Source: Ostreococcus lucimarinus (lineage: Eukaryota). Taken from it: a stretch of 64,000 bases of DNA. Positions 1-64,000 of this stretch are shown piece after piece. The notes beneath the pieces were generated by a model. It did no database searches. It worked only from the letters and a program-made list of their open reading frames with translations, and was not told the DNA's origin. Location: the NCBI GenBank assembly GCA_000092065.1, contig CP000586.1; one strand, written 5' to 3'. Made by a program: the position numbers and the translations under genes. The number at the start of each line of letters is the position of its first letter. The first letter of the stretch is position 1.

Positions 1-125
1 GGGTGAGATGAATATCGAGTCGGGCATTGCCGCGATCGCCATGAAGTGAGCTTTTAGTTTTTAGTTTTGTGCTAATCATTAAAGAAGACAACGTTCTAGA
101 ACGCAACCACCTTCCCTAAAACCGC

Positions 126-445
126 TTAGTGCGCAACGAAAGCCTTACCCGCCTTGGAGCCGCTCGGGATCACCTTCAACGTGTTGAAACGAACGGTCTT
201 GGACAACGGGCGGCACTGGCCAACGACAACCTTGTCGCCTTCGTTGCATCGGAAGCACGGGGAAATGTGCGCGGAGATGTTGGTGTGGCGCTTCTCGTAA
301 CGCTGGTACTTGCGAATGAAGTGCAAGTAATCCATGCGCATCACGATCGTGCGGTTCATCTTCGTGGACTTGACGACGCCCGTCAAGATGCGACCGCGAA
401 TGGACACGTTACCCGTGAACGGGCACTTCTTATCGATGTACGTCC
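126..445 (-). CDS. RPS11: 40S ribosomal protein S11, exon 3 (to stop)
   Basis: Encodes [65 protein letters not shown]..., near-identical to eukaryotic S11. The acceptor cgtAG is preceded by a CTGAC branch motif. TAA stop at 126-128. Confidence 0.85.
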
Positions 446-640
446 CTACGATCGAGGTAAAAATCAATCAGTCGTCAGTCTCACAGTCTCCTCGCTTTTC
501 TCATCAACCCTCTTCGCCGTCATCGCGTCGTCATCCGCCCGCGCGTCCCGACCCTCGCCTCGCCGCGCCCTAGAACCCCAAGCAAGCCCTAGAACCCGCG
601 CCATCGCGCGTTCGAAATCCCTCTCCTCGTCTTCACGCAC
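446..640 (-). other. RPS11: intron 2 of RPS11 (about 195 bp)
   Basis: GTGCGT donor, CTGAC about 30 nt upstream of the AG, and a T-rich tract before the acceptor. The flanking exons are continuous S11 protein sequence. Confidence 0.7.
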
Positions 641-741
641 CTTCGATCGCCTCGCGCGGCGTCTTAAACCCGAGACCAACATTCTTATAGTATCGGTTAC
701 CACCCTTGCCCGGCGTCTTCTTCTTCGTCGCGGACGCAAAC
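641..741 (-). CDS. RPS11: 40S ribosomal protein S11, exon 2
   Basis: Encodes [34 protein letters not shown], close to plant S11 [27 protein letters not shown]. It is bounded by a tAG acceptor and a GTGCGT donor, and the phase is consistent with exons 1 and 3. Confidence 0.75.
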
Positions 742-861
742 CTACGCACATCGATCGAATCATTCGTCAGTCGTCCGCACCCGCGATCGCTTCGCCCTTC
801 GCATCCTTCGCGCGCGCGCGCGCCCTTCGCGACCGAGCGCGGCGCTCGTCGTCGCACGCAC
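742..861 (-). other. RPS11: intron 1 of RPS11 (about 120 bp)
   Basis: GTGCGT donor right after codon GG of Gly19; acceptor gtgcgtAG with CTGAC upstream. Splicing restores the S11 alignment. Confidence 0.65.
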
Positions 862-917
862 CCGACGTTCACCCCGAGTTGCTTCTGGAAAGCGCGTTCG
901 TGTTGCTCGGCAGCCAT
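862..917 (-). CDS. RPS11: 40S ribosomal protein S11 (uS17), exon 1 of 3
   Basis: Encodes [19 protein letters not shown], matching plant S11 N-terminus (MAEQTEKAFLKQPKVF...). The exon ends at a GTGCGT donor. The ATG at 915-917 (minus) is in frame with ORF 633..1016. Confidence 0.75.
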
Positions 918-1191
918 GTTTCGCGGACTGCTGCGGCGGAGAGAGACGGCGCGGCGCGCGCGCGGGGCGACGACGCGCGCGCGACGACGCGGGCGCGATC
1001 GATGACGGGATTTCACGGCGCCGCGCCCATTTTTTTATCCCGGGCGCGCGCGTTCGTTTTCGCTCGCACATGGCGTTCGAGGGTGATTGAATGCGAGAGA
1101 TTCGCGCGCCGCGTCGCGCCGCGCGTCGCGTCGCGGATAAAGCGTCGGCACTTCGCGGCTGACGTGCGCGCTCGACCGATCATGTTTGCCC

Positions 1192-1192
<1 letters not shown>

Positions 1193-1222
<30 letters not shown>
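1193..1222. repeat. (GAC)10 trinucleotide microsatellite
   Basis: Perfect gacgacgac... run in the RPS11 upstream / ABCG downstream spacer. Confidence 0.9.
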
Positions 1223-1223
<1 letters not shown>

Positions 1224-1642
1224 TGCGCGCGCGCGCACGCGCGGGCGCGACGACGAACGACGACGCGAACGAACGCGAGCGTCGAACGCGTGGAACAGGC
1301 GACGCCGTGGGCGACGCGAAGCGTGGATTTCGCGAACACGGATGGGGCGACGCGGGAGCGGGCGTGCGGGACGAGCGACTGGGCGCGCGTGGACATGGCC
1401 AAGGCGAAGTGCGTGCACCCGGATCGACCGGTCGCGAAGTTGTGCGGGGATTGCCCGCGACGGAAGTGAGAGGGCGACGATCTCGGTCATCGCAAACGAC
1501 GCGAAAAAGCGATTAATCATTGATTCATTTTTTCGACGAGGGGGACGCTCAGAGGGCGAGACGCGCTCGGATGGCGCGCTCAGAGGACGAGACGTGTAGT
1601 GAAACCTTAATTAAATCGTCAAACCTGATTGTTCCCATCGCC

Positions 1643-3754
1643 TCATCGCTTTTCGTGGCGCACACGCGAGACGCCGAAATAAAATGTGGCCAAGTACACT
1701 GGGACGCTGAGCGACGCGTACAGCAACGACATCCACTTTCCGCGCTCGGCGAGCGAAAACGTTCGCAGCACGGACTCCCCCGTGATCGCATCGCATTGGC
1801 TTTGATTGGAGAAAAACATGCGTAAAAGCCGTAAAGATGATTCTGGCAAGGACATGGACTCGATCAAGTCGTCTAAACCGCCCGTGTCTGAGCCGCAGTG
1901 ATCAAAGAATTCGCGGCCGTCGTACTCGTTCACCATGATCGACGACCACGCCCACTGGATGAACGAGATATTGTACAACCATCTCCACGCGTTGTGTATC
2001 GTGCGAGCTCGAATGAAGAAACCTCCGACTAACATGTTTATCGTTGCGTAAATTGGGAGCACGCTCGCGGGGCCGACGTCACCCGGAATCGCAGCTGAGA
2101 TCGTGCAGCCGATCAGCTGCGAGATGGTGAAGTTCACGAGACAGGTGAAAACAAAAAAGAAGAACGCAATCGCGGTTGGATTGAGCCCGACGCACCAATA
2201 CAAAACCGCGGAGAAAGACAAAGAGGCGAGGATGGTCATGGGCATTTCGGCGATAATTTTTGAAGCGACGTAATTTCCCGGACGATAATAGCTTTCGTGA
2301 AACTCGCGAGTGTAGACTTCGCGCTCAAATTTCACTTCTTCCACGTGGACTTGTGCCATGAACGACGGTAGTATGCACGCGATGAACATGATGCCGTTGG
2401 TGTTCAATATCCCAGTTGGAGTCTTTTTCTGCTGATAGAAAAACGCGCTCAGCAGAGCGGCGAGAATGACGTACAGACCACATCTTGTAAACCAGAAGAT
2501 CGCGTAGCGCCATTTTGGGGCATCCTTATACCGAATCATGATGCCCAACTCAGTGAATGGATTGTGCGCATATTCTGAATCTTTGCCTGTGCCGTTGGTC
2601 TTTGAAGATTCGGTGTTGATCGTCACCGCGTTCATCGGCAGTTTGAGCGACGTGATTTCTGCCACGTGCTCCAAGTTGGACGCGCGCAGGCTCGATTCGG
2701 CGTAATATTTGGCGCACTCCTGACCAGTGGATATGGTGTCGATAAAGTACTCTGCGATGTTAAAGCCAGCCTCGTATGGAAACCCTTGATTGATGAAAAA
2801 GTCCATGGGATTGTGCCCAGCTTCGCCGAAATACGCGAGCATGCCAGAGGTGAGCAAAATCAACTTGTTGAAAGATTGGTAGATCGGCATGGAAGGTTGG
2901 TGAACGGTCACCAGGAGCGTGCGACCATCCTCCGCTTGAAGTCTGGATAGACAATTGATCACATCAGCTGCCATTGAAGAGTCCAAACCCGAAGTAGGCT
3001 CGTCCAAGAACATCGCTCTGGGATTTGACGTGCACAGCGCGGACGCGACGGCCAATCGCTTGAGCTCTCCACCGCTTATCCCGCGAATCACGTGGTTGCC
3101 GACTAGGGTATCCCGACACTTTGAAAGATTCATCTGATCAATCACGTGCTCCACTAACTCCAACTTACGCTTTACGTCCTCAGTTGACGTGCCAGGAAGC
3201 TTGATCATCGCTGCAAACGTAACTGTCTCCGCGACAGTCGCGCCTCCGAAGAAGGCTTCATGTTGCGGAACATACGCCGTGTACTTCTTGATCGTCGCCA
3301 AACTGGGCACCACACCATCAAAGAGAATCTTACCACGTATCCTGCCTTCCGTCTTGCGCCCAGATATTATGTCCAAGAGCGTCGTCTTCCCAGATCCAGA
3401 CTGGCCCATCACCGCACACATCGCGCCTCTTTCGATGACTCCGCTGATTTCGTTCAAAATGACCTTGGTACGCGCCACTGGTTCGATCGAGGACTCTTGC
3501 TTGCAAGTGCAGGAGTTGTGAACTGATCCAGATGAGACTTTAATGTCGCATCCCACGCCGTCGAGCGCGATGGTAAGACCGTTTTGCTGCGATGAAATCG
3601 AGGCCACACGATGAGCACCGTGGTGCTTTGCTTCGAGCACACCTTGCTGCAACTGTTTCGCTGTTTCGATGTCGACGCACGACACGCTATCTAAGCTGTT
3701 TGCGCTCGAGAGATTATTTGCAGTTCCGTCATGCCGAGATTGCCTTGCGCCCAT
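1643..3754 (-). CDS. ABC transporter, ABCG (white-brown complex) half-transporter, NBD-TMD
   Basis: Walker A GQSGSGKTT, ABC signature ISGGELKRLAVA, Walker B FLDEPTSGLDS, followed by a 6-TM ABC2-type domain. The start is taken at the internal Met (MGARQS...) to avoid overlap with the upstream UTP11 gene; the ORF itself extends to 3958. Confidence 0.8.
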   Translation of the reverse strand: MGARQSRHDGTANNLSSANSLDSVSCVDIETAKQLQQGVLEAKHHGAHRVASISSQQNGLTIALDGVGCDIKVSSGSVHNSCTCKQESSIEPVARTKVILNEISGVIERGAMCAVMGQSGSGKTTLLDIISGRKTEGRIRGKILFDGVVPSLATIKKYTAYVPQHEAFFGGATVAETVTFAAMIKLPGTSTEDVKRKLELVEHVIDQMNLSKCRDTLVGNHVIRGISGGELKRLAVASALCTSNPRAMFLDEPTSGLDSSMAADVINCLSRLQAEDGRTLLVTVHQPSMPIYQSFNKLILLTSGMLAYFGEAGHNPMDFFINQGFPYEAGFNIAEYFIDTISTGQECAKYYAESSLRASNLEHVAEITSLKLPMNAVTINTESSKTNGTGKDSEYAHNPFTELGIMIRYKDAPKWRYAIFWFTRCGLYVILAALLSAFFYQQKKTPTGILNTNGIMFIACILPSFMAQVHVEEVKFEREVYTREFHESYYRPGNYVASKIIAEMPMTILASLSFSAVLYWCVGLNPTAIAFFFFVFTCLVNFTISQLIGCTISAAIPGDVGPASVLPIYATINMLVGGFFIRARTIHNAWRWLYNISFIQWAWSSIMVNEYDGREFFDHCGSDTGGLDDLIESMSLPESSLRLLRMFFSNQSQCDAITGESVLRTFSLAERGKWMSLLYASLSVPVYLATFYFGVSRVRHEKR

Positions 3755-3933
3755 GTTCGTGAGCGGTGCATTCTGAAGTCTGAAATCTGAGTTTGCCTCG
3801 TGGTTATCAACTCGACGAGATTGAACGTTCACGAATCGACAGGTGAAATCACGGTATCGTGTCAGTATAATTACATTCAAGCTAAAATAATCGCTACTGA
3901 AGACGAATGGGATTCGCGCACGGACACTCGCAT

Positions 3934-4734
3934 CTATTTCTGGCGTTCTTGCTTCCATTTGAAGTACGACGTCTTTGTTCCATCGGGATTCGTCTTCGTA
4001 ATCTTCACCTTGTGCCCTTTGGAGTGAGAAATGACTTTTTGCATCGCCATCTCTGCGCTCATGTCCTTCAGCTTCTTCGCTCGTTCATCGTAGGCGGTGT
4101 ACGTCTTGTACGCACCCTTCTGCATCCGCGTGAGCCTCTTCATAGAAATCTCCGATGCGCCAGTGCCGCTCGAGCCGGCGGCGCCGTCGCTTCGCACGCC
4201 GACCACCGCGTCTTCGTCCTCCAACTGCGCCCGACGAGGACGATTGAATGTTCGATTCACGAGCTCAGGGACGGTATCGAAATGCTCCGCCGCATCGAAA
4301 CTTTTCGCCTCTTCTTCCGTGTCAACGAAGACGGTGTGTTTGCGCTTCACCGGAACGCCGATACCGTGCAAATTTCGCTTCATCTTCTCCACCTTCTTAC
4401 CCTCAATCGCCGCCTTCATTTGCACGTACTTCACATCCTGCGTCTTCATCACCCGTAACTCTTCTTCGGTGTATTTGTTCTGTTCCGTGCTCCTCGCCAC
4501 GTGCACCCCGTCGTCCGTCTTCGCCTTTTGCATGGCAAAGTAAAACTCATCCGGATTCCTATACGCCGCCTTTCGCTTCAACGCGTTGATCGCATCTTCC
4601 TTCTTGTGATAATCTCTCGCGCGAAGCACGTAATCCTTCTTCTTCTCCAGCAAACCGAACCGTTTGCGCTCGCTCAACTGCGACCGCTCCTTGTGCGTCT
4701 TGCGTTTGACGGCGTTACGAAGCGAGCTCGACAT
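3934..4734 (-). CDS. UTP11: U3 snoRNP protein UTP11
   Basis: MSSSLRNAVKRKTHKERSQLSERKRFGLLEKKKDYVLRARDYHKKEDAINALKRKAAYRNPDEFYF matches the UTP11 family N-terminus. Confidence 0.8.
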   Translation of the reverse strand: MSSSLRNAVKRKTHKERSQLSERKRFGLLEKKKDYVLRARDYHKKEDAINALKRKAAYRNPDEFYFAMQKAKTDDGVHVARSTEQNKYTEEELRVMKTQDVKYVQMKAAIEGKKVEKMKRNLHGIGVPVKRKHTVFVDTEEEAKSFDAAEHFDTVPELVNRTFNRPRRAQLEDEDAVVGVRSDGAAGSSGTGASEISMKRLTRMQKGAYKTYTAYDERAKKLKDMSAEMAMQKVISHSKGHKVKITKTNPDGTKTSYFKWKQERQK

Positions 4735-4947
4735 CGCGTCCGCGCGTCTCGCGCGCGCGCGATCTCGGTGTCTTCGCCGCGCTTTGTTTCACCGCGTTTC
4801 GCCGCGTCGCGCTTCGCCGCTTCGCGCTTCGCCGCGTCGGCGTCGTCGAATGGCGCCGCCGCCGGGACGCCGCGGGACGCCGCGGGACGCCCCGCTCGGA
4901 CGCGAGGCGGCGACGTTCGGCGGCAGTCGGACGCGCGCGGGCGATGG

Positions 4948-5394
4948 ATGCGGGGCGCGCGCGATGAAGACGACGATGCGCGCGCGATGGCGGCGCCGGT
5001 GACGCGCGACGACGCGATGCGCGTGCTGGGACTGGACGAGCGCGACGCGAGGAATCCGAGCTTGGTGAAGCGAACCGTGCGCGAGCGCGCGTTGGATGCG
5101 CATCCCGATCGCGCCACGGGGTCGCGCGAGCGATTCAGCGCAGTGATGGCGTCGAGAGATATACTTTTGAGCGACCTACGGGGCGGAGGGACGAATCGAG
5201 GGTTCACGATGGCGGAGAGCGCGGCGCGGCGAGCGACGGATAACGCGCTGCCAAAGCACTTCAAGTCGTTCATCGTCGCGACGGCGTTGGTTTTAGTCGG
5301 TGTGTCGTGCGTCAGGACGAACGCGGGCGAGAGGCGTAAAGCGAGAAGTCCACTGGTGAGAGACGCCATGGGTTTACCGCCTAGCGATGCGTGA
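4948..5394 (+). CDS. small J-domain protein with C-terminal transmembrane anchor
   Basis: J-domain core AMRVLGLDE...VKRTVRERALDAHPDR (HPD motif), then a hydrophobic FIVATALVLVGVSCV segment. Start at Met 4948 or 4987; the ORF frame is open from 4501. Confidence 0.6.
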   Translation: MRGARDEDDDARAMAAPVTRDDAMRVLGLDERDARNPSLVKRTVRERALDAHPDRATGSRERFSAVMASRDILLSDLRGGGTNRGFTMAESAARRATDNALPKHFKSFIVATALVLVGVSCVRTNAGERRKARSPLVRDAMGLPPSDA

Positions 5395-5451
5395 GTAGTA
5401 TACTAGCGATGCGTGTAGTGTATAGCAGTTGTATAAAAGTGCTCGTCTCAA

Positions 5452-7836
5452 CTAACTTTGCTTGGCTTTGACGCTCGTAGGCGTCCACCAATCCTCCGCG
5501 AGCACGACGACTTGATCACCCGGATTCAGTCTGACTCGTTTGTCCTTTCGCGGAGAAATGGCGAGTTCACCATCAGCGCGCATGATGCCCAACGCGATTT
5601 CGTCCCGTTCGCGAGCGCGCTCGCAAATCGTTCCCCAGTACACTTCGGCGTCATTTTCAGTGACAAATTCATTGTACATGCGCATGTACAGCTCTTTGCC
5701 CTGCTTTTCGAGCAGATAGTCAAACAAACCAGCGAGTTTGGTGTTGGCAGAAACTTGAAGAAGCGCGCCGCCTATGAGATTGTCGTGTAAAATCACGTCA
5801 ACCGTACCGATGCCAGCATACATATCCTCAGCCACCCTCTTTGCCACTTCACTCGACAACTCAGAGACGATATGAGGAGCGTGACCCGTGTCAGCTCTTT
5901 TTGATAAATACGCGACTTGCATGATTGATGACAGTGCGTGACTGTCTTGCGTTGCGTCGTCGCTATCTGTTGGGGGCATGATCAAAACCGCTCCCGCTTC
6001 GTGCACACGATTTTGTTCCAACGTCGCTCTCTTCTGGGCGTCCATGGCCACGTGTTTCACGTTGCAATTCGTGTTCCCTTTTAAAATACTTTTATCGAGC
6101 TCATAATTGTTGATGAGGGTTATACTCGAGCCAGGTGGAGCTAAGACTAGCATGTCTTCGAGCACACTAGAACTCTCCTCGTTCCAACCGAGCATGACAA
6201 CTTTGCGGGGAGCCGGCATCCGGACCGGGCATCTAAGCATTGTCAAGTGCTGTGATCCCGGAGGAGGAATATTCTCGTTTTTATTGGACCCTTTCCGCTT
6301 CGCAATATCTGCTTCGATCGTGGACTTGTTGTCTGCCACGACGGTGACTGCCCCGCTTGGTCCAATGACGTCAGTCTCGCTCGGACCAAGGATCATGCCT
6401 TCTGCGTTGGTAATTCCGACCAGTGTAGTCGTGTTGAACATTCTCCAGGCTTCCTGGAATGTCTTACCCGCTAGACTTGGGTGCGAATACGTGTAAAACT
6501 CAGAACTATCGTTGGATTGAAGCATGAGATCTTCAAATAATTTACTTCCGCCTGGTTGCATGATGGAGTAAGCTTTGAGTTTCGACAACTCTCCAGTGCC
6601 GTTGACGACGCAGAATTCGCCATGTTTATTCCCTTCTTTCTCAGTCAAATCGACCGCGAGAGCGACACCATCATCGATTTCAGATCTGCGAGTGGGAGAT
6701 TGAACGATGACGTTTGGCCCTCGACCACCTGTGATGCCGCCGCCAGAACGCAAATTCAACACCGCCGCCGCCTTTTGGCTCTCGACAGTGTCCTCGTTCT
6801 CGCCGTCATCGTGCAACACCACGACCCGCTCGGCCGCCCAAGCGTTCACTCGATCCAAGTCTTCAGCATTATGAGCTTGACCCGAGCGAGTTACGACGGT
6901 CAGCGGAGGACTATCCTGGAGTTCATCTTCAATGGTGGCGTCCATCTCCTCCTTGTCCCTGTTAGCCAGTAAAACCACCGGCCTTTCGAAACCAATCCCT
7001 TCGCTCTTTGCCACGGCGACTTGTTTCAGTAACGGAATCAACTGCTCATTCCAGTTCAATATTACGGTATGATTCTGTTCGAACACCTTACTGTTCCCCG
7101 TCTTTACCTCGTCAACCTTGCTCGCGATTTCGTCAGACACAACGCCGATTAAAATTGCAAAGGTGAACATCCCACAAAACACAATCAGTTGTGCGACGAC
7201 AACACTTTTCCAGTTCTCTTCTGCCGTACTGTCCGCTCCAGGAACGTCATTCAACCAATAAAACGTCTTTGCAATGGATGCACCCCACTCTTCTTCGCTC
7301 ACGTGCCTGTACACCGCCGCCGCGGCGAGGACGAGCGGTACCATCGCCGCCGTGATCATAAAAACTTTCCCATACAACGGCCAGCCGAAAACTCTCTGCG
7401 CAACGTACATCCCGTTCGATCGCGCATTATTCAACCGATCTTCGAAACTCGTGCTCGCGCTCGCGTGCGCTGGCGCCGGCGTCGGCGGCTTGCGCACGCT
7501 CGTCCAACCGCCACCGAGCGCTCCGGCGACGACACACGCGCCGGCGACGCCCACCGCGCGCGCCCGCACCACCGCTCTCCGCGGTCGTTCAGCGTGCGAA
7601 CAATCATTCACACTCTCCGTCGTCTTGCCGAGCATGGCGTCCATCGTGCGCGCGTCCAGCGCGCGTCTTCGTCGTTCGAGCGTTGCATCTTCGTCCCCGT
7701 CGTCGCCGTTCGAAGCCGCCACGACGACGACCGCGCTCGTGCGGCGCGTGCGCGACGCGCGCGAGGCTCGTGCGAGTGGTTTCGACGCCGAAACGCGCGC
7801 GCGCAGCGCGCGGTTCGCGAACATGCCGACGCCCAC
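5452..7836 (-). CDS. CASTOR/POLLUX (DMI1)-like ion channel with RCK domains
   Basis: TM segments, then ILNWNEQLIPLLKQVAVAKSEGIGFERPVVLLANRDKEEMD...TVVTRSGQAHNAEDLDRVNAWAAERVVVL, resembling CASTOR/POLLUX (ILGWSDKLGSLLKQLAIANKS...). Start codon uncertain: it lies only about 70 bp from the neighbouring gene's stop. Confidence 0.55.
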   Translation of the reverse strand: MGVGMFANRALRARVSASKPLARASRASRTRRTSAVVVVAASNGDDGDEDATLERRRRALDARTMDAMLGKTTESVNDCSHAERPRRAVVRARAVGVAGACVVAGALGGGWTSVRKPPTPAPAHASASTSFEDRLNNARSNGMYVAQRVFGWPLYGKVFMITAAMVPLVLAAAAVYRHVSEEEWGASIAKTFYWLNDVPGADSTAEENWKSVVVAQLIVFCGMFTFAILIGVVSDEIASKVDEVKTGNSKVFEQNHTVILNWNEQLIPLLKQVAVAKSEGIGFERPVVLLANRDKEEMDATIEDELQDSPPLTVVTRSGQAHNAEDLDRVNAWAAERVVVLHDDGENEDTVESQKAAAVLNLRSGGGITGGRGPNVIVQSPTRRSEIDDGVALAVDLTEKEGNKHGEFCVVNGTGELSKLKAYSIMQPGGSKLFEDLMLQSNDSSEFYTYSHPSLAGKTFQEAWRMFNTTTLVGITNAEGMILGPSETDVIGPSGAVTVVADNKSTIEADIAKRKGSNKNENIPPPGSQHLTMLRCPVRMPAPRKVVMLGWNEESSSVLEDMLVLAPPGSSITLINNYELDKSILKGNTNCNVKHVAMDAQKRATLEQNRVHEAGAVLIMPPTDSDDATQDSHALSSIMQVAYLSKRADTGHAPHIVSELSSEVAKRVAEDMYAGIGTVDVILHDNLIGGALLQVSANTKLAGLFDYLLEKQGKELYMRMYNEFVTENDAEVYWGTICERARERDEIALGIMRADGELAISPRKDKRVRLNPGDQVVVLAEDWWTPTSVKAKQS

Positions 7837-7904
7837 GCGCGCCGTTGTGCAACCGGTCGGTCGCCTTCATTTTGTGCGTCGTCGCACAGGGACGTTTGCG
7901 CGGC

Positions 7905-10040
7905 TTACAAGTCTAATTTCGGGTGCGCCATGCGCAATAAATCGATCGCGACGGTCGCAGCGTCGCCACTTTCGGCGCGAAGACGATTTAAACGCGCGGT
8001 GGCGCTCGCTAGGACGGCGTCGTCGAGCGCCGCGGACGCTCTAGCGATGGCGTCGTCGAGCGCTACGGCGTCGACTGAGGCGGAAGCTTTCGCAATGTCG
8101 ATCTCAGCGGAGAGTTCTTTGATGGTTGTCGACGCTTGCTGGGCATCGATGAAACGTTTTTCTTCGACCGCGGCAGTCTTGACGCGCTCGAGCTCGGCGA
8201 TGCGAGATGACAGGTCGGTTTCACGCTGACGGGCGGATTCGACACACCGCTTCTCATCGCGGGTGCGTTCAAGCGCCTTTTCGGCTTCGTCAAGCCGGGC
8301 ACGCGCGCTCGTTTCGGCTGTGATGAATGTGGCCAAGTTATTCAGCGCATTTTGCTTGCTCGATAGATCCGTCTCGCGCTGGTGAAGCGTCTCTTGAAGA
8401 CTCGCCGTGGCGTTCTCTGCCTCGGTGGCGATGTCTTGAACTTCTTTCAACTCTTCTGGAGCTCCGCTGGAAACTTCTTCAGTAGTTTCGTCAAAATTTT
8501 GCAAGTCATCAGTTGCAGCGTCTCGTCGACGCGCGGCATCGGCAATAGTTTGCCGCAGTAAGCCCTCTTCTTCTAAAAGCTGCGTGCGTTCAATTTCTTT
8601 TTCGTGAAGCTTGTTTTCCTTGGCCTGGAGCTCGGCGCGTAACGACGCAATCTCGTCTCTTAATTCGCTCAAGGGCGCATCCAAAGCAGCTCTCTTCTCC
8701 GAAATATCTACTAAATTCTTTTCCAACGATGTGCACGTCGTCTGTGCTTCGTCCTTTGCGACCATCAAAGCATTCTTTCTTGCTTCTCGCGCTATGGCAG
8801 CGGCGCGCTGGGCTTCATGTTGTGAAGACATCGCATCGTCCAGTTGTCGACGTTTCGTTTCGGCAAATTGCTGAATTTCGTCCATACTCGAACAAATTTC
8901 CGCAATCCACGTTTTCAAAGCTTCAGAAGCTTCAGCCAAGCAATCGCGGAACTCATTCTCTGCAGCAAAGAGCTTCGCTATCATCTCAGAGTATGCGCGT
9001 CGAGCGCCCTCTATAGATTCTTCGAGGCGAGCGGCAGCTTCGAAATCGTCCTTTCCGATGGCACCTTCTTGCTCGAGCTTGAACTTTTCTATGGTTTCTA
9101 GTAATTTTGTACACTCTTTTGCGGATACCAACCGTTTTGAGGTCGCAGCGACCCGTCGCGCTTCGGCGCTTTCGTACGCCAACTTTGCTGGCTTAAATCT
9201 CACGTCCGACGCCTTCAACAATCCACGGAGTTCCACGCGCGCGTCTCCTCTATCATCACCAACGATAGGTGTCGCTGACTCGTCCTCCTCACTCGGCGTC
9301 GCCACTGCGAACTCGAACGCATCGTCGCCTCCCACTTCAACTTCGTCAAAGACGGGTGCGTCCTCGATGGACACCTCCGCCTTCGCCATCATCGTCGCCT
9401 CGAAATCCATTAATCCAGCGCCGGCTTCACGACGCCCGTACCCGATTCTGGGTTTCTCACGTCTCCACGAACTATCGGGCGTCGACGCATTGTTGAGGCC
9501 GAACAAATCGGCCGGAGAAATTGGCGTCGTCGGCTTCGGCGACGCGTCAACCGTCGGAGAAATCATCGTCGCATTCATCGCCATGGGTGGCGTTTCATTC
9601 AGCGTCAACCCCGAGAACAAATCCAATCCACCACTCGCCACCGTCGTCGTCGCCCGCGGCGTCTCCACGACTTCTCGAAACGCGCCTCCGTTCGCGACTT
9701 TGTCCACCGCGTCGTTTGCCAATTCCTCCAACGCGCCGAGCGCCTCGAGCGCGTCCTCGTCTCCCGCCTTGGCGCGCTGTCGAACTCCTTCGATCATCCT
9801 GCGCGCTCGATTGATCTTGGAGAACTTGATCCCATCGTCTTCGGCGCTCGTGAGCGCGTCTGCGAGCAGATTCGACGCGCGATTGACGAGCTCGTCGAGC
9901 GACATTTCGTTCGCATCCGGCGTCTCGCTCGCCCCGCGCGCCGTGGCGTTGGGCGTGAGCGGCGACGACGACGGCGACGACGACGGCGAACGCGCGTTCG
10001 CGCTCGGCGACGCCGCGACCGCGCCGCGACGACCGAACAT
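7905..10040 (-). CDS. long coiled-coil protein with UVR-like motif (hypothetical)
   Basis: 711-aa ORF with extensive heptad / E-A-R-L-rich coiled-coil segments and a UVR-like KDDFEAAARLEESIEGARRAY motif. No enzymatic motif recognised. Confidence 0.45.
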   Translation of the reverse strand: MFGRRGAVAASPSANARSPSSSPSSSPLTPNATARGASETPDANEMSLDELVNRASNLLADALTSAEDDGIKFSKINRARRMIEGVRQRAKAGDEDALEALGALEELANDAVDKVANGGAFREVVETPRATTTVASGGLDLFSGLTLNETPPMAMNATMISPTVDASPKPTTPISPADLFGLNNASTPDSSWRREKPRIGYGRREAGAGLMDFEATMMAKAEVSIEDAPVFDEVEVGGDDAFEFAVATPSEEDESATPIVGDDRGDARVELRGLLKASDVRFKPAKLAYESAEARRVAATSKRLVSAKECTKLLETIEKFKLEQEGAIGKDDFEAAARLEESIEGARRAYSEMIAKLFAAENEFRDCLAEASEALKTWIAEICSSMDEIQQFAETKRRQLDDAMSSQHEAQRAAAIAREARKNALMVAKDEAQTTCTSLEKNLVDISEKRAALDAPLSELRDEIASLRAELQAKENKLHEKEIERTQLLEEEGLLRQTIADAARRRDAATDDLQNFDETTEEVSSGAPEELKEVQDIATEAENATASLQETLHQRETDLSSKQNALNNLATFITAETSARARLDEAEKALERTRDEKRCVESARQRETDLSSRIAELERVKTAAVEEKRFIDAQQASTTIKELSAEIDIAKASASVDAVALDDAIARASAALDDAVLASATARLNRLRAESGDAATVAIDLLRMAHPKLDL

Positions 10041-10084
10041 GACGCGTAGCCGTCCGCAATGCGCGACGCACTGCGGCCGAAGCG

Positions 10085-11350
10085 ATGATTAATCGCGCCT
10101 TCGTCGGCGTGCGACGCGCCGTCGTCGCGACGACGCGCTCGCGCGCGGGACGCGACGTCCCGCGCTTCGCGCTCGCGCGCGCGCAGTCCGGGGACGCGTC
10201 GAGCGCGTCGAGCGGGGAATTCGAGACGGTGGGCGTGGTGAAGCGGCGATTGCACGAGCTCGAGACGCGCGTGGACGCCGCGCTGGAGATCGCGGACGTG
10301 CGCGGGTTGCGTAAAAAGTACGAGGCGTTGGATGAGGCGAGCGCGGCGGGGGACTTGTGGGATGACGTGCGGAAAGCGAAGGCGCTGATGGCTGAACTCG
10401 TGGGCGTGCGGGAGGAATTGGCGGCGGCGAGCGAGTTCGAGGCGCACGTGGACGATGCGCGCACGGCTTTGGAGCTCGCGGAGAGTGGAGAAGTGGAGAG
10501 TGAGATGAGCGAAATGCTGCGAGAGGCACTGACGAGCGTGGAGGCGCTGGACAAGGCTTTGGACGCGTGGGAGCTGAGACGGCTACTAGGAGGGAAGTAC
10601 GACGCGTTCGGGGCGGTTTTACAGATATACGCCGGTGCTGGGGGGTTGGACGCGCAAGACTGGACGGAAATGCTCGAACGAATGTATTTAGGGTGGTGTG
10701 AAAAGAGAGGATTCGCCGTACGCGCGACGGAGCGATTGGAAGGCGAGGGTGGAGGATTGAAGACGGCCACGCTCGAAGTCGAAGGGCGCTATGCGTACGG
10801 ATATCTGAGCTCGGAAAAGGGTACACATAGACTGGTGAGGCAGAGTCCGTTCAACAAAGACGCAGCACGCCAGACGAGTTTCGCTGCCGTCGATGTGATT
10901 CCGCTCTTCGAGGAAGACATGGAGGAAGTTGTGAAAGTGCCGGACACCGATTTGGAAGTCACGACGATGCGTTCGGGCGGTGCAGGCGGTCAAAACGTTA
11001 ACAAAGTTGAGACGGCGGTTCGAATTAAGCACATTCCAACTGGTATAACTGTTAAAGCCGAAGAACATCGCACGCAACAGTTGAACAGGCAAGCGGCGAT
11101 GTTGAGAATCAAAGCAAAACTCACCGCGTTGGCTGAGGAAGCGCGCGTGGCGGACATCGCCGAACTTCGAGGGGACATCGTCAAGGCGGAGTGGGGTCAG
11201 CAAATTCGAAACTATGTACTGCATCCGTACAAACTTGTTAAGGATGTTCGAACGGGAGTCGAGACAAGTGACGCTAATAAAGTCTTAAACGGTGCTCTCG
11301 ACGAGTACATGAATGGATATTTGCGCTGGAAGGCGGCATCGGATAGGTAG
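10085..11350 (+). CDS. prfB: organellar peptide chain release factor 2
   Basis: RF2-specific SPF motif (RQSPFNKD), GGQ motif ([25 protein letters not shown]), and an N-terminal R/A/S-rich presequence. Confidence 0.85.
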
Positions 11351-11383
11351 AATTACAATATTACAGACATCATAGCAAGCTAT

Positions 11384-12961
11384 TTACCCCCAAAATGAGT
11401 CGACTACCTTAGACACTTTCTCTTTATGTCCGCGCCCGTGCTTTTCTTTCGAGTGATTCACCTTGGGCGCGCCAAAGTTGCTGTGCTTGCTGTTTTTACG
11501 TTGCTTCTCAAGCTTCAACCGCTGTCGTATAGCGTCGGCGGCAGCGGCGGGATCGACTGACATCATCGATGCCGTTTCCATTGCAAGCTTTTTCTGAGCC
11601 GCTTTTCGTTCTTTTCTCAATTCCGCTTTGCTCGGCGCCACGCTCGGCGCTTGCCGTCGAGCCCGGCGTTGCTCGGAGCTTTCGTCTGAATCTGTCACTG
11701 AAGGTTCCTCAAACGCTCGATGATTGAATTCCTTCATAGGCCCAACTTCTTCGTCGTACGTGCCGCGTTTGTTGATCCCATCCTCTTCGTTCATCGCAGC
11801 CTGAACTTGCGCTGCTAGATCGGCGATTTCGTCGTCGTTGAGCTTTAAGTCATACTGAGGTTCCTTGTCTTCTTCTAGCTCTTCTTCTACCGCCTCTTCT
11901 TCCTCTTCTTCCTCGTCGCCTTCATCACTTGATAGATCTAATTCGCGCTCCGAGCTCGCCGACCGTCCGTCTTCGAAAACTTGCGCGGTATAATCCTCGA
12001 GCTCTTTCTCTTGATTCTTCGTGAAACCGCTCGCTCTCAACTGAACGTCGATGGCTTGGCTTGGGATGGATTCGGCGACTACAGCTTTAAAATCGGGATC
12101 TGGCTCGCCCATGGGATCGTCCTCGGCGCGATAATCCCAATGTCGAACAAAAAATCTATGCAAACACTTCACATCTCGCCAAAACAACTCCTCGGCGTTC
12201 GGATGGTTCGTGGAAATCATCTGAGGGAAGTCGATGATGATGAGCTTCTTTTTCTCGTTCAACATCAAGTTGAACTCGTTGTAATCGCAATGTACCAACC
12301 CGTGTTTCGCAAGCTTGACGATGTTTTTCATACAGTCGCGGTAAATCTCTCCAGGATTATCTGGGTCGCGTATCTGCCTCAAAGGCGCCCCACGAACGAC
12401 GGACATCAACACTGCGTGCCTATTCGCATCGATTGGTTCCGGCACGGGAAATCCGTATTCGTACAAAGCCACCATGAATTGATGTTCTTTCATCGCTGCC
12501 AAACGGGACAAATACAACCAATTGTATTGCGTCCGTTTACCGAGATAATCTCTCTTACTCTTCACGTCCCTAAAAGAAGTTCGTCCCAATCGGTGAAGCT
12601 TGAGCGCCATCTGCCGTCCTTCGCCGTCTACGACTTCGTACACGTCCGACTCTTTCCCGACGCCAATCTTTCTCCCAACCCCAACGATCGACCCACGATT
12701 AACAAACGCCTTCAGTGCTAAAAAATCGTACCCAAGCGGCGTCAAGCGGTACCCGTCGTACTCCTTATTTTCGTGATGCACCAACTTGTGCTTCAGGAGC
12801 TCTTTAATGTGCTTGAACCCACCGCCGCGCTTCAACCCGGCGATGGCGTTGATGAGCTGCACGGGGACGATTTCGTGGTTCTTCATTCCCATCTCCGTCG
12901 CGACGAGCACGCGCCAGGTGTCTTTGTCGAGGTATCGGAGAATGTTCACGTCAAACTTCAT
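11384..12961 (-). CDS. RIOK2: RIO kinase 2
   Basis: N-terminal winged helix (MKFDVNILRYLDKDTWRVLVATEMGMKNHEIVP) then the RIO kinase core (GVGKESDVYEV..., LVHCDYNEFNLML). Acidic C-terminal tail. Confidence 0.85.
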   Translation of the reverse strand: MKFDVNILRYLDKDTWRVLVATEMGMKNHEIVPVQLINAIAGLKRGGGFKHIKELLKHKLVHHENKEYDGYRLTPLGYDFLALKAFVNRGSIVGVGRKIGVGKESDVYEVVDGEGRQMALKLHRLGRTSFRDVKSKRDYLGKRTQYNWLYLSRLAAMKEHQFMVALYEYGFPVPEPIDANRHAVLMSVVRGAPLRQIRDPDNPGEIYRDCMKNIVKLAKHGLVHCDYNEFNLMLNEKKKLIIIDFPQMISTNHPNAEELFWRDVKCLHRFFVRHWDYRAEDDPMGEPDPDFKAVVAESIPSQAIDVQLRASGFTKNQEKELEDYTAQVFEDGRSASSERELDLSSDEGDEEEEEEEAVEEELEEDKEPQYDLKLNDDEIADLAAQVQAAMNEEDGINKRGTYDEEVGPMKEFNHRAFEEPSVTDSDESSEQRRARRQAPSVAPSKAELRKERKAAQKKLAMETASMMSVDPAAAADAIRQRLKLEKQRKNSKHSNFGAPKVNHSKEKHGRGHKEKVSKVVDSFWG

Positions 12962-13266
12962 GGCGGCGGCGGCTGAAGCGTGACGGTGACGACAGCGGCG
13001 GCGTCACTATCCAGCGAACGCGCGGCGAGCGTGTGCGAGCGACAAACACCGTTGCTCGCCGAGCAACGGTGTTTGTCGCGCGCGTCGAGACGATGACGGT
13101 CGGTACGTTGCGCGGTGGTGGTCGAGGCACGCTCTGGGGACAGGTGCGCCGAGACGTTCTCGTGGACAAGTAAGAATTTCTTTTGTTTACAACATAAAGG
13201 ATGCGTAGCAATAGTAAGGCGTGACAATGTGTGCTTTTTTTCGTGTTTTTGTACATTTGCTTCGTG

Positions 13267-15261
13267 TCAAGCGCGCTGGCCGCGATCGAGGGCGTTTTGC
13301 CTCGATGCGAGCGTGGCGGAGAGCTGCGAAAGCCGAGCGTGCGTGCTGCCGTCAATGACCAGCGGCGGAGTGATGTGCAAGCCTGGGCCTTCGCCTATGA
13401 GGAACTGTAGAAGCGTTTGCGCGCGACCGTAAGTGTCCGACGCAGTCTGCTTGTTCTCCGCCAATTCCTCCCGAACGCCTTCTTTTGCGAGCTTGCAGAT
13501 TTGTTGGTACACCAACTCCATGCCGTCGGGAAGCGCCGAATTCATATCGAAGCCAGCGGCGTTGCAAGCCGCCGCTGCCTTTTCGGCGCGCGTATGGGCG
13601 GCTTGAAACGCTTCTCCGATTCTCACTGTCGCGCGCTTAGCACTGACGGCCATCGAGCTTCCTGCTGTGGGGGAACTATCTGCGGACGAAGTGCTCGCGC
13701 TCGTCCCACTGAGCGCGATGGATGATGACTTTTGCTCGGTCGTGAGGATTTCAGACGCGAATCTGTGCGCCGTGCGCAGCGCTGCGAGAGAAATCAAGCC
13801 CAAGGATAGCGCCTCGAGCTTGCTTCCCGCGTTCCAATGTTCCATCGAACTGTCGCGCAGCACCGCGGCGGCTTTCTCTAAAACGCCCACGCGCACTCCG
13901 AGTTGCGCGACGAGTATTTGAGACTGCGTTTGCGCGCGCGCGGCGAGCGTCATCGGTTGACTCGAAGGCGATGTCCCTCGCGACATGCGCGCGCGACCTC
14001 CGAACGTGGCACCCGCCCCATCCCTTGGACTGAGTGACATGCGCGACAACGGCGACGAACCGAGTGACGGCGAGCGCATCGCCGTAGACTTTGGCCCACT
14101 CGCTCCTGGCGACGATACCAAGACGTAGTCGCCACCGATATTCATCTTATCCCCATTTTCTTGCACTTTTGTAGACGTCGGCACCGGACGACTGATCGGT
14201 CGTTGCGCTTGTTCCGCGAGACGTATCGACGTCGGCGACGGGCTCGCGCTCTCGACATCCATATCAAACGGCATCGTTTCGCTATCGTCGCTACAGCCGC
14301 TCCGAGAAATCCTTCCCTGCGAATTCTGAGCGCCTGGTTTCGTCGGAATGCCGACTCCAACGTCGGCCGCTTTCAAGAACGGATGATTGAAAAACTCTTC
14401 AAAAGAGATGCGATTCGCGGCGTCGCGGTGAAGCAAGCCGCGAAGTAAGTCGATGCACTCAGCCGACAACCCTTGGGCGATGTGGATGGGAATCTTGAAC
14501 TCGGTCTTTTGAATGTTGCGCAGGAGCTGCACTTGATTTTGCCCCGTGAACGGCACGGTACCGACGAGCATCTCAAACAATATCGCCCCCACGCTCCACA
14601 AATCCGCCTTGGCGTCGTATCGCTGATAATTCAAAACTTCGGGCGCCATGTACAGCGGACTCCCGCACACGGTGTCCGCCATCCCTTCGCTGTCGCGAAT
14701 GTATCTCGCGAACCCAAAATCAGCGATTTTCAACTCGGCGTTCAAATCGTTCGAAGTCAACAGCAAATTTTGCGGTTTCAAATCTCGATGCACGATCTGC
14801 GCCTTGCGCATCGCCTTGAGCCCCCTCGCGAGCTGAAGCATGAAACGTCTCGCCGCGATTTCTTCCATCCTTCCGTGCCTCTTGATGAACTGACTCAGAT
14901 CCCCCCCCCCACAATATTCCAACACGATGTACACCGTCTCGTTCGAGCTCTGCATATCGATAAACCGGAGAATATTTTCGTCTCGCATCCTTCGCATCAC
15001 CTCCACCTCGAGTTTCAAACTCTCCCTCAACTTTTTACTCAACCGCTCGCACGCGATCTCCTTCACCGCCACCACCGCCCCCGTCTTCACGCACGTCGCT
15101 CGCCACACCGTCGCGAACGACCCTCGACCGAGCGTCGCGTCGTCCAGCGCCCACCTCTCGCCCACCGTTCGCCGTCGTCCGCTCGCCCCGCGCGCGCGCG
15201 TCGTCCACCCCTCTCGCGACGCGTCCGCCACCCCGCGCGTCCCATCCGTCGTCCGCGTCAT
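13267..15261 (-). CDS. ATG1: Ser/Thr kinase ATG1/ULK (autophagy initiation kinase)
   Basis: Kinase domain LGRGSFATVWRA...VAVKEI...IVHRDLKPQNLLL...LKIADFGFAR...CGSPLYMAPEV with a ULK-type C-terminal region. Start chosen at Met MTRTTDG (codon 15259-15261); the longer ORF to 15714 runs into the promoter tandem repeat. Confidence 0.75.
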   Translation of the reverse strand: MTRTTDGTRGVADASREGWTTRARGASGRRRTVGERWALDDATLGRGSFATVWRATCVKTGAVVAVKEIACERLSKKLRESLKLEVEVMRRMRDENILRFIDMQSSNETVYIVLEYCGGGDLSQFIKRHGRMEEIAARRFMLQLARGLKAMRKAQIVHRDLKPQNLLLTSNDLNAELKIADFGFARYIRDSEGMADTVCGSPLYMAPEVLNYQRYDAKADLWSVGAILFEMLVGTVPFTGQNQVQLLRNIQKTEFKIPIHIAQGLSAECIDLLRGLLHRDAANRISFEEFFNHPFLKAADVGVGIPTKPGAQNSQGRISRSGCSDDSETMPFDMDVESASPSPTSIRLAEQAQRPISRPVPTSTKVQENGDKMNIGGDYVLVSSPGASGPKSTAMRSPSLGSSPLSRMSLSPRDGAGATFGGRARMSRGTSPSSQPMTLAARAQTQSQILVAQLGVRVGVLEKAAAVLRDSSMEHWNAGSKLEALSLGLISLAALRTAHRFASEILTTEQKSSSIALSGTSASTSSADSSPTAGSSMAVSAKRATVRIGEAFQAAHTRAEKAAAACNAAGFDMNSALPDGMELVYQQICKLAKEGVREELAENKQTASDTYGRAQTLLQFLIGEGPGLHITPPLVIDGSTHARLSQLSATLASRQNALDRGQRA

Positions 15262-15530
15262 CCCGCTCGAGTCACTCTTTCGTTTTCCTTCGCGTCCCGG
15301 GACTTCCCGCGCTTCGTCGACGCGTTCGAATCTCGTCGACGCGCGACGTTCGCGTTCGAACGGCACCGTCCTCGCGTCGTCGTCTTCGGGTGGTTCTTCG
15401 ACGCGTCGCTCGCGTCCGTCGCTCGCGTCGTTCGGCGCGTCGATCGACGTCGTCGCGCGCTCGGCTCCCGGCGCCGCGCCTCGGCGTCGCCGCGCGACGC
15501 CCTCTCGCGTCGCCGCGCGCGGGCGCGAGG

Positions 15531-15674
15531 CGTCGCGTCGTTCGGACCCTCTCTTGGCGACAACCCTCGCGTGGCGAAGACCGCGTCGACGCGCGGGTGT
15601 CTCGTCGCGTCGTTCGGACCCTCTCTTGGCGACGACCCTCGCGTGGCGAAGACCGCGTCGACGCGCGGGTGTCT
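15531..15674. repeat. 72-bp tandem duplication (2 copies, 1 mismatch)
   Basis: cgtcgcgtcgttcggaccctctcttggcgac(a/g)accctcgcgtggcgaagaccgcgtcgacgcgcgggtgtct repeated head-to-tail. It lies between the divergent ATG1 and S2P starts. Confidence 0.85.
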
Positions 15675-15749
15675 CGCGCGCGCCGCGACGACGGCCGCGA
15701 CGCGCGCGCCGCACCGCGCGACGGCGGCGCGATCGCGATCGCGATCGAG

Positions 15750-15822
15750 ATGGCGGCGCGGTGCGCCTCGACCGCGCGCGCGGCGACGATTCGCCGTGGA
15801 CGCGGGCGCGCGACGCGCGCGA

Positions 15823-15858
<36 letters not shown>

Positions 15859-17222
15859 GGACGACGACGGGACGACGGCGCGCGGCGCGCGGAGGCGCGG
15901 GAGACGCGCGAGGGCGCGCGAAAGTGACGCCGGGAAGCGATGGCGCGACGCGGGCGCGCGACGCGGGCGCGGCGCGCGGCGACGGTGGGGGCGGGACGAC
16001 GGCGCGAAGGACGACGACGCGACGACGCGAGGACGCGAACGCGGGGGGGAGGGAGGGAGGGACGCGCGCGAACGGTCGCGCGCTCGCGACGCTCGGAATG
16101 GCGAGCGCGATGGGGATCGATTTTGAGGGACCGGGGAGCGTGATAACGGCGATCGGGGTGCTGGCGGTGATCATCACGGCGCACGAGTGCGGGCACTTTT
16201 TCGCGGCGCGAGCGCGGGGGATACACGTGAACGCGTTCGCGGTGGGGTTCGGGCCGAATCTTTTCACGTATCGCGGACCGGAGGTGGAGTATAGCTTGAA
16301 AGCGATCCCGCTCGGGGGATACGTGGCGTTTCCGGACGATGATGAGGATTGTCCGTACCCGGAGGACGATCCGGATTTGTTGCGCAACAGGCCGACGAGC
16401 GATCGCGCGTTGGTCGTCTCCGCGGGCATCATCGCCAACGTGCTTTTTGCGTTCGGGATTTTGTACAACCAAGTCACCACGGTTGGATTCGCGGAGCAAA
16501 AATTTGAACCCGGAGTCGTCGTCAAGGCGTTTACGAGTTCGTCGGTCGCGCGAGACGCGGGCATCGAGGCGGGCGATATCATTTTATCCGTCGACGGCGA
16601 AAAACTGGCGGCGAGCGGGAAATCGGTGGGTAAAGTCGTGAACGCGGTGAAAAACTCGCCGAACGATGTCTTGAAATTCGAGCTCATGCGAATCGGCGCG
16701 GACGGGGCGCCCGAGGTGAAGATTGTCGAGTTGCGCCCGAGCGCGACGCCGACTGGCGACGGTAAAGTCGGCGTCAAGCTCGAATCCAACTCGAGCGTAT
16801 CCAAACATATCGCGAGCAATCCGATCGAGGCCGCTTCGTTGGCCGGTAATGAATTCGCTCGGTTGACGGCTTTGGTGTGGAAAAGCCTCTCTGGTTTGTT
16901 CCTGCACTTTGACGACAACAAGTCGCAGGTGAGCGGGCCCATCGCCATCGTGGCCACGGGGGCAGAGGTGATGCGAAGCGATGTCAGTGGGCTGTATCAG
17001 TTCGCAGCAGTCATCAACATTAACCTCGCCATCGTCAACTTGCTTCCTTTACCAGCGCTCGACGGTGGATTTCTACTACTCATCGCCATCGAAGCCGCGC
17101 GGGGCGGGAAGAAGATTCCGCTCGAAATTGAGCAAAGCATCACAGGCGCGGGCGTGCTGTTCCTGTTGATTTCGGGCGCGTCGTTGATACTTCGAGACAC
17201 GATAAATTTGATTCCTCATTAG
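15750..17222 (+). CDS. site-2 protease family zinc metalloprotease (RseP/ARASP/EGY-like), PDZ-containing
   Basis: HExxH (AHECGHFFAA), PDZ domain (GDIILSVDGEKL), LDG motif (NLLPLPALDGG). N-terminal poly-Thr/Arg-rich presequence. Start at Met 15750 is uncertain; the frame is open from 15390. Confidence 0.8.
15824..15856. repeat. (GAC)n microsatellite inside the S2P N-terminal extension (encodes poly-Thr)
   Basis: gacgacgac... run translated as TTTTTTTTTTT. Confidence 0.85.
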
Positions 17223-17408
17223 CCATACTTTTACGACTTAGATTCGGCACGCTTTCAATAGCCTTTGTAAACGCGCGCGCGCGCGAAAAACGAGCCCCTC
17301 GAGCGCGGTCGTCGTCGTCGTCGAACGCGGTGGTTGAACGCAATTGCTCGTTTTCGCATTACTCATATTCGCTAAGAATTAATTGTTCGCTAATTTTACG
17401 CCATGAAA

Positions 17409-17771
17409 TCAAAGGTAAATGTTCGCGGTGCGCTCCTTGAACTTCAACTCTCGCGAGTCGCGCTTGTTCACGCCCTCCGCAACCTCGCGTTCGCGCTTGA
17501 CAGTGTACAATTGCGCAACTTTGGTCTTCAAGATACCGAAGTGGTGCGGCTTGAACTCCTTACGCGTGCTTTGACGCATGCGCAACTGGAACAACATCTT
17601 CTTGCTCTTCGTCACCTCCTCCAAAAGCGCCTCGTTGGACAAATCCTTGAAATCCTTCACCTTGGTCGGCTTGAGCGCGGTGTACTCATCCTCCGCCGCG
17701 GCGTCGCCCTCGGCGCGCACGACCACGGTCGCGGCGCGCTTGGGCGCACTGCGTCCGGAAACCTGCATCAT
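17409..17771 (-). CDS. plastid-type 50S ribosomal protein L29 (uL29) precursor
   Basis: ALLEEVTKSKKMLFQLRMRQSTRKEFKPHHFGILKTKVAQLYTVKRERE matches the L29 family. A short basic presequence precedes it. Confidence 0.7.
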   Translation of the reverse strand: MMQVSGRSAPKRAATVVVRAEGDAAAEDEYTALKPTKVKDFKDLSNEALLEEVTKSKKMLFQLRMRQSTRKEFKPHHFGILKTKVAQLYTVKREREVAEGVNKRDSRELKFKERTANIYL

Positions 17772-17890
17772 CGTAAAAAACCACCCACTTCGTCAGTCCA
17801 CGCGCTTCCTCGCCCTTCGCCCTCGCTCGCCCTTCGCCCTCGCCTCGCGCTCGGGTTTCAGGGTTTCCCAAAGATGACGATTTCACCCTG

Positions 17891-17902
17891 CCCCCCCCCC
17901 CC
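17891..17902. repeat. C12 homopolymer
   Basis: cccccccccccc in the L29 / RPE divergent spacer. Confidence 0.9.
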
Positions 17903-18106
17903 GCGCGCCATCCTTCGCGACTCCCGCCCACGCCGCGCGCGCGCGTCGTCGAACGTAATTTCCTCCGCCCATCCCTCGACCGTCGTTCGTCATCGCGCGT
18001 TCGCGCGCGCGTCACCCCTCGCGCCATCGCCCGCGTCCGCGTCCCGCCTCCTCGCGCGCGTCGTCGTCGTCGTCGTCGTCGCGTCCTTCGCGCGCGGGTT
18101 CGCGCG

Positions 18107-18116
18107 CCCCCCCCCC
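18107..18116. repeat. C10 homopolymer
   Basis: cccccccccc in the same spacer. Confidence 0.9.
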
Positions 18117-18456
18117 GCGTCGATCACTTTTCGCGCGCGTCCACGCACCTTGATCGCGCACGTCGCGCGCGTCGCGGAGGACAACGAAGTCGCGGCGAAC
18201 ATCGAGGCGCGTCGTCGTCGTCGAGTGAGGCGGCGACGGCGCGACGGGCGCGCGTCGTCGCCATCGGGGCTGTCGACATCGCGCGAACGAGTCGTGGAAT
18301 ACGACGTTACCCCCACGACCCGTTCTGTGATAATATAGTGATCAGACACGCTCGTATACCCGAATGTCCGAATTTTGGATCGCGGCCGACCGGCCGCCCC
18401 TCGCCGCGAAAACCTGAAGTGCGCGCCCCGCACTCGCCGTCGAATCGATCGGGATC

Positions 18457-19254
18457 ATGTTGTCCGCGTCTTCGTTTACCGGCGTCAAGGTGTGCGCGCG
18501 CGCGAGCCAAAACAACCGCACGCGCGGTGCGCGCCAAAGCGTGCGCGTCAGCGCGAACGCCAAGGTGGACGCGTGCGATAAAAACAGCATCATCGTGTCC
18601 CCGAGCATCCTGAGCGCCAACTTCGCGAAGCTCGGCGAGGAGATCCAAGCGATCGATAAGGCTGGCGCGGAGTGGGTGCACGTGGACGTCATGGATGGGA
18701 GATTCGTGCCGAACATCACGATCGGACCGTTGGTCGTGGACGCGATTCGACCGGTGACGGATAAGGTGCTGGACTGCCACTTGATGATCGTGGAGCCGGA
18801 GCTTCGCGTGGCGGATTTCGCGAAAGCGGGCGCGGATATCATCTCCGTGCACGCCGAAGGCGCGGCGACGATTCACTTGCACCGCACAATCAACCAAATC
18901 AAGGATTTGGGGTGCAAGGCGGGCGTCGTGCTCAACCCGGGGACGCCCGTGAACGTGCTCGAGTACATCATCGAAGAGGTCGACTTGATCCTCGTCATGT
19001 CCGTCAACCCGGGCTTCGGCGGTCAATCGTTCATCGAATCTCAAGTCGAGAAGATTGCGCAAATCAAGAAAATGTGCGTCGCCAAGGGTGTGAACCCGTG
19101 GATCGAAGTCGACGGTGGCGTGTCCCCGGCAAACGCGTACAAGGTGATCGAAGCCGGCGCCAACGCCCTCGTCGCCGGCTCCGCCGTCTTCAACTCTCCG
19201 GACTACGCCGCGGCGATCGCGGGCATCAAGGCCAGCAAGCGCCCGGGTGCTTAA
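18457..19254 (+). CDS. RPE: ribulose-phosphate 3-epimerase, plastid/cyanobacterial type, with presequence
   Basis: [46 protein letters not shown]...[21 protein letters not shown]...VDGGV. Full-length RPE core. Confidence 0.9.
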
Positions 19255-19328
19255 ACGCCCCGCAAACGATCGATTAAACTCTATTCCCCTCGATCATTGT
19301 TCGCGTATTTTGTCATAAACTCAACGCA

Positions 19329-21500
19329 GTGCGAGAACACCGCGCCGCCCCGACGCCTCGCCGGGCGCACATCTCGTCGCGCGCGACGCGCGCTCGCGCG
19401 AGCGGTGATCTCACGACCGGTGTCGCGATGCGCGTCGCGCTCGCGCGCACCGCGCGAGCCTCGGCGTCGACGTCCCACGCCGCGTCCTTCGCCGCCGCGT
19501 CCTTCGCCGCGCGCGACCTCGCGCTCGATTTCGACGTCGTCGTCGTCGGTGGAGGGCACGCCGGGACCGAAGCCGCGGCGGCGGCCGCGAGGAAAGGCGC
19601 GCGCACGGCGTTGGTGACGCCGAATCCGTATAAAACGATCGGAGAGATGAGCTGCAACCCCTCCATCGGCGGCTTGGGCAAAGGAACGCTCGCGCGCGAG
19701 GTCGACGCGCTCGATGGTTTGATGGCGCGCGCCGCGGATGGGGGAGGCATTCAGTTTCGGATGTTGAATTCGAGCAAAGGCCCGGCGGTTCGAGGGGCGC
19801 GGGCGCAGATGGATCGCGAGTTGTACAAGGGAGAGATACAACGGTTGGTGAGCGCCGTCGGCGGCTTGGACGTCGTCGACGCGGCGGTGGTGGACTTAGA
19901 CATTGACCACGCGAGCGATGGATCGCGAGGAGTGATGCGAGGGGTAGTTTTAGACAATGGGCGCACGTTGCGCGCGAAATCAGTGGTGATCACGACTGGG
20001 ACGTTTTTGAACGGCGTGTTGCACATCGGCTCCAAGCGCGTCGTCGCGGGAAGACTCGCAAACGATACCACGCAACAGGCAGATTTAAAAGCGGGCGAGG
20101 CGGCGCACAGCTTGGCGCGAACACTTTATGGTATAGGTTTTAAGATGGGACGCATGAAGACCGGGACACCGCCGAGATTGGATGGGAAGACGATTGATTG
20201 GTCCGCGTGCGCGCCTCAACCAGGGGACGCAGTCCCGGTCCCTTTTGCGTTCACCTCGTCGAGTCGACCGGTGCACGCGGAGGCGTGGAAACCACCCGCT
20301 CGGCAAATAATGTGCCATAGCACGTATACAACGTCGGAGACTGAAAAGTACATCGCGGCAGCGCCTAAGTCAAAGTACGAGCTCGACGACGTCGAATCGC
20401 CGACGACGCCGAGATATTGTCCATCCATCGAGTCTAAAGTGAGAAGATTTCCAGGGCGCACCCATCGAATTTGGCTCGAACCGGAAGGTTTAAACACCGA
20501 TGTCGTTTATCCGAATGGAATCACGAATAATCTAGAACCCGAATTGCAGAAAGAAATGGTTCGCACCATTCCCGGTTTGGAAAACGCCGTGATACTCAGC
20601 CCCGGATACGGCGTCGAGTACGATTACGTGGATCCGCGAGAATTGCGAATAACGTTGGAGACGAAGCGCATACAGGGTTTGTTCTTAGCGGGACAGATCA
20701 ACGGCACGACTGGATACGAAGAAGCCGCGGCGCAGGGCGTCATCGCTGGAGCCAATGCGGCGAGCGTCGACGGCGAAGAATTTGTCGTACCGCGATACTC
20801 TAGCTACCTCGGCGTTCTCGTGGATGATTTGACGAGCAGAGGCACGAGCGAGCCATACCGCATGTTCAGCTCGCGCGTGGAGTATCGGTTGAGCATTCGT
20901 TCCGACAACGCGGATCTGCGTCTCACAGAACTCGGCGAACGGTACGGCGTCGTCTCCGCGGAGCGCGCTCGCGCGGCGGCCAGACGACGCACGTTGGTCG
21001 AACAAGCCGGTGGTGCACTCGACGCGATCACGCTCATACCATCTCGATGGCAAGCGTACGCGCCGGACCTACCGATCGCCAAGCACGGTCGACATCTCAG
21101 CGCGTCCAATATGTTGGCGCAAGGTTGGGACGTCGACAAAATTCTCCGCGTCGTCGCGGACGTCCTCGGTCCTTTGGATCCGCACGTGCGAGCGCTGCGT
21201 TCTGTAAACGAAGAAGATCGAAGCGCGTTCGAGTGCGCGGCGATCGAGGCGTATTACAAACCGTACATCGAGCGCCAGGCGCAGGATATCGACGACATGC
21301 GCCGCGAGGAAGAGCTCGCGATTCCGGAAACCTTTGATTACTCCGCCATCGACAATTTATCTCTCGAAGATCGAGAAAAGCTCGAGGCGGTGCGCCCGAC
21401 GACGTTCGCGCGCGCGAGTCGAATCTCCGGCGTCACCCCCGCGGCGCTACTCTCGCTCCTCCGAGTCGTGACGAAAAAATCGACGGTGAAACAGCGTTAG
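19329..21500 (+). CDS. mnmG: tRNA uridine-5-carboxymethylaminomethyl modification enzyme MnmG/GidA (MTO1-like)
   Basis: FAD-binding [27 protein letters not shown] and the conserved GidA C-terminal domain. Met 19428 is an alternative start. Confidence 0.85.
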
Positions 21501-21544
21501 AATTCTTTTTAGATAACAACAACCTAGGTAGCACGCAGCGCAAA

Positions 21545-22357
21545 CTAAAGCGCCCGCACGCCGACGATGGACTCCACTTGTTGCAGCGCTTCCAGCGCGC
21601 GCGCGCGCGACGCCGGGTCTTGTATCCCTCCCAATTCCTTCCGCACCTCCCCGAGCTCGCCCTGCACGTACTCCACCTGCGCCCCGGATAGAATTTTGTC
21701 GAGCTTCTTTTCCGGCGCAAACTTGGCTAAAACCCCCTCGTCTCGCACCCCCGCGTACTTCATCGCCGTCGTCATGTCCACCAACCCCGTCTTCGCCCCC
21801 ACCGGTCGCCCGTTCTCGAACAGCATCAGCGTCGGAAACCCGGTGACGGCGTACGCGCTCGCGTAATCCGCGTACGCGTCCACGTTCATCCTCGCCACGC
21901 GCGTCTTCGACCCCGCTTCCTCGAGCTTTTCCGGCAATTCCTCCCAAATCGGTTCCAATCGCTTGCAGTACGGACACCACGGCGCGTAAAACTCCACGAA
22001 CACCGCCCCCTCGCGTCTCGTCACCTCGCGCTCGAAATTCTCCGGCGTCAGCTCCACCACCCCGTCGTCCCCGCTCGCCGCGCGCGCCGTCTCGAATCCG
22101 CGCGCGCGCGTCGCCGCCGCGCGCATCACCACCCCCCCCGCGATCGCGCGCGCGAGCCCTCGCCGCGTCCCGCCCCCGTCGCCGCCGCGCGCCGTCGCGT
22201 CGTCGTCGTCGTCGTCGTCGCGCGTCTTCCGCGCGTCGCGTCGCCCCGTCGTCGCGCCGTCGTCCCGCGCCGCGCGTCGCGCCGCGCGTCGACCGCGTCG
22301 CGACGCGCGCCGTCGCCCGACCGCGGGCGTCGCGAGACCTCGCGCGGGCGTCGCCAT
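21545..22357 (-). CDS. thioredoxin-domain protein (WCPYC active site) with C-terminal extension
   Basis: VFVEFYAPWCPYCKRLEPIWEELP...GFPTLMLFENG is a thioredoxin fold. N-terminal Arg-rich presequence. Confidence 0.7.
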   Translation of the reverse strand: MATPARGLATPAVGRRRASRRGRRAARRAARDDGATTGRRDARKTRDDDDDDDATARGGDGGGTRRGLARAIAGGVVMRAAATRARGFETARAASGDDGVVELTPENFEREVTRREGAVFVEFYAPWCPYCKRLEPIWEELPEKLEEAGSKTRVARMNVDAYADYASAYAVTGFPTLMLFENGRPVGAKTGLVDMTTAMKYAGVRDEGVLAKFAPEKKLDKILSGAQVEYVQGELGEVRKELGGIQDPASRARALEALQQVESIVGVRAL

Positions 22358-22428
22358 GTCGACGCGCGTCGCTTTGACGCCGCGCCGACGCGTCGCCCCG
22401 CGCGACGGACCGGGGTGTTTTACATCCC

Positions 22429-22470
22429 GTATTCATGTATGTGAATACGTGATCCAGTGACGTATATAAA
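22429..22470. promoter_or_regulatory. 7-bp-arm inverted repeat (gtattcaN6tgaatac) followed by tatataaa box in bidirectional spacer
   Basis: The spacer between the Trx gene (minus) and the 22651 gene (plus) is locally AT-rich. A second tatataatg box sits at about 22560. Its function is inferred only. Confidence 0.3.
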
Positions 22471-22650
22471 CCACGACGAGACCCATCGCGGGGACGATCG
22501 CGGGGACGCTCTACTATTATTATACGACCACGACGCTCTTATTGAAGTCACGGATCCGGTATATAATGAACCCCGAACGCCGTCGAGGGGACCCATCGAT
22601 CGCGTCGACGGCGCGCGACGGCGGACGACGACGCGCCGCGCTCGAGCGCC

Positions 22651-24165
22651 TTGATCCTTCGCGACGCGACGCGAACGCGCGACGATCGATCGATCGATCG
22701 AGCGCGACGCCTCGACGCGACGCGACGCGACGCGACGCGAATCGCGCACCGGGACATTCGCGCATTCGGCGGTTACGACGATTGCCGACACGCGGCGAAT
22801 CGAATCGCGCGCGCCGAGCGCGACGCGACGCGACGGGACGATCGCGGGGAATCGCGCGACGGCGAAACGATCGCCGACGTCGAACGGGCGCGCGCGCGAT
22901 CGATCGAGATGGAACGCGCGGTCGCGCGCGCGACGGGACGAGGCGCGACGACGACGACGCGCGACGACGGGACGCGACGACGGGACGCGACGCGAACGAC
23001 GCGAGCGACGCGAGCGATGCGAAGGGCGCGAGCGATGAGAGACGGTGGGGATCGTGGTGACGATGGCGGTGAGGCGACGCGCGCGATCGGGATCGAGTGT
23101 CGGACGAGCGCGGGGGACAGGCTGCGGGAGACGCTCGCGAGGGAGGGCGGGCGAGGGTTCGAGCGAGACGCGAGACGCGCGCTCAGGGAGCTCGTCGCGA
23201 TGGGGTACACCGCGGGGGAGGGCGCGGAGAGCGCGGAGTGCGATCGGGATTGCGTGATCGGACGCGCGGCGATGACGAGGATGGAGGTGGAGGATATCAT
23301 GTACCTGAGCGCGGCGCGGGAAGTCGTGCGAGCGGGCGGCGGCGGCGGCGAGGCGAGCGACGCGCGGGAGAGCGCGGCGGATGACGGGCGAGGGCGCTTG
23401 CGGTTGATGCATCGATGTCAACGGCTTCAGGAGCTCTTACCGAAAGGTTCGGATGAGTTCATGATCAATTTGGTGCTGCGCGTGATCGATAACGTGTCCA
23501 AGCATTCGCATAAAGTCGGGTTGACGCACGCGGTGAAGACGTCGACGTTGGCGGACGTCTACTCAAAGTGCGCGTCTTTCGGTTACTTTTTACAGGCGAG
23601 CGAGCGAAGGTTAGAGCTCGAGCACTTCGTATCGACGAACGTCGACTTCGTGCACTTGGAAAAGCTGGCGTATCCCAAAAAGTTGGCGCGGTACGGCGTG
23701 TTGCGCAGCGGCTTGAAGGCGCTCGAGGGTTCGACGCCGAGCGCCGTCGCGTCGCGCGTCGCCGGGTACGAGGTGCCGGTTCCCTTGCGAGTTCCGGGGG
23801 GAATTCAGATTCAAAACGATATGGTTTCGCTGAAAGAGTACATCGACGAGATGGGTCCGTCCGCGCGCGCGCACGCGGCGCGCATCGCCTCTGTAGAGGC
23901 GACGGAGGTGTTGCAACTGCACGTCGCCTCGCTCTTCGCCGGCGATCGAGGACGAGTGCTGACGAGTCTGGGGCAGTTTCGGCGCAAACCGCATCGAAAC
24001 GGAGGAAACGATACCGCAGACGAGCAACGCGTGTCGGTGCACGTGAATCAGCTCAAACACATCGTTCTCGAGGCGTGCGCGTTCGGCGCGACTCTAGCGA
24101 AGATTGAAGCTTCCATCGACTGCGAGTCGATCGAGTCGTCGAAGCCGCTTTTAACTCGCTTGTAA
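22651..24165 (+). CDS. hypothetical protein, Arg/Asp-rich low-complexity N-terminus, possible UBA-like helix, conserved C-terminal domain
   Basis: Long ORF with a codon-like C-terminal half (MHRCQRLQELLPKGSDEFMINLVLRVIDNV...). No family recognised. RRALRELVAMGYTAGEGAE resembles a UBA/CUE helix. Confidence 0.4.
   Translation: MILRDATRTRDDRSIDRARRLDATRRDATRIAHRDIRAFGGYDDCRHAANRIARAERDATRRDDRGESRDGETIADVERARARSIEMERAVARATGRGATTTTRDDGTRRRDATRTTRATRAMRRARAMRDGGDRGDDGGEATRAIGIECRTSAGDRLRETLAREGGRGFERDARRALRELVAMGYTAGEGAESAECDRDCVIGRAAMTRMEVEDIMYLSAAREVVRAGGGGGEASDARESAADDGRGRLRLMHRCQRLQELLPKGSDEFMINLVLRVIDNVSKHSHKVGLTHAVKTSTLADVYSKCASFGYFLQASERRLELEHFVSTNVDFVHLEKLAYPKKLARYGVLRSGLKALEGSTPSAVASRVAGYEVPVPLRVPGGIQIQNDMVSLKEYIDEMGPSARAHAARIASVEATEVLQLHVASLFAGDRGRVLTSLGQFRRKPHRNGGNDTADEQRVSVHVNQLKHIVLEACAFGATLAKIEASIDCESIESSKPLLTRL
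22684..22742. repeat. (GATC)4 followed by (GACGC)6 microsatellites
   Basis: gatcgatcgatcgatcg...cgacgcgacgcgacgcgacgcgacgcga, at the 5' end of the 22651 CDS. Confidence 0.8.
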
Positions 24166-24243
24166 TCAATGTTTTTGAATACCTTAGAAGGAAAACGAGG
24201 TTGATACAACTTCCTACCGTGCTAATTCGTTATCGCTAGGTCG

Positions 24244-25137
24244 TTATCGACGACCGATTCCGCTCTTCGCCGGCCGCGGCTTGACTTCTGTTTCGTTCAC
24301 GGCGTGCAAGTAAATGTTATTCGGCGTGTTTGACAGCGGGTTGTCACCGCCCTTGCTCCAATCGTACGACACCGCGTACGCGTAAATCGTCCCATCGCGA
24401 TTGAAGTTCCCGCACGAGATGGGTGCCGAACACTTGGTCATGTTCTTTAGGCGTTGCTTACTATCCTTGTCCCAAAAGTTGAAGTTGCCGTCGGCGCCCG
24501 CGGTGACGAACGTTCCAAACGTCGGGTGGAACGAGATGGAGTTGACGGCGTAAATGTCTTGCGTGCCTTCTCTGTGACATTTGAAAGTAAAGTTCTTGCT
24601 TTGCAAATTGTCTTCCACGTGCTGAACCGCGACGCGTCCTTCGATGGAGCCGACCAAGTAGCCCGAGCGATCGGGAAACGTGGCGACGCATCGCGTCTGA
24701 TACTTGAGCGGCGATAACAACTGCTTGTACGGCACTTGCGGGTTGCTCAAGTTGAAAATCTGAATCTGTCTCTCGGCACATCCCACGACGAGCAAAGGGT
24801 GCGTGACATCTAACGCGTAACACCGTTCGGGGAGCTGAACCTGGAGCGCGGGATTCGGCTGACGCGTGTCCCAATACTTCAACGTTCGATCCCAAGATCC
24901 GGTGACTAACAACCCCACCTGTTCGATCCACGCCATGTGTCTGATCGCCCCATCGTGCTGCGCGATCTGCGTCGCCTGCCCGCTCGCCAAGTCCCATTTC
25001 TTCGCGATGTTATCGCACCCGCCCGTGAACACGCTCGCGCCGTCGCTCGACCACGAGCTACACAGCACCGGCGCCTCGTGCTTCGTCGACGCCTTCGGCA
25101 TCGCCTGCCCATTGTTCGCCACCTCATAGCAATACAC
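24244..25137 (-). CDS. RAE1: mRNA export factor RAE1/GLE2 (WD40), exon 2
   Basis: FKCHREGTQDIYAVNSISFHPTFGTFVTAGADGNFNFWDKDSKQRLK is the RAE1 hallmark. The exon begins VYCYEVANNGQ after a tAG acceptor. Confidence 0.85.
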   Translation of the reverse strand: MYCYEVANNGQAMPKASTKHEAPVLCSSWSSDGASVFTGGCDNIAKKWDLASGQATQIAQHDGAIRHMAWIEQVGLLVTGSWDRTLKYWDTRQPNPALQVQLPERCYALDVTHPLLVVGCAERQIQIFNLSNPQVPYKQLLSPLKYQTRCVATFPDRSGYLVGSIEGRVAVQHVEDNLQSKNFTFKCHREGTQDIYAVNSISFHPTFGTFVTAGADGNFNFWDKDSKQRLKNMTKCSAPISCGNFNRDGTIYAYAVSYDWSKGGDNPLSNTPNNIYLHAVNETEVKPRPAKSGIGRR

Positions 25138-25247
25138 CTACATCGCGTCTCGACGCACCGCGTCGTCTCGTCAGTCCCCGTCGTTCGCTCGTTCGCTCGT
25201 TCGCTCGTTCGCGTTCGCGTTCGCGTTCGCCTCGCGCGTTCACGCAC
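25138..25247 (-). other. RAE1: RAE1 intron (about 110 bp) containing a (GCGAAC)n hexanucleotide repeat
   Basis: GTGCGT donor, gcgaacgcgaacgcgaacgagcgaacgagcgaac repeats, and CTGAC 30 nt before the tAG acceptor. Confidence 0.75.
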
Positions 25248-25391
25248 GTCTCCGTCCCACGCCGTCGCCACCAAAAAATTCCCCGTCGGCGACCACGACA
25301 GCGAGCTTATCCCATCGTTCGGCGGATTCGCCACCAGAAAGTCCCCGTTCGGGTTCGCCGGCGCCTGCGTCGCCGCCTGTCCCCACGACAT
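25248..25391 (-). CDS. RAE1: RAE1 exon 1
   Basis: MSWGQAATQAPANPNGDFLVANPPNDGISSLSWSPTGNFLVATAWDGD matches the RAE1 N-terminus (NPNKDFEV..PPDDSIS.LSFSP). It ends at a GTGCGT donor. Confidence 0.8.
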
Positions 25392-25612
25392 CGCCTCGCC
25401 TCAACGATCCCTTCCGTCGTCCTTCGTCCGTCGTCCGTCGTCCTTCGTCCGTCGTCGGTCGGTCCGTTCGCTCGCGCGTCGTCGCGTCGATCGGTCCGCG
25501 TCTTCGCGCGTCGCGCTCGCGTCGCCGCGCCGTTTTTTCGCGCGCCGTTTTTTCGCGCGCGACGAATCGCGCGCGACGAATCGCGACGCGCGTCGGCGCC
25601 AACTTTTTATCG

Positions 25613-27043
25613 ATGCACGAGCGCGTACTCGATCGTCTTCGAACGCCATCCCCGAGTGCGATGCGCGACGCGCGCGCGTCGTACGAAACCCCGTCCCGGG
25701 CGCGACACGTGACCGCGCGGACGCCGGGCGACGCCGATCGCTCGCGCGCGCGCGCGTCGCACACCGGGACGCGACGCGGCCGACGCGCGAAGACTGCGCG
25801 CGATCCGAGCGCGATGCGCGCGTTCAACGCGCCCGCGGCGACGGCGACGCGCGGTGCGGTGACGACGGCGACGCGACGACGACGCGCGACGACGATGGAG
25901 GGACCGAGCGCGACGATCGCGGCGACGACGATGCGCGCGAGGCGATGGGAACGCGCGCGAGGGTGCGGGAACGGGCGCGCGGGACGCGCGGTCGTCGCGC
26001 GGGCGACGGCGAGGCGCGCGGCGGTGGATCTGCGGAAGGTGATCGAGGATTTGTGCGAGGGGGCGGATTTATCCGAGGAGGACGCGCACGCGGCGATGGA
26101 GGCGCTGCTGGACGCGGATCCGACGCAGATCGCGGCGTTTTTGGTGCTGCTCCGGGCGAAGGGGGAGACGGCGAGCGAGATGGCGGGGTTGGCGCGAGCG
26201 ATGCAGTCGAGAGCGGTGACGGTGGACGCGGGGGACGACGTGCTGGACATCGTCGGCACGGGGGGGGACGACGCGGGCACGGTGAATATTTCCACTGGAT
26301 CGTGCGTGTTGGCCGCCGCGGCGGGAGCGAAGGTGGCGAAACACGGTTCGCGATCGGTGTCTTCGCTGTGCGGGTCGGGCGACGTGCTGGAGGCGCTCGG
26401 CGTGGACATCGAGCTGGGACCGGAGAGCATGAAGCGCTGCGTCGAGGAAGTCGGCGTCGGATTTATGTTCGCGCCGAGATATCATCCGGCGATGGCGAAG
26501 GTCTCGCCCGTGCGCAAGGCGCTCAAGGTGCGAACGGCGTTTAACATGTTGGGCCCGATGTTGAACCCGGCGCACAGCAAGTACGCGCTCGTCGGCGTGT
26601 ACAGCACGGGGGTGCAGCAACTCATGGCGGACTCGTTGATGAAGCTTGGGATGAAGAAGGCGTTGATCGTGCACTCCATGGGATTGGACGAACTCACGCC
26701 GGCGGGACCCGCGGACGTCGTCGAGGTGACGCCGAGCGGCACGCGCGCGTACACGTTCGAGCCGAAGGATGTCGACATTAAGCCGTGCACGCTCGAGGAT
26801 TTGCGCGGCGGCGACCCGACGACAAACGCGAGAATTTTGCGAGCCGCGTTGGAGGGTGAGAAGGGCCCGGTCGCCGAGACCCTGATTTTGAATGCCGGCG
26901 TCGCTATGGCGGCCGCGCAGCAAGCGAAGGACGTCGTGGAAGGCATCGCCATGGCGAGAGAGGCGCACGAGAGCGGCAAGGCGGGCAAAACGCTCGACTC
27001 CTGGATCAAGCTCACCCAAGAATTGAGAAAGACCGAGGCGTAG
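25613..27043 (+). CDS. trpD: anthranilate phosphoribosyltransferase (TrpD) with plastid-type presequence
   Basis: LDIVGTGGDDAGTVNISTGSCVLAAAAGAKVAKHGSRSVSSLCGSGDVLEALG...RTAFNMLGPMLNPA is the canonical TrpD family. Confidence 0.85.
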   Translation: MHERVLDRLRTPSPSAMRDARASYETPSRARHVTARTPGDADRSRARASHTGTRRGRRAKTARDPSAMRAFNAPAATATRGAVTTATRRRRATTMEGPSATIAATTMRARRWERARGCGNGRAGRAVVARATARRAAVDLRKVIEDLCEGADLSEEDAHAAMEALLDADPTQIAAFLVLLRAKGETASEMAGLARAMQSRAVTVDAGDDVLDIVGTGGDDAGTVNISTGSCVLAAAAGAKVAKHGSRSVSSLCGSGDVLEALGVDIELGPESMKRCVEEVGVGFMFAPRYHPAMAKVSPVRKALKVRTAFNMLGPMLNPAHSKYALVGVYSTGVQQLMADSLMKLGMKKALIVHSMGLDELTPAGPADVVEVTPSGTRAYTFEPKDVDIKPCTLEDLRGGDPTTNARILRAALEGEKGPVAETLILNAGVAMAAAQQAKDVVEGIAMAREAHESGKAGKTLDSWIKLTQELRKTEA

Positions 27044-27109
27044 ATTTTTAATGCAGTTATTTTCGTTTCGCTATTCAATCAATGAGTGTTTCGTTACTAA
27101 ATGATCCGT

Positions 27110-28252
27110 CTACTTCTCGGCTTCCTGCTTCTTTGAAACCGCTCCCATCTGCGAAGGATCCATCGACGGGTACTTGGTCGCGTGCCCCACCGCGGCCGGC
27201 GCAGGCATGGGGATCGCCACATGCGCCGGCATATCTGGCGGTAAAGCCTGCCCATTCGCTGGAGCTTCCACACCTGGAGCCATCATCATCACGGTTGGTG
27301 GCGGTGCCGGCGCAGACCCTTGGTTGCCGCTCGCTTTTTTCGCCGCCGACTTGCCCCACTGGAGTCGGCATCGCTCTCCGTTGATTTCGAGATTTATCGC
27401 CGCATCTTCCGCCGCCTTCTCCGCACCTTCGCGCGTGGCGAAAGTGATGAACGCACATTTCTTCGTCCCAATCACGCGAATGCCCTTGATTTCGCCGTAC
27501 TGATAGAAGCGCGAGTTGATGTCGTCCTCGGTGACCTTTTCCGGGTCGACGCCGCCTACAAACAACGTGGTGATGCTCGCATCTTCGGGTGGCGTCAACT
27601 TTTGGCTCGGTCGCTCTTTCGCGCGTTTGAGCATTTGTTCCGCCACCGGATCGTTCGTCCCGAAGTATCTATCCTTAATATTTTGCTTTCTCAACTCTGG
27701 CGCCGCGCTCAGTTCCGGCATGTGCGTATCCCCGTTGCAAGGTCGATACGGACAATCGTTCCTCGTGCACGCGTTTCTCAACCAAAACGTGCATATCGGC
27801 GTTTTATTCTTGTTATAATACGGCTTCTTCCTCGCCAACCGCATCAACAGTTCGTTATTTTTCTCCTTCCCATCCTTCTCGTACGCGTCCTCGCCCTCGT
27901 CCAGCTTTTTCGCGATCTCATTCACCGCGAAATCCCGGTTCACCGAGCTCGACGGCAGCGCGCTCCCTCCCGCGCGTCCCAGCGCGGCGTCCCGCGCGGC
28001 GACGGGTATCCCGTAATCTAAATCCAGCAGGCACACCTGGCACACGTTCTTCGCCTGCGCGATCTCTTTGCACACCACCGTCTTCTTGTACCTCGCCTCG
28101 TTCCCGGGTCGCCAGCGAAACACGGTGAAGGGGCGACCGCTGATCGCGCACTCGCCGCCGAGCGGCATCTTTTGCACGCGCACGTACGGGTTGGGGCCGA
28201 GGCAGTCCTCGCACACCACCGGGAATTCCCTGGCCTCGGATTCGTCCGACAT
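27110..28252 (-). CDS. RBM22: pre-mRNA splicing factor RBM22/Slt11 (zinc finger + RRM)
   Basis: MSDESEAREFPVVCEDCLGPNPYVRVQKMPLGGECAISGRPFTVFRWRPG...VCQVCLLDLDYGIPV matches the RBM22 N-terminus almost residue for residue. A C3H zinc finger and an RRM (LFVGGVD...KCAFITF) follow. Confidence 0.85.
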   Translation of the reverse strand: MSDESEAREFPVVCEDCLGPNPYVRVQKMPLGGECAISGRPFTVFRWRPGNEARYKKTVVCKEIAQAKNVCQVCLLDLDYGIPVAARDAALGRAGGSALPSSSVNRDFAVNEIAKKLDEGEDAYEKDGKEKNNELLMRLARKKPYYNKNKTPICTFWLRNACTRNDCPYRPCNGDTHMPELSAAPELRKQNIKDRYFGTNDPVAEQMLKRAKERPSQKLTPPEDASITTLFVGGVDPEKVTEDDINSRFYQYGEIKGIRVIGTKKCAFITFATREGAEKAAEDAAINLEINGERCRLQWGKSAAKKASGNQGSAPAPPPTVMMMAPGVEAPANGQALPPDMPAHVAIPMPAPAAVGHATKYPSMDPSQMGAVSKKQEAEK

Positions 28253-28458
28253 GACGCCTCGAACGCGTCGCGGTGTGACGGCGGCGGTTCGACGCGGGCG
28301 TCCCGCGCGCGCGATGCGCGGCCGCAGCGACGCACACACGGACGCGCGCGCGCGGCTCGCGCGGCGGGACGCGCGCGAGCGCGCGAGGCGTCGTCAAGGG
28401 GGGCGATCTCGGCGCGCGGCGCGCGCGGCGACGAGAAAACGCTTCGGGACGGCGCGCG

Positions 28459-31350
28459 ATGGCGCGTTCGAACGATGCGGATGCGTCGGCGATGGCGTCG
28501 TTGGCGTCGGCGAGGCGGTACGCCTATCTCAGTTCGATCGTGCACGCGGAAGAAGACGATGAGGATGACGTCAGGACGCGCGCGATGGGGACGCTGAGCG
28601 CGATGGTGGCGAGCGTGGGGTTGGATGCGAGCGTGGCGCGCGCGTTGGAGAGCGTCGTGAGCGGGACGCCGAGCGCGAGCGCGCGGGCGCCGGGGACGTC
28701 GGCGAGTCTGCTGCCAGAGGTTTCGATGAAAGACTTTGAGGGGTATCTACGACGAACGCGGGAGCGCTACGCGGAGTTCGTGGAGCAGCGAGCGTACGCG
28801 GCGGCGGCGCGAGCGACGCCGGAGGAGCGGAGCGAGGCGCGGTTGCGGCGGTACGAATTAGAAGAGGGCGTGAGTGAATTAAGCAGCGTGCCGGACTTGT
28901 TCTTCGACGAGACGTTTGATTTGAGTCGACCGGAGACGTTTGCACGGGCGTGTGCGGGATTAGAGGATCAGAGCTTGCGGAATCTAGCGCGCGCTTCCAT
29001 GGATGCGCAGGAACATTTAAGCGCACACTTGGATACGATCGAGCAGCATTTGATTCGAGAGATCATCGCGAAGAGCGATGAGTTCTTTGATGCGCTCAAG
29101 GAACTGCGCGATCTTCACGACTCGATGACGGAGACCCAAATCACGGTTGGTTCGATGCGTCAAACCGTCAGGAACATTGGCGAACACTTGGTCAAGCCGG
29201 GGCAGCTCATGATAGACTTGAACGACAAGCGGGACAAAATGCAAGGATTGACTGAAAAATTTGCATCCATCGCCGCGCTTCAACAAATGCGTTTGGATAT
29301 GGACGTTTTCGTTGAGAGTACGGATTATCCAGGCGCGCTGCAAATCGCAGAGGATATTAGGAAAACTTTGGCGGATGACAGAGTGCTCGCCGAGTTGTCG
29401 TGTTTCAGAAAGCTTCCAGAGCACATCGAACGGACGGTCAGTAAAGTGCGAAACGTCATGATTAGTGATTTCGTAGCGGGTGCAAGCCTACCGAGGGACG
29501 CCAAGGCTGTCGTCTCCCCGAAAACACTCGAACATCTGTCAAAGGTTGCCGCGGCGAACGGATTGAAACCGCCGGCTGCGAATTTCAACGAAGCGCCCCA
29601 GTTTGGCGATAAGAGAGGAAACGTGCTCGACACTACGATTCCACCTTTTATCGCACTGTTATTTTCCGGAAGTTCCTTTGTTTGCGATGCACTCGAGGCG
29701 TGGTCGTCTGCTATGTCGGAAGACGTGCGCCAAATCGAGCACGTCGCCGTAGACGTGATGCTCAGTCGAGTCACGGGGGAGCGAGTCAAGAGCTCGACGA
29801 CGTGCATGGAAGAAGGCGTGTTTGACTCCGCGTACGCGAATGCTATTCGAAAGTTACCCGGTGAGGTCTTTGTGGAGATGCTCGTGGCGTTGACAGAGAC
29901 GTTCAACGCGTACTTTGAACGGGCCAACCAAATCAAACTCGTAATTCGTGGCGTCATCGGTAACGATGAAGAGGCTTTAACGCAGCTTCGTTCGATCGAT
30001 GAAAATTTAATATTGGCCGCGCACGAAGCCGCGACAAACTTTGATTACGTGTGCTCGCAGACCGCTTTGGCGACGTCTAATGAGGCTTTGAATAAAGTCA
30101 TAGACATCGCACAAGGACGATTTGCGAAAATTCTTGGCATTCGAGCTCCCATGAACATCAACTTGAGCGCTCGAGAGTTCATGCGAATCATGGATGCGAC
30201 GAACGGATTCTTAGACTTGGCCGAATCGCTTGGCAAGCATCGCTGTCTCAGCCTTCGTTCAACGGTTGCAAATCAAAGCAAAGCGTTCATCCGCGAGCAA
30301 CACGCCACGGCTTCAACAAAGCTCGTATCTTTGCTAGAATGTGAGACGTGGGCGCTCGCAAAGTTACCAAAACACTTTCAAGCACTCGTAGACGCATTAG
30401 CAGATGGTACGAGTAAGCTTCCAGATGTCATGAGCGAAGATGTAGGCGATGCATCGTTCGTCGTCGTGGCGGATGAAAAATTTCACCCAGTGAATAGCGC
30501 CGTGCTACTTCTGCAAATGTTGACCGACTACGTGCGCCTTGCGCGCCAGATTCCGTCTCTCTCCACGGAAGTGACGCATCGAACGATAGATCTCGTGAAG
30601 CAGTACAATACGGCCGTGTGTCAACTCATTCTGGGTGCGGGCGCGATGCAAGTGTCCAAGCTGAAATCCATCACTGCGAAACATTTATGTTTGGCGCAGC
30701 AGAGCGTTTCGCTCTTCGCATCTCTTCTTCCAACCTTGCAAGAAGCCATGTGCGCTCTAATCGAAGGCCCAAAACACGTCCTTCTTCGTCAAGAGTTCGA
30801 GCGGATGCTGCGAGATTTGAAGCTGCACAAGAGTGAAATTCACGACAAGCTCGTGAGCATCATGCGCGATCGAGTGGAGTTCCATTTGCACCGCTTGGCC
30901 TCAATCGTCGAGTCTCTGCGCGACGAAGGCAACGTAAAGCAAGTCGATGGAGCAAGCGATTTCGCGATTTCGTTAACGAAAGAGATGGGAACTTTGCGAC
31001 GCGTCATATGTGAATTATTATCTGAAGACGACAGACGAGACGTTCTTGGCCGCGTACGCGACGAAGCCGTCGCGTCGATCGTTTCGCGAGTTCAGTCTTT
31101 GGAATCGGGAGACAATTTGCGAATTATCGCGCAGCTGAGTGTTGACTTAGACGTTTGCGCCGATTCCATGAAGGAGATGCCGGTATCAGGCGCCGATGCG
31201 TCTGAAGACGCGCTTGCGTCGCTCGCGAGCGCATTTCGATTAAAAGTACCCCCGCCCGTCGTGAATGAACCGGCAGACGACGTCTCCGCGCGAGAAAAAG
31301 AACAAGTAGGGCAAAACAAAGCAGCGGACGATAAACCTAGCACCGATTAG
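28459..31350 (+). CDS. Vps54/syndetin-family GARP/EARP tethering complex subunit
   Basis: C-terminal motif LILGAGAMQVSKLKSITAKHLCLAQQSVSLFASLLP matches the conserved Vps54 C-terminal domain (GAGAMQVSGLKSITAKHLAL). N-terminal coiled-coil region. Confidence 0.65.
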   Translation: MARSNDADASAMASLASARRYAYLSSIVHAEEDDEDDVRTRAMGTLSAMVASVGLDASVARALESVVSGTPSASARAPGTSASLLPEVSMKDFEGYLRRTRERYAEFVEQRAYAAAARATPEERSEARLRRYELEEGVSELSSVPDLFFDETFDLSRPETFARACAGLEDQSLRNLARASMDAQEHLSAHLDTIEQHLIREIIAKSDEFFDALKELRDLHDSMTETQITVGSMRQTVRNIGEHLVKPGQLMIDLNDKRDKMQGLTEKFASIAALQQMRLDMDVFVESTDYPGALQIAEDIRKTLADDRVLAELSCFRKLPEHIERTVSKVRNVMISDFVAGASLPRDAKAVVSPKTLEHLSKVAAANGLKPPAANFNEAPQFGDKRGNVLDTTIPPFIALLFSGSSFVCDALEAWSSAMSEDVRQIEHVAVDVMLSRVTGERVKSSTTCMEEGVFDSAYANAIRKLPGEVFVEMLVALTETFNAYFERANQIKLVIRGVIGNDEEALTQLRSIDENLILAAHEAATNFDYVCSQTALATSNEALNKVIDIAQGRFAKILGIRAPMNINLSAREFMRIMDATNGFLDLAESLGKHRCLSLRSTVANQSKAFIREQHATASTKLVSLLECETWALAKLPKHFQALVDALADGTSKLPDVMSEDVGDASFVVVADEKFHPVNSAVLLLQMLTDYVRLARQIPSLSTEVTHRTIDLVKQYNTAVCQLILGAGAMQVSKLKSITAKHLCLAQQSVSLFASLLPTLQEAMCALIEGPKHVLLRQEFERMLRDLKLHKSEIHDKLVSIMRDRVEFHLHRLASIVESLRDEGNVKQVDGASDFAISLTKEMGTLRRVICELLSEDDRRDVLGRVRDEAVASIVSRVQSLESGDNLRIIAQLSVDLDVCADSMKEMPVSGADASEDALASLASAFRLKVPPPVVNEPADDVSAREKEQVGQNKAADDKPSTD

Positions 31351-31930
31351 ATCGTCCTCACGTGTATAACAATTGTAAAGCTAAGCATCCTCACGCGCGC
31401 TTCAGTCGCCCAGCGCGTCCAATTTCGCTTGAATATCCGCCCTTCGTCGCCTCGCCTGCCTCCCCCATCCCGACGCCATCGATAATTCATACCTCAGCGT
31501 CTCTCGATCCCTCTCCCGCTCTCTCTGAGCCTTCCCATCCCGCACCATTCCGAGCGCGCTCGCCAACCCGCTCGCGACGCCCGCCACCGCCCCCGCGCCG
31601 AGCGCGAACACCAGCCCCCCGCCCGCCGCCGCCGCCACCAGCCCGCTCACCGCTCGAAACACCGACAATTCTTCCATCTGTTCCGCCTCGCGCGCCATCT
31701 CCTCCGCCGTCGCGCGCGTCTTTCGCGTCTTGTCCCCGTCGAACGCGCTCAATTGCATCGACCGCGCGGGCGCGCCGCGCGTCGTTCGCGCGCGCTCGCG
31801 CGCCGCGCGCGCCGCGCGTCGGAGCATCGTCGCCGCGCCGTCGCCGCGCCGCGCCGTCGTCGCGTCGCGCGCGCCGGTCTGACGCCGCGCCGTCGCATCG
31901 ATTCGACGCGTCAATTCGCGTCGCGCCCCG

Positions 31931-33652
31931 ATGGGCCGCGCGCGGCGCCAGGCCGCGCAGCGCGCGTTCGATCGCGAGCGCGACGATCGCGCCGCGCGCC
32001 GCGCCGACGACGACGCGCGATCGACGCCCGAGGCGCGCGCGCGGGAGGGTAAGGGTCGACGCGTCGGCGCAACGAACTCGAGCGCAATCGTCGTCGCGCT
32101 GGGCGTCGTCGCGGCGCTCGCGTGGAGGAAAGCGCGCGCGCGCGCGGCGAAAACCGACGGCGACGACGCGAGCGATCGATCGGCGCGCGGCGCGGCGGCG
32201 ACGAAGGACGGGGCGAGGAAACGGTTGTCGTTCTCGGGGTCCTCGGTCGCGAGCGCGGCGGACGCGGCGGCGACGACGGACGCGACGATCGAGAGAGACG
32301 AGGGCGAGCGAGGGGAAAACGCGCGCGTGGAAACGGTTGAGAATGAAAAGGCGCGACCGGCGGCGCGAGCGGTCGAGGAGAAGACGGTGGATTCGGGGGA
32401 GGTGCCCAGGCCCGCGACGCCGCCGCGCGCAACGGAGCGATCGACGAGGTCGACGCCCGGGTCGCCGGCGTCTCGACCGGCTTTGAAACTGGAGGTCGAG
32501 ACCGGTGCGAGTCGAGGAGCGACGTACGTGGCGTCGCTCGGGATGGATGAGTTCACCATAGGGCGCGGTAGGATGAATGGATTCGTCGTGGAGAGCTCGG
32601 AGGTTTCGACCGTGCACGCCAAGGTGAGATGGAACGGCGTGGCGTGGACGATGCGGGATCTAGGTTCGCTGAATGGCACGCGCGTGAACGGAATGACGAT
32701 ATCAGAGTCAGTGCGCACGCCCGGAGGGTGGCGAAAAATCACGCACGGTGATGTCATCAAGCTGGGCGAGCGAGACTCGAGTCCGCGAGTATCCGTACAC
32801 TTTTTCAGAGACGTCTCGATCGAGGCGAACGCGGCGCTGGCGTTACAAGCAGTCGTTCGCGCCGAAGGATCGAAGCCTATGAAGTCAGAGGATCGAATTC
32901 TTGTGGAATGCCCTCTGCGCGGGAACCCATCCGTGGGGTTATTTTGCGTTTTCGACGGGCACGGCGGGCAAGAAGCCGCGGAGCGCGCGAGGCAGCTCTT
33001 TCCGGAGGTGCTCGCGCGACGCTTGGGAGGTAAGGTTCCCGGCGGCGAGGGCGCAAGAGAACTTTTGGAGGCAGCTTTCATAGAAAGCGACGAAACAATG
33101 GCGGTAGAGTACGAAGGGTGCACGGCAAGCGTCGTATTAGTGTGGAAGAATGAGAAAACCGGTGGGTTGATGGTGCAAGCCGCAAACGTGGGTGATTCGA
33201 GTGTTGCCCTCGGTCGAGTGCCCGTACCGAAAGGACAGCACCACGGTGCAAGATATCTCACGCCCGAACACAAAGTGCGCCATGAAGAGGAGAAGAATCG
33301 TCTCAATGAAGCCGGCGCTGATTTACCACCTGAGGCTACTCGACTTTACGGCTTGGCGTTATCTCGCGCTCTCGGCGATAAATTCCTAAAGGATCAAAAG
33401 GTCGGCCTCATCGCGCACCCGTTCGTGAGTGAAGTGCTGCACATCGAAGGTAATTCGAACGACAGCGTGCTGACGATAGCGAGCGACGGGATATGGGATG
33501 TTCTCACTCCGAAAGATGTTTACGACACCATGCACGAGGCTGACGGTTGCTTACACACGTCGTGTCAAAGTTTAATCCTCAATGCGCGCCGCCGAAGAAG
33601 CGTCGACGATATAAGTATCGTCACTGTACGCTTGAGTCTCGAATCTACTTAG
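31931..33652 (+). CDS. FHA-domain protein phosphatase 2C with N-terminal TM anchor (KAPP-like architecture)
   Basis: TM AIVVALGVVAALAW; FHA domain (FTIGRGRMNGFVVESSEVSTVHAKVRWNG...LGSLNGTRVNG); PP2C motifs (FCVFDGHGG, GDSSVALG, SDGIWDVL, DDISIVTV). Confidence 0.8.
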   Translation: MGRARRQAAQRAFDRERDDRAARRADDDARSTPEARAREGKGRRVGATNSSAIVVALGVVAALAWRKARARAAKTDGDDASDRSARGAAATKDGARKRLSFSGSSVASAADAAATTDATIERDEGERGENARVETVENEKARPAARAVEEKTVDSGEVPRPATPPRATERSTRSTPGSPASRPALKLEVETGASRGATYVASLGMDEFTIGRGRMNGFVVESSEVSTVHAKVRWNGVAWTMRDLGSLNGTRVNGMTISESVRTPGGWRKITHGDVIKLGERDSSPRVSVHFFRDVSIEANAALALQAVVRAEGSKPMKSEDRILVECPLRGNPSVGLFCVFDGHGGQEAAERARQLFPEVLARRLGGKVPGGEGARELLEAAFIESDETMAVEYEGCTASVVLVWKNEKTGGLMVQAANVGDSSVALGRVPVPKGQHHGARYLTPEHKVRHEEEKNRLNEAGADLPPEATRLYGLALSRALGDKFLKDQKVGLIAHPFVSEVLHIEGNSNDSVLTIASDGIWDVLTPKDVYDTMHEADGCLHTSCQSLILNARRRRSVDDISIVTVRLSLEST

Positions 33653-33686
33653 GCGTGAGTCTAGGAACTTGTATTGAAATGTTCTT

Positions 33687-34469
33687 TTACAACGAATTGT
33701 ACTTTTGCACCCCCTCTCTGAGCACGTCAATCGCCTTCGTCCAGTCATCGCTTCCGAACACACTGCTACCCGCGACGATCACGTTTGCCCCCGCTTCCGC
33801 CGCGGCATCAATCGTGCTCGCCGATAATCCACCGTCGACTTGAATCTTCAACTTTGGAAACCGCTCTCGCAACCGCTTCACCTTTTCGCAGCACTCCGGA
33901 TTGAATTTCTGTCCCCCAAAGCCCGGTTCAACAGTCATCACGAGTACCATATCGCACAAACCCTTCTCAACGCTCGAATGTACCACATCTACCGCCGTTC
34001 CTGGCTTGATGGCGATCCCAACCTCCATTCCAGCCTTTCGAACTTCCTCGCACGCGCGTTCGACGCCGGCGTCCCCGTCGCACGCCTCGGCGTGAAACGT
34101 AAACATGTTCGTCTTCGCCTTGGCCATGGGCTCGATGTAGTCCAGCGGATTCGTCACCATCAGATGCACGTCGAAGTACGCGTCCGGGACGTGCGGGCGC
34201 AGCGACGTGAGCACGGGCGCGCCGAACGTCAAGTTCGGGACAAAGTGACCATCCATGACGTCCAGGTGCAACCAGTCGGCGCCGCACGCGATAACCTTGC
34301 GCGATTCGTCCGCCATGCGGGCGAAATCGCAGCTCAGTAAACTCGGGGAGATGACGGGCGCGTTGGCGTACGGCGTTGACATGACGACGGCGTGAGGTTG
34401 TGACGCGCTCACGCGGAGAAGTTGGTTTAAAAGTGTCGACGCCGCGAGCGACGCCAAAAAGAATATCAA
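33687..34469 (-). CDS. RPE: ribulose-phosphate 3-epimerase, cytosolic-type paralogue
   Basis: VISPSLLSCDFARMADESRKVIACGADWLHLDVMDGHFVPNLTFGAPV...VMTVEPGFGGQKF. This is distinct from the plastid-type copy at 18457. The probable real start is Met 34382 (MSTPYANAP...). Confidence 0.85.
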   Translation of the reverse strand: MIFFLASLAASTLLNQLLRVSASQPHAVVMSTPYANAPVISPSLLSCDFARMADESRKVIACGADWLHLDVMDGHFVPNLTFGAPVLTSLRPHVPDAYFDVHLMVTNPLDYIEPMAKAKTNMFTFHAEACDGDAGVERACEEVRKAGMEVGIAIKPGTAVDVVHSSVEKGLCDMVLVMTVEPGFGGQKFNPECCEKVKRLRERFPKLKIQVDGGLSASTIDAAAEAGANVIVAGSSVFGSDDWTKAIDVLREGVQKYNSL

Positions 34470-34521
34470 TGATCGCCAGCTAGGCTAAGGAATGACGACG
34501 CTACGCGCGAATCGCACCGAC

Positions 34522-34928
34522 TCACGCGATGTCTAATCGAGATCTATCTAAAAAGTTCGGATCGCGACGGAACCGGTTTTGGAATTTATCAAACCAACGC
34601 GTGAGGATGTTCACGGGAACGACCATTCGGTCGTTCGAGCTGCCTTCGCATTGAAAGCTCTGCATGAACCGAAACAAATCCTCCGCCACGCGTTTCGCGA
34701 ATGTTTCTTTGTGTTGAACCAGCGCCGCTTCCTTTTCTAACGCCGACGCCAGCGGTTCGACGCTCACGCCGACCGCGGCGGTTGGATGCGCCCGCCCGGT
34801 GGCTTCGTCCACCGGCCAACGCAGCGTGAACACGTCGCTCGGTTTAGCGTTGGCCACGCATCCGCAGTACTCCCAAGGCGCGTCTCCGGCTTTTATGTAC
34901 ATGCACAGCGCGCTATTATCATCGAGCA
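34522..34928 (-). CDS. Hikeshi/OPI10-like protein, exon 2
   Basis: C-terminus VPVNILTRWFDKFQNRFRRDPNFL matches the Hikeshi C-terminus ([24 protein letters not shown]). The exon starts after a cgcAG acceptor. Confidence 0.7.
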
Positions 34929-35052
34929 CTGCGTTCATCGAGCGCGAAACGCGCGCGTCGTCAGTCCGTCGTCCTCCCCGCGTCGCGCGTTCGCCTCGTC
35001 GCCCCGCCCGCGCCCGCGCCTCCGGTCGCCTCGCTCGCGAATCGCCACTCAC
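34929..35052 (-). other. Hikeshi-like intron (about 124 bp)
   Basis: GTGAGT donor and CTGAC branch motif before the cgcAG. Splicing gives a continuous Hikeshi alignment of the correct spacing. Confidence 0.65.
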
Positions 35053-35212
35053 GCCGCTGCGAAGGCATGAAAAAGCACACTTCCCGACACTCGTCGTGCG
35101 CGAATCCCGCGTTCGTGAGATCCAGCGTCCAGGACGCGCCGTTTTCGACGCAGACGAAACTCTCCGAAGCCACCACGCACGACTTCTTCGCGAACACCGC
35201 GCCGAAGAGCAT
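35053..35212 (-). CDS. Hikeshi/OPI10-like protein, exon 1
   Basis: MLFGAVFAKKSCVVASESFVCVENGASWTLDLTNAGFAHDECREVCFFMPSQR aligns to the Hikeshi N-terminus (MFGCLVAGRLVQ...[20 protein letters not shown]). It ends at a GTGAGT donor. The join gives about 188 aa. Confidence 0.7.
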
Positions 35213-35372
35213 CGTCCTCGGCGCGCGTCGACCGTCCGCGCGCGTCGAGCGATCGACGCGCGCCGCTCACGCGCGCGCTCGAGCGATGCTCTTCGGCGAT
35301 CGACGCGCGCGCGTCGAGGAGTGACGACGCGGGCGCCGCGAGTCGTCCCGCACATCGCGACGCGTCGTCGTC

Positions 35373-36023
35373 ATGCACCGCGCCGCCGCCGCCCTGCGCG
35401 TCGTCGCGCCTCGAGTCGCGACTCGAGTCGCGCGCGACGCCCGCGCGCCGTCTCGCGCGGCGCACCGCGTCGCGCCCGCGTCGTCGAGCGCGGCGAACGC
35501 GTCGACGCGATCGTGGGAGTTTCGTCTGCTGTACGACGGCGCGTGCCCGCTGTGCGTGCGCGAGGTGGAGATGCTGCGCGCGAAAGACGGCGGGAAAGGG
35601 AACCTGGATCTGGTGGACATCGCGAGCGATGATTACGACGCGAAGGAGAACGCGGGGATCGAGTACGCGGAGGCGATGAAGACGATTCACGGGCTGGACG
35701 CGGCGAATAACGTGTACACGGGGGTGGAGGTGTTCGAAAAGGCGTACAAAGCGGTCGGATTGGGGTACGTGTACGCGTTCACCAAGGTGCCGTTTTTGCT
35801 GAACGCGGCGAACAAGGTGTACGACGTGTGGGCAAAGTATCGATTGAACGTGACGTCGAGGGGGTCGCTCGCGGAACACCTGGCGGCGCGCAAGGCGCGC
35901 ATGGATGGGAAAAATTGTGACGCGTGCGAGATTAACTTCGAGACGGACGGGAGCCAGTGTGACGATGGGACGTTGTACCTCTGCGAGACGGACGAGGAAG
36001 AGGCGAAGACTGCGTCGAAGTGA
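35373..36023 (+). CDS. DCC-family thiol-disulfide oxidoreductase (DUF393) with presequence
   Basis: LLYDGACPLCVREVEMLRAKD carries the DCC hallmark (YDGxCxLC). Confidence 0.7.
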   Translation: MHRAAAALRVVAPRVATRVARDARAPSRAAHRVAPASSSAANASTRSWEFRLLYDGACPLCVREVEMLRAKDGGKGNLDLVDIASDDYDAKENAGIEYAEAMKTIHGLDAANNVYTGVEVFEKAYKAVGLGYVYAFTKVPFLLNAANKVYDVWAKYRLNVTSRGSLAEHLAARKARMDGKNCDACEINFETDGSQCDDGTLYLCETDEEEAKTASK

Positions 36024-36138
36024 GCGGCCGGCGAGACGTCTCGTACGCTCCGACTGCTTGTCGCGCAACTACGCTGTACGAAAACGCTGTACCATGGAGA
36101 ATGATATTTGTTGTTGAATATGAATATTGATTGCTTCA

Positions 36139-37593
36139 CTATTGCGCCTGACCTGCTGCCTTGGCGGCTTCTTTCGCTCGCTTCTTTTCCGCGATTTGTT
36201 GCTCCTTGAGCAACTTCTTTTGCTGCGACTTGGACATTTGTCCACCATCTTCGCCCGTTTGCGCCTTGTCTTGCTCCTTCTTCACCGAGCCCGTATCCTC
36301 GGGCGCACCGATCGCGATTCCAGGCTTGGTGTTCGCGATTGTCGCTTCGTCCAAGGCGCCGGCGACATCGCCCATGTCGCCGAAAAGGGACGCAAAGACG
36401 CGAGGCTTCGTCGACATGAACTCGTCAATCATCGCATCCGTCACCTTTGCTCTCGCGTCTTGGTGCCCTTGGCAAATCGGCACCAACGTTTCGATAAGCT
36501 TTGCCTTAATTTCTCCACTCAACATCCTGCCGCTACTGTACTCTTCGCCGATCTCAGCCAGCGCTTGGTCGTCGTCGAGGAAGAAGTTTAGCCACTTCCA
36601 GCTAATATCCGTGTCTAAATTGCCACCAAGACGCCTGTGATCCTCCACCGTGAGCTGACCACCGCTGAAAGCGTACTTGTTCACCTTGGTTTTAATTTCC
36701 TTCGGCGTGTCCGTGACGTAAATGGCGCTCGTGGCATCCGAAGCGCTCATCTTTCCGCTCTCGCCCTTCAACGCCGGGAAGAATCGAGACTCAATCAACG
36801 CCGGCTTGTAGCCACCGATGCGCGGCGCGACGTCGCGCGTCATTCGGAAATACGGATCTTGATCGATCGCACACGGAATCAAGCACCGCAAGCTCGTCTT
36901 GCTCTCGCCGAACATGTGTGGAAAGCAATCCGGAAAGCTCGGCGCCGCTTGCGTCGGCGGAAATCCAACCTGCCCAATATTCGACTCACCCGTGAATCCG
37001 AAGATCCCTTTCACTTGATTCAGCGTCACGCATTTCGCGATCTTCATCATATTCTTATAAAACGGCGTCGACATGTACTGCACGTCTGAAAAGATGAACG
37101 TTCGCTTTGGATCGAATCCGCACGCGATGATATCCTTCGCGTTCTCCCTCGCCAACCTCCCGCACTCCTCCAGACTCAAATCCTTCCACAAAAACTTTTC
37201 ATCGTCCGTCAACTGAATCACCAACGGCACCTTGAACGCGTCTTGCAACCACTTCGTGAATTGAAACGGAATCAAGTGTCCCAAGTGCAACGACTCGCTC
37301 GACGGTCCGCGTCCCGTGTACAGATAAAACTTTTCACCCCTCTCGTACGCGTCCAGGATCAAATCCAGCTCGCGATGCGCGAAGAACATCCCTCGTCGCA
37401 GGAACGGATGCGCCTTTCGTCCCGTGACGCGCTCGACGCGCTCGATCATCTCCCGGTCGATCGTCGAGCATCCAAAGTCGCGCACGAGTTTGTCGTAATC
37501 GATGCCGCCGCCGTCTTTTCCCTCGACGTCCCACGGCGTGACGACCTGCTCCGTCGCCGTCGTCTCGCGCGCGTCGTCCTCGACGTCCGTCAT
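36139..37593 (-). CDS. WARS1: cytosolic tryptophanyl-tRNA synthetase with Lys-rich C-terminal extension
   Basis: [36 protein letters not shown] and KMSASD motifs; near-collinear with plant cytosolic TrpRS. Start chosen at Met 37591-37593 (MTDVEDD...) by N-terminal alignment. Confidence 0.85.
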
Positions 37594-38080
37594 CGCGTCA
37601 CCGCTCGCGCGCCGTCGACCGCGTCGCGCTCTGTCGACCGCGCGCCGTCGTTCCATCGCGTCGTTCGCGCCGTCGGCGTCGCGCGATCGTCCCGGCACTC
37701 CGCGCCTCGGCGCCGTCGAGGCCGCGATGAAGGAGCTCGTCGGGCGCGTGGCGTCGAATAAGATGATGAAGACGGTCACCGTCGTCGTCGAGCGGTTGTT
37801 CAGGCACCCGCGGTTCAAGCGCTACGTCAGGGCGAGGAAAAAGTACGCGGCGCACGACGAGGAGAATCGATGCAACCCGGGGGATTTGGTGCGGCTGCGA
37901 CACTCGAGACCGCTGAGCAAGACGAAGCGGTGGGTCGTGGACGAGATCGTGCGAAGAGAGCGGCAGTTCGATCGGGAGGCGGTGAACGCGGCGGTGAAGG
38001 AGCGGGTGGTGGCGGAGAAGCGAGCGAGGGCGAACGCGGAGAGAGGGTTCGCGGGCGCGGCGGCGGAGAGCGAGATTTAG
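37502..38080 (+). CDS. organellar-type ribosomal protein S17 (uS17) precursor
   Basis: [70 protein letters not shown] is the bacterial-type S17 core. The N-terminal 75 codons (presequence?) overlap the TrpRS 5' end on the opposite strand, so the start is unresolved. The core alone begins at 37727. Confidence 0.6.
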
Positions 38081-38184
38081 CGTAAGTCGAGGTAGAGGCG
38101 CGCGCGCGATGTAATGAATGAAAGATCGATGTAGAGTGAATGATGACGCGATGCTTGCGTTACGCGCCGCTAATGGGTTTGGTG

Positions 38185-39921
38185 CTACGTCAAGTACACG
38201 ACGACGTCTTTGCGTCGCGCCATGCCGACGGGGAGGTGGGCGACGACGCGCGTGCCGTTTTCGAGAAACTCTTCGCTCTCGACGAATCCGGTTCGACGAA
38301 TTTCGCCGATTAAAGCGCCGCGTTCGTACGGTATGAGCATTTCGCATCGGCTCAACGTGCGCTTTTTGATGATTTCGACGATTTTGTCCTGGAGGGCGTC
38401 CAATCCTTCCCCCGTGAGCGTGCTGACGACGACGGCGCCGGCGTCTTCGGCGGCGATTTCGATTTCGAGACGTTCCTCTTCGTCGAGGACGTTGTCGATT
38501 TTATTCCACACCAGAAGCTGAGGGATTTCACCAGCGTCGAGTTCATCGAGAACGCTGTCCACCGTGCTCATGTGAGCCTCGGAGAGATCAGAGCTGATGT
38601 CGACGACGTGGAGAATCAACGACGACTCGAGAACTTCCTCGAGCGTCGCTCGAAACGCGGCGACGAGTTGCGTCGGGAGTTTTTGAATGAAACCGACCGT
38701 ATCCGTCATGAGCACCGTCATCCCATTCGCAAGTTCGAGGCGACGAGTCGTCGGATCGAGCGTCGCGAAGAGCTTGTCCTCCGCCAATACCTCCGCATTC
38801 GTCAATTTGTTGAGCAACGAACTTTTTCCGGCGTTTGTGTATCCAGCCAGCGAGACGATGGGCACACGCTCGGCCTTCCGTTTCTGTCTATACTGCTCGC
38901 GGTGCGTCCGCATGCTCTCGATCTTCGCGTTGAGTAACGACTTGCGCTCGCGCAACAAGCGCTTGTCGATCTCAATCTGTTTCTCCCCCATACCCTTCAC
39001 CGCCCCGCTTCCGCTCTGTCGCTCGAGATGACTCCACATCTTTGTCAGGCGCGGCATCTCGTACTCGAGCTGCGCCATCTCCACCTGCAGCTGACCTTCC
39101 GCGGTTTGCGCGCGCTGTGAAAATATATCCAGAATCAACGCCGTCCGATCGCAGATTCGCACTTTTGAACCGAGCTTACGCTCTAAATTTCGCGCTTGCT
39201 TCGGCGACAACTCGTCGTCGAAAATCACAATGTCCACCGCCGCGGCGTCTACGCGGAACCCGTTTCGCCTATCTCGACTTCTCTCCTCGTCCTCGTCTTC
39301 GTCCTCGTCATCCTCCCAAAATATCTCATCGTCTTCGTCGTCCTCGCGCTCGTCGTCGTCCTCTTCATCCGCCTCCATCGCCCGCGGCAATCCGCACATT
39401 TCGCGCAACTCGCCGATTTTCCCCGATCCCAAGTACGTCGCCGGCGCCGGCCCTCTCGCCAACCGCTGCGTCATCCGCCCCACCACCTCGCACCCCGCGG
39501 TGTTCACCAACCTCTCCAACTCATCCAGCGAGTCCTCCAGATCAAACTCTCCCGCGCTTTCGTACGATCGATTCTTCCCCGCGACGCCGACGACGACGAC
39601 GCGCTCGGGTCGCGCGTCCCACCCCCACAAATCTTCCCTCTCCCGTCCCGCGCCCACCGTCGCGTCCGTCGCGCTCGACGCGTCGATCGCCAGCGTCGTC
39701 CCTCGCGCGCCGTGTCGTCGCTCGATGATCTCCTCCCAGGACATTCCCGCGAGCGCGTCGTCGTCGTCGTCGTCGTCGTCGCCGAAAAAGCGCGCGTCGT
39801 CGCCATTCGCGCGCGCCGTCGCGTCGCGTCGCCGTCCGCGCGCGTCCCGTCGCGCCGGACGTCGACGGCGCGCTTCGGACGTCGTCGCCCGCGTCGCGCC
39901 GCGCGCGACGGCGCCGCGCAT
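38185..39921 (-). CDS. hflX: GTPase HflX (organellar)
   Basis: HflX N-domain ([32 protein letters not shown]), G1 [13 protein letters not shown]3 DTVGF, G4 NKID. Start chosen at the internal Met to avoid overlap with the divergent SLC35F gene; the ORF extends to 40110. Contains a coding (GTC)n poly-Asp tract. Confidence 0.8.
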
Positions 39922-39988
39922 CCCGCGTCGCGCCGCGTCGCCGCGTCGGCGAGTGACGGGCGGCCGACGCGCCGCACGTCGACGCGCG

Positions 39989-41161
39989 ATGGACGCGCGC
40001 GACGGGACGCGCGCGGACGACGACCGAAGCGCGCCGTCGACGTCCGACGCGCCTTCTTCGCGCGCGCGGTGGTCGGGCCTCGCGCTCGCGCAGGTCTGCG
40101 CCTTCGTCAACGCCGTCTCGGCCGCGTCGTCGACCGCGCTCGAGCGCGCGGGGGCGACGATGCCGGCGTGGCAGACGACGTTCGCGTACGCGCTCGTCGG
40201 GACGTGGTACGGGGGGCGGTTTTACGCGCGCGCGCGCGATGGGAAGGCGCGCGGGCGCGACGCGCGGCGACTGGGCGCGTACGCGGCGTGCGCGTTCGCG
40301 GACGTGCAGGCGAATTACTTCGTCACGCTGGCGTTTCGGTACACGTCGATGACGAGCGTGTCGCTGTTGGACAGCGCGACGATACCGTTCGCGATGGCGC
40401 TGTCGACGGCGTTTTTGGGGGCGAGGTACGCGAGGACGCACGCGGGCGGCGCGGCGATCGCGTTCGCGGGGCTGGCGGCGTTGGTGCTCGGCGACGCGTC
40501 GGCGGAGGCGACGGGGGGAGGGACGAACAGGGCGCTCGGGGACTTTTTAGCCATCTGCGCGGCGGCGATGTACGCGACGTCGAACGTGCTGGTGGAGGCG
40601 TTTCTGCGGGACGCGGACAAGGTGGAGATTTTGGCGCACGTCGGCGTGATGGGTTTCGCGATTAGCGGCGCGCAGTGCGCGTTATTAGAGGGGATGAAGA
40701 TCACCCAGCTCAAAGCTCTGGGAGCGATGGGCGTTGGCTTCTTCGCCACCTACGCGCTGTCGCTGTTCGTCCTGTACACCTTCGCCATGGACGTCCTCGA
40801 GCGGTGCGGCGCGTCGGCGTTCAACGTGAGCATGCTCGCGAGCGACGTGTGGAGCGTCATCCTTCGACTCATTTTCTTCGAAGGCTTCGCGTCTTTCTCC
40901 GCCGTCATCGCCTTTGGATTCGCGTTTTTGCTCGTCGCCGGTGGGATATGCGTGTTCGCCTACGCGGGCGACCCTTCGATCGACCCGTCGTCGTCGTCGT
41001 CGTCGCTCGAAATCGCCCCCGACGACGACGACGTCTCGTTCGTCGCGCGCGTTCGTCGATTCTTCATCCCCGACGCCCGGGCGAGGCCGTACGCACCGAT
41101 GCCCACGGACGACGCCCGCGCGTCAAACGTCGACGTCGAGCTGACTCCGATGCGCGAATAG
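39989..41161 (+). CDS. SLC35F1/F2-like solute carrier (nucleotide-sugar transporter-like, 10 TM)
   Basis: [40 protein letters not shown] matches the SLC35F family ([22 protein letters not shown]). Multiple TM helices. Confidence 0.7.
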
Positions 41162-41314
41162 CGACGATTGTGATTGTACCGTAGACTGTTTCGACTCGAC
41201 TCGGCGCGACGCCTCGAGCCAACCGACGTCGCGAGTCATCCATCTGATCGAACGATCGTCCCGCACACCGCCGCGTTCGGCGCGCGTTCGCGCCCATCTC
41301 GCGCGTCCGCGAAG

Positions 41315-43306
41315 ATGCCCTCGCGACGCGCGTCCGCGCTCGCGCGCGCGTCGCCGATCGCCGCGCTCGCGACGCTCGCGACGCTCGCGCGCGCCGACCA
41401 AACAATCCAGCGCGCGCACAAACTCGACGACGAGTTCGCGTCGAGCGCGATGCTGAGGTGCGAATCGTGCGCCGCGGTGACGCACGCGTCGATGGTGCAC
41501 ATCGACCGACTCAAGGCGCGCAAGATGGCGATGATGGGGTCGAGCGAGGTGGGCGACGGGGAAGTGGATTGGGCGGAGGCGTGCGAGACGCGCTTCGCGG
41601 CTGGGAGCGCGCGGTACGGATACAAGACGGTCGCGAACGAGACGCACATCGTCGGACCGGGAATCGATGTGTTCGCGAGCGTGGATGGAAAAGTGAGGGA
41701 TCGCGAAGGGGTGACGACGCAGCTGTACGCGAGGTGTAAGGCGTTGATGTACGAGTTGAACGATTTCAGCATCGCGGAGACGTACGCCGAGGCGGAGGCG
41801 GCGGTGGAAAAGTCGGGCGCGAAGGGCGCGGAGAAGCCGACGGCTGTGTTCATGAAGTTGTTAGACAAGAATTGCGTGGAAAACGTGAAAATGTGCGAGA
41901 GTGTCGATTGGTTCAAGGATGCGTTGTCAAAGTCGTTAGAGGAGTCGACGGAAGCGGCGACCGCGGCGGCGTCTGAACTGTCTAACGCGACGGTGGATGA
42001 GAATAACCTCGTAAACATCACCTTGGCCAATGAAAAGTGCAACAACGAGGATGACGAGCGCGCTATTTCTATTTCTTCCGCAGCGTGTGATGTACTCGTG
42101 AGAGAGCTTTTAAAGAAGGGTGACGAGAATACGAGAGCCTTTCACAATTTCACCGGCGAGGCGACAAAGTATGAAAAGCTCCTCGAGCGCGGCGGGGAAA
42201 AAAAGCTCGACGACGACGATGTGGACAAAGATGGTGATGTCCATGAGCTGTACGCGGATGCCATGTTGAATGCATCACAGATTAAAGCAAACATAACTCT
42301 GGCACGCGCAGCGGGCTACTTTTCGAGCGCGTTGGACATCGATTCCGAAAACTACGCCGCACGACACAATCTCGCCTACGCGTACAAGAGCGCCAAGAAC
42401 TGGACCGCGGCGAAGGATCACTTGTACATCATTGTCGCGAGTGAGCGTGCGAATGATATGGCGAGTGAAACGCGCGCCGAAAGTTTGAAGCTTTTATGTG
42501 AAGTCGAGTTCCACGATAAAAACGTGACTGGCGCCCTCAGCGCGTGTCGAAAAGGTGTCGAGTTGGACCAGTACAATTTCCACACCCTTCGGCTTTTGGC
42601 ACAAATTCACGTCGTTCGTTTCTTCGACGAGGTCGAGGCGATTCGTGCGACTGATGAAGACGATGTTCAAGAAGAGAGACAGCACAATATCGCGCACGAG
42701 CTCGTCCAAGCGCTCGATTTGTTCACGCGAGCCTTGGTCCTCAATCCGGTGAAGAATGAAATCGCGCAACTCGGCATGACTATTTATTTCTTGCAAGCGG
42801 CGCAAGACGCCGCTCTCAAGAAGCTCACCCGCGAGCAGCTTCAGGTACTCAAGAACGCTCGTCACTTTTGCTCGCGCAGCGGTACAGACGCGGACAGCGC
42901 GTGCGCAGACATGCTCGAACTCGCGGGTCAACACATGTTCGAAAAAGGCTTCATCGCCATCGGCAACGACGCCCTACAAATGGCGCTCGTCCTCGACAAG
43001 GCGCGCACGCAGCTTTGGTCCAGCCTCGGCTACGGTTTTATGACCATCGGCAAATTCAAACTCGCCAAAGTCGCCTTCGACAAAGCCAAAGAATCCGACG
43101 AAACCTTCACCCTTTCCTCCACCGTCGAAGACCTCTTCCGGCGCGGCGTCGACTTTGAGACCAAGCTCGACGAAGACCGCGCCACGGCGTCCGCGTCCTG
43201 GACCGAGAACCGCCGTCCGAACAAAGACGAGCGCGCCGAGCTCGCCAAGGAAGTCACCGCCAAGCTCGGCGCCGTTCGCGGCGTCGCCAAGCACGACGAA
43301 TTGTAA
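41315..43306 (+). CDS. hypothetical secreted/ER protein with N-terminal signal peptide, Cys-containing N-domain and TPR-like helical repeats
   Basis: MPSRRASALARASPIAALATLATLARA looks like a signal peptide. TPR-like segments follow (AARHNLAYAYKSAKNWTAAKDHLYI). No family assigned. The ORF is open from 41174. Confidence 0.45.
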   Translation: MPSRRASALARASPIAALATLATLARADQTIQRAHKLDDEFASSAMLRCESCAAVTHASMVHIDRLKARKMAMMGSSEVGDGEVDWAEACETRFAAGSARYGYKTVANETHIVGPGIDVFASVDGKVRDREGVTTQLYARCKALMYELNDFSIAETYAEAEAAVEKSGAKGAEKPTAVFMKLLDKNCVENVKMCESVDWFKDALSKSLEESTEAATAAASELSNATVDENNLVNITLANEKCNNEDDERAISISSAACDVLVRELLKKGDENTRAFHNFTGEATKYEKLLERGGEKKLDDDDVDKDGDVHELYADAMLNASQIKANITLARAAGYFSSALDIDSENYAARHNLAYAYKSAKNWTAAKDHLYIIVASERANDMASETRAESLKLLCEVEFHDKNVTGALSACRKGVELDQYNFHTLRLLAQIHVVRFFDEVEAIRATDEDDVQEERQHNIAHELVQALDLFTRALVLNPVKNEIAQLGMTIYFLQAAQDAALKKLTREQLQVLKNARHFCSRSGTDADSACADMLELAGQHMFEKGFIAIGNDALQMALVLDKARTQLWSSLGYGFMTIGKFKLAKVAFDKAKESDETFTLSSTVEDLFRRGVDFETKLDEDRATASASWTENRRPNKDERAELAKEVTAKLGAVRGVAKHDEL

Positions 43307-43363
43307 TCCAACATCCCCCCTCGCCCGCCCACGAGTCGCGTCACTCTGCGACGCACTCGAGCG

Positions 43364-44638
43364 ATGTCCCGCGCGCGCGGCGTCTGCGCCTTGGTCCTCA
43401 TCGACGACGGCGCCGCGACGACGCGCGACGCGGACGTGCCCGAGGAAATCATCCTCCAGCGCCTGCGCGCGTCGAGCGAGGACGACGACGGCGCGAGCGA
43501 CGACGACGGCGACGACGACGACGGGGTGCCGGGAATCCTCTCCCCCCCGTCCGCGCGCGACGTCGTCGTCATCGGACGCCAAAAGGGCGTCGTCGACCAC
43601 GCGATGGACTGCGCGAGCATTCCTCTGCTGCTCAGTCGCAAACACGCCGCGATGACGTGCGACGGCGCGGCGCATTACGTGCGAGATTTAGCGACGACGA
43701 ACGGGACGTTCGTGAACGGGTCGAGGATCGACGCCAAGGTGGACGTCGCGCTGAAAGACGGGGACGTCGTCGCGTTCGGAGGGCCGCGGTACGTGGCGCG
43801 GGATAGCGGTCGGTTGGCGAACCCGTTTCGGTATCGGTACGTGCGGTTGGAGCGCCCGGGGGTCGACGCGAGGAGCAAACGGCTGCGAGCGAGCCAAGAG
43901 AACGACGCGGCGAGAGAGGCGTTCGGGTCGCAGGGGGCGCAGTTGAGCCAGGTGTATCAGGCGGTGCAGGCGAGTCAGACGAGCGAGAGTTATGAGGAGT
44001 TGGATGATATGCTGAAAGCGCGGTTGAGGTCGATGTTCGATGGAGAGGTGGACTTCGCGCAGGCGTGCGCCAAACGGTACTTTGGAGTGGCGACGCCGAC
44101 GGCGTCGCCGAGTAAGTCTACGGGTAAGCGTAAGAGCGTGGGTCAAGCGACTCGAAGTGCGCCGAGTTCACAAGATCCTGATGCGGACGATGGGCTGCGA
44201 GATAAGCTCTCCGAGCTCGTTCTCGAACGCTTGCGAGACAGACCGGCGTGGGTGGAATCTGAACTCAAGTGCGCGATATGCCGCGAATGGATGACACTTC
44301 CCCACGCCTTGATCACTTGTGGACACCTCTTCTGCCTCGAATGCATCGACAATTCGTTTTGTCACGCCTACACGTGCCCGTGCTGCCGTTCGCGTCCGAA
44401 CGCGCCGCGTGAGCTCCTCTTCACGCCGTCGGCGCTCGCCGACAGACTCCTCGACAAATACGTCATACCAACCCTCACCACCAAGGAACTCCTCGACCGT
44501 AAGGCGAAGGAACAGAACGCCGTTCAAGCTCGCAAGAAACGAGTGAAACGCGCCGCTGAGGTCTCCATGCGCGTCGGCACTCTCTCCACGGTCTCCGTGC
44601 AAGAGACGCAGTCGGCGACGCCGCGAAGCGACGCGTGA
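43364..44638 (+). CDS. FHA-domain RING-finger E3 ligase (RNF8/CHFR-like architecture)
   Basis: FHA (VVIGRQKGVVDHAMD...LSRKHAAMTCDG...TTNGTFVNGSRI), then a C3HC4 RING (CAICREWMTLPHALITCGHLFCLECIDNSFCHAYTCPCC). Confidence 0.75.
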   Translation: MSRARGVCALVLIDDGAATTRDADVPEEIILQRLRASSEDDDGASDDDGDDDDGVPGILSPPSARDVVVIGRQKGVVDHAMDCASIPLLLSRKHAAMTCDGAAHYVRDLATTNGTFVNGSRIDAKVDVALKDGDVVAFGGPRYVARDSGRLANPFRYRYVRLERPGVDARSKRLRASQENDAAREAFGSQGAQLSQVYQAVQASQTSESYEELDDMLKARLRSMFDGEVDFAQACAKRYFGVATPTASPSKSTGKRKSVGQATRSAPSSQDPDADDGLRDKLSELVLERLRDRPAWVESELKCAICREWMTLPHALITCGHLFCLECIDNSFCHAYTCPCCRSRPNAPRELLFTPSALADRLLDKYVIPTLTTKELLDRKAKEQNAVQARKKRVKRAAEVSMRVGTLSTVSVQETQSATPRSDA

Positions 44639-44882
44639 CGCCGCGTGCCCTCGTCGCCCAGGTCCCGCGCCCGAAAACGTCCGCGGTGGACCGCTTAGCC
44701 TTCTTCAATTCGTGTTCACATTCTTTCATCACCGGCGCGGCGCTCGCGGGTTTGTAATTAATCTTCGCACGTGCGCTCGCCGCAGAGGTCCCAAGAGTCT
44801 TGGCCAAGACCCTACTACCATCGTGACCTCGCGACCTCGCGGTCGGCCATCCCTCTCTCTTTGACGCAAGAACGAAGACAAC

Positions 44883-44887
44883 ATGGG
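44883..44887 (+). CDS. RPS23: 40S ribosomal protein S23 (uS12), 5-nt start micro-exon (ATGGG)
   Basis: ATGGG is followed immediately by GTGCGT. Joining it to exon 2 gives [13 protein letters not shown], matching the S23 N-terminus MGKTRGMGAGRKL. A TOP-like pyrimidine tract (ccctctctcttt) lies just upstream. Confidence 0.6.
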
Positions 44888-45360
44888 GTGCGTGCGACAT
44901 CGCGATCGAACGACGCGACGAAACAAATCACCGACCATCGCGCGCGCGCGTGCGCACCGACGCGGCGTAGCGCGCGCGTCCGCCGCTCCGCCGCGCGGTC
45001 GATCGACGCAACCCCAGCGGGCGATCGATCGCGCGGTGGAAACGCGCGATGTGCGCGTCGACGACGGCGTTCGAGCGGTCATGGACGCGATGCTCGATGC
45101 GTGAAGATTCCACGCATCGTTGAATCGCGTCGCGATGCGCGTCGAGGGTTCGCGCGCGCGTCCGTGGGCGCGCGAACGCTGGGCGCGCGCGTTTAGGGCT
45201 TCGCGCTCGCGCGTGGGGGCTTCGCGCGCGCGCGCGACGCCCGGCGCGGTGATTGGGACGCAGTGACCGCACGATCGATTAAAACACCACGCGATCGCCT
45301 CGTTTCGTTCGGCGTGCGCGATGACTGACGGTGCGCGTCGACGCTTTCGCACGTTTGCAG
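44888..45360 (+). other. RPS23: RPS23 intron 1 (about 473 bp)
   Basis: GTGCGT donor, CTGAC 28 nt before the tttgcAG acceptor. Confidence 0.6.
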
Positions 45361-45766
45361 TAAGACTCGTGGTTTAGGGGCTGGCCGTAAGTTGCGCATT
45401 CATCGCCGCGAACAGCGATGGGCCGACAAGGATTTCAACAAGGCGAACTTGGGTTCTGAGTGGAAGAAGCCGTTCGCTGGTTGCTCGCACGCCAAGGGTA
45501 TCGTCTTGGAAAAGATTGGCATCGAAGCGAAGCAGCCGAACTCTGCTATTCGTAAGTGCGTGCGAGTGCAGCTCATCAAAAATGGCAAGAAGATTGCGGC
45601 CTTCGTCCCGCGCGATGGTTGCTTGAACTTCACCGATGAAAACGATGAAGTCCTCATCGCTGGTTTCGGTCGTAAGGGTCACGCTGTTGGTGATATTCCG
45701 GGTGTGCGATTCAAGGTTGTCAAGGTTGCCGGTGTGTCGCTCAACGCGCTCTTCAGAGAGAAGAAG
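45361..45766 (+). CDS. RPS23: 40S ribosomal protein S23, exon 2
   Basis: [90 protein letters not shown]...[22 protein letters not shown] is near-identical to eukaryotic S23. It ends at a GTACGT donor. Confidence 0.9.
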
Positions 45767-45878
45767 GTACGTCGTCGCTTTGGCTCTCGCGCGCTCAACG
45801 GTTGTTCGCCGCTCGTCTTTTTCGAAACGGAGATGTATGACCAAGATACTGACGCAAAGATTTTTTTACGTGTAACAG
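45767..45878 (+). other. RPS23: RPS23 intron 2 (about 112 bp)
   Basis: GTACGT donor, CTGAC branch motif, T7 tract, AG. Confidence 0.7.
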
Positions 45879-45896
45879 GAAAAGCCGCGTTCTTAA
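45879..45896 (+). CDS. RPS23: 40S ribosomal protein S23, terminal exon (EKPRS-stop)
   Basis: After a CTGAC...tttttttacgtgtaacAG acceptor, gaa aag ccg cgt tct taa gives the canonical S23 C-terminus (KKE[KR]PRS). Total 142 aa. Confidence 0.7.
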
Positions 45897-46061
45897 ACGT
45901 TTGGACGTCTTTTGACGATGGAATGGATACGAACACGACAATAGTTAGACTCGCGACCGAGGGAAGCTTTGTTAATGCAAGTCAAGTCTTGGTTGGTTAT
46001 GAAAAATTCGCTAATGCTATGAAAGACTCGTCTTGGCGTGGACCAAGCGTCGACGTCATCT

Positions 46062-47237
46062 CTACGCCTCCATCGCGTCGTCAGCACTGTCGAGAGCAGT
46101 GCTGACGTGCACCATGAGCACCTCGCGGTGCTTGTCGACGACGACGACGAGCGATTCTGGAGGAGGGTCCACGTAAAGCCCTGGCAAGTACGCCTCGTAC
46201 GCGGGCATGAAACGATCGACAAAGTCTTTCACCTGTGAATCGTCCAGTCCCCCGTTCGCCTTTCTCTCGGCTTCGAGTCTCCAGTCGTACACCCACGCCG
46301 GGTCGTCCACCTTGAAGATGATCCACCACGCGACGTTATCTGGTCCCCAAAGCGCCGCCTTGTATTCCTTCAATCGCTCGTTAACGACCACTAAATCGGG
46401 ATTAATCGCACGCGCACGATCGGATTCGATAGGTTCGAACCCGAGCATCCATCCTTCCAAGAGCACGACGTCGAGAGGCGCCGATACACTCTCCCACTCG
46501 CTCTGCGGTTTGCGATCGCCCCTCCCGTCTCGAGCGAGCTTATCGTATCTCGGCGCCAGAAACTTTGACGTCTCCCCGTCCGAATCGTTGATTCGCGCTA
46601 AAGATTGAAGAGATCTCGATCCGAGCGCTAAATCATGCGTTCCCGCGTTCCCTCTGTACCGCAACATCGCGTTTCCGGGGTTTGCCTCGCCCAGCGCCGC
46701 CTGGTCCTCGTACGCGAGATAAAAGTCATCGATCGACAGCGTCACCGCCGTCACGTTCCCCGACTCATCCGCCGCCGAATCATCCAAAAACTTCTTCGGC
46801 GTCGCCTTTATCATGTCCACTATCGTCCTCGTCAGCGTCGTCTTCCCGCATCCCTGCGGCGCGCTCACGCCGACCACCATCGGCTTCGGCGTTCGCCCCT
46901 CCCTCGTCGTCCCCGCCTTTCGCCTGTGCATCCTCAGCCGCTGCACCACCTCCTCGTACACCGGCACGTAATATCGATACACCCTGTTCCTCGCCGCCTC
47001 CTCCGCCGTCTCCGCGTCCTCGCTCGCGCTCAGCTCGCGCGCGTCTCTCGCGAGCGCGCGAAACAGTCCCAGTCCCACCTCGCGCACGTGCGCGCGCCAC
47101 GCGTCGTCGCTCGCGTCGCTCGCGTCGTCGCCCGCCATCGGATCCCGTCCCTCGCGTCGCTCGCGCCTCGCCCCCGTCGCCGCGCGCGCGCGCGTGCCGT
47201 CGTCGTCGTCGTCGTCGCGCGCGCCGCCGACGCCCAC
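46062..47237 (-). CDS. GLYK: D-glycerate 3-kinase (GLYK, photorespiratory), plastid-type precursor
   Basis: P-loop [46 protein letters not shown]; collinear with plant GLYK. Confidence 0.85.
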
Positions 47238-47319
47238 TCCCGGGTCTTCGCGGCCGTCGCCGATTTTTTACGTGTAGCATCGCTTTTCGCGCGTTTGGGC
47301 GAATCGACGCGTCGAATGC

Positions 47320-48642
47320 GTGTCGAGACGCGCGCGCGCGCGAAATCCGATTCGTATAGGCAAACAGTTGACGATCGCGGTCGGTCGGTCGACGCGCGGA
47401 TGCCGCCACCGCTGGCGCCGGATCGACGCGACGCCGGATCGTCGTCGTTCGCGCTCGACACAGCGCGACGGCGACGCGGCCCGCGCGAGCGACGAAACGA
47501 CGCGCGCGATGACGACGCGCGCGATCGGCGCGCGACGCACCGCGACGTCGCCGCGCGCGACGACGACGGGCGCGACGACGACGACGGTTCGAAATCATCG
47601 ACGGGCGCGCGCGCGCGGACGATCGACGACGACGACGACGCGGGCGCGGGAAACGTTCGAGGGAGAGATCATCGACGGTGAGTACTCGGACGCGGTGACG
47701 ACGGAGGAGGAGGCGACGGCGCGGGCGGGAGGAAGCGCGGCGCGCGCGAGCGGGCTGGCGAGCGGGCTGGCGAGGCTGGACGCGCTGAGCGAGGCGATGG
47801 GGGCGGTGTACGCGACGACCGGGGACGTCGTGGACGTCGGGGGGTCGGGAGACGAGGACGCGCGCGATGATGACGCATCGGCGGTGTCGCTGGGCGTGAT
47901 CGACGTCGGAGCGGGCGGGGAGATGGCGCGGCAGCGAGACGTGGAGACGGTGCAGCTCATCAAGTGCAAGTTTCAAATGCGCAGACAGATGGCGTTCGGG
48001 GAGGAACTGCGGTTGGTCGGTTCGCACGCGAGCATGGGGGCTTGGGATATGACGAAGTCGCTGACGCTGACGTGGGGCGAGGGCGACGTGTGGACTTCGG
48101 ACGACGTCGAGTTGCCCGTGGACGGGGTGTTCATTTACAAGTACGCCGTCGTGCCCGCGGGACAGCCGGAAATCGTGACCGAGTGGCAGCAAGGAAACAA
48201 TCAAGTGCTGACGCTCACGCCGGACGATCTCCCGCGATTGTGGGTCACGGATAACTGGAGCGGGAACCCGGACATGGCGAGCGTGTTCCGCGAGGGCGGC
48301 GAGGCGTCGAGCAAGGAGAGCCGTCTCATCAACCGCGTCAAGGCGGCGGACGAGCGCGTCAAGGTTGCCGAAATCGAGAACAAGGCGTTGAAGGGTGATT
48401 TGCAGCAGATGACGATGCAAGTGAACGCGCTCCGCGAAGAAGCGCGCTTGGGTGCGAACGTGCGCATCGCTCTCAAAGAACAACTCAGAGCAGAGCAGCG
48501 TCGTTCAAACGTTTTGGGCAGTCAAGTCGACGCGTGGAAAACAAAGTTCCAGCAACTCACCGACGGCACTCCGAGCAAGAGCGCCGCCGAAGCGCCTCCG
48601 GACGCCGCGCAAAAGAGCGCGAACAAGGGCAAAACGCGCTGA
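47320..48642 (+). CDS. CBM20 starch-binding-domain protein with C-terminal coiled coil
   Basis: CBM20 consensus VQLIKCKFQMRRQMAFGEELRLVGSHASMGAWDMTKSLTLTWGEGDVWTSDDVELPVDGVFIYKYAVV, followed by heptad-rich KVAEIENKALKGDLQQMTMQVNALREEARL. The N-terminal 200 aa is low-complexity (transit peptide?). Start uncertain. Confidence 0.7.
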   Translation: MSRRARARNPIRIGKQLTIAVGRSTRGCRHRWRRIDATPDRRRSRSTQRDGDAARASDETTRAMTTRAIGARRTATSPRATTTGATTTTVRNHRRARARGRSTTTTTRARETFEGEIIDGEYSDAVTTEEEATARAGGSAARASGLASGLARLDALSEAMGAVYATTGDVVDVGGSGDEDARDDDASAVSLGVIDVGAGGEMARQRDVETVQLIKCKFQMRRQMAFGEELRLVGSHASMGAWDMTKSLTLTWGEGDVWTSDDVELPVDGVFIYKYAVVPAGQPEIVTEWQQGNNQVLTLTPDDLPRLWVTDNWSGNPDMASVFREGGEASSKESRLINRVKAADERVKVAEIENKALKGDLQQMTMQVNALREEARLGANVRIALKEQLRAEQRRSNVLGSQVDAWKTKFQQLTDGTPSKSAAEAPPDAAQKSANKGKTR

Positions 48643-48771
48643 ACGGCGACGCCCGTCGTCCATTGATACTCCCGACGCGACGTCGCGTCGGGCGCCGCTG
48701 TATTATCGCGCGCGCGAAGGAAGATTTTTTGCAATGCGAGATTTTATTTCGTTTCAACGCGCTACGTCGCG

Positions 48772-49728
48772 TCACGCGAGCTCTTTCAGTATGCTCAAGC
48801 ATTCGCGTTGGTACCCGCCCCCGAACATCACGTAGTGGTTCAAATAATGGTAAAGTTTGTACATCTTGGCGCGTTCTTCGAAACCGGGCGCCTTTGGGAT
48901 TTTCGCGTGGTACGCCTCGTAAAACGCGGGCGTAAATCCAGCGCACCAAGACATCCCGAAGTCCGCCTCGTGATGGCCGTAATACACCGCCGGGTCGAAG
49001 ACGCTCGGCTTTCTCCCCACGGTTCCTATGTTGCCGCTCCAGAGGTCGCCGTGCAAGAGCGACGGTTTGATCTCTCCGCACGCGCTAAACATATCAGCCA
49101 GCCTTTTATCGACCACTTTCTCCGCTAACTGGGTCAGCGTGGGATCTCTCGCGAGTCGAATCATGTGCATCAAGCGCTTATCGCGCCAAAACTCCAACCA
49201 CGACTCCGTCCACTGGTTTGGCTGCGGCGTCTCGCCTATGGTGTTATTCCGCTCAAATCCAAACTTCCCATTTCGCGCCTCCTCGTGGCTCGGCGTCGCC
49301 GCGTGCATCGTCGCCAGCGCGTTCCCGAACTCGCCCTGATCTCCTCGACCGCCGAAGTTCAGGTACTCCATCGCGATCGCCGAGCGCCATCCTCGCGCGC
49401 CCTCCGGCGCGCCGACGACGCCGTACACCTCCGGCACGACGAACGCGTTCGTCGCGCGCAGCGCCCGCAGTCCCGCGGCCTCGCCCAGGAACATCTCCGC
49501 GTCCCTCGCCGACGTCTTCGCGAACGCGCGTCGTCCGTCCGCGCACGTCGCCGTCGCGAACGTCGCCCACTGCGAGCTCCCCGCCGGGACGACGTCGACG
49601 ACCTCGCACGCGAGCTCGCGCTCGAGCCAGGACTCGAGCGCGTCGCGCGCGCGCGCGTCGCGCGCGCGTCGCCGTCTCGGCGCGCGCGCGCGCGCGACGC
49701 CCGGCGCGGGCGTCGCCGCGAGCGCCAT
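48772..49728 (-). CDS. FN3K: fructosamine-3-kinase family protein (protein-ribulosamine 3-kinase)
   Basis: Collinear with the FN3K family (EAAGLRAL...PEVYGV, LLHGDLWSGNIG, HHEADFGMSWCAGF). Confidence 0.8.
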   Translation of the reverse strand: MALAATPAPGVARARAPRRRRARDARARDALESWLERELACEVVDVVPAGSSQWATFATATCADGRRAFAKTSARDAEMFLGEAAGLRALRATNAFVVPEVYGVVGAPEGARGWRSAIAMEYLNFGGRGDQGEFGNALATMHAATPSHEEARNGKFGFERNNTIGETPQPNQWTESWLEFWRDKRLMHMIRLARDPTLTQLAEKVVDKRLADMFSACGEIKPSLLHGDLWSGNIGTVGRKPSVFDPAVYYGHHEADFGMSWCAGFTPAFYEAYHAKIPKAPGFEERAKMYKLYHYLNHYVMFGGGYQRECLSILKELA

Positions 49729-49785
49729 TCGAGACCGTCGCCGTCTGCCGTTCGTCGAGCGAACGGCAGACGGCGCCGCGCGACG

Positions 49786-51039
49786 ATGGAGGCGACGCGC
49801 GCGCGCGCGGGCGCGCCGACGCGACGCGCGACGGCGTCGTCGACGGCGCGCGCGCGCGCGCGGGACGCGCGACGACGACGACGCGCGCGCGGGACGACGG
49901 CGGCGTTCGCGAGCGACGCGAACGTCGAGCGCGCGATGCCGACGCCGACGGAGCGCGCGGGAGCGATGGAACGAGACGCGCGGGAAACGCGAGGGCGACC
50001 GCGCGCGGAGACGCTCGTGGACGCGTTCGAGTCGCTGCCGAGGGAGGAGCGCGTGCGCCTGGTCGAGCGGTACGTCCTCGGCGACGCGGACGACGTCGAG
50101 GCGCCGGCGGTGGCGATCGATGGAGCGGCGGCGATCGGAGGCGCGATCGCGCGCGATGTCGAGCGCGAGGACGAGGACGCGGCGCGCGGGATGACGGAGG
50201 AGGAATTGGCGGATTTGAGAGACTTTGGACCGAGCGAACGCGCGCGGGGCGACGCGCTCGGCGAGGACGCGTTGGTGGATAAATGGCGCGAGATTTTCGG
50301 GGAAGATCCACCGGAGAATAATGGAGGCGGTGTTGATGATATATTAGGCGCGGACGACGGCGCGTTCGGCGGTGGGGTGCTGGAAGAAGCGCGGAACGCG
50401 GCGACGAGACGCGCGTATGCGGCGGAGCGCGGATGGAAAAAGTTGGTGAACAAATTCGGTAGGCAAGGCGCCATCGTCGCCAGTGGCTTCGCGAGCGTGA
50501 GCGTGGTGGCGGTGTTGAGCGCGCTGTTCGCGACGTCGAACGCGGACGCGAAGTCAAAGGTCAAGGATGAGGCTGGCGGCGTCGCGCCCGCGCTCGAGAG
50601 CGAAGACGACGCCGTCGCCGGCGACGTCAAAGCTTTCGTCGAGCCAACGCGACGCGAAGCGCCGGCACCCGCTCCTGGGGGCGTGCTATGGGAGCGCAAA
50701 GTCATCGTCGACGATGACGATGCCTCGCCGTCGTCGTCGTCATCTTCGGCGAGTAACGGCGTACTGTGGACGAGGCGGAGCGACGAAGAGCGTCGCAAAC
50801 CTTCGGCGCGCGATCGCATGGGGGTTCCCACGGCGACGTTCGATGACAGAAATAGAGATCGGCGTGGGAGTGAGCCGCCACCACAAGTCATATGGACCCG
50901 CAAGAACGATCCAGAGATCGACGAGCTCGATGAAGATCCGCAAGAGCGCTCGCCGCCGCGCCGCGCAAGCGAGGCGTTGGACGACAACCTGGAAGATCTT
51001 CGTGCGTTCCGCCGTCCCGATCGAGAGTCGCCGCGATGA
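49786..51039 (+). CDS. hypothetical acidic low-complexity protein with one predicted TM segment
   Basis: ORF with E/D-rich codon-like composition and a hydrophobic AIVASGFASVSVVAVLSALFA segment. No family recognised. The antisense 542-aa ORF is judged an artefact. Confidence 0.4.
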   Translation: MEATRARAGAPTRRATASSTARARARDARRRRRARGTTAAFASDANVERAMPTPTERAGAMERDARETRGRPRAETLVDAFESLPREERVRLVERYVLGDADDVEAPAVAIDGAAAIGGAIARDVEREDEDAARGMTEEELADLRDFGPSERARGDALGEDALVDKWREIFGEDPPENNGGGVDDILGADDGAFGGGVLEEARNAATRRAYAAERGWKKLVNKFGRQGAIVASGFASVSVVAVLSALFATSNADAKSKVKDEAGGVAPALESEDDAVAGDVKAFVEPTRREAPAPAPGGVLWERKVIVDDDDASPSSSSSSASNGVLWTRRSDEERRKPSARDRMGVPTATFDDRNRDRRGSEPPPQVIWTRKNDPEIDELDEDPQERSPPRRASEALDDNLEDLRAFRRPDRESPR

Positions 51040-51139
51040 GTCGATCGAAGAATTAGTGTACCGAGTTAGTCATCTGTAAACCGTTGTGATTCAATACAAA
51101 GCAATTCAATTCTATTTATTGGCTGAAACAGTCACTACG

Positions 51140-51763
51140 CTACATCCCGAGTCTCGCCGCCGCTTTATTCTCCTCAGGAACCTCGTGATCTTGCGGCTGT
51201 GCGCTCGACTCGTACACCGCGGTGACGACCATATCTCTATCGTGCCCCGTCCCTTCACCTCGCAAACCGATGTACCAAATCTCCGTCTCGCCGTCGTCGT
51301 TGAAATTCGCCGGAAAATAAAGCGTCACGCTCGCCGTCGCCTGCCAACTCGCCGCCTCCGTCGTGTACTCCAGCACCCCGTCCTCATCGACGGTCAAATC
51401 CCATTTCTGCGTCGGCGTCTTCCTGCTCGCGTTCATCGCGTCGATGTCCCGTCGATTCGCGAACGCCCGCATCTCTCGCGGCGCTCGCCCGTCCGCGCCG
51501 CCGAGCACCATCACCCCTCGCAGCTTCACGTCCGTCGTGAACGGAATCCTGATCACCAGCTCCCCGTCGTCTTCGCTCACGAGCGCGCGCCCCGTGCGAT
51601 CGTGTCGTCGCTCCCACGCGCGAATCACGCCCGGCGCCGCGTCGTCTTCGCGCGCGTTGAACGCCGTGACCGCCGGGACGTCGACGAACGCGTGCAGCGA
51701 CGCGTTCCCGCACGTCGACGCGTCGCAATCGTGATCGTGCGCGCAGCACGCGTCGGGCGACAT
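51140..51763 (-). CDS. PITHD1: PITH-domain protein (PITHD1-like)
   Basis: LRGVMVLGGADGRAPREMRAFANRRDIDAM...EIWYIGLRGEGT matches the PITH/DUF1000 domain (cf. VFYIGLRGEW). Confidence 0.7.
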   Translation of the reverse strand: MSPDACCAHDHDCDASTCGNASLHAFVDVPAVTAFNAREDDAAPGVIRAWERRHDRTGRALVSEDDGELVIRIPFTTDVKLRGVMVLGGADGRAPREMRAFANRRDIDAMNASRKTPTQKWDLTVDEDGVLEYTTEAASWQATASVTLYFPANFNDDGETEIWYIGLRGEGTGHDRDMVVTAVYESSAQPQDHEVPEENKAAARLGM

Positions 51764-52199
51764 GTCTCTCGCGCGCCGTCGCGCGCTCGTCGTCGCCGTC
51801 GCGCACTGCGGTCGCTCGGGACATCGCTCGCGACGCCGCGCGCGTCAAAACTCGCCTCGCATGGCGTCGCGCGACGGCCGCGCGCCCGGCGCGCTCCGCG
51901 CCGTGTTCGGCGGTTTCGCCGGCTCCGTCGCCTTCGTCGTCGGCGGGTTCGCGACGATCGCGGCGACGACCACGGCGGCGTCGCGCGCGCTCGTTCGGCG
52001 ACGGCGAAGGGCGCGAAACGCGCGCTGCGCGGCGTGCGCGGGAGGGAAGTTTGTGAGGTGTCGCACGTGTCGAGGGAAGCGCGCGATCGAGTGGCAACCG
52101 CTGGAGGCGCCGACGGTGGATCGGCTGTGCCTGTGCCCGACGTGTCAGGGGACGGGGATGGCGAAGTGCTTGAACTGTCTGGGCGACGGGTTGATTTAG
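51762..52199 (+). CDS. small TM protein with DnaJ-type CxxCxGxG zinc finger (LQY1/BSD2-like)
   Basis: Hydrophobic FGGFAGSVAFVVGGFATIAA, then CAACAGGKFVRCRTCRGKR...CLCPTCQGTGMAKCLNCLGDG (four CxxC pairs). The real start is probably Met at about 51861. Confidence 0.55.
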   Translation: MSLARRRALVVAVAHCGRSGHRSRRRARQNSPRMASRDGRAPGALRAVFGGFAGSVAFVVGGFATIAATTTAASRALVRRRRRARNARCAACAGGKFVRCRTCRGKRAIEWQPLEAPTVDRLCLCPTCQGTGMAKCLNCLGDGLI

Positions 52200-52258
52200 A
52201 TCGATGTAGAGGCGCGCGGGCGCGCGCGTGTAATAGTGTAATAGTGTGTAACATTACG

Positions 52259-54052
52259 TCATTGCTTGACCGCGGCTAAGGTAACGGCGTGCTTGGTGCG
52301 GTCGTACATGCGCCTGAGCTCGACCTCGGCTTCGTCGGTCCACGCGCCCCAGCGCCCGATGCTCTGGTGGCGCTTCCACTTTTGTTCTTGGGCGAGACGA
52401 AGGGTGTGCGCGTCGCCCACGCCCGAGGTGAAGAGCAGGAGAGTGTTCGAGGGTAACTCGTCCCAGATCTCGCCCACGATGGTGTCGAGACGTTCGAGCG
52501 CTTCTCGGCGAGTCTTGTCGGCGACGACGCGCTCGTCGTCGCTCGGCTGCGTTTCGCGAGCGTGCGCCCGCTGCGCCTCGGCGGAGAGTACTTTGCTGTA
52601 CTCATGCAGGTGACCAAAGACGGCCACCTTGTTGAGTGGCATCGGCGTCTTCACGTGCGCTATGATTGCGTCTTTCACTTCGTTGTCGTCGTTCGCCTCG
52701 ACAACGCGAGCGCTTCCCGCGGGTAGTCGTCGACACAACGCGGGAGAGTCCACCATCACGCACTCCACTTTGTGTGTCGATAACACGTCGAACACGCCAC
52801 CACCATCGGTCGCGACTTCACCAAACGATGGACCGTTTATGAACTTCAACAAAGCTAGTTCCATCGTCGCTCGCGCATCCGCGACAGAATCGTGCGAACC
52901 TTCTTGAATTTTCCTCCCGAGGTAGCGTTCGGTGAGAAACCGCAACGCGTTGCGATAAGGCGCGCCCTTTTTGTGTGGATACAGAGCGCACGTATCGATG
53001 ACGTTCGCGTGTATAATTTTCAATCGCTGCAGATCGTTTTCCAGTGAGTGACCGATCAAAATCGTTTCGCAAGGAATCATCTCCAGAAGTTCGCGCTGGA
53101 CGTCTTGCAGCGTCGTCTGCACGCCTTCCATCTGCTCCGCCGTGATACCGCTGTGCTCGGTGTTGTAATTCGTGATCTCCGTCGGTGGTTTAACCAATTT
53201 ATCGTACACTATCTCTCCGTCTTCTTTGACGACCGAAATCCGCGTGAGCTGCAAACCTTCCGCGGTGTAGCAAAACTCGCAATCGAGCGCCAAAAAGGCG
53301 TAATAACCAGATCCTCTCGCGATTCCGCCGCCTGCAGGCTGCGTCGCCACAAATCCATCATCTAATTCTAAACTACCATCCTCTTTGAGCGTCGGGAGCG
53401 GGTAAACCATGTCGCTCATGTCCCCCGGACTCAAAACGAAGCGCGACGGCGCGTGCGCGAAGACGCGCTTGCACAAATCCTTCGCCTTCGTGCTCGCCTT
53501 GAACTTTTTACTTTTGTTGCCATTCCCATCCTGACCGTTCTTCCCGTGCACCGAATACATCAACGCCTTACAAAGCGTCATCCCAACCGCCGTCGGGCTC
53601 TCGCAAATCGTCCTCAACCCCTCCCCGAGCTCGCGCTTCATCCGCGGGCACGTCGTTGCGCCTTCGTCGCACCATCTCGCGTGATCCAACCCCGGCGCCA
53701 GAATCATCACCACTCGATCGATCAGCGGTTTATTCCTCACAAACGCCCATCGCGGATTCACGCACTCCTTCGCGCTTTCCGGCAGCAGCGTCCACAGCGC
53801 CAGCTCGTGCGCGTGCGCCAGCTTAAAGTTGTTCGCGCACTCCCGCTTCACGCGCGCCTCCGCTCGACCGTCGACGCCGTAAATCTCCGCCCGCTCGCGC
53901 ACCGACAGCTCGTACGCCTCGCGTCGGTCGACCGCGTCCTCGCGCATCGCCGCTTCTTCGCTCGACGACGTCGTCGCGTCGTCGTCGTCGTCGTCGTCGT
54001 CGTCATCAATTCGCGCGCGCTTTTTCGACTCCATCTCGTCCTCGACCGTCAT
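52259..54052 (-). CDS. RNA exonuclease REXO1/Rex1 (RNH70)-like, DEDDh
   Basis: Exonuclease core [25 protein letters not shown]...[23 protein letters not shown]...[13 protein letters not shown], plus an N-terminal Rex1-type region. Start taken at Met [11 protein letters not shown] (54050-54052); the ORF extends to 54670. Contains a (GTC)9 poly-Asp tract. Confidence 0.7.
53978..54004. repeat. (GTC)n microsatellite encoding poly-Asp in Rex1 N-terminus
   Basis: gtcgtcgtcgtcgtcgtcgtcgtcatc. Confidence 0.85.
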
Positions 54053-54551
54053 CGATTCGCGCGCGCGCGCGCCCGCGACGCCCGCGCGCGACGCTCGTCC
54101 CTCCGCGCGCGTCCCACCGCGCGCGCGACGTCGCGACGTGCGGCGTCGCCGCCGCGCGCCGCGCGCGTCCCGAACATCACACTCGCGCGCGGTGCCAGTG
54201 GCTGAAACGCGCCTGCGACGCCGACGCGCGTCACAATTCAACGCGCGACGACGCTCGCGATGCAGGGCTACGGGTACGGGTGCGTCAGCGCGCGATGCGG
54301 CGATATATTGGACGCGCGATCGCGCGGTGCGCGAGGGCGATGACGCGTCGCGCGCGACGCGACGCGCGGCGATCGAGGACGATCGAGGCGATCTCGGGAT
54401 TTGGCAGAATTTTGGGGTTCTCGAACGCGCGGGAACGCGGGAAACGCGGGACGCGCGTCGAACGGATCGAACGCGCGGTCGGATGGCGGTGAGAGACGGT
54501 GATGACGCGTCGTGGGACGTCGCGAGATCGAGCGCGAAGACTGACGAGACG

Positions 54552-55811
54552 ATGGGATGGAACGAACGAACGCGCAGGGCGCCCCCGCCGCAGCCGCAAC
54601 AAAACGGAAACTGGAAGGACACGCTCGCGTTGCCGCCTCGAGATGAGCGGTATCGCACGGAGGATGTCACGGCGACGAAAGGAAATGAGTTTGAGGATTA
54701 TTTTCTCAAGAGAGAGCTCCTGATGGGGATCTTTGAAAAGGGTTTTGAGAGACCTTCGCCGATTCAGGAGGAGTCGATTCCCATCGCGCTCACGGGACGA
54801 GACATTTTGGCTCGGGCAAAGAATGGGACGGGGAAGACGGCGGCGTTTACTATTCCCATCCTCGAGAAGGTTGATACCAGTAAGAATATCATTCAAGCGG
54901 TCATCTTGGTGCCGACGCGCGAGTTGGCGCTGCAAACGAGTCAAGTCGCAAAGGAACTCGGAAAGCATTTGGGGGTCGCCGTCATGGTTACCACAGGAGG
55001 TACTTCTTTGAAGGATGATATCATGCGTTTGCACCAGCCGGTGCACATCGTCGTCGCGACCCCTGGTCGTCTCGTCGATTTGGCGAGTAAGAGCGTGGCT
55101 AAATTGGGCCAAGCTACGATGCTCGCCATGGATGAGGCCGATAAGCTCCTTTCACCCGAATTCCAACCCGTCATCGCCCAAGTGATCAACTTCATGGCGA
55201 AGAACCGACAAATATTGTTGTACTCCGCCACTTTCCCGGTCACGGTGAAGGACTTCAAGGACAAGTATTTGCGTAAGCCTTACGTTATCAATCTCATGGA
55301 AGAGCTCACGCTGAAGGGTATCACCCAATACTACGCCTTCGTCGAAGAAAAGCAAAAGGTGCACTGCTTGAACACCCTCTTCAGCAAACTTCAAATCAAC
55401 CAATCCATCATTTTCTGTAACAGCGTCACTCGCGTAGAGTTGCTCGCTAGGAAAATCACCGAACTTGGATATTCTTGCTTCTACATTCACGCCAAGATGA
55501 TTCAGGCGCACCGCAACCGCGTCTTCCACGACTTCCGCAACGGCGCTTGCCGCAACTTGGTGTCGTCGGATCTCTTCACTCGCGGTATCGATATTCAATC
55601 CGTCAACGTCGTCATCAACTTCGACTTCCCGAAGAATTCTGAGACGTACTTGCACAGAGTCGGTCGATCCGGCCGTTTCGGTCACCTGGGCATCGCCGTG
55701 AATCTTATTACTTACGACGATCGCATGAATTTGTTCCGCATCGAACAAGAACTCGGAACGGAGATTCAACAAATCCCTTCCCAGATCGATCCATCAAAAT
55801 ACTGCCGATAA
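54552..55811 (+). CDS. DDX6: DEAD-box RNA helicase DDX6/Dhh1/RCK
   Basis: Q-motif region [48 protein letters not shown] (here DEAD-like MDEAD), [13 protein letters not shown]; collinear with DDX6 orthologues. Start at Met MGWNERT. Confidence 0.9.
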
Positions 55812-56492
55812 TTTCATAACACGACGAATCATTCGTGCAAATGATTAGGCAGATAACAACTGCTTCGATAGGTTAGCTTAATAATGGTGAGTGGCGAATG
55901 ATGAACGCTCGCGCGAGGGCGCGGCGTCTTATCGTACGTGGGTTTCCTTCTGGGACGACACAGTTTTTTATGGTGCGTTCCATCTCACGAAGGAAACCGA
56001 CGTTGTAGCATAAACGCAAAGTGGCGATGGAGAACCAGACGGGTTTGTTCTCGGAAATACACAAAATACCTCGCGTCGCGTCTCGCGCGTGGGGGCACAA
56101 AACGAAAAAGACGGCGCTGTCTCGCTCTGAGACTGCGCCGGCACGAATGGATTGAACCATCTCTGTGTCTCATCGAGACGTCGCGGAGTCAATCCAAACA
56201 AGCGAAGATATTTTCTCGCTCCATGATACGCCAAGGATAATTACTTGGCGACGTTCGTCGACGAGCGCCTCGCGTTCGTCGCGCACTCAAGATGCGCCGC
56301 CCCCGTGGCGTCGTACCCACTTTCACGCCTCTTCGTCTGTACGGACATCTTTCTGAGGTTACATGGCAGCCTTTGGCTTAGCCTTTACATACATACACAG
56401 CTAGTGCGCACTCGAATAGACGCGAATAACATCGCGGAATGATTTGTAAGCGACGTTATATACTACAATGACTCTACCATACTACAATGACT

Positions 56493-57296
56493 CTACTTGT
56501 TCCGCCCGGCGAAAATCGCTTCGCCCGACGGAGTCAGACGCCACGAATCATCTCGCAGCAAACCTCTCGGAATGATGATATGTCGGTACGCGGCCGAACA
56601 TTGATAACCGACGCGCCCGGGAATGTAAGACGCGAACAATCCCCACTTGTCGCCGCAGCCGTACTGTTTCGCCACCTCGACGAACCGCTCGATTTCGCCT
56701 TCATCCCAGTCTCCGTTGCGCTGCTCTTCTCCGCCAGTGTGCCGGTAAAAGTACGCGTTGGGATTCTTATACAGCATTCGCCTCGCGTGATCTCGAGCTT
56801 GTTCGCCCTTTCCGGGCCTGCGGTCTCCCGAGCCACCACCGTTTAGCTCCCAAGCCTTGTTCGCATTCTCCGCGATGCCGAGTCGGATTCGTTCTGTTTC
56901 CTCCACCCAACCGTGGAACCCTCCGACCATTTTCGGGCCAGGTTCGAGTCCATGCATCGCGCAGTACTCGTCGCACGTCAAGTGGCACTCCAAAGCCTCG
57001 TCGATTTCTCCCTTGGGCTTATCATCTTCGCCAATTTCCACCCATCGCCCCTTCGAAGACTCGCCTCGCATTCTTGCGCTTCGTCGCGTCGGCTCCGCCG
57101 GCGTCTCCTCCTTCTTCTCTCGTCTCTTTCGCTTCGAGTCCTTCGCCTCGCCCGCGGATTTCTCTAGCGCATCTTTCGATTCGCGCACTTTCAGCGACGC
57201 CAACAATTCGTTGTTTCGTCGCACGCGCGCCTGTTTCGTTCGTCGACGCGCTTCGTCAGTCTGTCCGCGCGACGACTTTGAATTCAAATCATTCAA
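56493..57296 (-). CDS. SANT/Myb-like domain protein (hypothetical), lysine/arginine-rich N-terminus
   Basis: DWDEGEIERFVEVAKQYGCGDKWGLFASYIPGRVGYQCSAAYRHII fits a Myb/SANT repeat. Basic N-terminal region. Confidence 0.45.
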   Translation of the reverse strand: MNDLNSKSSRGQTDEARRRTKQARVRRNNELLASLKVRESKDALEKSAGEAKDSKRKRREKKEETPAEPTRRSARMRGESSKGRWVEIGEDDKPKGEIDEALECHLTCDEYCAMHGLEPGPKMVGGFHGWVEETERIRLGIAENANKAWELNGGGSGDRRPGKGEQARDHARRMLYKNPNAYFYRHTGGEEQRNGDWDEGEIERFVEVAKQYGCGDKWGLFASYIPGRVGYQCSAAYRHIIIPRGLLRDDSWRLTPSGEAIFAGRNK

Positions 57297-57654
57297 TCGC
57301 GACGTCCACGCACCTCACGCTCGCGTTCGTAATCCGTCAACTGCGACGATCGAACCGGCGATTTCACTAAGTTTTCCCGAGACGTCGCGCGCGCGTCGAC
57401 GCGCGCCAGTTCCACCGTTTCCACCGACGTCGCGTTCGAATTCGGTTTCGAGCTGTCGCCCTCGAGTCGTCGCGTCGCCGTCGGTTTCGACGCCGATTCC
57501 GGGGGCACCGCGCCGTTGATCTCGAAGAACGCCTTTCGCCGCCCCGGCGACGCGGTCGCGTTCGCGCGCGAAGGCATCTCGCGCGCGCGAGACGCGTCGA
57601 GGTGTGCGGTTGTCTGCTGCGTTCCTACGGTTGTTACAATGCGCCTCGGCGATG

Positions 57655-58614
57655 CTATTCATTACTAATTTCCGCCTCCGCGGCGTCGCCGACGGCGCTG
57701 TCGTTGAGCGCGCAACACGTGACGGCTTTGTGATGACCGCTGTACACGCGAATGGCTTCGCCCGTGGAGCAATCCCACAGGCGCGCGGTGGTGTCCGAAC
57801 TCGCGGTGACGAGATAGGCTGCGTCGACGCTAAAGACACAATCCCACACCCAGCGCTGATGACCCTCGAGCACGCGCTCGAGCTTGAACCCATCTAAATT
57901 CCATAGTTTGACCGTCTTATCGCTCGACGTCGTGGCGAGTAAGCGACAATCCGGGGAAATTAAACACTTTAACACGTACCCGTTGTGCGAGTTGAGCTTG
58001 TGCAACGGCTCAAAATGCGCCGTCGTCTTCGACCCGGGCTGTAATTTCCACACGTAACACGTCCCTTTACTATTTCCCGCCACCACCATGGACCCATCGC
58101 CCGCGACCGTGAGCGATTGCACCGCCGTTCCTACCTCTGGCACGAGTTCGCACGAGCACGCGTTCGCCGTCAAATCCCACACTCGAATGTTCCCATTCTG
58201 ATCCGCGCTCATCAGCTCCGTCCCGTTCGGATGCAACACCACGCTCGTCACCGCGCCTCGACTCTCGTACTCTCGCTGATACCCTCCCGCGCGCAAATCC
58301 CAAATCTTCACCGTCCCGTCCTCGCTCCCCGTGTACATCCAGCTCCCGTGCGGCTCGAATCCCACCGCCGTCACGTTCCCCGTGTGTCCATCGTACGACG
58401 TCACCGCCTGCGGGTTCGACGCGTTCACCTCGAACAACCGCACGTGCGGATTCCCCGCCGCCGCGAGGTATCGCTTGTCCGGCGTGATCTCCAGCTTGTT
58501 CACCTGCGAGTCCGCGTACTGCAGCGTTCGATAGCACACCCCGCGCGTCGCCTCCCAGAACCGCACGGTGTGGTCGTATCCCGCCGTCGCGAGCACGACG
58601 CTCGGCGTCGGCAT
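57655..58614 (-). CDS. LST8: TOR complex subunit LST8 (WD40)
   Basis: [22 protein letters not shown]...[11 protein letters not shown]...[10 protein letters not shown]...[11 protein letters not shown]; collinear with LST8/GbetaL over seven WD repeats. Confidence 0.85.
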
Positions 58615-58847
58615 CGCGTCGAGCGCTCGGCGTCGCGCTCGGCGTCGTCCGTCGCGTCGCGCTCGCGACGCGACGCGCGACGTCGACGCGACGCGCGGCG
58701 TCGCGGATTCGCGGCGACGCGCGACGCGACGCGCGTCGTAAAAAAACGCCGGTCGCAAAAAAACGCGCGTTTAAGCGTGTAGATTACCTTTCAACGCAGA
58801 GACGATCGCATTCGCGATGGCGCACTGTTTATGCACACGGCGCGCGA

Positions 58848-60587
58848 ATGACTCGAGCCGGCGGCGCGCCGGCGACGGATGACGGCGGATGGCGACGGCG
58901 CGCGCTTTATCCGACGCGCGACGGGACGGCGACGACGCGAACGACGCGCGCGAACGACGACGCGATGGCGGACGAAGACATGGAGGCGCTCGAGCGCATG
59001 ATGGCGGCCATGGAGGCGAAGGAACGCGAGGCGGTGGACGACCACGTGACGAGTCGGTTTCCGAAGATGCGCATCGCGTGGGAGGCGAACGCGATCGAGG
59101 GCGGCGCGGACGCCGTCGTCGTCGCGGGATGCGCGCCGATCGACGTCGGCGGTGGACGCATGAAAGAGTTCGCCGGACACGCGTTTCACGAGCTGGCGCG
59201 GATGAAGAGTGGGTTGAGCGCGGTGTGCGAAGTCAAGCTGGCGAAGAAGGCGTCGATGGCGGCGCTGGACGAGGAGGCGATGGATGACTTTGTGGATTTT
59301 GATTCTCCGGAGTTTAAGATGAAAAAGACGAAGCGACGAGGGAATAAGGAGTTTGGTGATCACTACGGCGCGTTGGGGTTGGCGACGAAGCGATACTTGG
59401 CGACGAAGGAGGAAATTCTTGAAAAGCATCGCTGGTTGACGATCGCGTTGCATCCGGATAAGCGCGGGGTGGCGCAAGTCGACGCCGTCGAAGCCGAGCG
59501 CATTGAACAGCGCTATAAGGCTGTCGTGACGGCGATGGAAGTCTTGACGGATAAGGCGAGAAGACGGGAGTTTGATTCCGTCGATGCGCCGGATTACAAG
59601 TTCCCATCCTCGTGCGAAGAGGGTGAGTTTTTCGAGACCTTTATGCCGCACTTTCACTTGTTGTCTCGCTTTAGCGAAACCAAGCCGGTGCCGATCTGTG
59701 ACGACCCGGATGCGCCGTATGAAGACGTGCGTAAACATTACATTTTCTGGGCGGCGAAGTTCAATTCGTGGAGAGAATTCCCGCACGAAAAAGAAAACGA
59801 CACGGAGACGGCGCACGACCGCGACCATCGTCGTCAAATGGAAAAGGAAAACAGATCCCTTCGCGCCGAATCGAAGAAGAAGGAACAAGCTCAGATTCGT
59901 GCTTTCGTCGAGGCCGCGCAAAAGTACGATCCTCGATGCATCAAGCAACGCGCCATTGAAAAGGCTGCGCGCGATGCGAAGAAGATGAGCCGCAACAATA
60001 GCGCCCGCCAGCTCGCCGAAGAGGACGAGAAGGCCAAGGCTGAGGCTGAGGCCGCCGCGAAGGCTGCAGCCGAAGCCAGCAAGGCCGACAAGGCGAACGC
60101 GAAGAAGGAGCTCGAAAAACTGAAAAAGGCGCTCCGTAAAGAAAAACAGCGACTTCGAGCGATCGGCGCTGTCGCGGAAGGCTGGGTAGATTACCCTGGC
60201 GACGGCGAGCTCGAGAGCCTGTGCGACGCATTGACTATCGATCACGCCAAGGAATTGAAGACGCTGTTGGACGCCGCGATGAACGGCGACGACGTCAAGG
60301 GTCCATGGGACGCCACCGCGTGCGTCCTCGCGTGCTTGGTCTTGGCCAAGGGTGGCGACTGGCAAGCAAAGGCGGATGAAGCCGCCAGCCGCCGCGCTGA
60401 GAGAGAGGCTTCCGACAAGGTTGGCGGAGCGTGGGGCGCCGACGAAATCACCGAGCTCGAAACGGCTACGAAGCAACTGTTCCCGTTGGGTACCATCAAC
60501 CGTTGGGACTCCATCGCGGCTCACATGGCGAGCGCGGGCAAGCCCCGCACCGCGATGTGCTGCATGACGAAGTCTCGCTCGATGTAA
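58848..60587 (+). CDS. DNAJC2: zuotin / DnaJ subfamily C member 2 (J domain + SANT)
   Basis: J domain (HYGALGLATKRYLATKEEILEKHRWLTIALHPDK), zuotin homology domain (FFETFMPHFHLLSRFSETKP), charged coiled region, and a C-terminal SANT (WGADEITELETATKQLFPLGTINRWDSIAAHM). Met 58965 is an alternative start. Confidence 0.85.
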   Translation: MTRAGGAPATDDGGWRRRALYPTRDGTATTRTTRANDDAMADEDMEALERMMAAMEAKEREAVDDHVTSRFPKMRIAWEANAIEGGADAVVVAGCAPIDVGGGRMKEFAGHAFHELARMKSGLSAVCEVKLAKKASMAALDEEAMDDFVDFDSPEFKMKKTKRRGNKEFGDHYGALGLATKRYLATKEEILEKHRWLTIALHPDKRGVAQVDAVEAERIEQRYKAVVTAMEVLTDKARRREFDSVDAPDYKFPSSCEEGEFFETFMPHFHLLSRFSETKPVPICDDPDAPYEDVRKHYIFWAAKFNSWREFPHEKENDTETAHDRDHRRQMEKENRSLRAESKKKEQAQIRAFVEAAQKYDPRCIKQRAIEKAARDAKKMSRNNSARQLAEEDEKAKAEAEAAAKAAAEASKADKANAKKELEKLKKALRKEKQRLRAIGAVAEGWVDYPGDGELESLCDALTIDHAKELKTLLDAAMNGDDVKGPWDATACVLACLVLAKGGDWQAKADEAASRRAEREASDKVGGAWGADEITELETATKQLFPLGTINRWDSIAAHMASAGKPRTAMCCMTKSRSM

Positions 60588-60718
60588 GCAGGCCGCGCTC
60601 GCTCGCGCACACAATTCTTTCCCAGACATTTCTGGCACCTAAACACACACAACGCAAATAACACTAGCTACTTACTTACATGCAATCCACTGTTGATATT
60701 TCGCTATCGTATTACACT

Positions 60719-63700
60719 CTATGCGTCGCTCACCTTGACCGGCAAAAGTCGCCCGACGACGAGCGAGCCGTCGCCGCATCGTTCAGACACAAACATGGAA
60801 TTTTCTGCGTCGCTCCCTTCGGGGGTTTCAAACTTCAAGAGATGATGCGTGCCCGCGAAGTCGGCCCAAAGCGCATTTGGTATCACGTTTCCATCGCTTG
60901 CCGTCACTAACGCCCATTTACCCTCGCCCCAAGGAGTCGCCAATTTCCCAGCCTCGAGGAACTTCATCCCCGGCGTGCCGGCCCAGGACCACTCGCGCTC
61001 TCGCTCGTTCGAAATTTTGGACGCGAGCTCGTGTGATTCAATCGCACTTTTCGTCGGCGCTGACGTCGGTACAGCACAGAGCGCGATCGACTCTTCGCCC
61101 GAGGTTTCAACTCCGGTACCCGCCGCCCACTTCATGAAAGGAACTCGTGACTTCTGTACCTCGCTCGACTCGCCGCTCTTCAGCGCTTCGTAATACGCGT
61201 ACGTATCTCGCATTCGTTCCACATCGCGAACGTGGTAGCTGAAATCAACCGTGATTGGCACATGTTTTGCCATAGCTTGGTCTTTGCGCATGAACAAGAA
61301 GACTGTCTTTGAATTGGCAAAACACAGATAATTGAGCGTTCGCCGGAGGATGCCGACGGCGACGACGTCGCCGTACGATGGGAAGAAGACCGCCGCGTTG
61401 AACACATCTTGCTCTTGCGCCACCGAAACGTCGCCCTTCATGGCGGTCAAACGAGTGGCCATTCGTTCTGCGAAAGCGATAGATTCTTGGGTCGGGGATA
61501 GTCTGAAAAATCCAGCATCTGAGCTCACCACTCGACCGCCGTGCAAGAATCGACTCCAATCCATGGTAGGATCGTCGACGACGTGGTCGTATCCGTACGC
61601 AGAAGCATCGTCCCAACCATCGCTCGCGGACTCCAAATCAGAATCTCTGTAAAAGAATTTCGAAGGGTCATCAAGCAAGACGACTCGCGGATCGACGAAG
61701 ACGACTCCGTGACCGTCTCGAAGAACGGCGTGAATGGCGTACCATTTGAGAGCAGCTTTCGAGAGCGGAGTCTTTTGCGACTTGCGGATCACAGTGGCGA
61801 GTCCGGCATCCCTCGCCGCTTTCGCGATGCTCTCATCATCTGTGACGACCATAGCTCGCTTTATCAATCTATTCTTCTCGATGCCGTGCTCTAGGAACAA
61901 TCCAAACACTTCGGAGTCTTTGGCGTCCGCGACGACGATCATGGCATCGCCGTGCTCATCGAAAGTCAACTTGCTAGAAAGCACATCGCAGATTTCCTTC
62001 ACAGTTTTCCTCAACTTTGAATCACTCCGGCACACACGCTCACTATCGCTGATGACGTGCAATTTTCGATCGAGTTTGTCCACTTTTCCATCCCACGCCG
62101 TCATAGGTTCGCACGTCTTTGCGCCCGCGCGCCCTTTCGTCCACGTCTTGCTTCCGATGAATCCATCATTAATGCTATGCAAGTGACCAGACTCCAGTTG
62201 AATAATAGACTTCAAGCCCTTATCGCAGCCAGTGATGCAGTCGAGCGACGACAACGGTGCGTCCTTGGTGTAATACGCGTGAACGAGCTTGATTTTGTTG
62301 TCCTTGTCCGTGTGATAGTTCGCGTGCATCGCCACCGGGCGATGATTCTCTCGCTGTAAAGGCTTCGAGTGACGAATGATTCGAAACATGACCTTGCTGT
62401 TCATGAAGCAAAACGGATCCATGACTCGCACTGTCGCCCCTGACGTCATGTGCGCGTCGCGACTCGCGAACCAGAGCTCAAGATTGTACCCGCTCTGGTC
62501 CCACAACTCTTCCGTTGCCAAGCGATGCGCCATGATTTTCATCAACCGCAAACTTGCTTCAGTGGCGCTCACGTACCACATGCCGCTATTGAGCGCGGCA
62601 ACGCGAAATGATCCAGCGCGCCGCCGAGCCTCACCGAACGAAACATCGTCGATAGGCTGTAAGAATCCATTGGCTGAATCATTATCGAAGCCATCACTCA
62701 TGCTTTCGATGTCGCTGTCGCGGTACAAGTAATCGAATGGGTTCTGCTGATACGTGACGTCTGTGTCGGTAAGCAGCACAGAACATCCTACGGCGACGAA
62801 CTCTTGAATCAAAGCAAACTTCTTCGCGCTCACTTTGTGATTACCCATCACGGGATCTTCGTGAAAGTAATAGGGCACGCCCAGCTCATCCAAACGCTTT
62901 GTCAGCGGCTCGTCGAGCGCGATGACGAGAAAGTTTGGAACTTTCAACGCGATGAGCATTTCCAAGAATGGCGTCAAACCAGGCGCTTGCGAGTTCGCCA
63001 CCGCGGCTAGTACTTCTCTGTTTTTCGCCACTCGTCGCAAAACTTCGCAAAGCGCCTCGCGTCCGTCGCAGTTCTGAGGCCACTCTTCAGAGTCGCGCGG
63101 AACGATGAAATCTAACGAGCGCGCGGAACCCCATATCCGTCTATTAATTCGCTTCGGTTCACACCTGTTCGGTCTTGAGTCATCCACGACGAACGCATCC
63201 GTTCTGCGCCCATTGATCGCTCGAAGCGCGAACGGTTCCATGAACGATGGCGCCGCCGCGACGTAGGAATCTTCGCTCGATGCGGCGGACGCGTTTGACG
63301 TTCGCTCTTCATTTCGTCGCTCGACGTGCGACGTGACCGTATCTGAAATGACCCGTGATGATGGCGATGGCGGTGGTGGCGACGGTAAAGGCGACGGCGG
63401 TGGCGGCGGTGGCGAGTTTTCCACCGGCGGTGGCGGCGGTGGCGGCGGTGGCGAGGTTTCCACCGGCGGGTCATCGTCCACGTGGACTTCGCGAAGTCGC
63501 GGCGATTCCTCCACCGCCGCGTTCGCCTCCTCCGCCGCTCGATCGCGTCTCTCGATAATCTCCTTCACCTCCGCGTCCACTCGAACATCCAACTCGCGTT
63601 TCACCATTTCGTCCCTCGTTCGTGCGTCGCTCGCCGCGCCCGCCATCGGTTCCCCCCTCAAAAGCGCCCCCCTCGTCGGATTCAATCGATACAAATCCAC

Positions 63701-63787
63701 CCGCAACAGCGCGACGAGCGCGCCCAACGCGATCCCTTGCGTCAACACCCGAACCGCGCGACCCCGTCGCGTCGTCCAAAACGCCAT
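60719..63787 (-). CDS. tandem two-domain GT77 nucleotide-diphospho-sugar transferase with TM anchor and extensin-like SPPPP stem
   Basis: TM FWTTRRGRAVRVLTQGIALGALVALL; stem SPPPPPPPPPVENSPPPPPPSPLPSPPPPSPSS; two Nucleotid_trans (GT77) domains (...VIALDEPLTKRLDELGVPYYF...LLTDTDVTYQQNPF... and ...MVVTDDESIAKAARDAGL...VFVDPRVVLLDDP...). Confidence 0.7.
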   Translation of the reverse strand: MAFWTTRRGRAVRVLTQGIALGALVALLRVDLYRLNPTRGALLRGEPMAGAASDARTRDEMVKRELDVRVDAEVKEIIERRDRAAEEANAAVEESPRLREVHVDDDPPVETSPPPPPPPPPVENSPPPPPPSPLPSPPPPSPSSRVISDTVTSHVERRNEERTSNASAASSEDSYVAAAPSFMEPFALRAINGRRTDAFVVDDSRPNRCEPKRINRRIWGSARSLDFIVPRDSEEWPQNCDGREALCEVLRRVAKNREVLAAVANSQAPGLTPFLEMLIALKVPNFLVIALDEPLTKRLDELGVPYYFHEDPVMGNHKVSAKKFALIQEFVAVGCSVLLTDTDVTYQQNPFDYLYRDSDIESMSDGFDNDSANGFLQPIDDVSFGEARRRAGSFRVAALNSGMWYVSATEASLRLMKIMAHRLATEELWDQSGYNLELWFASRDAHMTSGATVRVMDPFCFMNSKVMFRIIRHSKPLQRENHRPVAMHANYHTDKDNKIKLVHAYYTKDAPLSSLDCITGCDKGLKSIIQLESGHLHSINDGFIGSKTWTKGRAGAKTCEPMTAWDGKVDKLDRKLHVISDSERVCRSDSKLRKTVKEICDVLSSKLTFDEHGDAMIVVADAKDSEVFGLFLEHGIEKNRLIKRAMVVTDDESIAKAARDAGLATVIRKSQKTPLSKAALKWYAIHAVLRDGHGVVFVDPRVVLLDDPSKFFYRDSDLESASDGWDDASAYGYDHVVDDPTMDWSRFLHGGRVVSSDAGFFRLSPTQESIAFAERMATRLTAMKGDVSVAQEQDVFNAAVFFPSYGDVVAVGILRRTLNYLCFANSKTVFLFMRKDQAMAKHVPITVDFSYHVRDVERMRDTYAYYEALKSGESSEVQKSRVPFMKWAAGTGVETSGEESIALCAVPTSAPTKSAIESHELASKISNEREREWSWAGTPGMKFLEAGKLATPWGEGKWALVTASDGNVIPNALWADFAGTHHLLKFETPEGSDAENSMFVSERCGDGSLVVGRLLPVKVSDA

Positions 63788-64000
63788 CTTCGAATCCCTC
63801 GCGCTCACTTTTTCGATCCCAGCTCTCGCGCGATCCTCGTCCCGAGTTCAAACGCCAAGTCCACCGCCGCGTCGCTCGCGCGCAGCGTCCCCGCGCACAG
63901 CGTTCGCGCCGTCTCGTCCCGTATCCTCTCCGTCCTCACCTCGATCACCCCGTGCTTCGCACCGATCGACACGCACACCGCCGTCGCACCCAGCGTGTAC

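Follow-up and report, generated by a model that had tools for sequence, protein, structure and literature searches.

The window analysed here, 64,000 nucleotides of the Ostreococcus lucimarinus contig CP000586.1 (assembly GCA_000092065.1), carries on its minus strand a gene for a protein with two tandem glycosyltransferase-like domains (Table 1). The open reading frame occupies 60719..63808 and specifies 1029 residues from a GTG codon or 1022 residues from the first ATG at 63787, the latter being exactly the frame delimited in the initial annotation, which was made from the sequence without database searches. At least 24 contigs from marine metagenomes encode the identical 1022-residue product, and orthologues of approximately 960–1100 residues can be aligned to it over the full length. 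The full architecture recurs in Bathycoccus, in Micromonas-like sequences and in more distant prasinophyte sequences. Matches of 430–530 residues from the same algae, considered as possible single-domain RRA paralogues, were traced to fragments, or to read-through into introns, of the two-domain orthologues. We regard the product of 60719–63787 as a variant, conserved but uncharacterised, within a known enzyme family; the finding is incremental, since this gene family already occurs, without annotation, in public genome and transcriptome data. The neighbouring genes are unrelated housekeeping genes, and a glycosylation gene cluster around the locus was rejected.

Table 1 Features of the tandem GT77 gene and its product, in order along the protein.
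Feature	Residues	Position in window	Strand	Basis
Complete, intron-free CDS, tandem GT77 of RRA type	1–1022	60719..63787	-	1022 aa + stop codon
Predicted type II signal anchor	14–32	63692..63748	-	Kyte–Doolittle mean 1.70 over 19 residues
Long luminal helix between anchor and stem	53–93	63509..63631	-	AlphaFold secondary structure
Disordered, fast-evolving stem	94–189	63221..63508	-	pLDDT 29–49
Pro-rich core, species-specific, PPVETSPPPPPPPPPVENSPPPPPPSPLPSPPPPSPS	107–143	63359..63469	-	Translation
Domain 1, GT-A fold, probably GT77 clade A (RRA-type), presumed catalytic	240–520	62228..63070	-	Pfam, plant RRA identity
DxD motif of domain 1, D341-T-D343	341–343	62759..62767	-	Translation; invariant
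Helical linker between GT domains	521–604	61976..62227	-	AlphaFold helices aa 528–605
Domain 2, GT-A fold, RRA-derived, probable pseudo-glycosyltransferase	605–875	61163..61975	-	Partial-profile Pfam match
Degenerate DxD position of domain 2, D699-P-R701	699–701	61685..61693	-	Translation
Best-conserved loop of domain 2, SDGWDDxSAYGYDHVVDDPxMDWSRFxHGGR	722–752	61532..61624	-	Translation, invariant columns
Helical connector	876–927	61007..61162	-	AlphaFold
Eight-stranded up-and-down β-barrel, conserved, no Pfam family	928–1016	60740..61006	-	

The AlphaFold model of the whole protein is compact and multi-domain (pTM 0.78), and its predicted order comprises a cytosolic tail, the signal anchor, a luminal helix, the stem, domain 1, a linker, domain 2, a connector and the barrel. 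Residues 14–32 form the sole hydrophobic segment of the N-terminal region, directly preceded by RRGRAVR within an Arg-rich predicted cytosolic tail (residues 1–13), and AlphaFold places a helix here (residues 9–35). The position of the anchor is conserved in the orthologues. The segment is thus compatible with a type II signal anchor, and the prediction agrees with the membrane topology proposed in the initial annotation. Eleven predicted luminal cysteines are conserved among orthologues, as are C521 and C559 of the linker region. The luminal helix is poorly conserved, with 15% identity to the closest orthologues.

Domain 1 matches the Pfam Nucleotid_trans profile (PF03407) over positions 2–207 of 208 (residues 282–501, E = 1e-47, 163 bits), and a second match, in domain 2, covers profile positions 52–201 only (residues ~678–855, E = 5e-16, 59.7 bits). 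Both scores exceed the gathering threshold of 22 bits, which bears out the GT77 membership that had been proposed. Domain 1 is modelled with a pLDDT above 90, is 83% identical among close orthologues and shares approximately 40% identity (37–42%, E = 1e-43 to 1e-53) with dozens of proteins from plants that bear the name RRA1, RRA2 or RRA3. By its RRA scores, domain 1 is probably of GT77 clade A (RRA-type); the named plant matches are almost all RRA1/2/3-like. Its DxD, NSG, WDQ..N and H..NYH motifs are invariant in 40 of 40 family members, where the DxD, D341-T342-D343, lies within LLTDTDV, FLTDTDV (n = 2) or LLSDTDV (n = 1). All 52 positions that are near-invariant across domain 1 and the plant RRAs are shared by domain 1 of this protein. 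Its DxD, NSG and DQ..N motifs seem to correspond to those of GT8. A fold search matched the retaining GT-A enzymes glycogenin and LgtC (GT8) and GTA/GTB (GT6), with which the fold is held in common (TM-score of approximately 0.55, normalised to target); these enzymes differ in belonging to other CAZy families, in being single-domain and in sharing just 10–15% identity. No GT77 match was detected when a solved relative was sought in the PDB by sequence profile, and the fold search against viral proteins gave generic GT-A matches only.

Domain 2 is 28% identical to domain 1 over 255 residues (E = 4e-25), and a hidden Markov model built from it scores plant RRAs at 214–223 bits. It retains the acidic cluster R-D-x-D-x-E...D-G that is common to domain 1 and the plant RRAs, together with D699, D715, D717, E719, D723, N797, R816, K827 and H852. 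The equivalents of H317, D343, N400/S401, W429/D430/Q431, H488 and N490 are lost, and with them the NSG, WDQ and H-x-N motifs. The third residue of the DxD is never Asp in 29 of 29 Mamiellales-type sequences, which carry R, S, G, A, E, Q, N, K or T at this position, and is Asp (giving DPD) in nine of the ten distant sequences scored. The domain is 66% identical among close orthologues, and its best-conserved loop is invariant, albeit with a pLDDT of just 62–67 over residues 731–750; this conservation indicates that domain 2 is under purifying selection. Of the two complete Nucleotid_trans domains described in the initial annotation, the second therefore holds as a fold and fails as a catalytic signature, domain 2 being without a DxD.

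A bifunctional reading, in which each GT77 domain is catalytic and the two attach consecutive sugars, such as arabinoses two and three on hydroxyproline (Hyp), draws on much of this evidence. The full GT-A fold is modelled with high confidence for either domain, selection has preserved domain 2 with its acidic loop and the retained residues listed above, more distant family members still carry DPD, and the fold matches include the two-domain enzymes LARGE1, PmHS2 and K4CP. Domain 2 would then have to act without a canonical DxD–metal site. Loss of the DxD does not in itself prove the absence of catalysis, because metal-independent GT-A enzymes exist, such as the bacterial GT6 protein 4ayj, which is among the fold matches. 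Against two active sites, however, stand an unconstrained third DxD residue throughout the Mamiellales-type sequences and the loss of NSG, DQ and H-x-N, motifs that we assume by analogy with GT8 to contact the donor, across all lineages, even where DPD is retained. Lineages with DPD also often lack the His equivalent to H492. A bifunctional tandem enzyme would keep the catalytic signature in both domains, and domain 2 retains 23 of the 52 signature positions. A fusion of RRA and XEG113 for two steps is likewise disfavoured by the affinity of the domain 2 model for plant RRAs; searches with domain 2 and the barrel returned algal sequences alone, with no affinity to XEG113 seen, and no XEG113-named protein was among the search matches. 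We consider a second activity unlikely, and with it the processive two-step arabinosylation suggested initially, because domain 2, whose DxD reads D-P-x, is not a complete catalytic domain. Rather than a second enzyme, domain 2 most likely constitutes an accessory domain without catalytic function.

The C-terminal barrel, modelled at a pLDDT of 90.9, was not described in the initial annotation. Its fold resembles that of ligand-binding barrels of the avidin and calycin types and that of the barrel found in GH43 arabinanases (AbnA, PDB entries 5ho0 and 5ho9; Abn2, 2x8t; and 4kca), at 3–14% identity and with no detectable sequence homology. This similarity is at the level of the fold only, because designed barrels score equally well. 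A hidden Markov model of the barrel gave no match to plant RRAs.

The closest characterised relatives are Arabidopsis RRA1–3 (GT77 clade A), which convert Hyp-Araf1 to Hyp-Araf2 and likewise possess a type II anchor, a stem and a PF03407 domain that is ~40% identical to domain 1 over ~260 residues (E ~1e-50). The plant proteins comprise a single domain in ~420–440 residues, whereas the algal protein adds ~500 residues made up of the linker, the degenerate domain 2 and the barrel. Among PDB folds, human LH3/PLOD3 (PDB entries 6te3 and 6fxm; E = 2e-8) matches best, with 10–11% identity and no sequence relationship. In LH3, the catalytic GT-A domain precedes a GT-like accessory domain that lacks a catalytic site, and a β-rich domain forms the C terminus. 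It differs in that its GT domains belong to another family and its C-terminal domain is an Fe/2-oxoglutarate dioxygenase rather than a small barrel. XEG113 (GT77 clade C), which converts Hyp-Araf2 to Hyp-Araf3, belongs to the same Pfam family and pathway as the RRAs (PMC5371791).

Taken together, we regard it as probable that the protein combines an active RRA-type domain 1 with a non-catalytic, accessory domain 2 and a stem that has no part in the conserved mechanism. The product would represent, in Mamiellales, a Golgi glycosyltransferase of type II membrane topology that occurs across the prasinophytes. The computations show which fold, motifs and homology domain 1 has, and we infer its donor, acceptor and localisation: as an intact retaining GT-A enzyme, it most likely uses a UDP-sugar and a divalent metal, with UDP-β-L-arabinofuranose as the probable donor by homology to Arabidopsis RRA1–3, and would extend Hyp-linked arabinose on secretory proteins. 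Domain 2 would be an ancient, diverged duplicate of an RRA-type domain that has lost the residues expected for metal and donor binding, and may serve, with the ligand-binding-type barrel, in acceptor binding, oligomerisation or scaffolding.

The sugar transferred by domain 1 is the point at which a further alternative arises, namely that it transfers a different sugar, such as xylose or galactose, to a different acceptor, on glycoproteins or on scale- or wall-like polymers. GT77 includes xylosyltransferases (RGXT) and galactosyltransferases (AgtA), and the identity of domain 1 to plant RRAs is modest. Ulvskov et al. detected no UDP-arabinose mutase of family GT75 among prasinophytes, which makes UDP-Araf doubtful as the donor, and doubted that RRA and XEG113 function there (PMC3797821). 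The named plant matches are nevertheless of the RRA type, with every signature residue shared, and Hyp-Araf3 has been reported in O. tauri, as an unpublished observation cited in PMC8012813. On balance, transfer of another sugar seems improbable.

Under the favoured combination of an active domain 1 with an accessory domain 2, a more specific scheme can be offered tentatively: a prasinophyte RRA module in which the active clade A domain is coupled to a pseudo-glycosyltransferase twin and a barrel, both of which might recognise the acceptor (either a proline-rich peptide or a Hyp-arabinoside) and thereby determine the chain length or processivity of protein O-arabinosylation. Where land plants use RRA and XEG113 as separate enzymes, such a module would be either the ancestral arrangement or an alternative one, and the gradual degeneration of domain 2, in which the DxD disappeared only in Mamiellales, would trace the passage from enzyme to pseudoenzyme. 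To our knowledge, the enzymes of Hyp O-arabinosylation, a hallmark of the green lineage, have been described only in land plants and Chlamydomonas, and the PDB profile search points to no solved structure for any of them. The gene suggests a conserved three-module RRA-type protein (active GT, degenerate GT and barrel) in the smallest marine green algae and hints at an accessory or acceptor-recognition function missing from plant RRAs, and the compact, intron-free gene is a target for expression, structure determination and assay.

The stem was the focus of the initial annotation, and the motifs reported there are present in the translation: SPPPPPPPPP starts at residue 112, SPPPPPP at residue 125 and SPPPP(SP) at residue 136. 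Proline makes up 28% of residues 94–189 and 3.7% of the rest of the protein, and the run of nine prolines is the longest among the long reading frames of the window. Pfam searches with the stem and the C-terminal region returned only noise (Mito_fiss_reg, E = 0.02–0.4; SH3_VIII-1_N, E = 0.15). Compared with the closest orthologues, the stem shows 13% identity and 30% gaps, against the 83% identity of domain 1. The Pro-rich stretch is absent from 48 of 48 homologues, including the closest orthologues (59–70% identical), an outcome that had been named beforehand as refuting the proposal of a substrate in cis. The longest Pro run is two or fewer in 31 of the 32 stems compared, and among 31 other full-length stems (Mamiellales-type and distant) no SP3 or longer motif was found except an unrelated SPPPP in one sequence (P0034). 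Within the Pro-rich core, Tandem Repeats Finder detects a 39-bp tandem duplication at 63395–63469 (1.9 copies, 97% match), and one population variant carries a 10-residue deletion, so that the length of the stretch is polymorphic within the species.

These results bear on the proposal that the Ser-Pro4–9 stem is a built-in substrate glycosylated in cis, in the manner of glycogenin. The motifs would face the lumen beside an RRA-type domain, and the machinery for Hyp-arabinosylation seems present in Ostreococcus, as O. tauri has genes of the families GT77, GT95 and GT96 (PMC13213038, Table 3) in addition to the reported Hyp-Araf3 mentioned above (PMC8012813). Direct arabinosylation of Hyp is, however, the work of the HPATs (GT95), and RRA and XEG113 add only the second and third residues (PMC5371791), so GT77 enzymes do not glycosylate a bare SP motif. 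The link from GT77 to Hyp-arabinosylation consequently survives in that domain 1 probably falls in the RRA clade, which works on Hyp-arabinosides, and not in the idea that such motifs are themselves its acceptor. With the resemblance to self-glucosylating glycogenin being generic to retaining GT-A folds, and the Pro-rich stretch being recently duplicated, polymorphic and absent from every orthologue, self-glycosylation in cis is highly improbable, and as a conserved mechanism it is refuted by the sequence comparison.

The Ser-Pro stem is instead a young, polymorphic low-complexity expansion, outside the conserved mechanism, in a linker that evolves freely in every lineage. It might be incidentally hydroxylated and arabinosylated in this species, since it would face the Golgi lumen. 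The locus provides a cautionary case, in which an extensin-like motif beside a matching enzyme is a recent microsatellite-type expansion. 'TonB' labels assigned by metagenome pipelines are probably explained by the same Pro-rich stretch.

The glycosyltransferase gene is a single minus-strand ORF, and an ORF scan of the window places its first ATG and its end exactly where the initial annotation had them. The 1022-residue product was modelled with AlphaFold at a mean pLDDT of 80.6 and a pTM of 0.78. Its anchor candidate, residues 14–32, is the sole N-terminal hydrophobic stretch, preceded by an Arg-rich tail and helical in the model. A Pfam search finds PF03407 (Nucleotid_trans, CAZy GT77) twice, at residues 282–501 (1e-47, entire profile) and at approximately 678–855 (5e-16, profile positions 52–201), which, together with the SP motifs described below, bears out the earlier description of a two-domain GT77 protein with an SP-rich stem. 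The two domains align with each other at 28% identity (E of 4e-25). Compared with its closest orthologues, the protein is 83% identical across domain 1, 66% across domain 2, 64% across the C-terminal barrel and 13% across the stem.

Residues 226–560, searched alone, match dozens of proteins from land plants that bear the name arabinosyltransferase RRA1, RRA2 or RRA3 (37–42% identity over 78% of the query, E of 1e-43 to 1e-53). Stronger algal matches of 430–530 residues were rejected as separate proteins, since they are either pieces of two-domain orthologues or products of reading through the introns of such orthologues. In a 40-member family alignment, the DxD motif (TDTD within ‘LLTDTDV’), ‘ALNSG’, ‘WDQ’ and H488, N490, Y491 and H492 of ‘H.NYH.DK’ are invariant, and the residues flanking these motifs vary only conservatively. 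The full-length model matches retaining GT-A enzymes (glycogenin, LgtC, GTA/GTB and Gat1) in a PDB fold search; a sequence profile search of the PDB detected no solved GT77 structure. Together, the RRA matches, invariant motifs and GT-A fold identify domain 1, at the level of sequence, as a predicted intact catalytic domain of the RRA type (GT77 clade A). Its activity we infer by analogy with the Arabidopsis RRA enzymes, which extend Hyp-Araf1 to Hyp-Araf2 (PMC5371791, PMC8012813). Ulvskov et al., however, detected no GT75 UDP-arabinose mutase among prasinophytes and doubted RRA function there (PMC3797821). For a first look at the structure and biochemistry of an RRA-type enzyme, this protein would be a convenient choice.

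Domain 2 has a complete GT-A fold in the AlphaFold model, with strands and helices over residues 614–870 and pLDDT mostly above 85. Its HMM scores plant RRAs at 214–223 bits (270–276 bits with the domain 1 HMM), so the domain derives from an RRA-type domain. Its DxD position reads DPR. In all 29 Mamiellales-type sequences the third residue is not Asp (R, S, G, A, E, Q, N, K or T), and the first two are D-P in 27, with A-P in the homologue P0007 and D-F in P0032; the 11 more distant two-domain sequences carry DPD (eight), DAD, DPP and SDD (one each). Of 52 positions near-invariant over domain 1 and plant RRAs, 23 survive in domain 2 of the Mamiellales, the losses including (domain 1 numbering) G315, H317, S320, D343, N400, S401, W429, D430 (now Glu), Q431, H488, N490, D494 and K495. 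In the distant group D343 is still present, and H317, N400, D430, Q431, H488, N490 and often H492 are lost as well. The residues expected, by analogy with GT8, to bind metal and donor sugar are thus missing from domain 2 in every lineage; the DxD was the last motif to decay, in the Mamiellales.

Domain 2 is nonetheless conserved among close orthologues, and we read it as a putative pseudo-glycosyltransferase whose retained role is non-catalytic. Human LH3, the protein's best fold match in the PDB, has a catalytic GT-A domain followed by a GT-like accessory domain, a precedent for the pairing proposed here. Alternatively, despite its eroded signature, domain 2 may have a non-canonical, metal-independent activity: the acidic cluster R-D-x-D-x-E..D-G is retained, and metal-independent GT-A enzymes exist, one being 4ayj, which is among the PDB fold matches. 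The processive two-step arabinosylation proposed initially is unsupported, as the catalytic signature of domain 2 is so reduced. As a pseudo-glycosyltransferase, domain 2 would be a clear example of decay from enzyme to pseudoenzyme. The most invariant stretch of the C-terminal half, SDGWDD..AYGYDHVVDDP.M.WSR..HG.R, is modelled as a loop with the lowest confidence of the domain (pLDDT 62–67). It may therefore be flexible despite its conservation, and might serve in binding or at an interface.

The C-terminal domain (residues 928–1016), which the initial annotation did not mention, is conserved as WSW.G....F...G.L.TPWG.G.W....F.G..H.L.F.....F.S.RC.DG..V.GR and matches no family in a Pfam search. 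Modelled alone, residues 890–1022 (pLDDT 90.9) form a connector of three helices and then an eight-stranded up-and-down barrel. Metagenome proteins combine the modules in other ways too: the barrel HMM matches some that have just one RRA-like domain (P0143, P0293) and some in which a strong RRA-like domain comes after a weak GT77-like domain at the N terminus (P0247, P0251, P0267, P0286); it matches no plant RRA. By these profile matches, the barrel is a recurrent partner of algal GT77-A domains. A metagenome protein, P0245, has barrel-like matches near its N terminus.

The stem (residues 94–189) is disordered in the model (pLDDT 29–49), with SPPPPPPPPP at residue 112, SPPPPPP at 125 and SPPPP at 136. 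Pro makes up 28% of it and Ser 17%; in the remainder of the protein Pro amounts to 3.7%. Among the 48 homologues of the first search, Pro runs of at least three residues are missing from the stem, apart from an unrelated SPPPP in the distant P0034. The nine closest orthologues (P0002–P0010, Ostreococcus-like) have an acidic stem (Asp plus Glu 14–27%, Pro 4–9%), Bathycoccus stems contain 20–27% Ser, and a Micromonas-like lineage carries KPKPKPKPK; this low-complexity composition differs lineage by lineage (P0011, P0012, P0112, P0133, P0002–P0010). In its DNA, the Pro-rich core consists of 1.9 copies of a 39-bp unit (97% match) with 9-bp CGGCGGTGG repeats nested inside. Among members of the 90% identity cluster, P0053 is missing precisely VENSPPPPPP, and others have N/T and S/P substitutions in the stretch. 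Given its absence from homologues, the repeat, the length variants and the low stem identity, the extensin-like stretch is a recent expansion, prone to slippage and confined to this species, and the linker in which it lies drifts freely in all lineages. A substrate in cis, and with it self-glycosylation, thus finds no support, the stretch being absent from orthologues and variable in length, an outcome that the initial annotation itself had named as refuting. The stem would point into the lumen of the Golgi, Hyp-Araf3 is reported in O. tauri (unpublished observation cited in PMC8012813), and the O. tauri genome has GT95, GT77 and GT96 genes (PMC13213038), so the stem may be modified incidentally in O. 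lucimarinus, though not as a conserved feature.

Runs of five to six Pro occur in other long frames of the window, whether coding or not, one being SPSPPPPPPSS within a 752-residue frame; short poly-Pro runs are therefore not rare in this GC-rich genome (window GC approximately 60%). The P9 of the glycosyltransferase is the longest Pro run in the window's long reading frames. IMG/JGI pipeline names for the protein, ‘outer membrane biosynthesis protein TonB’ and ‘rRNA-processing protein FCF1’, are probably spurious, since Pfam gives PF03407 alone, and were probably caused by the Pro-rich stretch.

The full architecture, from anchor to barrel with stem, active and degenerate domains, is found in Ostreococcus-like, Bathycoccus, Micromonas-like and more distant prasinophyte-type sequences. 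The closest non-self orthologues are 59–70% identical to the protein, and the Bathycoccus prasinos orthologue CAL6395685.1 belongs to a 45–50% identity cluster. Sequences labelled Mantoniella (the label is cut short), Cymbomonas tetramitiformis and Prasinococcus capsulatus match partially, supporting the family and not the whole architecture. Searched against 1.84 billion proteins, a profile of domain 2 matches 1027 representatives at E values of 0.001 or lower. In the literature searched, algal GT77 genes are sorted into clades A and C, named RRA and XEG113, with no mention of a tandem or modular architecture, and a search for GT77 with ‘pseudoenzyme’ gave nothing. Public data already contain the gene, and its enzyme family is known; the tandem of active and degenerate GT77 domains with a barrel appears previously undescribed. 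Current understanding is left standing.

At least 24 contigs from marine metagenomes encode the identical protein, at every residue, in the same setting: ZUO1/DnaJ lies downstream of it, and an aldehyde dehydrogenase gene lies some way upstream. Genes in the window are dense, mostly intronless and of housekeeping type (ABCG transporter, Castor/Pollux channel, RF1, RIO2, ATG1-type kinase, M50 protease, GidA, Vps54, PP2C-FHA protein, HflX), resembling a compact green-picoalga chromosome.

Positions of the glycosyltransferase gene, its neighbours and other window features
Feature	Window position	Strand	Remark
Glycosyltransferase ORF	63808 to 60719	-	opens with GTG
Glycosyltransferase coding sequence	63787 to 60719	-	from first ATG
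Invariant loop, residues 722–752	61532-61624		domain 2
ORF, 74 aa	63806-64000	-	runs past window end; 2759-2983 in L001
ZUO1/DnaJ gene	58848-60587	+	PF00226 and PF21884 (Pfam)
Antisense ORF, 615 aa	58791-60638	-	covers whole ZUO1/DnaJ gene
P5–P6 run	15066-15083	+	
P5–P6 run	31581-31640	+	

The 74-residue ORF (MMRGALSSTLYTLGATAVCVSIGAKHGVIEVR...ELGSKK) has no match in a Pfam search, and four metagenome contigs carry it as a predicted gene; its stop lies 18 nt ahead of the glycosyltransferase ATG, leaving scarcely any space for a promoter or 5′ UTR. The antisense ORF over ZUO1/DnaJ is read as a GC-rich shadow ORF, not a real gene; long overlapping ORFs of this sort are numerous throughout the window.
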